Origin: Octopus bimaculoides
Lineage: Eukaryota
NCBI RefSeq assembly: GCF_001194135.2
Contig: NC_068991.1
Location: 6,986,780 to 7,050,779, forward strand
Reading direction: 5' to 3'
Length of the DNA: 64,000 nucleotides
Part shown: piece after piece, positions 1 through 64,000 of the stretch
Position numbering within the stretch: position 1 is the first letter of the stretch
Layout of the letters: every line of letters begins with the position of its first letter
Position numbers and translations under genes: made by a program
Notes under the pieces: model-generated
The model's database searches: none
Seen by the model: only the letters and a program-made list of their open reading frames with translations
Told to the model about the DNA's origin: nothing

Positions 1-7
1 TCTAAGG

Positions 8-277
8 CAGAGGTTCTCAAACTTTTAGGGCCACCGCAACCCCTCAGTGCCCCCACCCCTATTTTCATGTATAAATAAATATTATATAATTTGTATACAA
101 TATTATAATAATAATATAATAAATTCATGGCGTCCCCCAATCCACTGCCTTTCTCCCATAGCTCCTTTTACTCTACTGCCCCCACCCCTTCAGGCACAAG
201 CGCCCATCTGGACTGTCTCAAAGCCCATGGGGTGGGGGTGGGGGTGCAGAGAGTAGCACCCACTTTGAGAACCTATG
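8..277. mobile_element. hAT-type MITE
   Basis: TIRs CAGAGGTTCTCAAACT and ACTTTGAGAACCTATG (14/16). Right flank TTCTAAGG (278-285) matches TCTAAGG at 1-7, consistent with an 8-bp TSD. Confidence 0.8.
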
Positions 278-684
278 TTCTAAGGGATAAATTTTCTGCA
301 AAACATGATGCAAAGAATGTGTCAAGAGAATCCAGATCAACAGTTAAAAGGGAAAAAAATTTCAGGAAAAAAAAAATGAAACTTGTTAATAATTGCATTA
401 CAATTGCAACTTTTGGCTACTAAAAGTTAATTTTCAATGATTGAATTTCATGTACTCCAAATACAGATTAAAAAAAAGATATAGATCAATGTTTTCCAGA
501 TAATACTGCAAGACTGGTTTCAATTGTAGCTGTGTAAACCCAACGTCAAGGCCAGTTTGGTTTTAAATGATATTTGGGAGACAGTGCAGTAAAAAAAATA
601 AGATTATTAATCCAAATTATCTAGCTTCAAATGTGAAAACAAAACAAAAACATTAAAAAAAAACCCATTATATAAATTTTACAG

Positions 685-965
685 CATCATCATTTAACGT
701 CCGCTTTCCATGCTAGCATGGGTTGGACGATTTGACTGAGGACTGGCGAACCAGATGGCTTCACCAGGCTCCAATCTAATTTGGCAGAGTTTCTACAGCT
801 GGATGCCCTTCCTAATGCCAACCACTCCAAGAGTGTAGTGGGTGCTTTTACGTGCCACCGGCACGAAGGCCAGCCAGGCGGTACTGGCAACGGCCACACT
901 CAAAATGTTGTATTTTACAAGCCACCTGCACAGGAGCCAGTCCAGCAGCACTGGCAACGATCGCA
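685..965 (-). mobile_element. SINE-like family A copy (GGAAGGGCATCCAGC core, (ATG)n tail)
   Basis: CATCATCATTTAACGTCC tail and CTGGATGCCCTTCCTAATGCCAACC core, repeated many times in the window. The (ATG)n tail is typical of RTE-mobilised elements. Confidence 0.8.
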
Positions 966-3955
966 ATTAAGAAATAATAGTAAATTAGTGTGGCTAAAGA
1001 TATAACTAAGAACTTACTGTAGGAATCCAGGAAAGAAAGGCTGCTAACAATCATCTGCTTCTTCCTCACACTAAAATTGAATTTGAGAAATAAATATGAT
1101 GGGGCTGTAGTAAGAATATAACAGCAGAATTTACTTTGAAAAGAAATTTTACATATGCTTCTTGATACTGATTTTTAACAATGGCTCAAAGCCACAAATT
1201 TAGTGTTGCACAGGGCAGGTAGCATATTAAATAATAATCTCAACACTAGATTCATATTTTACTGACACAAGAAAGGATGAAAGACAAAAGTGGCCTAAAC
1301 ACATGTTCAAAAGAGAGTCAGCAGACAATTTGTTGACAGGACAAATAGCAATATTATTACCACTAGCAGCTTGACAAGACAGAGGTGATATACAAGGAAA
1401 CTAATGATGAATGCAGAAGGTTTTAAAAAAAAATTTTTTAAAAAAACATCAACAAAAACAAAAACTTCTTGAAACTGCTGCCTTTATTTACAATAAGTGA
1501 AATATTCAGAGTGTAAATTCATTTGTTTTATCAGTACAGAAAACAAGGATACCAGCAAACAAAAGAGACATCAGTAGTAGTAGTAGATAATAAACCTGGT
1601 TCACAAATATTCCGTCTCCTCTAACTTTTTGATCATTACTCTAATAGTCTCTGTTTGTTGGAGGTGACTGGTCTTGTACCCCCACCATCCTAGCCCCCTC
1701 GACTCACTCATTTTTTTTCCACCACTCTTCACCTTCCCTGGCCCCACACTCTCTACAATGCCTTCTCCTTTCACCCCAGAGCATCAGCCCCTGAGAATGT
1801 CTTTCCTTTAGTTGTTAACACACATCAGTTTAAAATGGAATATCAATAGTATCACTGGCCTCAGAGATCCTGCAAAGATCATAAGCCCTGCTCCTTCCCT
1901 CAGACTCCACAAGTGGGAAAAGAAAAAAAAAAAAAGAACCTCTAAGATATATCTAAATCAAAGAGAAGACAGATGACCAATGGTCACAATGGATATTGCC
2001 AGCTTGGGAAGAAGGGATTGTGATGCCAAGTCAAGTCACAAAATTGGAAAATTTAATTTATTCTAAAACAGCAGACAGCTGAAAAACTATATTGCAAACA
2101 ATTATTTTTGTCTCTACCAGCCACAAAACCTGTGATAACTCTTCTGTGAGTGAGTGCGTTCGTTTATTACTGAAAATGCACGGCCTGCTTTAATTTTCTA
2201 AATAATCATGAATTAATTTGTCCAAAGCATTTTTGCAGGTTTCTTCCAAACATTCAGACTTTAGTCAGGCTTGGTTTCATACATTCTGAGTAATAGAAAA
2301 TTACCGTTACAACTCTGGTGGTTGAAGAAAACATTGGGAATGTGCATGCCAAGCAAGTATGCCCCCTGTATCATATGTGACACACATGACAGGCAAAGGG
2401 TTAATAAAAGACAAAATGTTTGACTAATAAAATCTAGAGGTTTCAGTGAATATTTAAGTTTCAATTTAAACACTAGCAGTTGTGGACATGTTGGGGTTTT
2501 TTTTTAAAGAATTAAACTAAATATCCAATTAAATATATTTTTGGAGTTTCATTTTAGTTCAGACATTCACACATCACAAATTTTTCCAAATCAACTAAAA
2601 AAAATCACTTTAATTAAAAACAAAATACTTACATATACAGTATTTTCCAGCAGGAAGCTTCTTGAGTTTAGAGACCTTAATAGGAGGGTCAAAACTTATG
2701 ATTACTTTTTGAAGTTGCAATATCAATAAATGAATTGTTAATATTGTTAATTAATCTCATATACATCAACCCAATCCAAGTACATTTGAGAAGTAATTCT
2801 TTTTATTTATATATGTCTGTGTGTGTGCATGTGCATGTGTGTTTTCATGTACTGGGAGTAGGTTATATTCTGAAATAACAGTATCAAGCAAAAACTATGA
2901 CATTAAAAGCCAGCTTATTTAATCACAAAAATATAAACATAATAACAAAAAAAAAGCAGAATTATTGAAAGCAACAAGTTTTTGCATTATAACAGGGAGA
3001 TGAAATCTAAAAATATGTTTACAAAATTAGATTTAATAACAATTAACTTTGCAATACAAACAACAACTAAAGACTATCAAAAGATATTTATATTTAGGCT
3101 TAGAAAGGATTATATATACACACATATATATATAAATGTATATACACATTCCTATTAAAAGGTCTCAGCAAAACAATAATGAAGAATATAACAAATATAC
3201 TGCTCAAGTCAAATATTACCTCTTTAGCATTAATATAAAAAATAAATCAATAAATAAACCACACCCACAGGAGTCAACTTTAAATCTCATCTCTTCAGGG
3301 TCGATAAAATTAATAATAATATGTTGGACTGGTTTGTTGACTACACTCCCTTCTCTAGAAAAATTGGCCCTGTGCCAAATTAAATATTAAAAATCACCCT
3401 TTTGTTAAATAAATAAATCAGACAAAATTATTAAATAAAAAAAAAAAATGGGAGTGGAAATCAGAATACAACAGTTAATATCCCACAAACTACTGTATAG
3501 GTCCCCAAAAATGTTATTAAAAATAGAATGCCCATGTTTCTAAATGTAAAAATAGCAAGTGGTTATAGAAATAAATAAAACACAAAAAAGATAGAGAAAT
3601 AAATGGTTATAAAGCAGACTGATAGAAAAGCAGTTCATATATGACAAGGCTGACTGACTTATGACTTATAACATGCATAGCTGATAAGTAATATAAGCCA
3701 AGAGCTATCAATATATTCAAGATTCAGATCATGCAACACTTGAAAGCCAAATTAATATTGAGAAAGGTGGAGTGAGAAAGACATCTACATCAAAACTTCA
3801 TGCTGCTGGAATAAATGCCTTTTAAACCAGATTGAAGAACAATACAAAAAGCAGAACTATCAGAAGGTTTTAGAATCTTCGAGGAAAGTTGGACACAAAC
3901 CATTAAATTCAGGGGGCTTGTGGTGTCTCAGGCTCGCCGACGTGAGCACCGTGGA

Positions 3956-3977
3956 CTAGAGCATAAGCAATTCACTC
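3956..3977 (-). CDS. YY1: Candidate terminal YY1 coding exon (xSELLML*), followed by an AT-rich 3'UTR-like sequence
   Basis: Strong acceptor cctgtttttctctgtag|G. In phase 2 it reads G AGT GAA TTG CTT ATG CTC TAG. No homology support; other acceptors and the 6052-6917 gap are alternatives. Confidence 0.35.
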
Positions 3978-6051
3978 CTACAGAGAAAAACAGGCCTGGT
4001 GTAAACATGATTTCACATTATATCATTTCTTTGAAAGAGAGTTAGAGAAAACTCTGTAGCTGAGAATTTAAAATGTACATGTGTGTGTGTGTGTGTGTGT
4101 ATACATGTGCACACATATTAAATACAATTGTACATAAGATATATAAAAACTAAAGCTATTGCAAGAAAACAACAATGCCAATATATAAAATAATGAAATA
4201 TAAATAATACACAAATAATATAAAGAGTATATATAAATATATATAGGACAATATCTGCATATCACCGAGAGGACAATCAGAAAAGAACTCTGAGCAAAAC
4301 CTTTAAAATGCAAACAATATAAAATGTGCAGTCTCACTAAGTCCTTAAACGCAGCCCAGAACTAATTAATCGAATATATGGATCCGATACGTTCTTAAAA
4401 TTCAAAAAAATTGTTATATATATATATATATATAAACCAATAGTCCTATAAACTGGACTCCACCCACAACAAACCCGTTCTTTTCATTCAAATTTACTGC
4501 ATTCACCTGATACTATCGCATACTAAGATAACAGACCCAATAAAGTTTTACATCCATAACACTTTACAACCACCGAGCTTTGCCTGGTTTCTTCTACAAG
4601 TATCATCAATCTCTGCTCTATAAGCCATCTCTTTCTTCATCCCCTAATCTTGTACTTATCATTTACTCAAATCATTCTGTAATTCCGTCTGTTTGCATTT
4701 TCCCAACAATCTGTAACACTTGAACTGCCTCATCTAACTTCAACCAGTTATCTCCACCACACAACTGTAAGATAATGCTACTGCTCTTCCTAAGACTAAG
4801 TAATTACAAAGTCGGTACGTATTGAATTCAGCAGTGACTGCACTATCCCCATTAAATATTTTGTCACAACAGCAAGGTAAAAACAAACCTGTTTAAATCC
4901 ATATTCAGTTTCTACTGATAGGCAGAGTTTGGTCACTAAGATATCAGTAATAAACACTAATTAATCAGTTATTTCAACCAGTTTAAACATACAATACAGA
5001 GCTGATATTACAAGAAACACGAGCAGCATTTTATTTTCTTTTGCATTTTGAGTCAGAGAGGTTTCCATTATTGACATCTACAAGAAATACAATTGTATTT
5101 CTACAACTGCATACTCATCTTCAAGCTAATAATCCAGTATTGAAGAAGTGATGATAGTACTGACCGCCAGTGAAGTTAGTTGACTGAAGCAAAGCAATAA
5201 ATCTAGTGGAATGTCAAGTTTTAAACCTATAATATGAGTTATGTCCAGTACTCTAAACATTTATTAATCACAGCACACATATAAAACATAAATATTACAA
5301 GTCATTAAGTGATTGGGTAACGCTTTGATTAAAAATCAGAAAATGAAAGGCAATATCATATACTGATATGTTTGTTTTTAATCGTTTATAGTAATTAAAT
5401 TAACAACTTATTCTTAATGACTGCAAAGCCTAAACCTCAAATTAACTACATAACTCTAATCAGTTATTTAAAGCGTTCATTATCCATTATTTTCTTCTCT
5501 ATGTAGATTAGTTAAAACTTGTAATTTTTTTAATGAATATTTTATATGTGGACACTAATTATAAACTTCTTAACTTATAAACATGAATGGTACCTGTTTG
5601 ATGAGGGTTAGAACTAAACCAATGCTACATTCATCAAGAACCAGACAATTATATGCATACAATCTCATTTCAATACTTTATTAAAAAAAGTAATCAATGT
5701 TTGAATTATTAATATTAACAATTTTCCTCTTTAATAAACTAACGACACCCAATATATTACCTAATCAAAATTTAGCAATGTTAAGACTTTAACTCGCTAA
5801 TGAAATGAACTAAAAAAAAAAAAATCTTGATCTCATACTTCAAGATGGAATAAAAAATACTTTCCAAACACAAAACAGGACCAATTTGTATAATACAAAC
5901 ATTCTAAACACACAATTTGGAAGGTTTTTTTTTTTTTTTTTCATTTGTAGTTTGTGTGTGTATGTAAGTGTGGAATAAAATTATTATATACCTGATGGCC
6001 TCATCACAGAAATAATAGGCTAAAAAGTTTAAAAGGAACACAAGATCCACC

Positions 6052-6917
6052 NNNNNNNNNNNNNNNNNNNNNNNNNNNNNNNNNNNNNNNNNNNNNNNNN
6101 NNNNNNNNNNNNNNNNNNNNNNNNNNNNNNNNNNNNNNNNNNNNNNNNNNNNNNNNNNNNNNNNNNNNNNNNNNNNNNNNNNNNNNNNNNNNNNNNNNNN
6201 NNNNNNNNNNNNNNNNNNNNNNNNNNNNNNNNNNNNNNNNNNNNNNNNNNNNNNNNNNNNNNNNNNNNNNNNNNNNNNNNNNNNNNNNNNNNNNNNNNNN
6301 NNNNNNNNNNNNNNNNNNNNNNNNNNNNNNNNNNNNNNNNNNNNNNNNNNNNNNNNNNNNNNNNNNNNNNNNNNNNNNNNNNNNNNNNNNNNNNNNNNNN
6401 NNNNNNNNNNNNNNNNNNNNNNNNNNNNNNNNNNNNNNNNNNNNNNNNNNNNNNNNNNNNNNNNNNNNNNNNNNNNNNNNNNNNNNNNNNNNNNNNNNNN
6501 NNNNNNNNNNNNNNNNNNNNNNNNNNNNNNNNNNNNNNNNNNNNNNNNNNNNNNNNNNNNNNNNNNNNNNNNNNNNNNNNNNNNNNNNNNNNNNNNNNNN
6601 NNNNNNNNNNNNNNNNNNNNNNNNNNNNNNNNNNNNNNNNNNNNNNNNNNNNNNNNNNNNNNNNNNNNNNNNNNNNNNNNNNNNNNNNNNNNNNNNNNNN
6701 NNNNNNNNNNNNNNNNNNNNNNNNNNNNNNNNNNNNNNNNNNNNNNNNNNNNNNNNNNNNNNNNNNNNNNNNNNNNNNNNNNNNNNNNNNNNNNNNNNNN
6801 NNNNNNNNNNNNNNNNNNNNNNNNNNNNNNNNNNNNNNNNNNNNNNNNNNNNNNNNNNNNNNNNNNNNNNNNNNNNNNNNNNNNNNNNNNNNNNNNNNNN
6901 NNNNNNNNNNNNNNNNN
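6052..6917. other. Assembly gap (other gaps: 10761-10789, 23266-23452, 40461-41086, 59958-60142, 60508-60832)
   Basis: Runs of N, mostly flanked by microsatellites or homopolymers. Confidence 1.
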
Positions 6918-7142
6918 ATAAATAGGTAAAAACAATGAATTATTAACTAAATAATAAAACAAGAATTAAAATGAAAAACCAATTCCAATTTTAGAAGTTA
7001 GGAACTGAAAAAAATTACTGACAAAAGCATTTTACATTTTCTTTATAAAATCTTTAATGAAAAATGAAGGCAGGTTTGATTTTCAACAGCTTAAAAACCT
7101 AACATGTATTCCAAGATTAACTTATAAACATTTAAGAATATA

Positions 7143-7385
7143 CATCATCATCATCGTTTAAACATCCTCTTTCCATGCTGGCATGGGTTGGACGGTTTGA
7201 CTGAGGGCTGGCGAACCAGAAGGCTGCACCAGGCTTCAATCCGATCTGGCAATGTTTCTACAGTTTGATGCCCTTCCTAACGCCAGGAGTGTAGTGGGTG
7301 CTTTTCACATGCCACCAGCACGGGTAGCCAGTCAGGCGGCACTGGCAACGACCCATGTATGCATGCCACCAGCACAGGAAGCCAA
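7143..7385 (-). mobile_element. SINE-like family A copy
   Basis: Same tail and core as the 685 copy. Confidence 0.8.
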
Positions 7386-7409
7386 AATAAATATCCTTTT
7401 CTGCAGATA

Positions 7410-7610
7410 CTGGTGCCATGCAACTGGTACTTGTGCCGGTGGCATGTAAAAGCACCCATTACACTCTCAGAGTGGTTGGTGTTAGGAAGGGCATCCAGCC
7501 ATAGAAACCATACCAAATCAGACTGGAGTCTGGTGAAGCCCCTCAGCCTACCAGCCCTGGTCAAACCATCCAACCCATGCCAGCATTGACAACCGACACT
7601 AAATGATGAT
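7410..7610 (+). mobile_element. SINE-like family A copy, inverted relative to 7143-7385
   Basis: GTTAGGAAGGGCATCCAGCC core through AACCCATGCCAGCAT to AAATGATGAT tail. Confidence 0.8.
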
Positions 7611-9702
7611 TCTCATAATGTAATTGCCAATTGTTATAGTTTCCAAAACCTACAGAAAAATAAATGGTGGATGAGAAGAAATTGAACCTTTTGCATTCAA
7701 ATAAAATGAACACTAGACAAGGAAAGGCGAGTGCATCAACATCAGCTTCTAATTAGGATGACAGATCAAATACAAGTGACTGTACAGACTGGTATTCAAG
7801 GAATGGTATTATTCCTATAAACAAATTGCTGAATTAGACACAAGTTTGAATTGAATATGAATTTACAACTTGATCAAACTGAATATTTTCAATGTTTGTT
7901 AAGTAAAATGGGATTTCTTCAGATCAAAGCTTGAACCATTTTTATAATAATTTTAAATTGTAAATTTTAGGATCAGTTGAAATGCATGTGACCTAACAAA
8001 AAAAAAAGGGAGGGCACAGATTTTGTTAATGTATTCATGTTGATAGAGAGCGAGAAATTCTGAATGCAGGCAAGATTGGATTTGAGATAGATCACAAGCA
8101 AAGAAGGTATTGGAATTTGATTGAAAAAAAAGTAGCAATTGGGAAAAGAATTTTATAAAATATAGATAATAATGCATTGAAAACTAGTATGAAAATGAGA
8201 TTTCATTAATAATTAGCAATTATAGTAAATTCTCTCCAAATTATTCATAACAGATGAATTGAAACTGTTACCAGATAATGTGAATTAAAGAAGCTATTTT
8301 ACACCCAAATTGAGTATGAAACTTGAATCTGACCACTCCAAAATGTCTAAGTTAAAAAGATTTTCACCCCAGCAAAAAGAAATTGCTAACAATTAATTTG
8401 GTCAGAAATGCGTGACACTTCAAGCATGAGAGTGAAGATGACTTGGCTGTACAGAATGGATATAGATACTAAATGTTATGTTAACCTAACAGGGCTTTGT
8501 GCACTATACTGTTCACAAAATTCAGAGAATATTTGGCAGAAGAGTTTCAGGTTAAGGCCATTGCAAGCAATTTGCAAATCAACCAGAGAGGTGTCTTGAG
8601 GCAATGTGCCGTGCAAAGGATTAAAAATTCAGCACATACGATTATTAAGTTTAATGCAAGTACATGCTATTTGCCAAAAATAGGTGATTCTGAGAAACAA
8701 TTTGTAGCCTCAAAAGAAGACAAAATGCGAGAATGATTGTTAACTCGTGTAGCTAGCATGTTGATGAGTAATTAATTTGATAAAGTTTATTTCAGGTTTA
8801 AATTTCTTTTGGAGTTACCAAAATATTTCATTTGGAGATTAAAAACATTAAATACTTAAATTTAACTAATGTTAATAATTCTTGAACTGTACAAAGATAG
8901 GGGCATTATCTAGAACCCTTTTGGGAAGCATATCACCCACTTTTATCTACCTAGCTGAAAAATAAGCATACATCCTTAATGATGACGTGTAAAGCATCTA
9001 AGTATAAAACTCTTGCTCTAAATCTCTATACAAATACTAGAATTTATACACAAGTCTCAACACAGAATTTAATTCAATCCAAGTACATGATTTACAGCAG
9101 ACTTATTTATTAAAAAAAAAGGTTAAGCATTGATACAAGCTATGTAAAACTGAAATTCTATTACTAGATTTAAAAAATTGAATATGCAAAGCCCTAATTA
9201 ATTGCAAAGTAGTATGAGTGAAAACAGAATTATCACTTTTAAATTAAAACTACCTGTGGCATTACTACTTGCTATGATGTTTATTATACCAACATCTGTT
9301 TTACAAAATATGCTAATATATTTATATATAAATAATCACTTTTGGATCTACTTTTTCTTTGCTGGTCTATATACATTTAAAACATTACACATTATCTTAT
9401 TTGATACGAAGTGTTTTATAATCTAAGATATACATATATTTCACTGTAAGTTTTTTTCTTTGCATCAGAAATAAATAATATAAAAAGAACAAAGTTTACT
9501 CAGCTGAAACTTATAAAAATAATATCTTTAGGAAAATATCATCCTGTACACATGTCCAAAAAAAAAAAAACATTAGAAGGAAGAGAACATTACCAAATGA
9601 CAAAAACAAATAGAAAATTAAATGAAACACAACACAGTTATAACAATGAAGTGTAATTATTTAAAAAGAATGTGATGATGCTTAAAACACAAGAAAACTT
9701 AC

Positions 9703-9765
9703 CCATCATCATAACTACATATGCCAATTCCCTGCATTAGATTCAGTTCATCTGCACATCTCGTT
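9703..9765 (-). CDS. YY1: Probable YY1 coding exon 6 (C-terminal extension)
   Basis: ttaacatttgcag|A to GG|gtaagt; 63 nt, phase 2 to 2. Open in the frame left by exon 5: (K)TRCADELNLMQGIGICSYDD(G). Confidence 0.7.
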
Positions 9766-9896
9766 CTGCAAATGTTAAAGCATTTCTAAGTAAAAGTAAT
9801 ACATCATTTGACATCAAGCTATCAACAATAATTAAAAGTGAAGATTTGCAGACAAGTTCTGCTGATTGATAAACAAGGTGTTTGTTAAATTCATTA

Positions 9897-10232
<336 letters not shown>

Positions 10233-11232
10233 TCAAACTTTTAGCAAAGATCAAAGGTCACGTTACCAGAGTTTTATATATTAAATAAATTGCCCACATC
10301 TCCCTGCCAGCAAATTAACTTGAGGAATCGCTGTTATACTTTGTTTAATGTCAGTTTTTCTATGGATTGGATAGGACCTTATCTGGGGCAATACTTTTAC
10401 ATCTAAATGCTCATCCTATTTTACAAGTAAAGGAGTCTCATTCCATTACTTTAAAAGTGCAAAGCTACAGGATGTAATGTTCATTGGAAATATAAACAAC
10501 ATGACATTGTCTTTTTAAGTTCAAACAGTATCATGCAAGAAGCAGAAATGACAGCTTTCATATATGTGTGTGTGTGTGTGTACACATACACGGTTCAGTA
10601 TCAAAAGGGTTACCAGCTGTTTTCCATTCTAGTATGGCATGATTTTACAACTGATTTTTACAAGATGCACTTCCTGTCACCAACCCTAACTGATCTTTGT
10701 GGTGAGAGATTTATATTCCAGAGGAAATTGATAACCGCAGCTACATCAGTTTTTATATATNNNNNNNNNNNNNNNNNNNNNNNNNNNNNATATATATATA
10801 TATATATATAACAATGCACTGGTCTACAGCAGATAAGAAGAGTATGGTTTTAAAAGTATTTGGTGAGTTATCCATCAGAGCAAAACTGTACCAAGAATAA
10901 TAATTCTATATAATACATTATGTAAATAATTCAATTTTAATAAATACTGTAAATAAATAAATCAAGGCTCACATCCTGTCAGTTTACTACATGCCAGGCT
11001 TTTTTCCCCACCAATCGAAAATAATGCCTTTTTCACACCAAAACATCACTAAGACCAATAGAATTATCTCCCTTGAACCATCTTACCCCCATTACCACTC
11101 ACTACCAATGGCTACCATGAAGGTTTAGATTGAGGATGCACACAAGCGACATTTTTGTTTTAATTTCGTTTTTAGCAAAGGTATGTAGATTTTCAGCTCT
11201 AATCAAGAAATACTAAATGTCTAAGTAATTTA

Positions 11233-11547
<315 letters not shown>

Positions 11548-11945
11548 TTATTTATATATATATATATATATACTAATTTTTTGTAGAATATGTTTGAAAC
11601 GTTTTTGTTTTTTTGCCAGGATATGTCAAATTTATTGAAGCAACATGACTTGCAGAAAATACCAATTCTATTTCTTGGTAGATATTTTAAATCATTACTG
11701 GAATAATCATGAAATTTAATTTTGCTAGAGTTAATCATGCTGTCCAGACGTACTTTGAGACTGCACCAAAGACAATTTTACAAGTCTTTTAGAATGTAAA
11801 TTTAGGAAGAAAACTTATTCTGATTTGGTCGTAGACATTAACATAATGAGAAAGCTCATAATTCATAGAAATAACTTTTAAGATTTTAGAACATGTTGAG
11901 ACAATGGCCGGAGATGTTGACACAATAGTTCAATAATGTTTTGAT

Positions 11946-12125
11946 GCAATCATCATCATCGTTTAACGTTCTGCTTTTCCATGCTTGCATGGGTCAGACA
12001 GAATTGGTTGAAACAGATTTTCTATGGCTGGATGTCTTTCCTGTTTTCTTTCCAAGTAAGGTAATAATTCAACATGACCAGACTTGTTTCCATGAAAGAC
12101 TGGAAATAAAGGACACTGCTTGTAT
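11946..12125 (-). mobile_element. 3' part of SINE family B' (A-type tail)
   Basis: CATCATCATCGTTTAACG tail; similar to the 3' halves of the copies at 41298 and 58206. Confidence 0.65.
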
Positions 12126-12384
12126 GTATTTATCTGTCAGATCTACTTTAAAACTACAGAATAACCCTAGCTCAACAATGCTTAAAGTTCATAAAAAAAG
12201 AAAGCTAGTTATAGTTAATGAGCTGTGTCTGATACTGCTAAAGGATGCAACTTGGATGAAAATATTGCAGTAATCATCTCTTCTCTTCAAATTAGGAATT
12301 TTTTTAATATCAATCAATTGAAGGTTATTGTTATTTACAGAGACAATCTGGGGGGGGGGGACACGAAAAAAGAAAAGTGGTTAC

Positions 12385-12442
12385 CTTGTGAGGGCAGGGC
12401 ACTGTACGGGGAACATCATCAGTAGGCTTTCTTGGTTTTATT
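12385..12442 (-). CDS. YY1: YY1 coding exon 3 (not in the ORF track)
   Basis: Acceptor ttttag|A and donor AAG|gtaacc; 58 nt, phase 2 to 0. Encodes (R)IKPRKPTDDVPRTVPCPHK, comparable to human [20 protein letters not shown]. Confidence 0.95.
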
Positions 12443-13201
12443 CTAAAATTAAGAATAAAGGTTCTTAGAATAAAATAAGTCCCTATTGAAAGCTAACTGG
12501 ATTTCTTTACTAGCAGCATATTTTGTAAATAAAACATATGCAAAAATACACAGAAGAAAGAATATGAAACTTAAAATGGACAAAGCAGAATCAGTATGAA
12601 ATGAAAAAACAGGAATTGGGTTGGAGAAGGGTCACATAAAACTGGGATAAAAAAAAAATCTGTCAAATTCAACGACTTAATAAGCTTTGTTTATATGTAT
12701 GCTAAATATCTGGAATATGTATAATAATTACATCGCAAAGACAGTTACCAATCTTTGGTTCTTTAGTTAGTAGCTAATCCCATAACAATGCAGAATTTTA
12801 AATGTATTTTTTTCATATTTTAGGAATATGTAAAAGACACACGCACACACACACACATAAAGGAGAAAAAAAATTAAGAGAAACATTAGTTATATTATTT
12901 TACATTCTATTATCTTTATAAATTTGGTCAGTGATTAGAGATAGGATTTCAGTCATAACAATCAATATGTTTAATGATGTGTTAATTTTTTTTTTATTAG
13001 TAAACTTACTAGATATATGAAATCTGGAAAAGGAAAACTCTAGTGATTAAAAGGAAAATAAGTCACAGAAATGTTTAAAAATCTAATAGCTAAAACCATG
13101 ACTGGTTACTACTTGACATATTCTTCAGCCACACTAAAAACATCTTTAAAACACCTGTAGGAAAGGAAAGAAATCAAGGGATTTATATTATGTATACTGC
13201 C

Positions 13202-13544
13202 TATATTAGTCAGTGATGTCTTCATTTTCGTTGTTGCTTTCACTACATTTTGGCTGGTGTATGCTCCAGTCTTCTTCAGGTGCCTTTTGTTGAACTCAGT
13301 TGTTGTATCAGAATTTTGAACTTAACCCTTTATTAGATCCATGGGGCTAATTCACAAAAAATGTCACGAAACGCAGAGAGCGAAATGAGAACAGTGTACC
13401 CCCCGTGGGTCAAATAAAGGGTTAGGTTCTAAATTCTGATACAACCAAGTTCAACAGAAGACATCTGAAGAAGGCAGGAATGTACAACAGCTGAAAAGTA
13501 GCAGAAGCAACCATCAAGATGAGGACACCAGTTCAACTAATATA
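13202..13544. repeat. Foldback element with ~145-bp inverted arms, Penelope-like motifs
   Basis: 13202-13346 is a degenerate reverse complement of 13401-13544. Contains CTGAAGAAGGC and CGAAACG, motifs I associate with Penelope-like termini. Confidence 0.8.
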
Positions 13545-14294
13545 AACAGTTTACATACAAGAGAAATCAGCTATAATGGTTTTTACTTAAATAGTTAATA
13601 TTTTGTTCAACAGGATGCAGTTTATTTACACACACATACAGGAGAGAGAAACACTACAGACAGAAACAGAATACTTTCTGCTAAAAACTTGTCTAATAAA
13701 TGAAAAGGCAGCCATAGCAATGGTTGTTAGTGCATTCATAAATTATAACATTGTGCGAGCGAGGAAAGAAAATCACTATGGAGAAATATTTATATATATT
13801 AGATAAAAATTTGACTTATTAAGTCATTTTATATAAAAAATAATCCACAAAATTGGCAGAATCCTGTTAAAAGTGGCAGGGAGAGGTCTGGGGAATGGGG
13901 TAAAATTAATAGCCATGTATTTATTTACACCCGCCGCTTTGTAATTAGAAAATTTTTTAAGGGAGGAAGCAGACCACAAATATAATTGCTAACCTGATAT
14001 CAAATTTACAGTAATTCCTAGTTTCTCATGCCATAAATGGAGAGAGAATACCAAAGACATGCAACTCACAACTAAAATCAAAGACTTAGCACCAATAACA
14101 AAACAGGTAATTTAGATTCATAACTATTTTAATATATAATAAGCAAACCAAATAATAGTCTTTCGACTGCAAGAGCCAAAATAAGAACAAAAATATTAAA
14201 AAAAAAAACACATAAAAATAATAGGCTCAAATATAAGACAAGATTACATAAAAAGTGGACAAAAAGGAACCAGAAGCGTTCAACCTGTGCTTAC

Positions 14295-14378
14295 CCAGAA
14301 AGGCGCGAATGGTAAAGCCCATCCAGGTCAACGGTCAGGTCACGTTTTTCTTTCCTCGCACGTACTGTAGAGGTGTTA
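14295..14378 (-). CDS. YY1: Candidate alternative YY1 exon in intron 2 (84 nt, or 70 nt from the acceptor at 14364)
   Basis: Pyrimidine tract with two AGs 14 nt apart and a consensus donor GG|gtaagc. GC/CpG-richer than the flanks. The 84-nt form is open in frame: (R)NTSTVRARKEKRDLTVDLDGLYHSRLS(G). Confidence 0.5.
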
Positions 14379-16046
14379 CTAGATTAAGTAAAAGAGAAGG
14401 TCTTTATCAAGCAGCCTCAGACAGAAAGGAGAAAGAGAGAAAGAAGACAGAGAGGATATGTGTGTGAGTGTTGTATGTGTTCAGAAAGAGGTAACAAACA
14501 CCAGTTGAAATGCATGAAATGAGGTGTCTTTAGACTTTAACTGGTGATGGCTATAAGTTTGAGGAGCAGAAAATATATTCACTAGTGCTGCATAAAAAAG
14601 CAGTGGTGATCACACAAAAGACTATTTAAGCATATTGTTAAAATTATGCTGCATTTATAGTTAATGGCTTTGTCGTTTGGACAAAGATTATGCTATCCTT
14701 AGAAAGGGCCCTACAACATTCTTCAAAAATGGTATATAAAAAAATCTAATGTCTAAAAAAAGAAGGCATATAAAATAAAACCCAATGAACAATTGTGATC
14801 TAAACTATACAGGTAAATTTCTAAAGGTGATAAAGATAATTAAACTAATATAGATAATGTCAATAAGACAAAGAAATAAAGATGTAAAGTTATTTATTAT
14901 ATTATTATTGATATGAGTACCTATAAAAAAAAAACTATTATACTAAAAACATTTAAAATTCCCTTGTCTAATTAAAACAAAAGCCTAAATTCATTTTGAA
15001 GAGTCCTCAACGGTATAAAATGAAACAAATTTTAAATATTATTGAACAATTTCAAAGAAAAACAACAAAGAACACTTATTTAAACCATTTGGTTGATCCA
15101 AATATAATTTTCCAACTAATATTTCTGCATAACACCAGTTACATTTTTAATACAATATAAATTATTACCACCACCATCACTTAAGGGCTTCTGATACACA
15201 CATATATACACTTCTAAACAGTGTTAATAAATTGATATTAAATACATCTTTGTTACCTTCAAATTAAAATCAATTTATGCCAGTATTGGAGACATTAATA
15301 CAACAGTAAAAAAGCTTAATGTGATCTGCTTCCAATAGAAACAGCTAAATTTCTATTTATTTTTAGTAGAGTAAAGAAACTTGTGGAAAATAATTTCAGA
15401 TATATAATCGAAAGTTTTATAAGAAAAGATCAGGATAAAATTTCACACAAGCAATGCCTGGTGTAACATGCAAAAAAGCATGCTGGCTGTAATTCCTGCC
15501 ATTATTCTAACCGATATCATTTCCTATAAGTTTATGTGTGTATATGTCTGCGTGTCTGTGAGAGAGAGAGCGTATATATATACATAGTTACAAGTGTATG
15601 TTTTTCTGGGGGGGAAAAAAAAAGTATTTGAGAAATGATTTGTGCAGAAGTGAAATAAAGAAGCCATTAGTTGCCATTAAATTCTCAAGCATGAAAACTA
15701 TTTCTGTTTACAATTTTGGGGCTAGAAAAGTTTGTGAAATATCACTTTTGTACCAGCATTTTATTTTTTTTAAATGAAGCATATTCATAAATATTTACAT
15801 GCTGTGACACATTTTCAATTTTTTTAATTGATCTTCCCTTTCGAAAGCTTTCAATACAAGCATTCATTTACTTTGCAGCTCGTAAAAATTATCAATTCAT
15901 TAATTTCTAAACAACTGACAACTAATGAACAACTTTGTGGTAAGTGATGTGGTGGAATAGTGAATAGAATATTGAAAATTCAAATCTTAAATCAAACATT
16001 TTCACAGAAGGCCAGAAACAGCATTGCAACTATATTGATAGCTTAC

Positions 16047-16203
16047 CGTGCAAATTCTGCCAGCTGTTTCGGATCACTTAAATCAAGCCCAGGTATGCCA
16101 CCTGGTGGAAGCTTTTTCCCTGTCATATATTCAGTAAAATCTGCATCTGTTTCAGAGACACTCGACACACTTTCATCTTCCAGCTTGGATTTATCTTCAG
16201 ATC
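16047..16203 (-). CDS. YY1: YY1 coding exon 2
   Basis: Acceptor tttcag|GA and donor CG|gtaagc; 157 nt, phase 1 to 2. Encodes (G)SEDK...FTEYMTGKKLPPGGIPGLDLSDPKQLAEFA(R), the conserved YY1 spacer. Confidence 0.97.
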
Positions 16204-16473
16204 CTGAAAAAAAATAAATAAATAAAGAAAGTTCAAAATTATTATGTATGAAGGGACAAAATGTGGCTTTCAGATCTTCAACTCTAATAACAAAATCCTC
16301 CCACATTTGGGTTCCCATTTAACAGAAAAACATCTGACATATCAAATTCATTGCATACATGCTCTGTTAGCGATTATGCTGTTATCTTTCAACATATCTT
16401 CATTTTTTTTAATGTACTTATTTCTAAGAAAAAGCTGTGTCCTCCATTCACATCAGGCCCACTTGGACTAGAA

Positions 16474-16712
16474 CAAGGCTTCTCAACTGCAATGCATATA
16501 AGATTTTGTGGTTAAACTATCTTGTCGTTAAATTGATCATATATTTCTACAATACACAAAATATTTTCAGTTTTTTTTTATAAAATTCCAAATATTTAAT
16601 TATGAAAATATAATGGGATAATTTTTTTAAAACATTGAATGGCTATTAGGGTCCACCCAAATAAAATAGGAATCAAAGGGGTCCGTTGGTAAAAAGTGGT
16701 CAAGAACCACTG
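16474..16712. mobile_element. hAT(Charlie)-like MITE, degenerate
   Basis: Ends CAAGGCTTCTCAAC and GTCAAGAACCACTG; flanks GACTAGAA and ATCTAGAG share the CTAGA target core. Confidence 0.6.
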
Positions 16713-17890
16713 ATCTAGAGAATAAGAAGTCACTACATCTTAAACACCAATTCTTTTATTTGTTTCAGTCATTTGACTGCGGCCATGCTGGAGCACCGTC
16801 TTTAGTCGAACAAATTGATCCCAGGACTCAATCTTTGTAAATACATTAGCTATAATAATCTCTCTATTATAGCTCTATCATCCAATTGCTTTTTCTATTT
16901 TTATTTACTTTGTATGGAATGTCGGAGATAATGTCTAGCATCTGTGTTGCATATATGTGGTGCTGACAAAATTTTTTGTTTGTGTAAGGAGAGCTGCAAG
17001 TGGTTAAAGTTGATGAGGTCAGACCTGGTTTATGTCACGACAGCATGTTAGCTCACACCACATATAGTAAAGTTAAAGAAGGAAGAACAGAAGCCAGTCA
17101 TCAACTTATTAAACTGATGAGTTCAAGTACTCATTCTAGATTTTGACATCAGCAGAAACTGAATATCCTTCCAACACTATCAATGGTACAAAACACCAGA
17201 TAACAAGTACAGAATGATGCCACTGTCGAGTGAGTCTAATCTGAGATGTAAGAGAATACTTGTGACAGAGGACTTCTTTGGCTTGTTTTGGGGTGAGACA
17301 GAAATTTGATAGTTGGGTGGGGTTAGAGTTAGTATGTGGCTGTGTCTTAAAAACTGAGGAACAGTATTGTTACATTGTGATGAGTTGAAGACAGGTAAAT
17401 GATGTACAGGTTGAATTAGAAGAAGCAAATAAAACTGATCCACTGTGATATTCCAATGAATTAAGGAGAGATTGCATTGTTAAATTTAACATAAGTTTAC
17501 CACCCTGAGAGATTGTTCAATAGAGGAAGTGAGTGATAGTTCTTAGCAGTTAATGGAAGCTAGTTCAAATGCTTTGCTAATCCAATAAAGCAAACACAAT
17601 ATTTTCATTTGCAAAATATTAATTGACAAGAGGAGGAAGTATAAACACAACTTCACTAACAAAAATAATAACAAATTTTAAAATATTTCCTAGAAGGCAT
17701 TTCTTAGCAAGATACTATATTTAATATAATCAAAAATAAATGCTCGCAAACACACAAAGGCTGAGACTTATGACAATATATAGCAATTCATAATGATCTG
17801 TTACCTTGATTCACTGCAAATTTCTTGCTGCATAACACAATACTCTTCATAACAAAAACAAAACCCAGTAGTATTACCAAGTTTTATGTA

Positions 17891-18090
17891 TATCATCATC
17901 ATTTAACATCCGTTGTCCATGCTGGCACTGGTTGGACAGTTTGACCAGAGTTGGTACAACAGGTTTCTTTCAGTTTCCGTCTACCACTCATAAGACTATA
18001 GTAGAAGACACTTGTCCAAGGTGCCACACAGTGGGACTGAACCCAGAACCATGTGGTTGGGTAGCAAGCTTCTTCGTACTACACAGCCAC
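17891..18090 (-). mobile_element. Chimeric SINE: family B tRNA-like head joined to a family A tail
   Basis: A-type tail at 17891-17950 abuts GTAGAAGACACTTGTCCAAGGTGCC...GGGACTGAACCC...ACACAGCC (B head, reverse strand). Confidence 0.7.
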
Positions 18091-20954
18091 TCGTGTGCCT
18101 CTATGTGTATGTGGGGATTCTTTCTTGATATTTTAATGGGCAAGATGTTAGAAATTAGTTCCAGTAGGATTTAAGTATGTTGCTTGTGCTGAGATGTTAA
18201 AATGAATTTTGTTATGAATAACATCCCTCAAATATCTAAACAGCTTATATTTTGAGTACTTTGGTTTCCATGTTTTAGGGAAACTAGCAGTTGAATGTTT
18301 AGACTGTTTTAGATTGTACCTAATATTATGGTCCAACATGGCTTATGTTTTGATTGTGGATCAATATACTTCTTGTAATTTTCTCCTGTATCATGTTTTG
18401 CCATAGAATTCTCAGAAGTATTAATCTCTACTGGTTGTAGATATATCTTCTAAGTGCTGTGTGAACTACATTGTGGGAATTACTGTTTTTAAGTCTTATG
18501 AAGGAGGACTATGTGTTTGATGTCCCCTATAGAGTGGAAGCCATACTTATTGTATGATGTTACTGGTTGGTTATTATTATTATCTAAAAGGTTCCATCCC
18601 ATAGTGATCATACATAATAAGTGCCATCTACTTGTATTACTTAGAAAGACAACAGTGGTGAATTTGTTTGGCATGGCAGTAGGATTTTTGATGAATGTTA
18701 GTTTTAGTAGACGTGGACGAAAGAAAGGTATTGTTGAATAAAAGACAACTCTTCCCTTGCAACAATAATGTAATCTAAAACAATGCCAAAGCTAAACAGA
18801 TTTTTTTTTCCCATGTTAACCTATCTTAAAAGCAGCAAGAGCACGTTCAACAAAATTTTCCAGGATTAGAGACAGTTGATGAACGTAAAAGAGTTTGCAG
18901 AGTTAATTACTAACCGTTATCCCAACAATTCATATTGTCTCTCTAGAGAGAAACTTACCTTCTATTGTCAAGTTTTCAGAGAAATAACATGAAATGGATG
19001 TTGAGGATAAAATTATAAGGTAAATAGCATATTTTATTTGAACCAGTAACCATTCACACAGTTTAACAAGCTTTGCTTTAAATGTTCTATCACGATAATT
19101 AAAATAAACCAGTCACTGCTCATATATTTCTAATAGTGAAAAGTCAAGTTATGAAAGAAGCTTCAAACTAATATTTAATTTAAATGTCACATAAATTAAA
19201 TATTTGGACAAATGACACAAGTGTGGATGTATGGTTAAAAAAGTTCGCTTGGCAATTACTGGTGTTTATTTGTTTTATTAAACCTTCCAAGGCGGTGCCC
19301 CAGTATGGTCACAGCCCAATGAGTGAAACAAGGGAATAAAAGATGCCAATTATTCAGAAAAATCTATTGAATTCGGTGTAGCTACATTTCAGATAATTAA
19401 ACGATGAAAAACATCCAAGCGATACAGCAGAAATTTATTTTACACACACTCAATGTTAATGAAAACAAATTTACAATTGTTTTCGCATCGATCCAGATTG
19501 ACTGCATTACTGTATACACACAACTCGGCGATGGAGCAACGCAATTTTACAATCATGAAAATACATGAATAAAAGCTCCGTTCATTCTGTGTTTTCTCTT
19601 TAAATCTTTCATCTATTTTCAAATATTTTCAGTTATTTTATGGGTACACAATAGCCTTCAGGATTTACAAAAATTATTTCCTGACCTGCTAGATCGTGTA
19701 TTACTCATTTAAGTCCAGTTCATTACACCTGTCGTAAACTTTACTTTATTTTTTTTGTTAATCATTAATTTTAAAACCAAAAGAGCTTCCGTTGCATTCG
19801 TAAATTATATTTTGGTATATCAAAGATAGTGTGATTGTCCAGCCCAGGTAGGGCAAACCTTCAATCAAAGGCATTCCAGACACGATCGTTGTGTCTTTAT
19901 TTGAAACACATTGTCTAAGGACTACATTGTCCTGTGATTCGGTGACGATTTGGTTGATATTTCTAGCAGGCTAATAATCCCTGTGAATCCCGCAGAATAA
20001 TTAGATTGTATTGTGCAATACAACGGAATACAGTTTTAGATTAAATGCACCAATGAGTTTAACAAGTTTATAGCAGAGGATTCGTTAGTATATAAAAAGA
20101 AAAACGATCAACATCCGAACGCTTCCTGTAAATTTTTGATGACAATATCTTAACGTTTACGGAAGTGATAAAGGAGCAGGCTAGTTGTTTGGGTTAGACA
20201 AGAATAACAATAATAAGCTACTTGTATCAAGAAATGAACGAAGAAAACGACGGAATAAACATTTCGAAATAATTCCATTATAATTTAGAAGCGTACAAAA
20301 TAAATCAGACACAGAAAAGAAAACGAGGAGAGAAATTACGCCATAGGAAATAGTTTAACACACGATCTTCTTTAAGTGAATGCTGTAGCGTTATATTAGT
20401 GTAATCACAAAATCAATTTATATTTGATAAGGAAAAATAATATTTTCTTCCCTTTCAAAGATATATAATATAAAAATTAAAAACCAACAAAAGCTGGTAG
20501 TGAAACTGCCTCGACTTATTTCGTTACACAGCAGCCAGAAAAATTTTAAATGCAGATAATAACCAATTGTTTATTTTAGAAAGCATTAATCGATTTATAT
20601 ACACGAAATAATGTTAAAATTATAGAGTTTGTTTGATTTTTATTTCCATATCAACTTACCTAAATGAAGTGAAAATCGTGAAATATACATCCACACAGCA
20701 GCGCGCACTTGCTGGCAGCCATGAAGCACACACACACACACATACATACGTATACAAACACATAGACAATAGTGAAGAGACTCTACAACAGATCATGGAA
20801 ATTTGACCAGTTTAAAGCTTGATTATAAAAATAAATATCATAAAACTATACTATAACTTGTTATAAAAATTTTTTACTGAAATTTATTAGGCTAATAGAG
20901 TTCTCAATTGAATATTTCCCTTCGAATTTCAAGGACGACCAAGTTAGTGTTCAC

Positions 20955-21035
20955 AAAAATGGCCGCCATCCGCCATAGTATATTTTCCGCCATATTCTCA
21001 GAATATGGCGGCGCCCATGGAAATCATGATGGCCG
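20955..21035. promoter_or_regulatory. Cluster of YY1-binding motifs in YY1 intron 1
   Basis: Six GCCAT/ATGGC cores in about 75 bp: AAAATGGCCG, CCGCCATC, CCGCCATAG, CCGCCATATT, AATATGGCGG, GATGGCCG. Includes a perfect 12-bp inverted repeat at 20987-21011. Confidence 0.8.
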
Positions 21036-21340
21036 ACTTCAAAATCAAAACAAACATGTGTATAGCTAACAATATTCATCAAAGATGACTTAAAATAGGG
21101 TCCAGCTTTCTTTAAAATGAATACAGAGCGGCTACATAAAATGCCCCAGTTTGTGGCTTACGTCACAGAGAAGCTATGACCTTTTCAACATAGATTTATT
21201 GACTTTCTTTCTCGAACAGCAGCTTATCGGTCTAGGGTTTGACGGAAAGACTCGATATAAGCAAGAAACGATATCGAGTTAATAAAAATAATCAGTGTAT
21301 TCGGGATGATACAAAACAGATAATCAAAGTAGAGAAATCA

Positions 21341-22193
<853 letters not shown>

Positions 22194-22275
22194 ATGGGTG
22201 CCAAAGTTTCTAGGACAGATTTTGAATGGTCTTACACCCAAGAACCACATGCTTCACGAAGAAAAGCAATAATGG
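22194..22275 (+). CDS. DEGS1: Sphingolipid delta4-desaturase (DEGS1/2 family) exon 1 (not in the ORF track)
   Basis: Encodes [27 protein letters not shown] plus G|gtaagg (82 nt). Matches the DEGS N-terminal Lipid_DES motif, with Gly2 as a potential myristoylation site. Confidence 0.95.
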
Positions 22276-23751
22276 GTAAGGAAATATATACGATTACATT
22301 ATATTTCTCTTAATAAAAAACGCCAAATGGTTCCTCCATCTTCTTTGATGCCCAGACAATGTCAATAGGATGCTGTTCCTGCTTTTATTTCCTCTCCATT
22401 ACAAATAACTCCCACAAAATCCCTACCAGTTGCTCGACTTAATCCTTTTCTTTCTTATTTGTTTTACTTGTCATTTCTTAATTAAACCGTGTTAACCCAC
22501 TGTCATTAAGAAATCTGTTATTCAGACACGTTTCATCTTTGTTCTATTTTCCGTATATGGTCGGAGGCTGTTTCCTTCATCTTATTTCTATTCGTTGTCT
22601 TTATATATATTTTTTCGATTATGAATTTGTTTTTTTTTTCTTTCATTATAGAGGATTAATTGATCGTTTAAAAAGTATAATTGTAACTCTTTTTTCGCAG
22701 TACATATGTTTAACTTGTATGTGTGCGCGTATGTATGTAGCGTGGATATTTGCTGTTACATTTTGTGGAATGTGCCTGTGGGGTGAGTGTCTGTGTGTGT
22801 AACTGTTTTTATGATCGTATGTGTGTTTGCACACACTTCACCTTGTGGACTTGTCACACTGCTTGCGATAGATTTTAGCTGTGAAGAAACTAACTGTAAA
22901 TTAAATACATTTCGGATAATTCCGTTAAATCGGATCTCATCCAGCATATACAATCTACATCGAAGCGAAAAAAATTCTTTTAGCTAAAATCCTTTTAATA
23001 GCTTCAATTCTAAATGTTTAAGATGTTTAATTAAACTTCTAAAGGAGAACTTTATTTCATCTGTGACTGTAATAGCGGTGGAATTTCGGAATAAACACCC
23101 ACCCATTACTTTTTTCCTCACGAAAATTCCTGTGGTTTCCTATTTGTGATATATCGGGGGTGCAGTTCTCAAACTTTGTGTTTCGAGGTACGCAGCCGGC
23201 CGTAACTTTTATTTTTAACCTTTGATTTTTACTTGTTTCATGCTGAAGCACCGCCTTGAATTTTANNNNNNNNNNNNNNNNNNNNNNNNNNNNNNNNNNN
23301 NNNNNNNNNNNNNNNNNNNNNNNNNNNNNNNNNNNNNNNNNNNNNNNNNNNNNNNNNNNNNNNNNNNNNNNNNNNNNNNNNNNNNNNNNNNNNNNNNNNN
23401 NNNNNNNNNNNNNNNNNNNNNNNNNNNNNNNNNNNNNNNNNNNNNNNNNNNNGGGAGCAAAACTTAGCCACACCCGCGCTTTTCTCTCAATTTTTTTTTT
23501 TTTTTATCTTTTCTAAATTATGTTTTAAGCACTTGTAACGATTAATGACTAGTGAAAAAGGAATTGGCACTTATCATTTTCTGCAGGCTGTCTACGGTTC
23601 CTCTTTGAGTTTTGGTTAGATCCCTTTCACTTACATTAATGTGTGTCTGACCTTTTCATCTAGGACTATAAAATTTGATTTGAATACGGTATACAACGAA
23701 GAGCCGGTATTTGAAGCTACACGTTTTGCACTTGTCATTGATGAAGTAGCC

Positions 23752-23994
23752 CAGGAGTTAACCTTATTTTAATTGTGGACCCCTTGAGAGCTATCTTACC
23801 ATCTGTGGACCCTAACTAACAATGAAACAATTTCGTTATTTTCATAACATAAATTCCAAATACAAATCTTGAAAATTTCAATAAATACAGGTTCCTCTCC
23901 TAGTAAACCAAATTTATACATTGGACCCACAGATTACAATTTTTCACTTGTGGACCTCCTTAAAGCTTCCGTGGACACTGGCTAGGAATCCCTA
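23752..23994. mobile_element. hAT-like MITE, degenerate
   Basis: Repeated GTGGACC(C) subterminal motifs; flanks AAGTAGCC and ATGTAGCC (7/8) suggest an 8-bp TSD. Confidence 0.5.
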
Positions 23995-24894
23995 ATGTAG
24001 CCAAATCTGATGGTATAGAACTCAACATGTAGGTCCCTCGATAATGCAACGTTCGTTGATAATCATCTCAGTCTTTCAGTCGCTTCATAACGAGTAACAA
24101 CATGCTCTTCTTATCTAACTTGGCTTCAAAACTAAAATCAGCTTTCCGTTTCCAATAATACATTTGATGATTACCAGGAATCAATATCTATAATGTCTTC
24201 TTTGTTGTTGATGATTTCTCTTCTAATCAATCAAAATCACTCCTAACACGAGTCATTATCCCAAGACAATAGAGAACACACACACACTCAAAAAGGACTT
24301 TTGCAAACATTTTTTCCTGAGTCAAAGATAGATCTTAGGATGTTGTTTCTTGTAGAGAAACAAATGATTTGCATTTCATCTACAATTAATATAATGGGAG
24401 ATGACCTCCACAATCAATGCTTTTCATTTGTCATCCATTGATAAAGGGCAAAATCTTAATATTCCATCACAACCCTGGGGATATCCTCAGCTCCGAAGAA
24501 CGGTGCATATCTAAAATAATTTTAGGCACCAAGCGTTGCAAACTCAGTAGCGGTAGATTGCTTAAGACACGCAGAAGTCAACAGCGTAATAAAATATACA
24601 CTGCTAGAGCTTGGAATTCCCAGCCCTTATGAGTTTTGATTGCAGTGACACGCTCAGACGAAAGGGAATGATATTATTCCATAGAAACAAGGAAAGTATC
24701 CATTTTGGGACTCGACCGTCATGGACACAAATTGCTTGATTTTTACATAGTTTAATGTAATGTACACCCAACTTCTGTACTTTTGCATGCAGAGAAAATG
24801 AAATGTAACCAATATTGTAATTTATGTGGATATTATCTATTTCAACTGGCAACATATGAAACTAGCAACACTTGTGGAACCTCCACTACCAAGT

Positions 24895-25140
24895 TCAGGG
24901 CCCCGACGGAATAACCCTCTTCCCATACGAGGTTGGCAGTTCCTTTATCTGGGACGCGGCCTGCTGTGACATGGTTTCCGGTCCCAACTTTGCTGCATCG
25001 GTCGCACACCCATATATCACTGCCTGTGATGAAGAGAAAGATAGAACAAAATACAAGAGCTTGACCGGCTGCTGCCAATTTGTGGCTGTTGCAATGAATG
25101 TTGCTGGCCATTCTCCACGGCAACGCCATTTGTTTTGGGG
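24895..25140 (+). mobile_element. Relic of a restriction-like endonuclease domain of an early-branching (CRE/R2-group) non-LTR retrotransposon
   Basis: GPDGITLFPYEVGSSFIWDAAC...KDRTKYKSL...FVAVAM resembles RPDG.T..PW..G..L.WD.TC...K..KY..L....F.P.A.E. Confidence 0.6.
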
Positions 25141-25393
25141 TGTACAACCTGTTACTTCCCCACCCCCATTTTTTTCTCTGTTTCCTTGGTAAGGTAGTTA
25201 TGGGTATTTTTTCGCTATAATTTGATATTCTATACTTTAATGTTTTTTCTTTTCTTTTTTTTTTTTCCTTTTTGTAAAAATGTTACTAAAACATCAAATA
25301 GTGAAATTTCAGAATTAAGTTGTTGTAGATATTGGCCAAGTCTTGTGAGGTTGTATGTCTGCTTCATTGAATTTAATTGGAACTTGGCAAGCT

Positions 25394-25440
<47 letters not shown>

Positions 25441-27024
25441 CGCTACAGCCCAAGTATAACTGATTATATTTAATAATCATTATTTGTACAAATTAAGGTG
25501 GCAAGCTGCCAGAATCATTAGCCTGCCAGACAAAAATGCCTAATAGTATTTCATCCGTCTTTTCATTCTGAGTTCAAATTCCACTGAGACTGACCTTGCT
25601 TTTCATCCTTTTAGGGTCCATAAGTACCAGTTGAGCACTGAGGTTGATGTGATCAACTACCCCTACTCCTTCCCCTAAGTTTCAGTCCTTGGGCCTATAG
25701 TAGAAAGGAGTATTTGTACAAATTGATTTTGGCAAACAAATCAACCCTACTCCCTGTACTTATTTCCCAAGTCTGGTATTTATTCTATCAGTCTCTTTGC
25801 TCAAACCGCTAAGTTATGGGAATGTAAACAAATGCCAGTTGTCAAACAGTGAAAGAGTGTGTGTGATAGACGTTCACACAGTCTCAGTCTTCCAAATTCA
25901 CTCACAAAGAATTAGTTGGCCTAGGTCTATAGTAGAAGACCCTTGTCCAAAGTGTTGTGCATTGGGACTGAACCCAAAACCATGTGATTGTAAAGCAAGT
26001 TTCCTAACCACACAGCTGTGTCTTCTGTGTTTCGTATTTCTTTATGTCCATTGAGAAATACAGTACTAAAATATCAATTTGTCTTACTCCCTTACCGTTA
26101 AAGATTCATTCCTCTATCTAAAAAAAAAGGTCATTAGCATCACAAAATGACAATTACAGAGATCCAGTATGTTAGTAATTGCACTACTTTCATTTATATC
26201 ATCTGTGTTACTTAGACTGGCTGAATCTAACAGGTTGTAATGATTAGGTTTGTGTAATTATAACAGAGGGCAGCTGTCAACGGTATATGCTGACACTAAA
26301 CTAAGCTGACATTTCTCAGAAAATGACACCACTCTGTAGTGCTTACTTGTTTAGATAATATAGTGACATGAATAGTAAACTCATGTATGTATTTTTCCTT
26401 CCCCCTAGCTATTTACATATTAAGACAAGAGGGATCCATTTACATGTTCAGAGCAAAATAAAAATGCAGTTTTGGAATATATGCATACATGTTAGTGTAT
26501 GTAGAGACCATATATGACACGTGATACTACCTAGGAAACTTGCTCACCTTCATTGGTTTCAAGTTGATAGGTCTCTCCATTCTTCTGCAACTTTCACGAG
26601 ATGTATCATGCTAAACAGGCCGACTAAAAACTGGATGTAACTTGTGCAGAACAGTTAATGATTTGCAAGTCAGACTTGTTATGCTGAGGAAAGTTTCATT
26701 TTCATATTGAACATTGCTTCATAAATCAAATTAGTTTATATTAAGGATTTTCTACCTTGTCCCCCAAATCCTGCTTACAGGAAAAGCAATGGTCAAATCA
26801 GTTGACTATGTCAAGATTTCTTCATTTTCAGTGAGCTAATAAGCTTTGTCATTTTATTTTGTTGTTATTGTATAGTTACAGATCAGCTCTTATCAGGCAG
26901 TCATATAGTACACAGGTAGTTGATTGAATGATTTGGGCTGACTCACAGATCTATTTTTCCATTCACTCTTTGTTTCCACCTGTGAAGCATTGTACATTCT
27001 GATAAATGAATACACACACACTCG

Positions 27025-27066
<42 letters not shown>

Positions 27067-27076
27067 AGATATATTT

Positions 27077-27203
27077 ATTTATCAACAGCTATATAAACAC
27101 ACAGACAGCCTGTAACTTGTTTGATAAGTGCCAATAGAATGATGGCACTTATCAAACTAGTTACAGTCTGAAGGTCTGTGTGTTTATATAGCTGTTGATA
27201 AAT
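27077..27203. repeat. Near-perfect 127-nt palindrome between TA/CT microsatellites
   Basis: 57/61-nt arms, 9-nt loop (27134-27142), one 4-nt indel and 2 mismatches. Confidence 0.9.
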
Positions 27204-27488
27204 CTTTCTATCTCTCTCTCTCTATCTATCTATCTATATATATACAATTACTACTAGGTTAACTTGCATTGTGACATTCTGTTTGTCAGCTGTTAGAGAT
27301 TACAATGGTTTTCACTCTTTCAGTGTTGCTCCCAATCAGCAGTATCAAGAAGCAATGATACTGCCAGGGAAAGTCCAGATTCTTTTGGCCTACATTATAA
27401 CATAATTTTATTTCTACATAGTCATGATGTAACCACCTTAACCATTCAGCATCTAATTTCTTATTGCTATATGGCCCTATGTGGTGAA

Positions 27489-27800
27489 GGCGCATGGCTC
27501 AGTGGTTAGAGCATTAGCCTTTCAATCATGAGGTTATGAGTTCGATTCCCAGGCTGGACTGAGTCTTGTGTTCTTTATTTCATGTTGTTTCAGTTCACTC
27601 AGCTGTAGAAATGGTTTGCAATGTCACTGGTGCTAGGCTGTATCAACCTTTGCCTTTCCCTTGGACAACATCAGCAGCATGGAAAGGGGAGACTGATATG
27701 CATGAGCGACTGCTGGTCTCCCACAAACGACTTTGCGCAGACTTGTGCCTTGGCAGTGGGAGAGGACTTTCTAGGTGCAATGCTATGGTCATTCATGGCC
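27489..27800 (+). mobile_element. tRNA-derived SINE family D
   Basis: Clear Pol III boxes TGGCTCAGTGG and GAGTTCGATTCC, followed by a CACTCAGCTG core. No acceptor stem or CCA end. Confidence 0.7.
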
Positions 27801-28673
27801 CAAAGAGGTCTTTATCCTTTTGTGTGGCCCTAATCAAGCCATCTAATGACTAAGCTCAATATGCAACCCTGGAATTCCTTACCTCCGTTTAGTTGGATCT
27901 CCTATTGCATGTTCTGACTTGCATTGTTCAATTGTTTGTTGCAGTCTATGTATGTTGTATACTCTCTACTGTTCACTGTCTTTCTGAATGTCTAGACCAC
28001 AACTGAGACAAGCAAGGTGGACTCAGTCCGAATATTACAGCTGCTATTATTCTTGGCATTAGGAAGGGCATCCAGCTGTAGAAACATTGCCAGATCAGAT
28101 TAGAGCCTGGTGCAGCCTTCTAGCTCACAAGCCCTCAGTCAAACCATCCAACCCATGTCAGCATGGAAAGTGGACGTTAAATGATGATGATGATTGTAAT
28201 TGAGGTTGTGTGTTCTTGCTAATAAAGCAGGTGATAGAATGGACATGTGCAACTTTGTTTTTGGATCCAGATTTCTTTGTGATTGATGTAGAGAAATTGT
28301 GCAGTAGTGTCTGAAGAGCAGTGGAAAAATGTGAATGAGATATTGTCTTTAGCTAAGAACTTCCTTCCAGGAAGAAAGCATCAGTGATATTTCATTCATG
28401 TAAAACCCAAACTCCATAGAGCAGACCTAATCTGGTTGATCAGGGATGACCTGGGGCTAAATTACAACTAACAATCTAGTATAGAGTTATACATACTTTA
28501 TTCAAGGAGCATCCAACCTCTCCTATTACATTGATTGTGCTATAATATAAAAGCTAAATTATCTGAAGTCATTTGTCTGCCTGCTTTGTTGAAGTTTGAA
28601 ATTTGATGGAAAATAGCTGGACCAATCCCTTATAAAATTCCCATGTTTAAAGAACTGACTTACACTTAATTAT

Positions 28674-28716
<43 letters not shown>
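28674..28716. repeat. (TAG)n microsatellite; many other (AT)n, (CA)n and (CT)n tracts occur in the window
   Basis: Direct reading. Confidence 0.95.
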
Positions 28717-31654
28717 CTGTAGTATAAAAGCATAATTTACTTCATATGACAATTTCCTATTAAAAATCTAGTACTAGTTTTAACTTGAAGTTTGAAATAA
28801 TTTTTCTATTGAAGAAAATAAGATATTTTAAAACTTTTAGATATGTTGTATGCCAATAAACGTCCAGAACTTGAATGAATGACATTATTTAGGAAATATG
28901 TTTAACTGTCTAAATAAAAGGTTGTATTATGTCACTGATTAAATTGAAAGTATACAGTATTTATATATTTACATAGTTATTGTCATTAACAAACAACATA
29001 CAGCTTCATAACCAAACTGCTTATTCTATGATACTTGTCTTTGTTCTGTTCCTGTTTCATATCTGTGAGCACCACACACACGTATACATATAGGTGGAGG
29101 CATGACTATGTGGTTGAAAAGCTTATATCTCAAACCATGTGGTCTCAGCAGTCCGTCCTACTTAATGGCACACAGGCAAGTGGACTTGGTAGATGGAAAC
29201 TGAAAAATGCCTGTCGTGTGTGCATGTGGGTACCCTTGTTGTTTTGACGTGGTTGTAAACAGACAAACTGTCATACAAGCTATATATCCTCATCATATTC
29301 ATTTAATGTGTTTTCTGAGGCTGGCATGGATTAGACAGGCGCTAGCAAAGCAGAGGACTGCTTCAAGTTTTATTGTCTGCTTTGGCATAGTTTCTTTCGC
29401 TGGATGCCCTTCTTAATACCAACTACTTTACAGTGTGTACTGGGTGCATTTTTCATGCTACCAACACTAGTGAGGCCACCAAATAACTTGCATAATTAAG
29501 AAAGGAGCAATATTGAGGGATACAGATGTCTTGCTGGAGAGATACATGTCTATCCCAGTCAAAGGAGAGAGATAGAAAAATGTGGTGTGTGTGTATGTTG
29601 TATATGATTATTGATAATGTTATCTCATTGTACCCTTTTCTGACATTTACTAATGAGTGGATTCTTTGACACATTTATGTCCTCTCCTTAGCATTATTAG
29701 CATTCACATAAATGAAGCATATCTATGCTTCCTAATATTCCCATGTGCACATCTGTGACTGTGTGTGTGCGTGTGCGTGCGTGTGTGGTTAGAAAATATT
29801 AAGTTGCCTGAATAGCAGTGACGTAACAAATAAGCTGACAATGAAAGTTGCTGTTTGTCAAACTATATATAACAGCTGCTTGTTCAAAAAGCCCAACACA
29901 TCAATATCTCACAAAAATCTCAGATGATATTTCTGCAATGTACTTATTACTTTTAATAAAGCCAGTAATTCTGTGCATGAAGGTTAGAAACTTGTGTATG
30001 AGTTTAGAAAGAAATTATTTTCTGGAGTAATTTCTAGAACAATAGCATTCAAGGAATCCTATTAAAGATAGCGGGATGTGATTTGAAAGAAACTTGTTTG
30101 TTATTTTTAGCAAATTATGTAGACTGTATAGAGGCTTTTTTTTTATATAATAGGAAGCTTTTTCTATTTATAAATGTTATATGTATATTAAACTATATAA
30201 TACTGTAGGTCAGAGACAAACAAAGCCTTCAGCAATTACCTGGGCACTAAATTTTTTAATGATAGACTGGTTGACTGATCACCCAGTCTATCATTGGTTA
30301 AGTCTATGGTTAAGGATTAAGGATATGAAATATAAGAATGGACCACTTGTAAAAAGAGGCACAGTCAAGAGCTGAGAAATGGAGTGGGTTAATGTTAGGC
30401 TCAGAAATGAAACGGGAAGATTAAGAATCTCGCTTTGCAACCATGTGGTTTTGGGTTCAGTCGCATTGTGCTGCCCAGACTTTAAAAGTAAGTGCTGGGG
30501 TTGGTTTGTTTGACTAAATTAGTAATAGGCAGCCTTTTATCAGAAGTGGTTCCCATGAACTATTTCTCATCACCAGGTTCGCCACATTACTAAGAAAAAA
30601 TTTCAAGTTTGCCATTCAGAAAGTTTCCTATGCTGCAGGTTGTCCGTGACTATTAAACTTGTTGAGACAGAGCCCCAGCATGGCCACAGTTAAATGACTG
30701 AAACGAGTAACAGATAAAAGATCTATAATTATGACTATATTTGATAAATCTAGGTATGACCAGATTGGTACTTTAATTATCGTCTAGCTGTATTGGTACT
30801 TTAATTATTGTCAGGTCATTAATTTTGTAGCATAATGCAAATGATTTGTGTCTAGTAAAACTTTTATGTATATTTTCAATAAGTGATCATTCACTATTTT
30901 TATCTCATTTTGAATTCTGGTAAGTTGTTGGATAACAATGAGACTGGTGGATTCAAACCTTCTCAAACAGTTGAAAAAGCACCCCTATGGATGAAATTTC
31001 ACTTCAAGACTAATTACATATGGGTGTGACCAGTGTGTGCATGTGTGTCTAGACAAATGTTCAGAATGTTTACAATCTGCTTGCGGCTGTGCTACAACTG
31101 GTGACATGTGTTGACATTTCCTGTCAACAACTTGCTAGCTCTGTGCTTTCAACAGTGTCTCTGGAATTAAAAATTACTTACTTGAAAAACAGTTATGAGT
31201 TGGTGACAGGAAGAGCATCCAGGTGTAAAAATCCTACTTCAAATACCAGCCTGTCTGACATTTACTAGCATGGAAAAAGACATGCTAAATGAACAAGCAT
31301 CTAAACCAAATAGATCTAATGACTCGCAAAGAAAGATGAGGGAAGTTTATTCTGACACGCTTTACCCCATCATCACTGCTAACTCGGTGAAATGGAACAT
31401 TAAAGTAGCAGTATGGATCGATATTTTTGCCTTCAGGTTGACATGAATATCATAACCTCATCAGCACAATTATTTTAGTGTTGTTTTTTCATGTTGGCAT
31501 GAATTGAACAGGTTGTGCATACAATTTTGTTTTTATGCACCTCATTTGAATAAACATAAATATGTATTAAGAATTGTCAATTGCATCTCAGGAAAGGTTT
31601 AAGGTCTCAGCAAAATCCACCTGAACTGTGCAAGTATGGAAAAGTGAAGATATA

Positions 31655-31818
31655 GGCACAGGAGCGGCTGTGTGGTAAGTAGCTTGCTTGCCAACCAAAT
31701 GGTTCTGGGTTCAGTCCCACTGCTTAGCACCTTGGGCCAAGTGTCTTCTACTATAGCCTCAGGCCGGCCAAAGCCTTGTGAGGTGATTTGGTAGATGGAA
31801 ACTGAAAGAAACCCATCA

Positions 31819-31853
<35 letters not shown>

Positions 31854-32050
31854 TTGTGTGTCTGTATGTCCCCCCAACATTGCTTGGCAACCAATGCTGG
31901 TGCATTTACGTTCCTGTAACCTAGTGGTTCAGCAAAAGAGACTGATAGAATAAGTACTAGGCTTACAGAGAATGTTCTGGGGTCGATTTACTCGACTAAA
32001 GGCAGTGCTCCAGCATGGCCACAGTCAAATGAGTGAAATAAGTAAAAGAA
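31655..32050 (+). mobile_element. tRNA-derived SINE family B, near full length
   Basis: A-box-like GGCTGTGTGGT, B-box-like GGTTCAGTCCC, CCTTGGGCCAAGTGTCTTCTACTATAGCC core, internal (CA)n and GCTCCAGCATGGCCACAGTCAAATGA 3' end. Related copies near 16752, 19215, 25750, 30430, 35140, 37455, 47590, 50100, 52745 and 54325. Confidence 0.85.
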
Positions 32051-33503
32051 AAAAATATATATATTTGATGATGATGATATTCAAAATTGTTTTTAATTAC
32101 CTCCCTGTTTTAGTATCTGTCGTACATATCACTACTTTCTGACATTTGATGGCTGAGCATTCTGTAGTTTGGACGATAACTTGTCTTATTGTTCACTGAT
32201 ATGATTCCTCATGACTGCTGTGCATTATAGTGGCGAGAGACGAGAGTGATTTTTGAGGAGATAATTAGAAAACTTTATCAAATAAAGTGTAGTGTGTTGG
32301 TTTTGTTACTCTGGACCTTGTATTGATAATCAGCATAGTTATATTCATGTATTCTTTCTAAAAGAAATCTTAGCAGCTTTAATACAAAATAGGTAGAATA
32401 CTTAACTGCATGTGGCTTAAAAGACACATTTAAAAATTAGTGCTCAGTTCCATTTTAAAGGATAAGGTGGTCACAGTTGGAATGCATTTGATCATAAATC
32501 TGCTCAATAAGGATTGACCCGGGGACAATATACTGTTATCATATTGATGTTATTTCTGTAACATCATCCTCATTTCCTGCAGTTTTATCTAAAAACATGG
32601 AGGCTAATTTCAGTAATTAGTGAAACTATAGCACAAATATTTACAATTCTCCTTGTCCACATTTCTTTCTAGCTATTAAGGGATTATCTTCTCGCTGAAC
32701 TAACTCCAGCTAGTTATATGCCATCTGTGTCTAATAAATGCAATCATGTGACTGTTAATAATAAATTTGGTATTTGTTACTGCTGTTTTTTGTTTTATAA
32801 TCTATTTTGATGCCTTACTATATTTCTTTTTGTTTTGTTTTATCTCAGAAGAAATAATTTTCGTCATTTACAAATAATTAGCCTGAAAAATAGACATGCT
32901 GGGACATGTTATGAAGCTATTTAATTACAGAAATCTTACCTGGGTTTGGAGTGGTGATGATATTGTCTAAGCAGTGAATAGATGTCCTTTAATCTCTATT
33001 TCGAGTTTTAATTGAAATGTTGACTGTAAATTCCTAATTTACTGATTGAAGCTGCTTTGATAGCTTTGATTCCATTTAGTATTTGCTTTTATTATTTCTT
33101 TCATTAACTCAAGTAAGCTGGTAGAATTGTTAAGTGAGCCAGGCAAAATGCTTAGTGGTATCTCTTCTGATTCTTTACATTTTAGGTTCAAATTCTGCCA
33201 ATGTTGTCTTTGCATTCCATAATTTTGAGGTCAGTAAAATAAGCATTAATTAAACACTGGGGTTGATGTAATTGACTTACACTTTCCATCATCATCATCT
33301 GCTTTCCATGCTGGCAAGGGTTGGACGGTTTGACTAAAAACTAGTAAGCTGGTGGGACTGTACCAGGTTCCAATCTGATTTGGTAAGGTTTCTATGGCTG
33401 GATCCCCTTCCTAATGCCAACCACTATGAGAGTATAGTGGGTGCTTTTTATGGCATGGGTGCCATTGACTTGACACCAGCCACAACTACAGTCTCTCTTT
33501 CTT

Positions 33504-33552
<49 letters not shown>

Positions 33553-34935
33553 TGTTTCTGAGGCCCTGCCTTCCCTCTTGACTAAAAAAATGAAGAAAGG
33601 AACAAGCAAAAGCACTTCATGATACCTGTGGGGGGCTCTCTGATGTTTGTTTATGAATATTAATATCAGTCTTTTTTCATTTACCTACAGATAAAAATTA
33701 ATAAATTTTTACACTTTAATCCCTAATACTAAACACAAATTAGACAATCATGACTGTAGTCCATAGTTTGAATTCAAAGGCTTGGCATAAGCTAGATTGT
33801 CTTGTTTATTATGGAGGTTAATTTTTTTTATATAAATCCTACAATTATTGATTGATTCGATGTTTTGAGTCTGTCTCATATATGCAAGAAACCTACTGAA
33901 ATATCGATTGATTCATTCAATGTGTATGTCTGTCTTCCTTGCTAGCAGGAGTGTGTGTGTGTGTGTGTTTGGTTGTAGAAATCAAGCTAAAACTGAGACA
34001 GTGAAGTACTATGTGTCCTCCAACCTGTTAGATCCTGTTGCACCGGCCTACTCATGCTAGCATGGAAAGCAAATGTAAATTGATGATGATATATATATAT
34101 GCATTAGATAGGCCATCATTGGAGTGTTAAGCTTTGAGTTTTCATCCAGACCCATTTATAATGGGCCTGTTTAGTTAGGACAAGTGGATTTGGGCAAAAA
34201 TAATTATGCCTGTTGAGATTTATCTATAATTTAAACAGAAGCAATTCAAGTAAATTCCTGTTACCCATTTAGCAACTGTGGCACCACGAATGACTATTCA
34301 GTTGAAAGCAGTGGTGAGCTGGCAGAGCGGAATCATAAATGTGTTGGAAAATAAGCTTAGCAGCAATCCATCCCCACCCCCTCCCACCCAGTTCTTTATG
34401 TTCTAAGTTCAAATTCTGCTGAGGTTCACTACTTTTCATCCTTTCGGGGTTGATGAAATAAATTCCAATTGAGATCTGAGGTCAAGGTAATCGATGTACC
34501 CCCTCAAAATTGCTGGCCTTGTTTCAAAATTAGAAAAAAAGAATGTTGAGATTCTCTAGAATGGTTTCATGTTGCCTGCTCTGAGACATATTTGAAACCT
34601 GCACTGCAAAACTAATAAAATATTTGGCAATTATTCAACGATTTCACTACTGACACAGGTAGACAATATCTTTTTATAGAATCTATTACAGTTTGGTAGG
34701 CTGGGCCGATGAGGTTTAAATATCTATGCCAGGTAATCTGCAGTGCTGGCTATGGGAAATAAACCCTCAATACTTATGCTGAGGTGCAAACATTCTGTTG
34801 ACTTAACTGGTTACACCTTTATAAACCTAGTTTGTTAAAACTTTCTGTACTGCTCGAGTTAAGCTAATAAATGAGAAGCTTGTACTTCAGAGCCTTCATC
34901 TATGTTGTTGATAATAAGTAATACCTATAGATATA

Positions 34936-35127
34936 CGAGGGGTGCTGAAAAGTTCCTGGCTTTAAAGATATCATGAAAGGCCTGGTTGGAGTCCTAACCA
35001 TTCAAGTTTAGAAAAACTGAAGGACTGCTGTGTCTGAGGGAGAATATGTTGAATAAAATCATAATTAACTGATCTTCTTGTATTTTTAATTTTTACTCAA
35101 CCTCAGGAGCTTTTCAGCACCCCCTCA
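34936..35127. mobile_element. Tc1/mariner-type MITE
   Basis: TA|CGAGGGGTGCTGAAAAGTTCCTG at the left end and CAGGAGCTTTTCAGCACCCCCTCA at the right end form ~23-bp TIRs. A TACGAGGG start is typical of mariners. Confidence 0.75.
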
Positions 35128-36245
35128 TTTACACAGGTGAGGTATGTCTATGTGGCTAAGAAGCACACCTTGTAATGATATAGTTTTAAGTTCAGTCTAA
35201 CTGTGTGACACCTTGGACAGGTGTCTTCTTTAGTCCCTGGTCAACCAATGCCTTGGGAGTGAGTTTGCTAGACAGAAATGTGTGGAAGCTGCCTGTATTT
35301 GTCACCCCACCACACACACACACACACACCATTTTCAACCAGTGTTGGTTTGTTTACATTCCCGTAAATCAGCCAACAGGCCAATAGAGTAAGTACAAGT
35401 CCTTAAGTTGATTCGTTATGACTAAAACCCTTCAAGGCAGAGCCCCATCTTGGCTGTAACCCGATACAAAAAAGCAAAAGCTAAGAGATAAGCACACAGC
35501 TGTAAATACTTCATTAATGTACCTACAATATAGGATGGATTTGTGAATATAGGAGCAGCTTAGTATTTGGTTAAGGTTTTCCTGAGTATATGTCGATCCA
35601 AGTGAAGCCCATATCCTAATTTTCTGAATGAATATATTTCTGTTCTGGATTGGAAAGTTACACAGTATATGTATCACAGGTGGGACTTTGTCTTCCAATG
35701 ATGGAACTTTTACGTAACAGATGATTTTTGTATCTTGTTTGCACAATTCTTAATGTGAACTTGTGTGTTGAAATTTTTGTATTTTGGGAGGGTCATATCA
35801 ATTATGAACACATGCACTGACTCTACTGCACTTCTTTATTATTCATTGATTAATTAACTATTTGACCCTTTAGCTTTCAGATTATTTTATCAAATGCATT
35901 GCTTATTCACATTGTTTTGAATGATATTGTAGAGTTGTTGTAAGGGGGCCAGATATGACTGGTTTGATTTACTTAATCAATTCAGAGACCTGAAGCTGAA
36001 GTGAAGAGAGATCGAGTGAGCATGTCATTGAAGAGGTCAAGAAAAGGACTTTGACAAACTTAATTGATTTTATTAATCAAATGATTAACAAAGCAATCGA
36101 TTGTTTAAACAGCTAATTGATGAATAATAAGTTAAATAGAATCAGTGTGTGTTTGTTATTGGCATAATGACCCCTAAGATACAATAGAAAAACGATGGCT
36201 TTTGTTTAGTTAATTAATGTTTTTTGTTTTTGTTTTTTATTTCAG

Positions 36246-36988
36246 AGAAACATCCTGAAGTGAAAAAGCTGTTTGGGCCAGATCCACATTTAAAATTCAT
36301 AGTTTTATGTATGGTAATTATACAGATGATATCAATGTATTTTGTTAAGGACATGGACTGGATGTATATAATAATATTTGCCTACTGTTTTGGCGGTGTC
36401 ATTAACCATTCAATGTCTTTAGCTATTCATGAAATTGCCCATAATTTGGCTTTTGGAACAAAGTACCCACTGGCAAACAGAGCTTTGGGAATATTCGGCA
36501 ACTTACCTCTTGGAGTGCCTGTCTCTATCACTTTTAAAAAATATCACCTGGAACATCATCGATTTCAAGGAGAGGATGACATAGATGTAGATATTCCCAC
36601 CAAATTTGAAGCTAAGTTCTTTAATAGAACATTTACCAAATTTCTCTGGGTGGTTTTACAGCCATTGTTTTACACAATACGGCCATTTTTCATTCGTCCT
36701 AAGTCTTTGGAACTTTTGGAATTAATCAATATATTTGTACAGTTTAGCTTTGATGCTGTAGTGTTTTATTTCTTGGGTATAAAACCTATTGTGTACATGA
36801 TTGCTGGAACGCTTTTGGCAACTGGACTACATCCAATGGCTGGGCATTTTATATCTGAGCATTACATGTTCAAGAAAGGATACGAAACCTACTCTTATTA
36901 TGGGTGTCTCAACGCAATTACCTTCAATGTTGGTTTTCACAATGAGCATCACGATTTCCCTTATGTTGCTGGAAGTAAACTGCCTGCG
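36246..36988 (+). CDS. DEGS1: DEGS exon 2 (membrane fatty-acid desaturase domain)
   Basis: tttcag|AG to GCG|gtaaga; 743 nt. Contains the three His boxes HEIAH, HLEHH and HNEHH, plus the HPMAGHFISEHY and TYSYYG motifs. Confidence 0.98.
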
Positions 36989-37720
36989 GTAAGATTTATT
37001 TTGTTTAATTCTGTTCAAAATAACTTTATTCATTGCTATGCATATTCAGTTGTAGCTTACAAATCAGAAATTATAGTCTTTTCACCAACTCTGATATATC
37101 TTGAAAATGTTGATGGAGTTTGATAGATTGACACAATGCAGATGTTTTCTTTGACCTATTTAGAAGTTGAAAGCAAATGGGTTATAAAAAGATGCACACA
37201 ATTTTGAAAATTCAGTGCATTTTCTTTTATGCTATCTTTAAAGGTTTTTCTTTTAGTGTGAGTAAACTTTCACAGAAATTTAGTACAAGTTGTGATAATG
37301 AAACTGAAATGTTTCATGTAAAGAATAACTAATTAACATTTGTAAAAACTGAAATAGCAGCTGCTGTATGTTTTAATAAGTTAATTGTGAATTTTTTTTT
37401 TTTTGCCCCGTTGATGTTACACCTAGTGCTATGATGCAATACAGATGAAAATTTTATATAGGCACATATGTTGGGTGGTGTGGCACCTTGGGCAAGTGTC
37501 TTTTATTGTCCTGGACCATCCAAAGCTTTGCGAGTAGATTTGGTAGACAGTAACTGAAAGCAGCATGTCATGTGTGTTATGTTTGTCCCCCACGACCACT
37601 TGACAACTGGTATTAGGTCTCTATAACTTAGTGGTTCAGCGAAAGAGAATCATAGAATACATACCAAGCTTTAAAAAAAATAAATGCTGAAACAAGTAAA
37701 AGATAATGTACACTGTTTAT

Positions 37721-37935
37721 ATTCTTTTCTACTCTAGGCACAAGGCCTGAAATTTTGGGAGAGTGGGGTAGTCAATTAGATCGACCGCAGTACGCAACTG
37801 GTACTTAATTTATCAACCCCGAAAGGATGAAAGGCAAAGTCGACCTCGGCGGAATTTGAACTCAGAACGTAAAGACAGACGAAATGCCGCTAAGCATTTC
37901 ACCTGGCGTGCTAACGTTTCTGCCAGCCTGCCACC
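37721..37935 (-). mobile_element. SINE family C copy in DEGS intron 2 (little diverged)
   Basis: Reverse strand reads CTGGCAGAAACGTTAGC...GAGTTCAAATTCCGCCGAGGTCGACTTTGCCTTTCATCCTTTCGGGG...AGTAGAAAAGAAT. Confidence 0.85.
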
Positions 37936-38942
37936 CTGTATATTATAATCAGACTGGTGTCCTCCTCTTGATTGTTGCTTTCACTATTTTATTTCTGGAT
38001 GTATGTTTAGTGCAACACCTGATGATAATCAGTGATCAGACTGAACAAGACATTGTACCATCACCATTTAACATTCATTTCCTATGCTGACATGGGTTAG
38101 ATGGTTCAACAGGAACTGGTAAATGAGAAGACTGCACCAAGCTCCAATGCACCAGATCCCTTTCCTAATGCCAACCACTTTACAGTGTCTGCTAAGTATT
38201 TTTTATGTGGCAGTGACAGTAGTGAGGTTACCAGGTTACTCACAAGACAAGACCCCTCAACTGAGGGGGGCAGCATAATATCAAGGTGGTGTGTGGCTTT
38301 ATGCCAGGTGATATGTGGTTAAAGTATGATAGGGGAACAGAAATAGGTGTCTAGCCGCAAAGGAAATACATGATTACCTCTGTTGGAAATACCTTCATAT
38401 CTAACGATGAGCTTAATAATCTGAAATATATTAGGCCAATTATTTTAAAATTAAACAATCAGGAAAAATATATGGGAAACTGAAATAAGTAAATTTACCT
38501 TTATAGTAATGCAAATGTTAATATTGCTGTCTTTGATACCAACTGCCTGACACTGTTGATTTATATTACTGTATTTTATGGCCTATAAGATGCACCTTTT
38601 TTTACCCAAAAATGGCTTTAAAAATCTCCCTGCATCCAATGCACTCAATGTAGGTATGTATGTTTACAAAACATGTGCTGCCATCTATTGGTGAATAATC
38701 ACCTATGGTATGTTTATATTGAATGTGGATGCATTAAATTGCTTATAATTACCGGTAATAACAAAGTTATACAGGTAAGTGGAGGAGTTAAAACATTATT
38801 TTAGTGGTAATTTTTTTTTACAATATATATATATAAATAAATATATACACACACATACATACATGTGTGTTTATTTTGTTTCTAGTGCCTATTTTCATCA
38901 ATGATTTAAAACTTATTTTCTGTTTTTGTTTTTTTTTTCCAG

Positions 38943-39089
38943 CTCCGTAAAATGGCACCAGAGTTTTATGACAACCTACCATGTCACACCTCTTGGGTGA
39001 GGGTGATTTACGATTTCATATTTGATCCTGACATTGGACCATATTCAAGAATAAAGCGTTCTACAAAGCCTTTCAAATCTTCCAAGTAA
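38943..39089 (+). CDS. DEGS1: DEGS exon 3 (terminal; not in the ORF track)
   Basis: Long pyrimidine tract then ccag|CTC. Encodes LRKMAPEFYDNLPCHTSWVRVIYDFIFDPDIGPYSRIKRSTKPFKSSK*. Total CDS 82+743+147=972 nt, 323 aa. Confidence 0.96.
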   Translation, partial: LRKMAPEFYDNLPCHTSWVRVIYDFIFDPDIGPYSRIKRSTKPFKSSK

Positions 39090-39242
39090 TTAGGAATGCT
39101 GTGTGGGTTTTTGTTTTTTTACCATTGAAAAATATATTAAAAATTTGTTTGAATTTTTAATTACTCATAATTGTAATTTTTGTTTTGCATTACTGGAATT
39201 CTGTACCTCAATTTTATTAATTTTATAAATCACATTATTACT

Positions 39243-40270
39243 AAGGTAACAAGCTGGCAGCCATTAGTATGCTGGGCGAAATGCTTAGCAGCATTTTGTT
39301 CTTCTTTACATTCTGAGTTCAAATTACACCAAGGTCTACTTTGCCTTTCATCCTTCCAGGGTCAATAAAATAAATACCGGTTGAACACTGGGGTTGATGT
39401 AATCAACTTACCTCCTCCTGTGAACTTGCTGCCCTTGTGGCAAAATTTAAATCCATTGTTATTATTATGATTATTTTTATTATTCAAGATGCTTCTTTTG
39501 CTGTTATTTTCTAAAAACATGATTATATCTATCAGTTTACAAATTCCTGGCAAAATTTCTACACATCTCTTCTGATACTGTTATATTAAGTAATAATACT
39601 TTTCTCTAATATCAAGCTATTGATTCTGTGACATTGCCATCTTACATGACTTTAGTGCTTCAAGAGAAGTAGTGGAGTGACAAGTGTCTAGCTATGTTAC
39701 CTTATGTTCCGAGTTCAAATCCCACCGAGATGAATTTTGTCCTTCTTCCTGTTAAAGGTTAGTAAAATTAGTATCATTGAGGTACTGGGCCTGATGTAAT
39801 TGGTCATACTCCTCTGAAAAAATGTGGCCTTGTGTTCACATTATAATTGGCTAAGCTGGCAGAATTGTTAGCGCACTGGACGAAATGCTTAGCAGTATTT
39901 CATCTGCTGCTACGTTCTGAGTTCAAATTCCGCCAAGGTTGACTTTGCGTTTCATCCTTTTGGGGTTGATTAAGTAAGTACCAACTTAATCCCTTAATCA
40001 ACTTAATCCCTTCCCCAAATTTGAGGCCTTGTGCTTCCAGTAGAAAGGATTATTATTATTATTAAGGCGGTGAGCTGGGATAATTGTTAGCTGCATTTCA
40101 TCCCTCTTTGTGTTCTGAGTTCAAATTCTGCCGACGTCAACTTTACCTTTCATCCTTTCGGGGTCAATAAAATAAGTACCAGTTGAACACTGGAGTTGAT
40201 TTAATCGACTTATACTCTCCCCTGAAATTGCTGGCCTTGTGCCAAAATTTGAACTTATTACTATTATTGA
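39243..40270 (+). mobile_element. Four consecutive same-orientation SINE family C copies
   Basis: Copies start near 39243, 39670, 39848 and 40064, each with GAGTTCAAAT and the TTCATCCTT core. Other C copies lie near 25495, 33105, 34313, 45320, 47950 (+) and 48370, 60165, 61078 (-). Confidence 0.85.
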
Positions 40271-41297
40271 AAGAAATTGGGTCGGACTTGTTTGTCAGTA
40301 ATTACTTTCTTACAGAAGTACTTATTTTTAAATACATTAATGTGTGTGTGCGTGTGCGTGTGTGTGTGTGTGTGTGTTCATATACATATGTGTGATATAT
40401 GATGTATGTCTATTTTGATTAATGTATGAAAAAAATGAAGTACCTAGCTTATAAGTATTCNNNNNNNNNNNNNNNNNNNNNNNNNNNNNNNNNNNNNNNN
40501 NNNNNNNNNNNNNNNNNNNNNNNNNNNNNNNNNNNNNNNNNNNNNNNNNNNNNNNNNNNNNNNNNNNNNNNNNNNNNNNNNNNNNNNNNNNNNNNNNNNN
40601 NNNNNNNNNNNNNNNNNNNNNNNNNNNNNNNNNNNNNNNNNNNNNNNNNNNNNNNNNNNNNNNNNNNNNNNNNNNNNNNNNNNNNNNNNNNNNNNNNNNN
40701 NNNNNNNNNNNNNNNNNNNNNNNNNNNNNNNNNNNNNNNNNNNNNNNNNNNNNNNNNNNNNNNNNNNNNNNNNNNNNNNNNNNNNNNNNNNNNNNNNNNN
40801 NNNNNNNNNNNNNNNNNNNNNNNNNNNNNNNNNNNNNNNNNNNNNNNNNNNNNNNNNNNNNNNNNNNNNNNNNNNNNNNNNNNNNNNNNNNNNNNNNNNN
40901 NNNNNNNNNNNNNNNNNNNNNNNNNNNNNNNNNNNNNNNNNNNNNNNNNNNNNNNNNNNNNNNNNNNNNNNNNNNNNNNNNNNNNNNNNNNNNNNNNNNN
41001 NNNNNNNNNNNNNNNNNNNNNNNNNNNNNNNNNNNNNNNNNNNNNNNNNNNNNNNNNNNNNNNNNNNNNNNNNNNNNNNNNNNNNCCCCCCCCCCCCATG
41101 AATTTTGCTTGTTTCTCTTGTGCATTACTTATTTGCTATCTGTTTGTGTCAAAACTTGCAATCAACCTACTTCATGTTATCCTCAAAATTGCTATGTCCT
41201 TCCCCTTTATTCTTTTCAATATAATGGATGCAATTTTCTTTGATCTTTTTGGTCTAAATAATAATGTTTTCTTTTTTCCTTTGAATTTCTCATGTGA

Positions 41298-41650
41298 CAT
41301 GACTGTGTGGTTCAGTCCCACTGTGTGGCACTTTGAGCAATTGTCTTATATAACCCTGGGCCAGCCAAAGCCTCCTGGATGGATCTGGTAGACAGAAACT
41401 GAAAGACGCCATCGTGTGTGTGTGTGTGTGTCCACCCTTATCTAGACATCATATGATGGTCATAAACGAGCATCATTGTCATACAAGTAATATTGTTCAT
41501 TTCTAGTCTTCTGAAAAATGTCTAGCTATGGAAAAATATTACCTTGTCTGGAAATGAGTGAGGGATGGTGACAGGAAGGGCATCTGGCTGTAGAAAATCA
41601 GCTTCGATAAAATTCCATCTGAACCATGGAAAAGTGGAGATAAAATGAGA
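41298..41650 (+). mobile_element. SINE family B' copy
   Basis: GGTTCAGTCCCACTGTGTGGCACTTTGAGCAA...GACAGGAAGGGCATCTGGCTGTAGAAAA...CATGGAAAAGTGG. Confidence 0.75.
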
Positions 41651-41893
41651 CGAGAAATTTGAAAGTAGCACAAATTTTTTTTCAAATGATTTTTAATATC
41701 TTGCCGTAAATATACCTTCTGTCTATATTTTGCAGTATTTTTCATGTGCAGTTTCAGCCGTTATGTGATAATTAGATTTGTTTCTAACAAACATCTGACT
41801 GAATAGTAATCAGATCACTATTCCTAACAAATATCTCATTGGTTCTTATGTGATTACATTGAAGAGCAGTATCGTTACTGAAATTAAAATTCT

Positions 41894-42025
41894 AAAAGCT
41901 TTTGTTAACCACTATTGGTCTCATGTTCCCAACCAACACCAAATACACTGAGTTGTTCAAAAGTTTTTGTTAACCACTCTTGGTCTCATGTTCCCAACCA
42001 ACACCAAATACACTGAGTTGTTCAA
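41894..42025. repeat. 65-bp tandem duplication
   Basis: Two copies of ...TTTTGTTAACCACT(A/C)TTGGTCTCATGTTCCCAACCAACACCAAATACACTGAGTTGTTCAA with 2 mismatches. Confidence 0.9.
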
Positions 42026-44455
42026 TTTAGACTGAAATCTTACTGTACAAATAATTAGGCAAGATTTCAGAAGGTAAAATAAATTATATTTTTATGTGAG
42101 AATATTTTATATTAAAAAAAAATATTTCCAAACACCAACTTAATATATCAATAAAAAAAATTTAACAACTTATTTTGTTTTACTGAACTCCTCCAGATTT
42201 TCAGTTGTTTTTTTTTAATTGAATCATGTTTTTCCGTTAAAACATGGTTATGAAAAGGACTTTTTTGAACCAATTTTTCCTGAAGCAAAGTACTGGCAAT
42301 CTCCTCATTTTTGTATTTAACTTCAAAATGAAATTTATTTGGTTAAGTAACTAGCTACATTAAAAAATTTAGAAAAAAATCTAAATGCATCTGTAAATTA
42401 CTTAAATTGATGATTTTGCAGTATCTGTATCAAATCATTCTTATAATAAACGCATCTTTTATTGATTGAGTTAAAAATAAGTTACCCTCTAGTAGCACGA
42501 ACTTATGAGCAAAAGTGTTTCAGCTGTAGTCATTCTTGTTTCATGGCCAATATCAGTGACTACTTTGTTCTACATATTCTCCTTTATGAATTGTCAACAT
42601 AGGGCAAGTTTCTTTAACTACATTACTAATGTTTTTAGAAAACCTCTCAAATCTTACTTTTTGTTTTCATTAAACTTTGATTTGATTTTTTTTTTTTTAA
42701 TGCATAAATCTTTTGATAATCTCGGCTCTTATTCAGAATTGTTGGAAATATCAATATTTAGATAAATATAGAACTTTTCACAAATTCTGTTCAAATTAAA
42801 ATCTAATATTTGTTGTATTAAAAATATAAATTATAATGTAAAACGAAAGACTTTTAATTTATTCAAAGTTATATTTTCTTTAACCTTTCCATTTTCCTCA
42901 AATTCTTTAATTTTTATTTTAAAATTCCTTTGTGTAAGGAAGAAATGACATGGATCTTCCAAGACATGCTTTAAGTTTCTGTTTCCATGTACCATAATAA
43001 AAAAAAATTTCAAGATATGAAAACTGTTTTCAATTGTAAGATATGTATTTTTGTTTTTCTAATAAATTTTCTAGTCATGAAATTCCTAACAATATCCTGG
43101 ATTTATGAGTGCTTTAAAGATCCTTGAAAATTTTTTAATATCTTTGAAAAATACCAAAAGTAGTTCAATTAATCCAGATGCTTCAATCAAACTACTGCAC
43201 TATTTTTGTTTATTCAGTCATCTATTAAATTCTGTTTATTTATTCTATTCTGATTTTACTGGAATAAAATTGATATATAATTCTGCAATAAAAGAAAGTT
43301 AAATAATCCTCTAATTAGCTTCTATTTTGTTGCTTTTCTTTGATATTCTGATTTAAATTTTTATTTATTTATTTTGTTGGAATTAAAAAAGAATTGTTAT
43401 TTTTGTCCTTTCTGAAATCTGTAAGAGAAGAAATTAATATTCAATGCCTGTTCTGTATTTGGTAGCTGTTGAACCTCCGTCTCATTTTTAAATCATTAAT
43501 TACATTTGATTTCCATGTGCTTTTTGTTTTAAATCTGTTTTGGGGCTCAAACAGAAAGCTTGAGTGCTTATTTCTTTTGCAATGTAGCAATCTAAGACTT
43601 GGTTTGATTTTAGCTCCTTTGTAGGGCCTCAGTGCTTTATAATTAAATTATGCAGTAATGCATGAGGCTTACAGTTTAAATTTAATGCAGTTAGTTTGAA
43701 GGGTTATCCTCTTCCAAATTTTGCTAGTATAGATATCTATCGACATAATTATACAGTCTACCATTTTTTTCTTATTTATCAAAGATGAGTCTCAGTTTTC
43801 ATAAGATGGTACCTGTTTGAGATGATGCTTTTTTCCTCTTCTCCAGATTCATATATTTCTACTTCAGTTGTACCACTAAATCAACTTAATATCTATTTAA
43901 TTTTGTCATGATACTTTGCTATATATTTTAGTTTTAGATATAATTTTATGAAAACTGTGTTTCATAACTATATGCTCTTTAAATTACCTATCATGTTCAA
44001 CTAACAAACACCACTTTTGTGTTGTCTATGATTTAAATAGCATTCAGTAAAAGCAGAGTTAACCAATCAGTATTCTATGAATTGAATCAAATTAAAAATT
44101 TCTTTGTAATAAAATCAGCACATTGAAAAGGAATGATAATAAAATTTAGTCTAATTTCAAATTTAAATGTCGTAATCTATAATTAGTTAGTGAACCAAGG
44201 ACAGGTCATATTGGATGTTTTCCTCTCTGTTGACTATGGCTTGACAGCACATGCAATGCACACTTCTTGCTGGGTTCTTGCCATAGTTTTATTGAAGTCA
44301 TACCAGCTACATTTAACTCTTAATAAACTTATTCCTTTGGCTTTTTTATGCTTGAAGTATGTTTTTAATTTAGATATACTAATAAAAATAGTATTATACT
44401 AACTTGAAATTCTTTTTATGAAAGAATAACAGGAAGTTTGAAATTATCATTTTAA

Positions 44456-44517
44456 TAAATTCTGGTCTTGCGTAACATTGTTGAGTGCTGCTCAATGTTA
44501 CATAAGACCAGAATTTA
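44456..44517. repeat. 62-nt hairpin-forming inverted repeat
   Basis: TAAATTCTGGTCTTGCGTAACATTG(TT)GAG pairs with CTCAATGTTACATAAGACCAGAATTTA. Confidence 0.85.
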
Positions 44518-44926
44518 GATATAATAGCCCCAAAGCCTTCATTGCAAAATTTCAAATCAATTTCTTCCTAAAGTTTCTTAAATATTTGTCCTAGTAAGAT
44601 AATATCTCACAAGTATCTCAGCAAAAATATGGCTACTGAGATAAGAACCAAGAATTCCCATGGTAATGCTATGTCAGTGTTGATATATATTATGGTGAAA
44701 ACCAGACATTAGATATGAAATAGTTGTTGGTTTCAGCCAGGTGTGGAGAATCTCTTGCGAAGTAGCTAAGTACTTGTGGAGCTTATCTTTTGAAACAAAT
44801 ATTAAATCTTTAATTTTATAACTGTATATAATAAATGAATGTTTGGGTGCTAAGACAAACATTTTTTTTTCATATTGGTTTTTAGGGATTTGCTGCAGGC
44901 CATTTTAATTTCAATACAGGTGAAGT

Positions 44927-45129
44927 GTAATGCAGCAAACTGGCAGAAACGTTAGCATGCCAGGTGAAATGCTTAGCATTTTACATTCTGAGTTCAAATT
45001 CCGCCGAGTTCAACTTTGCCTTTCATCCTTTCGGGAACAATAAATTAAGTACCAGTTGTGTACTGGAGTCAGTGTAATTGACTGGGATCCTCCCCCAAAA
45101 TTTCAGGCCTTGTGCCTAGAGTAGAAAAG
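44927..45129 (+). mobile_element. tRNA-derived SINE family C with an intact target-site duplication
   Basis: B box GAGTTCAAATTCC and TTTGCCTTTCATCCTTTCGGG core. Perfect 14-bp TSD AATACAGGTGAAGT at 44913-44926 and 45130-45143. Confidence 0.9.
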
Positions 45130-48100
45130 AATACAGGTGAAGTATTCCATACTTCTAATTTCAAGTTAACTCCTCTTTTTTCTAACAGGAAAAGAAATGT
45201 TTTACTGTATCGAGTTACAAAGTCCTAACGATTTAAGATTTCAGAAAAAAATGCCAGAGTAAGGGTGTAAATACCAAGAAAGGGACTAATAAGCATCTGG
45301 AGATGCAACACTGGTAGCTTAGTAGATTCTAGAAACTCGGCCATCAATGTTTCAATATCAATTTGGCATCGTCTGTCTTTATGTTCTGAGTTCAGATTCC
45401 ACCGAGATCGACTTTGCCTTTTGTCCTTTTGGGGTTGATAAATTAAGTACCAGTGAAACACTGGGGTCGATGTAATCAACTATCCCCCTCCCCCGAAATG
45501 TCAGGCCTTGTACATATAGTAGAAAAGAATATTAATTTTACATCCAAGAAAATCATAGCAAATTCTGAACAGAAGTTTTTTTTTAATTAATTAATTGTAT
45601 ACTTTCAGCTTTATTTTCTACTCATTTAACAAATTTTTTTTTGATTTTGCAATAACTTGTTTCAATCTCTTCATCTTAGCTTTCATTTTCAAGAAATGTT
45701 TGTCACATATTTCCACACCATTAGACTGAATAAGCAATGCAGGTTTCTTGCATAACTGCTATTATGAATCTAGTTACAACTTGACAGATCTCTTATTGTC
45801 TGTATTGAAATATTGAACTGGTTTCATCATGCCATAATCTTTTTGAATATCAGATGTTGATGGTGATGGGTCTCATCCAATTTTGACCCCTGTAAATGTT
45901 TGTAGTTTTCTAATAAGACTACCATAGAGAGAAAAGTCAATTTCCTGTTCATCATCTTTCATCCAGTGATCCTCATATTTATTATAAACTACCATGCAAT
46001 GGTCTTTGTTTTGTGTGTGTGTGTGTGTGTGTATTTCTCCATTCCTCTGTGAAAGTCAGGTATATCTTACCATCTACTTTAAAATAACTTGTCACAGATT
46101 CCTGCACTAATCTATTATGCTTTGATTACTCTTTTGTGTCTATTGATAGCAAGCCATTTCAAATAATACAAAATCAACATTTTTTAAACAATTTCTGTTC
46201 TAAAAATATGGCATCCTTTATTGGATAGGATAAAAAACAAAAATAGATTTACTTCATTTTGTATTATTAATGGTTTGGTGGGTTTGTTTTTAAAAATTAA
46301 GCTTGCTTTTGTTACACTAACAGGTACAGAGATGTCATCATTGTAAATATCCAGCCAGCTCTCAGAAAAAATAGAAAAAAATAAACTTGCTTTCAAAATA
46401 CTTTTTATTTTATTTTATTTTTTTTGTGGAAAGTTGTACTTTAAAAGTACTAAGATACCTAAAAGATACTACAAACTTTGTACTTTATCCATTGAATATA
46501 ATTTACAAAAGTCAACGTGTAGGGTTTTTTTTTCTTCTTCTCTACACCATCTGACTTATAAATATCTGCAAGTATTTAAAAAATTGTTTTGTTTTTTAAC
46601 TGTATGATCAAAGAAAAACCGGTGAAAAAAAACAAAGTATATTCACATTATTGGAAATATATATATATATCTTTTTTTTCAGTTTATTCGCCATTAATTA
46701 AGTTGTCTCCTTTTTTTTTTTTTTTTTAAATTAAATTTTACCACAAGAACTTGCTGTTTGGGTCTTGTGAGTTTATCACATTCTTAACTTTGTAACCTCA
46801 TCCACACTATTTCAATCAGCATATTATGTGATTATCTTCAGATATGTCCATATATATATATATATATATATATATCCTTTAGCTAAAAAATGAAGTACTT
46901 GTATTTGTAACGCAAGATTTCAGTTTTCTTAGGTGATATGTAAAGAACATTGAAACCTTGCATTAGACATAAATTCAATTCTAATGGGAAATTATGTTTA
47001 AGTATGACATTTATGCAATCAGATAAAAATATAGTAATTGGTAGGAACACAAAAATTTGGTTAAAAGCCCAGAAAACCCAAACTATACCAGCAGTATCTT
47101 GTTTTAAAAATTATGTTATTACTATTATTTCTTTGTATCTTTCCTGCTTCCTGAAATTGATTTATTTTTATACTTCATTCTTAAATTTGTGAATTTTTTT
47201 TTTTAATGTAAATTTCTATTCATTTTGAATTTTATTGAAAATTCATAATTAAAGGAATAAAATCAGAAACTAAGCTTCGTTTTAATTTCTTTCAAAAAAT
47301 TTTATTCTTTTACTGTTTTCAGTTATTTGTGTATTGCCATGCTGGAGTACCGGCTTCAAGGAATTGCTCAAACATATGCTGGTGCAACATCATGAAGAAT
47401 TTTTAGTCAAATGAACTGACCCCAATACTTACATATAATTTTTTTTGTTTGTTTTTTGTTAAGCCTGACACTTTTTCTATCAGTCTTTTTTGTTGAACTG
47501 CTAAGTTTCTGGGACATAAACACCCTGGTACTAGTTGTCAAATGGTGATGGGAGAGACAAACATAGACACAAAGACACCGACGCACGCGCACACACACAC
47601 ACACAAGGATCTTTCGGTTTCTATCTACCACATCCACTTCACAAAGGCTCTGAGGCTATAGTAGAAGACACTTGCCCAAGGTGCCTCGCAGTAGGACTGA
47701 ACCAGGAACTGTGTGGTTGGGAAGCAAGCGTCTTACCACACAGCCATACCTGAATAAGATACAGAACTGTTTGTTTGATATTCTGTGGTGCAATTGTACA
47801 TTTTAAGGTTGTCAGAGATTAGGTTGTCCTATCTTCATTCAAATATCTTTTCAAGGTCTCTGTTCAAGGGGGTAATGTAAATATGGTGCGAGATATTTAT
47901 TATAAGGTTACAGAAGATTAAAGCGGAATGAGAGATAATATCATTTATTTATGAGTGGTGAAGTGGCAGAATTGTCACTGGGTGGAATGTGTAGTTGTTT
48001 TTCTTCTGGTTCCTTATGTTCTGAGTTCAAATGCAACTGAGACTGACTTTATTTTTCATCCTTTCAGAGTTGATAAAATAAGTACCAGTTGAGCAATTGG

Positions 48101-49934
48101 GAAGTGGTATAGCTAAGAGGGGAGAAAGACCACTGCCCTCAAGGATATTTGGCACAATTTCGTTTTGGCTCGACTTCTATAAACATACTTCTTGGTAATT
48201 TCCATGAGCACATGTTGTCTTGGCAACTGTCAGCTGTGTGCTTGTTCTATTTGATGTATTGAAGTGGAAAGAGGAAGCTAATGGGTTGTTATTCCCTCAG
48301 CATACATATTACAATAATATAAACAAAAAACTAAACACCCTGTGCACACTAACACAGTATTTCACTAAATAATGGTCTCAGATTTTGGCACAAGGCCAGC
48401 ACGTTCAGGAGAGAAGGTAAATCAATTACATTGACCTAGTTCTCAACTGACACTTCTTTTATCAACCCCGAAGGAATGAAAGGCAAAGTCAACCTAGGTG
48501 GAATTTGAACTCAGAATGTAAAGACTGGTGAAATGCCGTTAAGCATGCTAACAATTCTGCCAGCTCGCCCACTTAATATCGCTAAATAGTGAAAACATGT
48601 CACCGTTCCTAAGAAAACCATTATGCATTTGCAGAAGATGAGATAATTCAGCAACAAGATTGTGTGAAAACAAAACAATATAAAGCACCTATAAACAAAA
48701 ACATACTGAAACAATGGCATCTTTTGATGTTGAACCGAAATCCTTGATATTTGAGAAAAGAGCAAGAAGGAAATATGATATTAATGACTTTTCTAAGACT
48801 TAGTTGTATAAATGAAATAAGATAACATGAGCCGGGAGTCAAAACTGTGTTGTTGCGTTGGGTTACTGGGGTCTTATCTCTTGTCTCAACTAAGATATTA
48901 AACATGCATTGAATTACATATGCGATTAAGTGGCTGTTCTTGTCATTTAACTCAGTTTAATCCTAATTGAGGAGATCTAGGATCAAAAGCATACATGCCA
49001 CAACTGTCCCTGTGCAATGCAGCTTATTTAGACAAATGGGTGTGATTTAACTAATATTTCTGGCAGGTTGATACCTGCATGTTATCTGTGTATGTACATG
49101 TGACAGCATGTCTAACATAAAAACTGAATCTATTACTAAGATGTACGACATAGAACTTGTGTGATTTCAAGACAAATTTATATCTTAGTAATTTTTTTTG
49201 TGCAGGGGTTCCTTCAGACATGTGATCTATTTTAAGTGTTACGCAAGGGTAAAAAGGTTGATAAACACTGCTCTAACCCTTTTTGTTACCATATTTCTTT
49301 TAAAATACACTGCCTTTGTTTCAATTAATTTTGAAAATAATGTTTTATTTGTTATTATTAAGCTGATGTTTAGAATATAAATTAATAGAAAATTTTGATG
49401 GAAGGTTTTAGTTTACATCAGTTTAAAACAAGAAGTTTATATCAAAATGAAAGGCAGTCTTAAGCATGTTAGTATCAAAAGAGCTAAAAAGCATTAGAAT
49501 CTTAAAATGTAGCCTCTGCAGTCAATAAGCAAGAATAGTAGATGACATGATGACATCAGTGCTGGATAGTCTAGTATCGATCAAAACTGAATTCGTTAAC
49601 CAACATTAACAGTTAGGTCAATATATCCACTGGACAGTATAGAAGGTAGTATTAATTGGTATATATGTGTTCAGAAACTTGTGAGGTAAGTAATTTAATT
49701 GACTGAACACTCCCTACAAATTTGCAGCTTTATGTTTGTGTAATAGATCAAAGTGAATCTAAGTTATTCAAAAGGGATGGATGGTAAGTCACACAAACAT
49801 TACGGCAAAATATTGATAGAAATGATTCATCATTGCAAATATTAGTTTTCTGAAATCAACCAAGTCTTTTATATATCTTGGTAACTGTTTCAGTTTTTAT
49901 GGCATACATGTTGCCACATGTATGTATAGGGAGA

Positions 49935-50090
49935 ATTCACAAAAAAACAACAGACGAAGACAGGTGGTGTAGAAAACGAATAGATGTATTAGTATAACGC
50001 TCGGGAATTGAGAAAGTCTTTAACATTTTGAGCCTACGCTCTTCCACAAAGAAACAAGGAGAGAAAAAAACGTGTGTAGTGGTCAGCGAT
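49935..50090 (-). mobile_element. Penelope-like terminal fragment (related copy at about 57345-57515, +)
   Basis: GAAGAGCGTAGGCTCAAAATGTTAAAGACTT...CCCGAGCGTTATACTAATACA is shared with the 57400 region. Confidence 0.45.
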
Positions 50091-50224
50091 CTATCATGGT
50101 GATGCTTTGGTTGGCCTGAGGCTATAGTAGAAGACACTTGCCCTAGGTGCCACTCAGTGGGACTGAACCCGGAACTGTGTGGTTGGGAAGCAAGCTTCTT
50201 ACCACATATATATGTATATGTATG

Positions 50225-50400
50225 TATGTATGTGTGTGTGCACTATTCTCCAGGGCAACACCTTTTCTAATACCATACCAAATCACATCAAAACGGAAAC
50301 AAAGCCCATAAAATTCAAATGTTCACTGGACAAATTTCTTCAAAAAAATCCGGGACCAAACTTCTATACCTGGATATGTAAATCTCCCTCAAATCATGCA
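50225..50400 (+). mobile_element. CR1/L2-group LINE 3' end relic
   Basis: ...TIPNHIK...FKCSLDKFLQKNP resembles the LP..I...FK..LD.FL C-terminal motif of CR1-group ORF2. Confidence 0.5.
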
Positions 50401-50996
50401 AGGCTGTTGTAAAAAAGCAACAACAAAAAAACACAGAAAGGTCATATTGGATAAGAAGGTCCTTGATAGACTGCTTAAAGATATTCTGTAAAAAAAATTC
50501 GTTCTTAAGACTGTGCTTAATCAGGTTAGCTTCACTAACCTAAACAACAACAACAACAACCACTGCAGAAGCAGCAGCAGTAAGCATGATGACAGCAATA
50601 ACAGATACAAGGAACCTTTCAGAAGTATTATCTTACATTGGAATTTTGTCATTGTAACATGGTACCTGTATTTTATTTCAGTGATACCCACCAGAGGTGT
50701 AAACATAACAACACAAATTAATTCTACACTAGTTTTATTCATTTGTGATGACAATTTCGCAGTTGTTTATTTTTTATTTTATTTATTTATTTTTTTTTAA
50801 TTACAAAAGGCAATTGTGTCCTTCAGCAAAACACTTTAGTTCATGTTGCTCCTGTCCACTTAGCCGGCAAAAATAAGGTGTACCTGTAATTCAAAGGGCC
50901 ATCCTTGTCATATTCAGTGTCACGTTGAATCTCCCTGACAACTACATTCTTTTCTACTCTAGGCACAAGGCCCGAAATTTTGGGGGAAGGGGCCAC

Positions 50997-51605
50997 TTTT
51001 CTCTCAATATGTTTGCACTTTGCCATACATGCGCACTGATGTTGCACACCCAACGGAGTATACTACCTTCTTTTCTCTCCAGTCTACACACGTCTTTTGT
51101 ATTCAGAATCCATGTCTCACCACCATGGAGTATAGCCATTCGCACACAAGCATCATATAGTCTACCTTTCACTCTGAAAGAGAGTTCTTTTGTTACAAAC
51201 AGAGGTAATAGCTCTCTGAACTTCCTCCACCTGATTCTTATTCTAGAAACAATGCTTTCAGAGCATCCTCCACTATTGCTAATTTGGTCACCTAGGTAAC
51301 AGAAACTCTCTACAACCTCAAGAGAGCTTCCTAAGCATTTGAGAGAATCTGTCTAAGTCCCATGTGTTCTTAGTGCTTATTGTTCCTACTCACCTGCCAC
51401 ATACAAAGACGATTTTATCTGTTAATCTACCTGTGACCCACTGCACCTCTTATGTGCCTCTAGTTTACACTGGGTGCAGCGAGTGGAATTTCTTCCAACT
51501 TCTTTCCTACATATTGAGCAGGGACATTTACCCGATGGAGAGAGAGCTTTATCTTCTTTCTTACTAACAACAACTTTGGTAGACTTAGCTAACCCAAAGG
51601 CTAAG
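50997..51605 (-). mobile_element. Decayed RTE-clade LINE, RT C-terminal region
   Basis: Translates to ...FCYLGD...GGCSESI...KGRLYDACVRMAILHGGETW...RLER...LRWVC, typical of RTE, with stops and frameshifts. Confidence 0.85.
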
Positions 51606-53379
51606 AAATTTGCTATTCAAATACAGAACTCAACAAATATTGAATGCATATTCTTCAGTCAGGAACGAGGGGTACAACTGTAGAAAATGTACCTTCACAA
51701 ATTCCATCTAACCCATGCAAGCATCAAAAAGTGGATGTTAAAATTATGATGGTGGTGGTGGTGATGATAATGATAGTGATGATGATGATGTTGGTGGTGA
51801 CGGTGATGGTGCTGATTGTAAGCGATACAGTTACAATGCCACTTTATATATTTTAAAAGCTTAATTCCACATAATTACCTTGTGACATCTAATACTTTAT
51901 ACAAGTTTTGACAGTATTATAAATAGGAAGAGAACAATGAAATGAAAAATAAAGGAATGACTCTTATTGCCTTGAGTTGTTTGGATAAGGTGCTCTATTC
52001 ATTTTAGATTCCATGAAATAATAAACTAGCAGCATTCTTATTTTTATAAAAGAGGACAGTTAGAAATATATAGATATATGTAAATTCCAACAACTCATGG
52101 AAATGTCCTAATTGTTCAGCCTATGTAAACCATAGAAAATTAGGTGTAAAATTATAGATATTTCTTCTTAACGATGACTAATTAATTATTGATCTCTTTT
52201 CTCCAGCAATTTGTTCATGAATTTGATCCTCCTTCAATCAGTTTGTTCAACCTGTTCCTATTGACAAAGAAGCCTCTAGATGATCACATACTAGAAACAG
52301 TAGCCAAATACCCCTCATTTCATACACTTCTATCTTAAAAAATGGAAGGACACGTTAAATAATGTAAATCCTAAACCTAATATTTTATCGTTTAATTGTT
52401 GTTTAACATCCGCTTTTCATGCTGGCATGGGTTGGACATTTATAGCCTCAACTAGACATGTATATCTCAAAATAAAACCAGATAGCCATGGCTGAACCTT
52501 CTGTGACTATAAGTCTTCTTGGTCAGTGCTGACCTTCGGCTAAACAACAATAACAATCTGTTTCTACAGTTGTCAGTTTGTTTAGCAACAAGTTTCTCTC
52601 GCCATTCAACTTGAAAACTGTTATTTTTCTACAAGATAAACTTAATCCTTACTGAGCTGATGGAATTTTTGTGTACTAACATGAAGATGCTGAATGAATC
52701 TATCAAAATTGGTTGAACTCGACATTCTCATGTTATCTTTGTCTTTTATCCTTTACTTGTTTCAGTCATTTGACTGTGGCCATGCTGGGGCACCACCTTG
52801 AAGAATTTCTAGTCGAATGAGTTGACCCCAGGATTTTTTTTTTAAGCCTGGTACTTATTCTATCAGTCTCTTTTGCTGAACTACATAACACCAGTTGTCA
52901 AGTGGTGGTGGGGGACAAACACAAATACATATTATGGTGGGCTTCTTTAAGTTTCTGTCAATCAAATCCACTCACAGAGCTTTGGTCAGTCCAAAGTTAT
53001 AGTAGAGTCTATAGTAGAACCCAGAACCATGTGGTTGGGAAGCAAGCTTCTTACCACACAGCCATGCCTGTATTTAAAATCACTTGTTATGTACACAAAT
53101 GATAACTAAAACAGCATTCTGTATATTTTACTTAATGTAAATATACTATAGAAAGCTACAAAAACTGTGGTATTAGTTTCAAGACCCCATCTTGTATAGA
53201 TATATAGTGCTAAAGGGCACAGAAGCAAATCAGCAGCAGATAAAAAATTTCCATGTCATTAGACAAACAGTCCCAAAACATCTTAAAGTTAGCTCACATT
53301 CAAGAGGAACTGCAGTCATCATTCATCTTGTAGTGGATCAGTGTGTGGTATCTCTCAAAGCAGTAAGCACACACAATGG

Positions 53380-54060
53380 TTTTTCTCACTCTCAGTACTA
53401 GTATCTCACCATTTATGGTATCAACTAGACATGTAAAATCTGCAGTTAACTTCACTTGTCTTGGTCTTGTGTCATCTTTTATTGTGAGGCCCAGTATCTT
53501 CACATTGGATCTCTTCACTTCTGTTCCATCTGCCACATGTTACCTTTCTAATCTATACAAACATAACTGATTATGCAAATGCCCAGCTGTTCTCTTGGCT
53601 CATTTATGATCCATTTTAATGTAAATTAATGTAAAATTATATTTAATGCTTCAACAAGTGTTCCACATTCAACAGCTCCATGTAATGATTTCAGATTCTG
53701 GTACAAAGCCAGTAATTTTAGGGGGAGGGGTATGTCTATTGCATCAACCTTGGTGCTCAACTGATATTTATTTTCTACATGTTGAGCAAAGTCATTACCT
53801 AAATGACACTAGGATCTTGTATTTCATGAATTTCAAGCACCTAAATCTTTGCCATGCTGGCATTCGACTATTCTTCTTGGTTTGGAATTTTCTATACAAC
53901 ACCTCAACAGTTTATTATGTCACAGCTATTGCTATTGTCAGCACGTTAACATTTTACACAATTCTCATCCATTTGCAAGACATGTTCATACTAGTATAAC
54001 ACTCTCCTGCACACATCTGTTACTTCTGGTCGTAGCTGCTCACTTGTTCACAGGTTCTGT
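53380..54060 (-). mobile_element. Heavily decayed RTE-like LINE 3' fragments
   Basis: Remnants resembling the WYGHV..MDE..CVK and LGLT...T.DR motifs of RTE ORF ends. Confidence 0.45.
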
Positions 54061-54744
54061 TATGGAAATCAATTTATCGGCTAATATAAGTATCCAGTAA
54101 CAAACAGTTCTGAGCTCAAGTGTTATTATTTTAACCATTGGGTTATCAGACAAATCTCTTCAATTCTTTTTTTTTCCATAGTTGGTACTGAAAAGTGGTA
54201 AAATTTATTCAAATTTCAAAAGCAATAAACTGAAGTAGCAGAGGAAGAATGTGGCTGCAAAATGCCATAAAATATCATGATAAAATAGTTCTTGTGTTAA
54301 TTCAAATAACAAACTATATTCTTTTACTTCTTTCAATCATTTTGACTGTGGCTATGCTGGAGCAATGCCTAGAAAGGTTTTAGTCGAACAAATCAACTTC
54401 AGGGATTATTTTTTAAGCCTAGTACTTACCGGTTGCTAAGCAGTGATGGGGGACAAACACACACACATAGAGATATACATATATATATATATATATATAT
54501 ACGATGGGCTTCTTTCAATTTCCTTATACCATATCCACTCACAAGGCTTCGGTCAGCCCGAGATTACAATAGAAGACACTTGCCCAAGATGCTACTCAGT
54601 GGGACTGAACCCAGAGCCATGTGGTTGGGAAGCAAGTGACTTACCACACAGCTATGCCTATGCCTAAATATATAGGCAAAAAAAAAAAAATGAAGAACTT
54701 TATCTGACAATCCAGCCTAGCCCTCTGTTGGTTATGATGATGAG

Positions 54745-54971
54745 GGTTCCACTTGATTCAATCAACCCTTAGTTCTCAAGGATATTCAGTGAGACACAGA
54801 AGATGACAAAGCTGGCTGGCCCTTTTGAATTACAGGTACAACTCATTTTTGTCAGCTGAGTGGACGGGAACAATGTGAAATTGAGTGTCTTGCTCAAGGA
54901 CATGATATGCCACCAGGAATTGAACTCACAACTTCATGATTATGAGCCGAATACCCCTAACCACTAAGCCC
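54745..54971 (-). mobile_element. tRNA-derived SINE (D-like, CORE/V-like central motif)
   Basis: Reverse strand reads GGCTTAGTGGTTAGG...GAGTTCAATTCC...GTCCTTGAGCAAGACAC...CCACTCAGCTG. A related 3' piece lies at about 50860-50945. Confidence 0.7.
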
Positions 54972-55581
54972 GACATAATGAATAGCAGGGTTCTGTAACA
55001 GTTATTAGTGAATACTCACAGGGTAATCAGGTTCAGCGGCATTGTGTGGTGCCTTGGTCAACTGTTACACCTGTCTCACAAGTGTAAATAGTTTATTTAC
55101 TCAACCTTCTGTCAATAAGAAAAAGACTTGCAGTTGAAAATAAGAAAATACTAAAAAAAAAAAAAATCCAAAAAACTATGGAAAAAAGAAAGAAGTGTGC
55201 TAAATCCAGTTTGTTTAATTAAAAGAGAAAGTATGAGTGAGTAGCAGCATGTACTATAAGCAGAGGTAACTGACATGTGTGAATCAAGATTATAACCTAA
55301 TTTTCTATTGCTGATCAGATTCCAGCAATTCACATTACACCAGGAATACAAAAGCTACTTTTTTTGCCTTTTTCTTTTTACTGTCACCAAAGGGTATAGT
55401 GAGTTTTCAGACATTTTTCTTACCAATTATATTCTGATTCATAAAACTGCCACACAGCCTTACAATTCAGAACATTTACCATCACTTTTCCTCATAATAC
55501 AAACTTACTCTTAGCTTCTTTTCTGCTAAATTGGCGTTTCTTAACCATTCTTTTTTTTTTTTGCAGCTCCATTCCCTTTAA

Positions 55582-55732
55582 CCCTTTAGCATTCAAACAG
55601 GCCATATCCAGCCCAAATCTGTTATTATGTTCAAACTGGCCTCTCACACCTACCCTACAATGTCACTCTAAACATAAACAACCACATCGTCAAAGTCGCA
55701 AAGCTAAGAGGTAATACATGATTAATTTGAAA
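55582..55732. mobile_element. Truncated copy of the same piggyBac-like MITE
   Basis: Starts TTAACCCTTTAGCATTCAAAC and shares CCTACCCTACAATGTCA with the 56716 copy. Confidence 0.6.
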
Positions 55733-55879
55733 CGACCCGGCAAGTAAAGTGATATCACAGCTGTAGCCTATACCAGTGTCACATAACCAGCCTATTTAAA
55801 AGCCCCCTTGATGCATTGAGCGATACACTGTGCTTGAGAAAACCTACTGAGTCAAGTAAAATCAAAATCAAAATGGAAA

Positions 55880-56230
55880 TTGTAGTTGTGACCGATGCCA
55901 GTGCCGCCTGACTGACTCCCATGCTGGGGGCACATAAAAAGACCTACTATACTCTCAGAGTGGTTAGGAAGGGCATCCAGCTGTAGAAACTTGCCAGATC
56001 AGATTGGAGCCTGGTGCAGCCGATGGCTCACTTAAAGGGCATCTAGCTGGAAGGACATCTGGTTTGAAGGATATCTGGCTGGAAGAGCATCTGGCTTGAA
56101 GGGCATCTAGCTGGAAGGTCATCTGCCTGGAACAGCATCTGGTTTGAAGGGCATTCAGTCATAGAAACTCTGCCTCAGTAAATTCCATCTGACCCTTGCT
56201 AGCATGGACAAGTGGATGTTAAAACAATGA
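55880..56230 (+). mobile_element. SINE family A copy with an internal 16-bp minisatellite
   Basis: A core, then 8 x ~GAAGGGCATCTGGCTG at 56033-56160, then a B'-type 3' end. Confidence 0.8.
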
Positions 56231-56715
56231 TAATTTTCCGTAGAAAGGACCAGTAAAGTACTGATCAGAATTGATTCCTCTCACTTTTTGAGAACCAGTT
56301 TATGTTGCACTGTTGGGGGAGGGGCATGAGGAGTGCTACGTGCAGAGTCTCTTTCTTCCAAGAAATAGAGGAGGGTCAAGTCAAAGGTTAACAACTTCTT
56401 TATGTCTAACATGCAATATGAAACTACTTAAAGAAACCAGAGAACATGACTTGGGCGGTGGTGGTGGGGATCAACATGTTGTACGGCACAGAATACTAAA
56501 AAAAAAATCCCATAACTCTAATGATATATAAAAGTACAAGAAAAGAGAATTACTAAAATTGAAACCCTCTGTTTGTTTTGCAAATTTAAGAAGATAAAAT
56601 AGCAGGTGTTCTGTAATGTAATCTGTAGAACGATCACCTAGCAAGCAACAGATACACGGTTCTAATTTTGTCAATGAACTCTTTGTTAGTTTTATTTATT
56701 TATTTTCTATCTTAA

Positions 56716-56936
56716 CCCATTAGCATTTAAACTGGCCAGATCCGGCCCAAATATTCCATCTGTTTTATGTTCAGACTGACCAGATGATCTAACCTCTCAT
56801 ACCTACCCTACAATGTCATTCTAGAAATATGCAAACACACCATTTAAATCTTGGAGTTACAAGATAATGTATGAATAATTCAAATCAATGTGAATAAATA
56901 AGCATTACGTTTGACATAGTCTGAATGCTAAAGGTT
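56716..56936. mobile_element. piggyBac-like MITE (TTAA target)
   Basis: TTAA|CCCATTAGCATTTAAA at the left end and TCTGAATGCTAAAGG..TTAA at the right end. Related partial copies at 55582-55732 and about 35862-35970. Confidence 0.65.
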
Positions 56937-57072
56937 TTAAGTTGCACTTACTGTATTTGACGGTATAAAAGCTGCACAGATGTATTAGACACACCCCAAA
57001 TTTAGTAGTGTGTATTCAGGAAAAACTAAAGCTTATGGGAGGCCCAACTTCGCATATAGGAGCCATACATAA

Positions 57073-57266
57073 GACTGGCCTTCATGCTGGTGGCACATAA
57101 AGCACCCACTACACTTTCGGAGTGGTTGGCGTTAGGAAAGGTATCCAGCTGTAGAAACTCTGCCAAATCAGATTGGAGCCTGGTGTATCCATCTGGTTCA
57201 CCAGTCCTCTCACTCAAATCGTCCAACCCATGCTAGCATGGAAAGCGGACATTAATCGATGATGAT
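57073..57266 (+). mobile_element. SINE family A copy
   Basis: GCACCCACTACAC...GGAAAGGTATCCAGCTGTAG...GCATGGAAAGCGGAC...GATGATGAT. Further copies near 28053, 29325, 33287 and 38049. Confidence 0.8.
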
Positions 57267-58102
57267 TAGAAACCAGCTCCTTCTTCAGAGAAAGAATTTA
57301 AATTATTAAAAACAGAAGAAACAGACAGACAAACAGATCACACATGAATGAAACCGTTAATCCATTTTTTTCCTCTCCATGTTTCATTTCCTCATTCATT
57401 TCTGTAGAAGAGTGGAGACTCAAAATGTCAAAGACTTCCATTTTTCCTGAGCATCAAACTAATACACTTTGTGTGTTCTTTCCTCAATGGTTTCTATCTT
57501 CTGTTTTTTGTACAATCCTGAACTATACATATACATTCACACACACACATATATGTAGGTTTGTATGTGTGTGTAATCTACTGACATTGTATATAAGTCT
57601 CTCTCGATATATATATAGATCTGTATGTGTTTGTGTGTGGAGAGTAATCTGTTGGTGAAAGTATACAGTTCCGTATACTAGTATGTGTGTGCTTGTGAAT
57701 GAGTGAGAAGCGGTTATTCTGTTGATCTCCCACGATGTCTTCCCCCCCCACCTCACTTTCTCTCCCCAATTCTTTTTATTAATATTTCAATACTTTTCTT
57801 TATTTCTTTATTTCCTCCCCACTTTCATCCATACAGCTGTCCATTATAGACCTTTACAATATGAAGAAAAGCCATTGGAAAAACCAATTATAGCAGCGAC
57901 TCCATCTAAGAATATCTGAAGAAGGAATTTTATTCCTTTACAATATATTTCTAATTGAACAAAGACACAGAGACTTACTACAATGAAGAGATTATGCTTT
58001 TCCTTGGCCATATTGTGTATGAAATTATGGTTGTGTTAGTTAATCCCCTCAGTCACTCCTGACGAAAGGAGTCAAAGGACTGCTCATTGATCAAAGTTAT
58101 TC

Positions 58103-58154
58103 CAGCCATAACTATCTTTTATTCAGGCCAGCCATAACTATCTTTTATTCAGGC
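58103..58154. repeat. Perfect 26-bp tandem duplication
   Basis: CAGCCATAACTATCTTTTATTCAGGC x2. Confidence 0.9.
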
Positions 58155-58205
58155 AGACTATCTAGAATTACATTTCTATCTAATGAGCCCTTCGTTTTCT
58201 ATTTA

Positions 58206-58604
58206 GGCACAGGTGTGGCTGTGTGGTTAACAAGTTTGCTTTTCAGCCACAAGGTTCCTGGTTCACCCCCACTGTGTGGCGCCTTGGGCTAACGTTTTCT
58301 GCTATAGCCCTGAGCTAACCAAAGACTTGTGAATGGATCTGGTAGACGGAAACTGAAGAAAAGTCAATCATATATATTATATGTGAGTGTTTGTGTTTGT
58401 GTGTGTGTTACTGTTTCCTTGGCTTCACATTGCATGATAGTTGTAAACGAATGTCTCTCCTTCATTTGCAATCTTCCATGGAAACATGTCTGGTCAAGGG
58501 GAAACATCACCTTACTAGGAAACAAAGTTGGCAACAGGAAGAGCATCCTCAACAACATTCCATCCAACACATGCTAGCATAGGTAAGTGGTCATTAAACC
58601 GATG
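58206..58604 (+). mobile_element. tRNA-derived SINE family B' (B head, different body, A-type tail)
   Basis: B head, then ...CAACAGGAAGAGCATCC...ATGCTAGCAT. Similar copy at about 41298-41650. Confidence 0.75.
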
Positions 58605-59685
58605 TGTGGACCATACAGGTGTTTTCTTCAGTGATATATAAAACCTAATTGTACAACATATAGTACAGGGAAGCCTCTGTGTGGTCCTAACCTGTAAGAA
58701 ATAGAAGCCAAACCTCCCTCAAATCACATTCTACCATCTTAAAAGAAAAAGAGGGACACATTGGATAATGTAATCCTAGATTTACTGCCTGAATACCAAG
58801 ACTGGATGGCCATAGATGGAAAACCTTTGAACATAGGTCAGTTCAATCGAAACAGACATGTGACTAAACAAGAAGAAGAGCAGCAACAACAACAAATAGC
58901 AAACTACTACAGTTATACATAAAAACACTTTCAATTTTGGTATGTATTACAAGATTTAAACAGTTTGTCTGGGACTTTTAATTCATAGGTCCCTCTTAAG
59001 GGCAACAGATCAAAACTGCAAAGAATAAAATCATTCAATAAATAAAATCAAGAACAAATTGGTAAGGTCTTGTTACCAATTAAATATGACTGATATAAAA
59101 AAAAAAAAAGTTTTAGACTTTAATAGACAAGAATAAAGACTTGTTTTTGTTTTGTGTTGGTTTGTTTTTGCATGCATTTTTCTGAATTAGGGATGAGAAC
59201 AACACAGAGCTGATCAGTTGATGAAAGTCACCTGAGAGTCCATAATTACCTCAAAGGATCTTGTTTGATGTTATTTTATTTGTGTTTTTCGTTTTTTTTG
59301 CTCTGTGACAGTGATCGTATCAGCTAGTGTTTAAGAGAAGGCAAACGGCTTTTTTTTTTTTTGGAAGAGCATGAATCATTAAAAAAAAAAGGGTCTGGAT
59401 AAGAAGTAACACAGGTGTGCGTATGAAAGGCCTCAGCAGAAAGTCAGAAAAATAAAGTTTTGGCACAAAATAAATAGTATTTAAAATATAACCTTCTTTT
59501 TTCTTTCTTCTTCAATACATATTTACAAAATCTTATTTCCCAAGAATCCAAAAGATACACCATTGAATCTAAAGACCACAGTCAATGGAAGCTCCGCTCT
59601 AACAATACACATATATGTATATATACATATAAACGTATATATATATATATACATTTTTTTACACATATGTATACATACATATATA

Positions 59686-59718
<33 letters not shown>

Positions 59719-59776
59719 GCATACATATATGTATTTATAAATTTATATATAGTTATAGATATTATCATACATATTT

Positions 59777-59932
59777 TCAAGTAGTTCCGTGCTTTGTAGC
59801 TTCGAAAAGTCCCTTTTTATAAAAGGGGTCAAAGTCACAGAGAGTCTGCTTGGAAAGGAATTCATTGTTGGACGGATTAATGGGACATGACGGGATCTTC
59901 ATAAGAATTTCCAGAAGGCTCCGTAAATAAAA
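59777..59932 (-). CDS. KIF16B: KIF16B-like kinesin, terminal coding exon
   Basis: tttgtcgtttcag|TTT; encodes [10 protein letters not shown]...[26 protein letters not shown]. The end resembles the KIF16B C-terminus as I recall it (LSKHTICEFSPFFKKGVFDYSSHGTG) and is in frame with the exon at 61336-61416. Confidence 0.88.
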
Positions 59933-60986
59933 CTGAAACGACAAAGGAGAAAGAAAANNNNNNNNNNNNNNNNNNNNNNNNNNNNNNNNNNNNNNNNNNN
60001 NNNNNNNNNNNNNNNNNNNNNNNNNNNNNNNNNNNNNNNNNNNNNNNNNNNNNNNNNNNNNNNNNNNNNNNNNNNNNNNNNNNNNNNNNNNNNNNNNNNN
60101 NNNNNNNNNNNNNNNNNNNNNNNNNNNNNNNNNNNNNNNNNNAAAGCATTTAAATGTTGGTTTCAAATTTTGGCACAAGGCCAGCAATTTCAGGAGAGAG
60201 GGTAAGTCGATTACATTGGACCCCAGTGCTCAATCAGTACTTATTTTATTGACCCCGAAAGGATAAAAGGCAAAGCTGACCTCGACAGAATTTGAACTCA
60301 GAATGTAAAGACATGAAATGCTGCTGAGCATTTTGCACAACATGCTAATGAGATGTTTCGTAACATATTTCTGTGTGTGTGTGTGTGTGTGTGTGCGTGT
60401 ATGTGAATATGTGCACATGTGGGAGGGAATGTGTGTGTGTATTAGTATGTGTGCGGGAGTGAATGTGTGTGTTAGTATGTGTGTAGGAGTGAATATGTGT
60501 GTGTTAGNNNNNNNNNNNNNNNNNNNNNNNNNNNNNNNNNNNNNNNNNNNNNNNNNNNNNNNNNNNNNNNNNNNNNNNNNNNNNNNNNNNNNNNNNNNNN
60601 NNNNNNNNNNNNNNNNNNNNNNNNNNNNNNNNNNNNNNNNNNNNNNNNNNNNNNNNNNNNNNNNNNNNNNNNNNNNNNNNNNNNNNNNNNNNNNNNNNNN
60701 NNNNNNNNNNNNNNNNNNNNNNNNNNNNNNNNNNNNNNNNNNNNNNNNNNNNNNNNNNNNNNNNNNNNNNNNNNNNNNNNNNNNNNNNNNNNNNNNNNNN
60801 NNNNNNNNNNNNNNNNNNNNNNNNNNNNNNNNGGCTGTGTGATTGAGACACTCACCTTGCAACCACATGGTTTCAGGTGTGCTGCATAAACCTGCATAAA
60901 CCTGCATAAACCTGCATAGACTGTGCCAGCATGGAAAATGGATGCTAAACAACAACAATGATGGAAGTGGCAACAGTGATGATGAT

Positions 60987-61032
<46 letters not shown>

Positions 61033-61335
61033 TAGTATTTTGTTTACAATATCAGAATTGTGTTTCAAAGGAATAATGATTTCAAATTTTGGCAAAAGGA
61101 CAGTAATTTTGAGGGAAAGAGGAAGTTGATTACATTAACCTGGCCCCCCAGTGCACAGCAGGTACTTCTTTTATCAACCCTGAAAAGATGAAAGGCTAAG
61201 TAAGTCAACCTTGGTGGCATTTGAACTCAGAATGTAAAAAGCCTAAAGAAATGCTGTTTAGCATTTCGTCTGACACAGTAACGTTTCTGCCAGCTTGTGG
61301 CCTTGTTTTAAAAGAAGAATAAATAATTCACTTAC

Positions 61336-61416
61336 TTCCAACTGATACCGTCTTTCAGAAACAACTTTTTCTGAGCGACTAAACAATTTTTTAGGAGGAA
61401 ATATCAGTGATCCCAC
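61336..61416 (-). CDS. KIF16B: KIF16B-like kinesin, penultimate coding exon (PX domain; not in the ORF track)
   Basis: (T)10ctag|GTG to GAA|gtaagt; 81 nt, phase 0 to 0. Encodes VGSLIFPPKKLFSRSEKVVSERRYQLE, with the PX-domain FPPKK and ERR motifs. Confidence 0.9.
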
Positions 61417-61755
61417 CTAGAAAAAAAAAAATGAAATACATAAAACATAAAAATTTATTTCATCATTAAAAAGATTTGAATTGTTTGTTGTTGCTGAAGA
61501 AATTGCGTTCCTTAATACCATATTTTTTTTTTACACAATTACTACAAGGTTCAGAGGTATTTAATAAATGAATAAAGCAAATTTTTAATATTTCACAAAC
61601 AATTGAGTAATATCTTTACAGAATGATCTGTGAATTTGTACAACCATTCAACCCACTGTAACAGGAAGGTGGACTTGTTTAAGTAAGGAAACAAGGGGTG
61701 ACCGTCATATCCAGGATGTTCTAAAGTAAAAGTTTTAGTGATGTAGATAGCATGT

Positions 61756-61811
61756 GCAACCACTGAGTTTGCATCCCTACCATTGGCAACCACTGAGTTT
61801 GCATCCCTACC
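61756..61811. repeat. 30-bp period tandem duplication
   Basis: GCAACCACTGAGTTTGCATCCCTACC at 61756 and 61786. Confidence 0.9.
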
Positions 61812-62044
61812 GAGTCTACACAGGTTTATGCAGCACACCCGAAAAGCAACCCTTAAACCTATAACAGGGTTATACAGCAGACCTCAAAGCGGCACCCCTA
61901 TAAAAGTGTTGCTTGGAGAATCCCCTTCCTCATTTACATACTGAGAAGTCTGTAATGTTTTTTTTTTATGAGTCTAGACCCCTAAAGGATTTTCCAGTAC
62001 ATCCCTACACCTCCTTCACGATATTGATGACATCATAATGATCA

Positions 62045-62159
62045 CAAGTCCTACCAGGTAGGTGCCAGTAAGATCATAACCAGCACCAGTCCTACCAGGT
62101 AGGTGCTAATAAGATCATAAGCATCACCAATCCTACCAGGTAGATGCCAGTAGGACTTG
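62045..62159. repeat. 41-bp minisatellite (about 2.6 units) bounded by 10-bp inverted repeats
   Basis: Units start at 62048, 62089 and 62130. Ends CAAGTCCTAC and GTAGGACTTG. Confidence 0.85.
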
Positions 62160-63859
62160 AAACTATATCAAACAAGACAACAGACTGATTTTATTTTACA
62201 TATAAATAATGAGAAACAAACAAGAAAGAACAGCATAAAGATTTTATCATGTTTATAGAAAACAATACTAGAGATTGAATACCTTACCCCACTTCATTCA
62301 GGTTTTGATTCTAATATCACTGTACTACAGCTTAATGAACATAAAAAGAAAGCTGTCTCTACAAAAGCAGCTGTGTCAATAAATTGATAGAGAGAACACA
62401 GAATACAGAAAGAAAATAAACAGAACTAAATACTGCATGCTATTAAGATTCAGCACTCGACTATTTCTACCACTTTGCGCTGAATCCTATTTTGATATTA
62501 TTGAAATGCTTTCATGCTTTCAGTGTTCATCTTTATAAGTTGATCTATAAATAGAGGTAAACAATCAAAGTGTTAATGGAAACCTTACTATTGAATTATT
62601 ATTAGCCGAAAATCTATAATCAGAGTGAAACAATGATCAAATATGAATGAGTGATCTGATCAAAAAGTATGTATGCATGTTTAATTAAGTCAAATGGAAA
62701 AAAAAACAAAAAAAAATCTATTTGTGTAAATTACAGATGATACATACAGAAAAGAGAGGGGGGAGGGGGAGAGGAGGAGAGGGAAAAGCAAGATAACCTG
62801 GTAAATTATATAGAGAAGAACAATAGTTTATTATTCTACATATGCACACGTGTACACGCATACACATACATAGATATCTGTGTGTGTGTGTGCACCTCTT
62901 TAGGTAATGGAGAATATATATATAAACTATGAGGATCAATAAAACCTTAAGCTGTGTAAGTGTTAGACTGTGCTTCAGCTGTCAATTCATTGAAAAAATA
63001 TCCAGAGTGATATATGCATTAATATGTAATGAGATTTTTAGTTAAGGTAATTCAGTGTTGAAAATAAAAAGTACCTATTGATGCTGAAAGTGAGTCAGTG
63101 AGATATGAGAAGGTGGTGTTGAAACAAAAACTCGTTCAACTGTGACAAGCACAGTAGTTACACAGAGAAAAGGAAATTAAATACATTTATAAAAACTACA
63201 CTCTCTTCTCCCTCATAAACAATGTGCCGCTAAAGATCTTCAAATGCATGGCAAATGCTCAGCCCTCTGATCATCATCAATGATTTTTCATCCTGACTGC
63301 ATACTTCTAACATAGCCAACACAGCATCCAAATGTTTCGCTGTCTTTCCAGAGCTGGAAAGTACTTCAGCTCTGGCTGCAAGGCACATATGCATATCACA
63401 GCAGAGTACAGTCCACATATCAGAGTACAGTCCACAGCTGCTAATATATACATTCAAAACCACGTATGCAAACTTTCGCTAAACACTGTAATTACTAGTC
63501 TACTGATATACAGCATTCTCTCTCTTTCCATTGAAGTACAGCCCCCTCTCTCTCTCTCTCTATCTCCATCCATTAATACACAGCATTCTCCTTCTCTCTC
63601 GCTGTGTCATCTACTGCAACTACACTGGCTACTGTTCCTCTGATCTGCCATTGTTTAAAACTCCAGTACACTTGGCCTGGCCTCCTCTCCCTTTGTTTCT
63701 TTGACAGTTCCTTACCCCCTCCCCTCAAACTTCCCACTAAACATATTTCCCGTTTATTGTTCTAGAACTGCAACCCCCTGTAATACTCTGTTTGTCTACA
63801 TTTTTCACTTTAAACATCAACCATTAAACGTGCAACTTTTATCAAGAGATTTTAACTGA

Positions 63860-64000
63860 GTATTACACATGCAGAAGAAACAACTGCACTGGTATGAACA
63901 TGTGTACAAGAGATGAAAATGGACAATGAACTCTTAAACGGAAACTTGCTCTGTGCTGACAGAAGACGCACATAGTAGAAGACAACCAAAGACGATGGGA
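63860..64000 (+). mobile_element. Decayed RTE-like LINE fragment
   Basis: QKKQLHWYEHV, comparable to the RTE RRLRWYGHV motif; runs off the window end. Confidence 0.45.

Follow-up and report, generated by a model that had tools for sequence, protein, structure and literature searches.

An annotated YY1 cassette exon in octopus, nearly unchanged at the nucleotide level in cuttlefish and predicted to pair with a conserved island in the next intron

Introduction

What is the role of a short block, bounded by splice signals, in an intron of the octopus YY1 gene, and at which level is its use controlled? The block lies in the YY1 locus of Octopus bimaculoides, where the gene runs on the minus strand of a 64,000-nt stretch of DNA (the window; all positions below refer to it). 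An initial annotation described a hidden exon with two acceptors, which could act as an 84-nt in-frame cassette, as a 70-nt poison exon or as a 70-nt replacement for exon 2, and which could set both the isoform and the dosage of YY1 beside sites in intron 1. Here, we describe this exon, its presence in gene models and assembled transcripts, its conservation among coleoid cephalopods (octopuses, cuttlefish and squids) and the RNA structures that it is predicted to form. What appears to be new is that octopus and cuttlefish carry nearly the same DNA sequence at the cassette and that, judging by its sequence, the exon pairs with a conserved stretch of the intron that follows. Furthermore, we weigh several explanations of this conservation and speculate how inclusion of the exon might be governed.

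The YY1 locus in the window

A gene model rebuilt from the sequence places the YY1 exons as given in Table 1, with additional 3′ coding exons downstream of exon 5. The intron between exons 2 and 3 measures 3604 nt and holds the candidate exon.

Table 1. Features of the Octopus bimaculoides YY1 locus, in the order of transcription
Feature	Position in the window	Strand	Description
YY1 exon 1	21796 (ATG)-21346	minus	451 nt; rebuilt model
YY1 exon 2	16203-16047	minus	157 nt; constitutive, upstream of the cassette; ends ...DPKQLAEFA, R codon split across the junction
Conserved 3′ splice region	14379..14411	minus	CTTGAT (candidate branch site, assigned by inference), pyrimidine tract CCTTCTCTTTTACTT, acceptor TAG; near-identical in Octopus, Argonauta and Sepia
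Cassette exon	14295..14378	minus	84 nt, phase 2-2, part of RefSeq isoform X1; encodes NTSTVRARKEKRDLTVDLDGLYHSRLSG; evidence from sequence, frame, protein match and cuttlefish transcripts
Internal AG (second acceptor)	14365..14366	minus	within codons ACA-GTA (Thr-Val); a 70-nt exon would begin at 14364
Exon arm of the predicted duplex	14346..14365	minus	GTACGTGCGAGGAAAGAAAA; spans the G of the internal AG and the purine-rich tract; A.C mismatch at 14363
Predicted local hairpin	14272..14351	minus	two GACCTG repeats of the exon pair with the donor site and ~30 nt of intron beyond it
Donor GTAAGC and 33 nt of downstream intron	14262..14294	minus	one variable position among three genomes
Conserved intronic island	13744..13777	minus	core 13772-13753, TTTTCTTTCCTCGCTCGCAC, complementary to the exon arm
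YY1 exon 3	12442-12385	minus	constitutive, downstream of the cassette; IKPRKPTDDVPRTVPCPHK; lead-in to zinc finger 1
YY1 exon 4	11436-11278	minus	rebuilt model
YY1 exon 5	10178-10009	minus	rebuilt model

Several other features of the locus were observed. Cephalopod YY1 coding sequence extends beyond the zinc fingers into extra exons on the minus strand (9696-9774, then about 3715-4017, 2626-2704 and 1008-1074), which encode a C-terminal tail of KTRCADELNLMQGIGICSYDDGS and then alternative endings (SELLML; LNSRSFLLENTVYCEEEADDC; ...NPPKFEMRMMAS). At the DNA level, the leading tail exon shares 92% identity with Sepia, and only one block of the gene is more conserved. Runs of N in the assembly total 2217 bases (6052-6917, 10761-10789, 23266-23452, 40461-41085, 59958-60142 and 60508-60832), and because one of these gaps interrupts the 3′ region of YY1, the window may lack part of the downstream exon structure. 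In intron 1, a block of 290 nt (20925-21211, minus strand) has 77% identity to Sepia, and a cluster of YY1-type motifs around 20950-21050 comprises an inverted pair (CGCCATATT / AATATGGCG) together with GGCGGCCATTTTT and GGCCATCATG. This cluster, to which the intron 1 sites of the initial annotation refer, is probably the counterpart of the first-intron YY1 autoregulatory sites of other animals.

An in-frame cassette with intact splice signals

The candidate exon is bounded by an acceptor (TAG followed by T, at 14379/14378) and a donor (GG followed by GTAAGC, at 14295/14294), both of which are kept in the three genomes compared (Octopus, Argonauta and Sepia). Since 84 is divisible by 3 and the reading frame is free of stops, the long form adds 28 residues in frame. 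No other candidate in the intron has a GTRAG donor, an acceptor rich in pyrimidines and a phase-2 frame without stops; in simple shuffles that keep base composition, 3.5% of trials yielded a candidate of 84 nt or more. The exon also differs in composition from its surroundings, with a GC content of 51% against 30% for the intron and a CpG observed/expected ratio of 1.09 against 0.28. Rebuilding the gene from the sequence returned the same coordinates, splice signals, phases and all three translations that had been proposed at the outset.

Other identities of the block were considered but dismissed. Scans of the whole window against Rfam and for tRNAs gave no match, which speaks against a structured RNA of a known family and against a repeat derived from a tRNA; a repeat search revealed no second copy nearby, as might be expected of a transposon fragment, and the reverse-strand open reading frames across the block are short and unsupported.

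Annotated isoforms and assembled transcripts

The exon turned out not to be hidden. In a protein search, the cassette-containing model was 100% identical over its full coverage to XP_014781459.1 ('transcriptional repressor protein YY1 isoform X1 [Octopus bimaculoides]'), and the cassette is also part of annotated isoforms in four other cephalopods. The same 28 amino acids occur in Argonauta hians X1, O. sinensis X1/X2 and O. vulgaris X1, while two Sepia (Acanthosepion) pharaonis proteins carry the insert with 1 substitution (T to A) and a squid-like marine metatranscript carries it with 2. The entry in RefSeq and its cephalopod counterparts, all of them automated gene models, thus represent the same exon at the same position, and an in-frame cassette of 84 nt just ahead of the zinc fingers, as first proposed, is genuine, matching both RefSeq isoform X1 and cuttlefish transcripts. 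Isoforms that skip the cassette are annotated in O. bimaculoides (X2), O. sinensis (X3) and O. vulgaris, and in Octopus only; the inclusion and the skipped forms of Octopus both rest on automated RefSeq gene models.

In decapods, all 12 of the spliced transcript contigs inspected (11 from cuttlefish RNA-seq and the one squid-like metatranscript) include the cassette. The cuttlefish contigs are short assemblies from at least eleven separate RNA-seq runs that encode the full protein contiguously, and when placed on the Sepia pharaonis genome, 11/11 join exon 2 to the cassette, through the upstream AG, and the cassette to exon 3. A decapod transcript skipping the cassette was found neither among the top matches nor among the cluster members, and inclusion would accordingly be the main form in this group. 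In one cuttlefish contig (Logan SRR8281693), YY1 is fused to a lipid-desaturase gene of opposite orientation, which probably reflects an assembly chimera, or else neighbouring genes with overlapping UTRs.

Two further searches added little. A short cassette-centred protein query returned four YY1 fragments of unrelated lineages that lack the insert and missed even the known isoform, making it uninformative, and a metagenome scan with a 20-nt core of the cassette returned a bacterial contig only, a chance match. A literature search found no publication on the cassette exon, its regulation or its conservation.

Conservation beyond the protein code

Octopus and cuttlefish diverged roughly 250-300 million years ago. 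Between Octopus and Sepia, a 150-nt block (14411-14262) consisting of the cassette and 33 nt of intron on each side retains 94.7% identity, against 80.7-84.8% nucleotide identity for YY1 exons 1-5. Beyond about 33 nt from each splice site, conservation falls off abruptly, and it stops upstream of 14411. The difference is most pronounced at synonymous positions: where residues are identical, 26/27 codons of the cassette are identical as well, compared with 175/317 in the other exons, and the zinc-finger exons have 100% amino-acid identity yet only 57-62% identical codons. In Argonauta, the exon shows just two differences, both synonymous. Splice sites and reading frame of the cassette are kept across coleoid cephalopods. 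A dual load of protein code and RNA pairing would, we infer, have frozen the synonymous sites of the exon since the divergence of octopus and cuttlefish.

A predicted long-range duplex between exon and intron

The cassette block aside, a single block in this intron aligns between Octopus and Sepia: an island (13777-13744) with 91% identity. A repeat search identified its core and the 5′ part of the exon as an inverted repeat, in which 18/20 positions are complementary (90%). This level of complementarity was reached in 0/300 dinucleotide-preserving shuffles of the Octopus intron, in which the maximum was 16. Downstream of the exon start, the distance to the island is about 600 nt in Octopus and Argonauta and about 900 nt in Sepia, and its flanks are unrelated. 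In each species, it outranks every other window of the intron as predicted duplex partner of the exon 5′ part (-27.6 kcal/mol in Octopus, -28.2 in Argonauta and -33.9 in Sepia), and the predicted pairing extends toward the acceptor region in each of them through different sequence. Exon and island may thus be able to form double-stranded RNA.

The few differences between species fall on the duplex in various ways. A C-to-T change in the Argonauta island retains its pair as G.U, one other pair is lost in that species (C.A), and the A.C mismatch of Octopus is a G-C pair in Sepia. The squid-like transcript has an exon arm (...GTCAAAGGAAAG...) with three changes (GCG to CAA, the CAAAGG variant); if the structural model holds, the island in the squid intron would be expected to read ...CTTTCCTTTGAC... 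or a pairing-compatible variant of it. Compensatory double changes were absent, with 0 covarying pairs among the three genomes for either the duplex or the hairpin described below, the sequences being too conserved.

A possible hairpin at the donor site

The 3′ two-thirds of the exon may in addition fold onto the donor site, although the predictions that suggest this are weak. The local hairpin has a predicted stability of -27.4 kcal/mol (z = -2.0), which 6/200 shuffles matched, its minimum free energy structure coincides with the centroid, and where the exon differs among the three genomes, the changes lie in the predicted loops of this hairpin. Taken as a whole, the 150-nt block has no significant folding advantage over shuffled sequences (z = -1.44).

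The same part of the exon contains two direct TGACCT repeats resembling nuclear-receptor half-sites (14320-14345 on the minus strand, 12 nt from start to start). The half-sites are conserved, their spacer varies (ACC, GCG, TCG), and in the predicted fold they form the strands that pair with the donor.

How inclusion might be controlled

Taking these observations together, we are fairly confident that the segment 14378-14295 (minus strand) is a genuine, annotated in-frame 84-nt YY1 cassette whose inclusion is most likely under RNA-structure control. The freeze of synonymous sites and the conserved complementary island make control of inclusion by RNA structure, possibly with editing, the best mechanistic hypothesis. 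In this model, inclusion of the cassette would be governed at the RNA level. The first third of the exon, with its purine-rich GGAAAGAAAAA tract and the internal AG, would base-pair with the intronic island 600-900 nt downstream, and the remainder of the exon may fold back onto its own donor site. When these structures are formed, enhancer and splice-site sequences would be hidden and skipping would be favoured, whereas opening of the structures would favour inclusion. Structures over a donor site and over an exonic purine-rich tract resemble those of the tau exon 10 donor hairpin, the SMN2 exon 7 stem-loop and the docking/selector pairings of insects. Unlike these cases, the octopus structures are predicted only, with no covarying pairs.

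The second acceptor and alternative explanations

Use of the internal AG would shorten the exon to 70 nt. Joined to exon 2, this form translates R-T-C-E-E-R-K-T-stop, and joined directly to exon 1 it is in frame, so the initial annotation had proposed it both as a poison exon targeted by NMD and as a substitute for exon 2. The acceptor at 14364 is unused in every gene model, clustered protein and transcript contig examined, which is a weak negative result as rare or degraded isoforms are not assembled. Neither the 'CEERKT' tail of the poison form nor the 'WATVRARK' junction of the substitute occurs in the 218 retrieved proteins, and a protein ending in ...AEFAR[TA]CEERKT was found neither in five cephalopod clusters (all members) nor by a dedicated query for the poison product. 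The substitute form has nothing beyond its phase arithmetic to recommend it: it would require skipping of exon 2 as well as an unsupported acceptor, and it would delete a 33-aa segment that is invariant or nearly so across 57 bilaterian YY1 proteins and is among the best-conserved parts of YY1 outside the fingers. We regard its existence as close to negligible. The poison form is harder to dismiss as part of a dosage switch, in which the internal AG is used at some level, the frame-shifted exon meets a stop after 8 codons and the transcript enters NMD, setting both isoform and dose. The frame arithmetic is correct, the internal AG (as CAG) is kept in four lineages, and the predicted long-range duplex begins exactly at the G of this AG, so that it could gate its use. 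Moreover, poison exons typically show nucleotide-level ultraconservation of the exon and its flanks, which is what the cassette block displays; as in the poison exons of SR and hnRNP genes, an alternative exon of a regulator gene and its flanks are more conserved than the constitutive coding exons. Unlike those exons, the octopus form that is seen is in frame and open, the stop on inclusion being confined to the hypothetical 70-nt form. Normally, splicing takes the AG that comes first downstream of the branch site and pyrimidine tract, and all 11 mapped cuttlefish contigs use that upstream AG, as does the squid-like transcript at the same junction. Conservation of the internal AG itself carries little weight, because it lies in Thr-Val codons within a stretch in which all synonymous sites are conserved. 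A dosage switch of this kind therefore seems improbable, even allowing that assembled contigs would miss a rare NMD-degraded form. Of the proposal that one element controls isoform and dosage, the part that gains support is regulatory content beyond coding, through synonymous conservation and exon–intron complementarity; this content points to splicing control and not specifically to dosage or NMD. Slightly less probable still, and best treated as speculation, is a broader version in which exon, donor hairpin and island form one RNA switch kept since the octopus–cuttlefish split, with the 84-nt form, skipping or the 70-nt NMD form (when the upstream AG is bypassed) as outcomes and ADAR editing as a means by which it might be tuned.

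Other explanations leave the second acceptor aside. The cassette could be effectively constitutive, the skipped Octopus isoform being minor or spurious and the conservation reflecting ordinary splicing enhancers and protein constraint. The uniform inclusion in assembled cuttlefish and squid-like transcripts, with no skipped decapod sequence among the top matches, is what this explanation predicts, but skipping is annotated independently in three Octopus species, and both forms are annotated for alternative cassettes at the same position in other animals. Conservation of 96% at synonymous sites together with a complementary island would also be unexpected, given the much lower codon identity of the zinc-finger exons, and we consider a constitutive exon unlikely. 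Alternatively, the block could be a DNA-level element (an intronic enhancer or a nuclear-receptor-type direct repeat, TGACCT...TGACCT) that merely overlaps the exon, as the two conserved half-sites within it might suggest. Here, the splice signals bound the conservation, the block is present in mature mRNA, and the partner island shows complementarity to the exon, not similarity, which argues for RNA pairing; a DNA-level element is thus very improbable indeed. Finally, the duplex could mainly be an ADAR substrate with the island as editing complementary sequence, where editing of adenosines at the A.C mismatch or in the tract coding for RKEK would recode the insert or alter splicing. This explanation is compatible with structural control of inclusion. 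Coleoids edit their mRNAs extensively and the sequence around edited sites is conserved; an A.C mismatch with a genomic G in relatives is a pattern common at edited sites. The predicted duplex of about 20 bp is conserved and mostly perfect, and the mismatched A of Octopus at 14363 corresponds to a genomic G in Sepia and to a G in the squid-like transcript. The arrangement is reminiscent of the GRIA2 Q/R-site exon and its intronic complementary sequence, in that part of an exon pairs with a conserved intronic sequence lying hundreds of bases further downstream, in the octopus by prediction and with an A.C mismatch. Unlike such ADAR targets, the octopus duplex is known from prediction and its mismatched A occupies a synonymous third position. 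In addition, the cassette shows no A-to-G difference between the Sepia pharaonis genome and the 11 contigs (a weak test, involving consensus contigs and another Sepia species), and two supplements of cephalopod editing studies contain no YY1 entry. We view a predominantly ADAR-directed duplex as possible, if somewhat doubtful. Control of inclusion by RNA structure is the explanation that we prefer over these alternatives.

The inserted protein segment

At the protein level, the insert sits between the conserved motif that ends exon 2 and the IKPRK lead-in to zinc finger 1; skipping restores the vertebrate-like junction AEFAR-IKPRK. It starts with a basic patch (RARKEKR), followed by an acidic patch (DLTVDLD) and a Ser-rich end. 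Pfam recognizes four C2H2 fingers in the protein and no domain in the insert. An AlphaFold2 model of X1, based on a 57-sequence alignment, has confidently folded fingers and pLDDT values below 50 at residues 204-235, giving no structural clue to the function of the insert. On these predictions, we would describe it as a charged, disordered linker with Ser and Thr residues, placed 19 residues before the first zinc-finger cysteine.

Inserts at the same junction in other animals

Inserts at the same junction (after QLAEFA[RS] and before [IM]KPRK) are annotated in YY1 isoforms of gastropods (Haliotis, Gigantopelta), bivalves (14 aa), ticks, teleosts and Xenopus laevis. In Haliotis cracherodii, the insert is encoded by a separate 87-nt phase-2 exon between the orthologous exons (3572-3658 of the Haliotis sequence examined). 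These inserts share the insertion point with the octopus cassette, whereas their sequences cannot be aligned between phyla and can barely be aligned between mollusc classes. Bivalves (L-x-H-S-R) and cephalopods (LYHSR) have a short ending in common, which hints at common descent within molluscs. The junction may thus be an old or recurrent position for an alternative exon in bilaterian YY1.

Conclusions

Overall, we see these results as a small useful lead rather than a surprise, as the exon itself is in public annotation and not new. Across coleoid cephalopods, synonymous sites of YY1 are better conserved in the cassette than in the zinc-finger exons, and the pairing island offers a concrete handle on YY1 isoform choice in animals with heavy RNA-level regulation. 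Should the exon, hairpin and island indeed act as one RNA switch, this would mean structure- or editing-based control of both isoform and dose of a master chromatin regulator, beside the YY1 motif cluster in intron 1. The presence of an optional exon before the DNA-binding domain in many bilaterian YY1 genes suggests a recurrent, unstudied tuning of YY1.

Follow-up and report, generated by a model that had tools for sequence, protein, structure and literature searches.

A cluster of YY1-type sites in the first intron of octopus YY1 is a probable orthologue of the vertebrate intron-1 cluster and a candidate feedback module

The first intron of the Octopus bimaculoides YY1 gene carries, near its start, a dense group of GCCAT-type words, the motif read by YY1 itself. 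This raises the question of whether a mollusc gene senses its own product through the design described for vertebrates, and whether such a design was inherited or built twice. In vertebrates, amphioxus, sea squirt and sea urchin, a stretch of 100 bp at the start of YY1 intron 1 contains approximately five YY1 sites (Kim, Yu & Kim 2009, BMC Mol Biol 10:85; PMC2743690). The first two sites of the vertebrate cluster face one direction and the rest the opposite direction, and the third is an imperfect GCCATAnT site, a type of lower affinity (PMC2743690). YY1 occupancy of the cluster was demonstrated by ChIP, alteration of any site in reporter constructs abolished promoter activity, and inducible over-expression of YY1 led to repression of the endogenous YY1 gene (PMC2743690). 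The initial annotation of the octopus locus had stated that such autoregulation was reported for vertebrates, and this is the paper that reports it. Nothing similar was seen in Drosophila pho, and the region was dated after the vertebrate-invertebrate divergence (PMC2743690).

All coordinates given here refer to the window, the whole stretch of 64,000 nucleotides that was analysed. YY1 lies on the minus strand, where the coding part of exon 1 (21346-21796) extends from the ATG at 21796-21794 to the last exon base at 21346, encodes Met to ...FSVTMWAT-G and ends with a phase 1 donor, with intron 1 starting at 21345. The four other coding exons are found on the same strand near 16203-16047, 12442-12385, 11436-11278 and 10178-10009. 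The assembled protein is 100% identical to the annotated Octopus YY1 proteins. Its zinc-finger exons, encoding four fingers, share 93-100% identity with human YY1, in agreement with the near-identity proposed in the initial annotation, and the DNA-binding specificity of the octopus protein is expected to be YY1-like. Octopod YY1 isoform X1 contains a cassette exon (window ~14294-14365, minus strand) that adds 28 residues (NTSTVRARKEKRDL...), while other isoforms are without this exon. Runs of N mark assembly gaps at 6052-6917, 10761-10789, 23266-23452, 40461-41085, 59958-60142 and 60508-60832; the element described below is untouched by any of them.

The cluster consists of six GCCAT/ATGGC cores that start at 20959, 20965, 20972, 20989, 21005 and 21029, within 80 bp (20955-21035) and 310-390 bp into YY1 intron 1 beyond the exon-1 donor at 21346/21345. 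Three of the cores fit GCCATnTT and four fit CCGCCAT. To score the sites we used a PWM trained on 99 orthologous sites of other animals, octopods excluded. The array spans 84 bp; read on the YY1 strand, s1 and s2 are sense, s3-s5 are antisense and the final site, s6, is sense again. The s1 site (GTCGGCCATCATGA, 21024-21037, minus strand, sense to YY1; 15.3 bits) combines a GCCAT core with a weak 3' half, and the same 14-mer is also found in Argonauta, Pecten and one annelid-like contig. The s2 site (CGCCGCCATATTCT, 21000-21013, minus strand, sense) matches the full consensus and, at 19.0 bits, is the top PWM match of the 64 kb. Its 5' flank and core are covered by a 14-mer, ATGGGCGCCGCCAT (21005-21018, minus strand, in YY1-strand reading), that is invariant across the species compared below and that also holds a seventh, weaker site-like word, GCGCCCAT. 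The s3 site (TTCCGCCATATTCT, 20985-20998, plus strand, antisense to YY1; 14.9 bits) is the other full-consensus site. The words CCGCCATATT at 20987-20996 and AATATGGCGG at 21002-21011 fall in the two arms of an exact inverted repeat, CCGCCATATTCT-C-AGAATATGGCGG (20987-21011), with 12-bp arms and a one-base centre, s2 and s3 each occupying an arm. The s4 site (ATCCGCCATAGTAT, 20968-20981, plus strand, antisense; 12.2 bits) is of the GCCATAnT type. The s5 site (GGCCGCCATCCGCC, 20961-20974, plus strand, antisense; 15.4 bits) is an extra site that is not present in Argonauta or most protostomes, and s6 (GGCGGCCATTTTTG, 20954-20967, minus strand, sense; 18.3 bits) is the terminal sense site typical of protostomes. 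The s5 and s6 cores form a back-to-back pair, ATGGC-C-GCCAT, at 20959-20969, and s4 and s6 form a divergent pair, ATGGCGG-N6-GCCAT. The initial annotation was accurate on this inventory: its six cores (20959-21033), two full-consensus sites and back-to-back pair are all in the sequence, and its distance to the donor agrees with the gene model. It had missed the seventh word and a YY1-type match, CGACGCCATTTTGA, that lies over the YY1 start codon (21788-21801, plus strand) and at 16.2 bits is the third best PWM match of the window. Similar start-codon matches occur in Pecten and amphioxus, where further sites lie a short way 5' of the ATG. The ATGGCGG words were also considered as coding sequence, a reading that was set aside, as only short ORFs (53 aa, plus strand) are present.

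The concentration of sites is well above chance. The window contains 102 GCCAT cores, and the intron-1 cluster is the sole group of at least three. The cluster accounts for every one of the window's four CCGCCAT words and for four of the window's 11 CGCCAT words. In 300 first-order Markov simulations, the maximum per 80 bp was four cores, compared with six observed, and one CCGCCAT word, compared with four observed. Five of the six best PWM matches in the window fall within the cluster, the remaining one being the match across the start codon. The cluster packs six matches scoring 10 bits or more into 84 bp, against a simulated maximum of two per 100 bp, so the density claimed in the initial annotation held up when scanned with a PWM. 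YY1 motifs are known in repeats, and one example is present in our own sample: a 146/326-bp tandem repeat with CCAAGATGGCGGCC in the scallop locus (L003 26465-28170, 1613-1851), positioned in a YY1 intron and on the DEGS side. We nevertheless give next to no credence to the octopus segment having come from a multicopy repeat or transposon, or to its sites having clustered by chance. The element occurs once in the 64-kb window and its 14-mer once per locus over 281 kb of loci, it has persisted in orthologous position for over 500 Myr, and the observed density was not reached in any simulation. The multicopy origin that the initial annotation had raised against its own proposal is therefore not what the loci contain.

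The composition of the surrounding DNA also sets this region apart. CpG o/e is 0.33 window-wide, and the top six 1.5-kb intervals all start within 19000-21500, with a maximum of 1.13; the value at 20400-21900 is 0.89. The CpG-undepleted domain, at about 19000-22000 and elevated to ~23000, covers exon 1 of YY1 and ~2.3 kb at the start of intron 1, the cluster included. It is the sole undepleted stretch of the 64-kb window, and its highest values centre on the beginning of YY1 intron 1 rather than on the intergenic region, as would suit a promoter-proximal regulatory domain around the cluster.

We compared the octopus intron with YY1 loci of other animals, which were picked by protein only and scanned afterwards. 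The locus sample comprises nine independent named species from five phyla, with squid, cuttlefish, Nautilus, chiton, limpet and brachiopod falling outside it. One locus, from CM046611.1, equals the reverse complement of window positions 1-26796 (0 mismatches in 26,796 bases) and was dropped as an independent species. All nine species, octopus included, have a GCCAT cluster shortly past YY1 exon 1. Measured from the exon 1 end and written in YY1-strand orientation, the cluster is found at +322 in Argonauta hians, +290 in Pecten maximus and +339 in Aplysia californica (each ++--+), at +251 in Capitella teleta (++--+-), at +277 in Priapulus caudatus (++---+, the octopus pattern), at +586 in Limulus polyphemus (++-+), at +339 in Branchiostoma floridae (+--) and at +202 in Clupea harengus (++---), where the third site is GCCATACT, matching the description by Kim et al. 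In nine of ten loci, one of which is the duplicate of the window, the intron-1 cluster is the densest GCCAT group of a locus of 12-38 kb and lies 200-590 bp past exon 1; simulations of those loci gave at most 3-5 cores per 100 bp. The initial annotation had proposed alignment of intron 1 across phyla and had treated conservation in other coleoids as decisive. The element does occupy the same place in the nine species, and within coleoids it extends to another octopod family with Argonauta.

The similarity goes beyond the presence of sites. The word ATGGGCGC(C/A)GCCAT is invariant in nine of nine species, bar the one C/A position, and each locus has a single copy of the invariant 14-mer, which in every case lies in intron 1 and reads in the YY1 sense direction. 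The octopus and scallop elements align nearly base for base over ~100 bp. Across 18 taxa the best conserved site is s2, with the consensus CGCnGCCATATTnT, and its wider context is nearly identical too, with CGCCGCCATATTC in octopus, scallop, Aplysia and herring. The taxa share a strand syntax of ++--(-)(+). Spacing is 23-24 bp between s1 and s2 in 13 of 18 taxa and 16-17 bp between s3 and s4 in 12 of 18, while the s2-s3 spacing varies from 12 to 29 bp. The cores are invariant as the flanks and the s2-s3 spacer drift, a concentration of constraint that fits protein-binding sites. The block TTTGTTTTG (21046-21054, minus strand), approximately 20 bp 5' of s1, has an identical offset in octopods, Pecten, Aplysia and herring.

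To express this similarity as a score, we built an nhmmer profile of 127 positions from annelid, priapulid, horseshoe-crab, insect-like and vertebrate elements, with no mollusc included. Against the octopus window the profile gave one strong match, 21056-20949 on the minus strand, at 85.4 bits (E = 7.6e-26; profile positions 8-121), which delimits the whole conserved intronic element, the cluster together with its 5' flank, as 20949-21056. Other molluscs scored 57-76 bits, an ant-like contig and a fish-like contig 32 bits each, and amphioxus 17 bits. The scallop satellite, which is rich in YY1 consensus words and serves as a motif-only calibrator, reached just 12-17 bits, and motif content alone therefore contributes little to the profile score. 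Protostome and deuterostome non-coding sequences align significantly at the orthologous YY1 locus, which supports the octopus element as an orthologue of the vertebrate YY1 intron-1 cluster.

These data bear directly on whether molluscs could have built an intron-1 YY1-site cluster independently of deuterostomes. Short transcription-factor sites arise easily, and Drosophila pho lacks a cluster according to Kim et al. (PMC2743690); in addition, a coral cluster described below sits in a different intron and scores ~11 bits with the profile, making independent clusters conceivable. Convergence is nonetheless strongly disfavoured, and we regard it as very improbable. It would have to produce 14 invariant bases that extend beyond the motif, the TTTGTTTTG block in molluscs and herring, the same site order, strand and spacing, a continuous distribution over Lophotrochozoa, Ecdysozoa and Deuterostomia, and profile scores of 57-85 bits against 12-17 bits for motif-only repeats. 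The initial annotation had left open whether a vertebrate-type module in a mollusc was conserved or convergent. Position, 14-mer, syntax, spacings and the profile match (E = 7.6e-26) favour inheritance, with binding and feedback remaining expectations by analogy with vertebrates.

The distribution of the element was extended with metagenome contigs, which were selected by YY1 exon 1 peptides and not by the DNA motif. This yielded 80 eukaryote-derived contigs in 54 sequence groups, of which approximately 20 are cDNA-like and uninformative; taxon labels for the contigs reflect the best protein match only. The element follows exon 1 in Dreissena-like and Mya-like bivalve contigs, in two annelid-like contig groups, in termite-like (97% to Cryptotermes) and thrips-like contigs and in two fish-like contigs, and a weaker form (32 bits) follows it in ant-like contigs. 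Three other contigs of uncertain origin have clusters without detectable similarity to the profile. Neither the element nor a profile match was found in a large group of contigs (L041-L056, L061-L064, L066, L068, L069, L078-L080, L082, L085, L087) that has a divergent REPO domain (WERKQ...FTVTVW) and the usual intron position; in a protein search, this divergent YY1 was matched by metagenome proteins only. Several taxa with very short introns likewise gave no element and no profile match. Collectively, the element is evidently old and widespread and has apparently been lost repeatedly, which would account for the Drosophila result of Kim et al. as well. It also appears to be dispensable in some contexts, since Drosophila pho (PMC2743690), one metagenome lineage and several short-intron taxa are without it. 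Lineages that have lost the element offer natural knock-outs.

Intron 1 is short in stony coral contigs, whose YY1 is 97% identical to that of Oculina patagonica, and in a related anthozoan-like contig. In these contigs it is intron 2 that opens with 4-5 strong YY1 sites (L036-L038, ~1620-1745 in L036 coordinates; L033, ~1430-1575), and the coral cluster is ~730 bp from the ATG, compared with 720-1040 bp in bilaterians. Its match to the bilaterian profile is ~11 bits (E ~0.01), a value that gives no support to the coral cluster as a proven homologue, and we keep homology as a possibility.

The palindrome at 20987-21011, which the initial annotation had singled out, exists as an exact 12-bp repeat in octopods, but it is evidently not the conserved unit. 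The s2-s3 spacing ranges over 12-29 bp and s2 and s3 are not appreciably more alike than s2 and s4, so the octopod palindrome is best read as a coincidental 12-bp match between two convergent consensus sites. The s5/s6 back-to-back pair is peculiar to O. bimaculoides among the sampled species, and the older arrangement is the divergent s4/s6 pair, ATGGCGG-N6-GCCAT. The perfect repeat, together with the fact that the element always has the same strand relative to the gene, could also point to a unit that acts in pre-mRNA, for example as an inverted-repeat hairpin affecting intron 1 splicing. Outside the GCCAT core, the likeness of s2 and s3 is 0.47, against 0.42 for the non-hairpin pair s2/s4, and loops would be anywhere from 12 to 29 bp long. 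RNAalifold pairs core with core only, with an unfavourable covariation term (+0.85) and compensatory change in one of 16 pairs, and there is no Rfam match in the element. A structured RNA or hairpin was rejected because the arms do not co-vary, and a role in pre-mRNA is accordingly given very little weight. A SCARNA7 match in the intergenic region was dismissed as chance, at 20 bits against a gathering score of 65.

The octopus element resembles the cluster of Kim et al. in most respects. Both lie at the start of intron 1 of the same gene, at a density of ~5 sites per ~100 bp there and six cores in 80 bp here; in both, two sense sites are followed by antisense sites that include one of the GCCATAnT type, and the 14-mer ATGGGCGCCGCCAT is common to octopus, herring and amphioxus. 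The differences concern architecture and distribution. Protostome versions end in an extra sense site (s6), so that the outermost sites face the same direction, in contrast to the vertebrate ++---; as a protostome trait, this terminal site means that the vertebrate description of outermost sites as opposite is not transferable. The octopus in addition has a sixth core (s5) and the perfect 12-bp palindrome. The spacers were described as unconserved by Kim et al., whereas the s1-s2 and s3-s4 spacings are conserved here. Lastly, the cluster was reported in deuterostomes only and judged absent from invertebrates by way of Drosophila pho, and our literature searches for protostome reports of a YY1 intron-1 cluster found none. 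The kind of element is thus already known; the new findings are that it extends through Lophotrochozoa and Ecdysozoa, that its syntax and spacing are fixed and that it contains an invariant 14-mer. This distribution, with the shared syntax and 14-mer, argues for an origin at or before the bilaterian ancestor, against the published dating; the finds in molluscs, annelids, a priapulid, chelicerates and insect-like contigs overturn the inference of a post-divergence origin. By analogy with the vertebrate cluster, a specific autoregulatory circuit would thereby date to the bilaterian ancestor at the latest.

With a probability of about 0.75, we take the segment to be an octopus orthologue of this YY1 intron-1 cluster and a promoter-proximal cis-regulatory module by which YY1 most likely senses and adjusts its own transcription. 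This reading builds on the sites, their enrichment, the single copy in window and loci, orthology, constraint across Bilateria and a near-identical DNA-binding domain, all of which are demonstrated. Octopus YY1 would be expected to bind the cluster sites, and the sign and dose-dependence of its effect on octopus YY1 are predicted from the vertebrate case. At an ordinary YY1 level the array would be partially occupied and would support promoter activity, by analogy to zebrafish, mouse and human (Kim et al. 2009). With excess YY1, the array just downstream of the promoter would be fully occupied and transcription would be repressed. Such a dose response would amount to homeostatic negative feedback on YY1.

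A conserved, YY1-bound module could instead have a main job other than feedback on YY1 dose: it could act as a constitutive promoter-proximal activator, a loop anchor, a site of Polycomb (Pho-type) recruitment, an internal promoter or a shared control of YY1 and DEGS. Kim et al. themselves mention alternative roles, as an epigenetic target or as the promoter of unknown transcripts (PMC2743690), and three features of the octopus locus would suit such a job. The first is the invariant 14-mer, which goes beyond a simple YY1 site. Compared with the usual YY1 logo, s2 has an additional invariant GGGCGC on its 5' side, which may reflect a partner factor or a different reader. The second is another conserved intronic module beside the cluster, AAAGGTCA-N11-TGACGTAA (21158-21184, minus strand), 130-150 bp 5' of s1, which resembles a nuclear-receptor half-site word plus a CRE-like word and suggests input from other factors. 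In the form AAAGGTCA-N11-TGACGT(A/C)A it is kept in octopods and three bivalves; two annelid-like contigs have AGGTCA at a matching offset, and amphioxus has TGACGTCA at -121. The third is the linkage of YY1 with DEGS, taken up below. We rate a principal role outside feedback as unlikely, as the vertebrate counterpart responds to YY1 dose (PMC2743690), amphioxus retains the element without a neighbouring DEGS, and the jobs listed are compatible with feedback.

DEGS encodes a sphingolipid delta-4 desaturase. In the octopus its exon 1 (22194-22275, plus strand) is head to head with YY1, 398 bp from ATG to ATG, and its start at 22194 is ~1.2 kb from the YY1-site cluster. The 398-bp spacer between the start codons is mostly a microsatellite at 21840-21960, with a CA-rich run and (GCT)n. 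The linkage is kept in eight of nine named species and in four metagenome contigs. Head-to-head pairs were seen in octopus, Argonauta, scallop (259 bp), Aplysia, Priapulus, Limulus (410 bp) and herring; the Limulus annotation lacks the DEGS exon, and the two Capitella genes are separated by one other gene. YY1-DEGS thus looks like a bilaterian-wide divergent gene pair. The initial annotation had suggested that the cluster could also control DEGS, an idea to which the conserved pairing lends indirect support. The amphioxus YY1 locus has no adjoining DEGS yet keeps the element, which suggests that linkage to DEGS is not what preserves it. Our literature searches returned nothing relevant on a YY1-DEGS link or on cephalopod YY1 elements.

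An extended form of the feedback reading would place the YY1 array among the oldest animal cis-regulatory modules. The array would go back to the cnidarian-bilaterian ancestor, with the coral cluster, which lies equally far from the ATG, as a homologue displaced to intron 2, and would have had a fixed architecture (s1-24 bp-s2, s3-17 bp-s4, invariant ATGGGCGCCGCCAT) as a sensor of YY1 dosage that also holds YY1 and DEGS together as a divergent pair. We regard this as a tentative proposal, conceivable though on balance doubtful.

Among known classes of regulatory DNA, the element bears comparison with the bilaterian-conserved segments, of which Bicores (Clarke et al. 2012, PMC3410860) and a set of 25 (Frith & Ni 2023, PMC10735318) have been described. 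Like these it is non-coding, alignable between protostomes and deuterostomes at an orthologous gene, promoter-proximal and furnished with factor-binding words that are near-perfectly conserved. It differs in consisting mainly of repeated sites for the host gene's own product, and in that YY1 is a ubiquitous regulator, not a patterning gene; YY1 is not in the main text of PMC3410860, PMC10735318 or Davies et al. 2015. Regulatory DNA that can be aligned between protostomes and deuterostomes is very rare, and this element is unusual in that its vertebrate function is known, namely feedback on a ubiquitous regulator. With invariant and variable parts in ~110 bp, it offers a test bed for the rules of YY1 site number, strand and spacing across phyla. 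Other YY1-site clusters, at the Peg3 imprinting control region and in a mouse olfactory-receptor paper (PMC2791781), are similar as dense, YY1-bound arrays of GCCAT type. Clusters of the Peg3 type are lineage-restricted and away from the YY1 gene, in contrast to the octopus element, which is ancient, single-copy in window and loci and fixed in syntax. The GCCAT motif is also found in Drosophila Polycomb response elements, where it is read by Pho, the YY1 orthologue. These elements combine Pho sites with motifs for other factors and recruit PcG proteins. We know of no Polycomb response element at the YY1 intron-1 position.

The Limulus locus has a mitochondrial-carrier gene downstream of YY1 (L007 34237-34339). 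In human, SLC25A29 adjoins YY1, and the Limulus carrier gene may represent a further conserved linkage.
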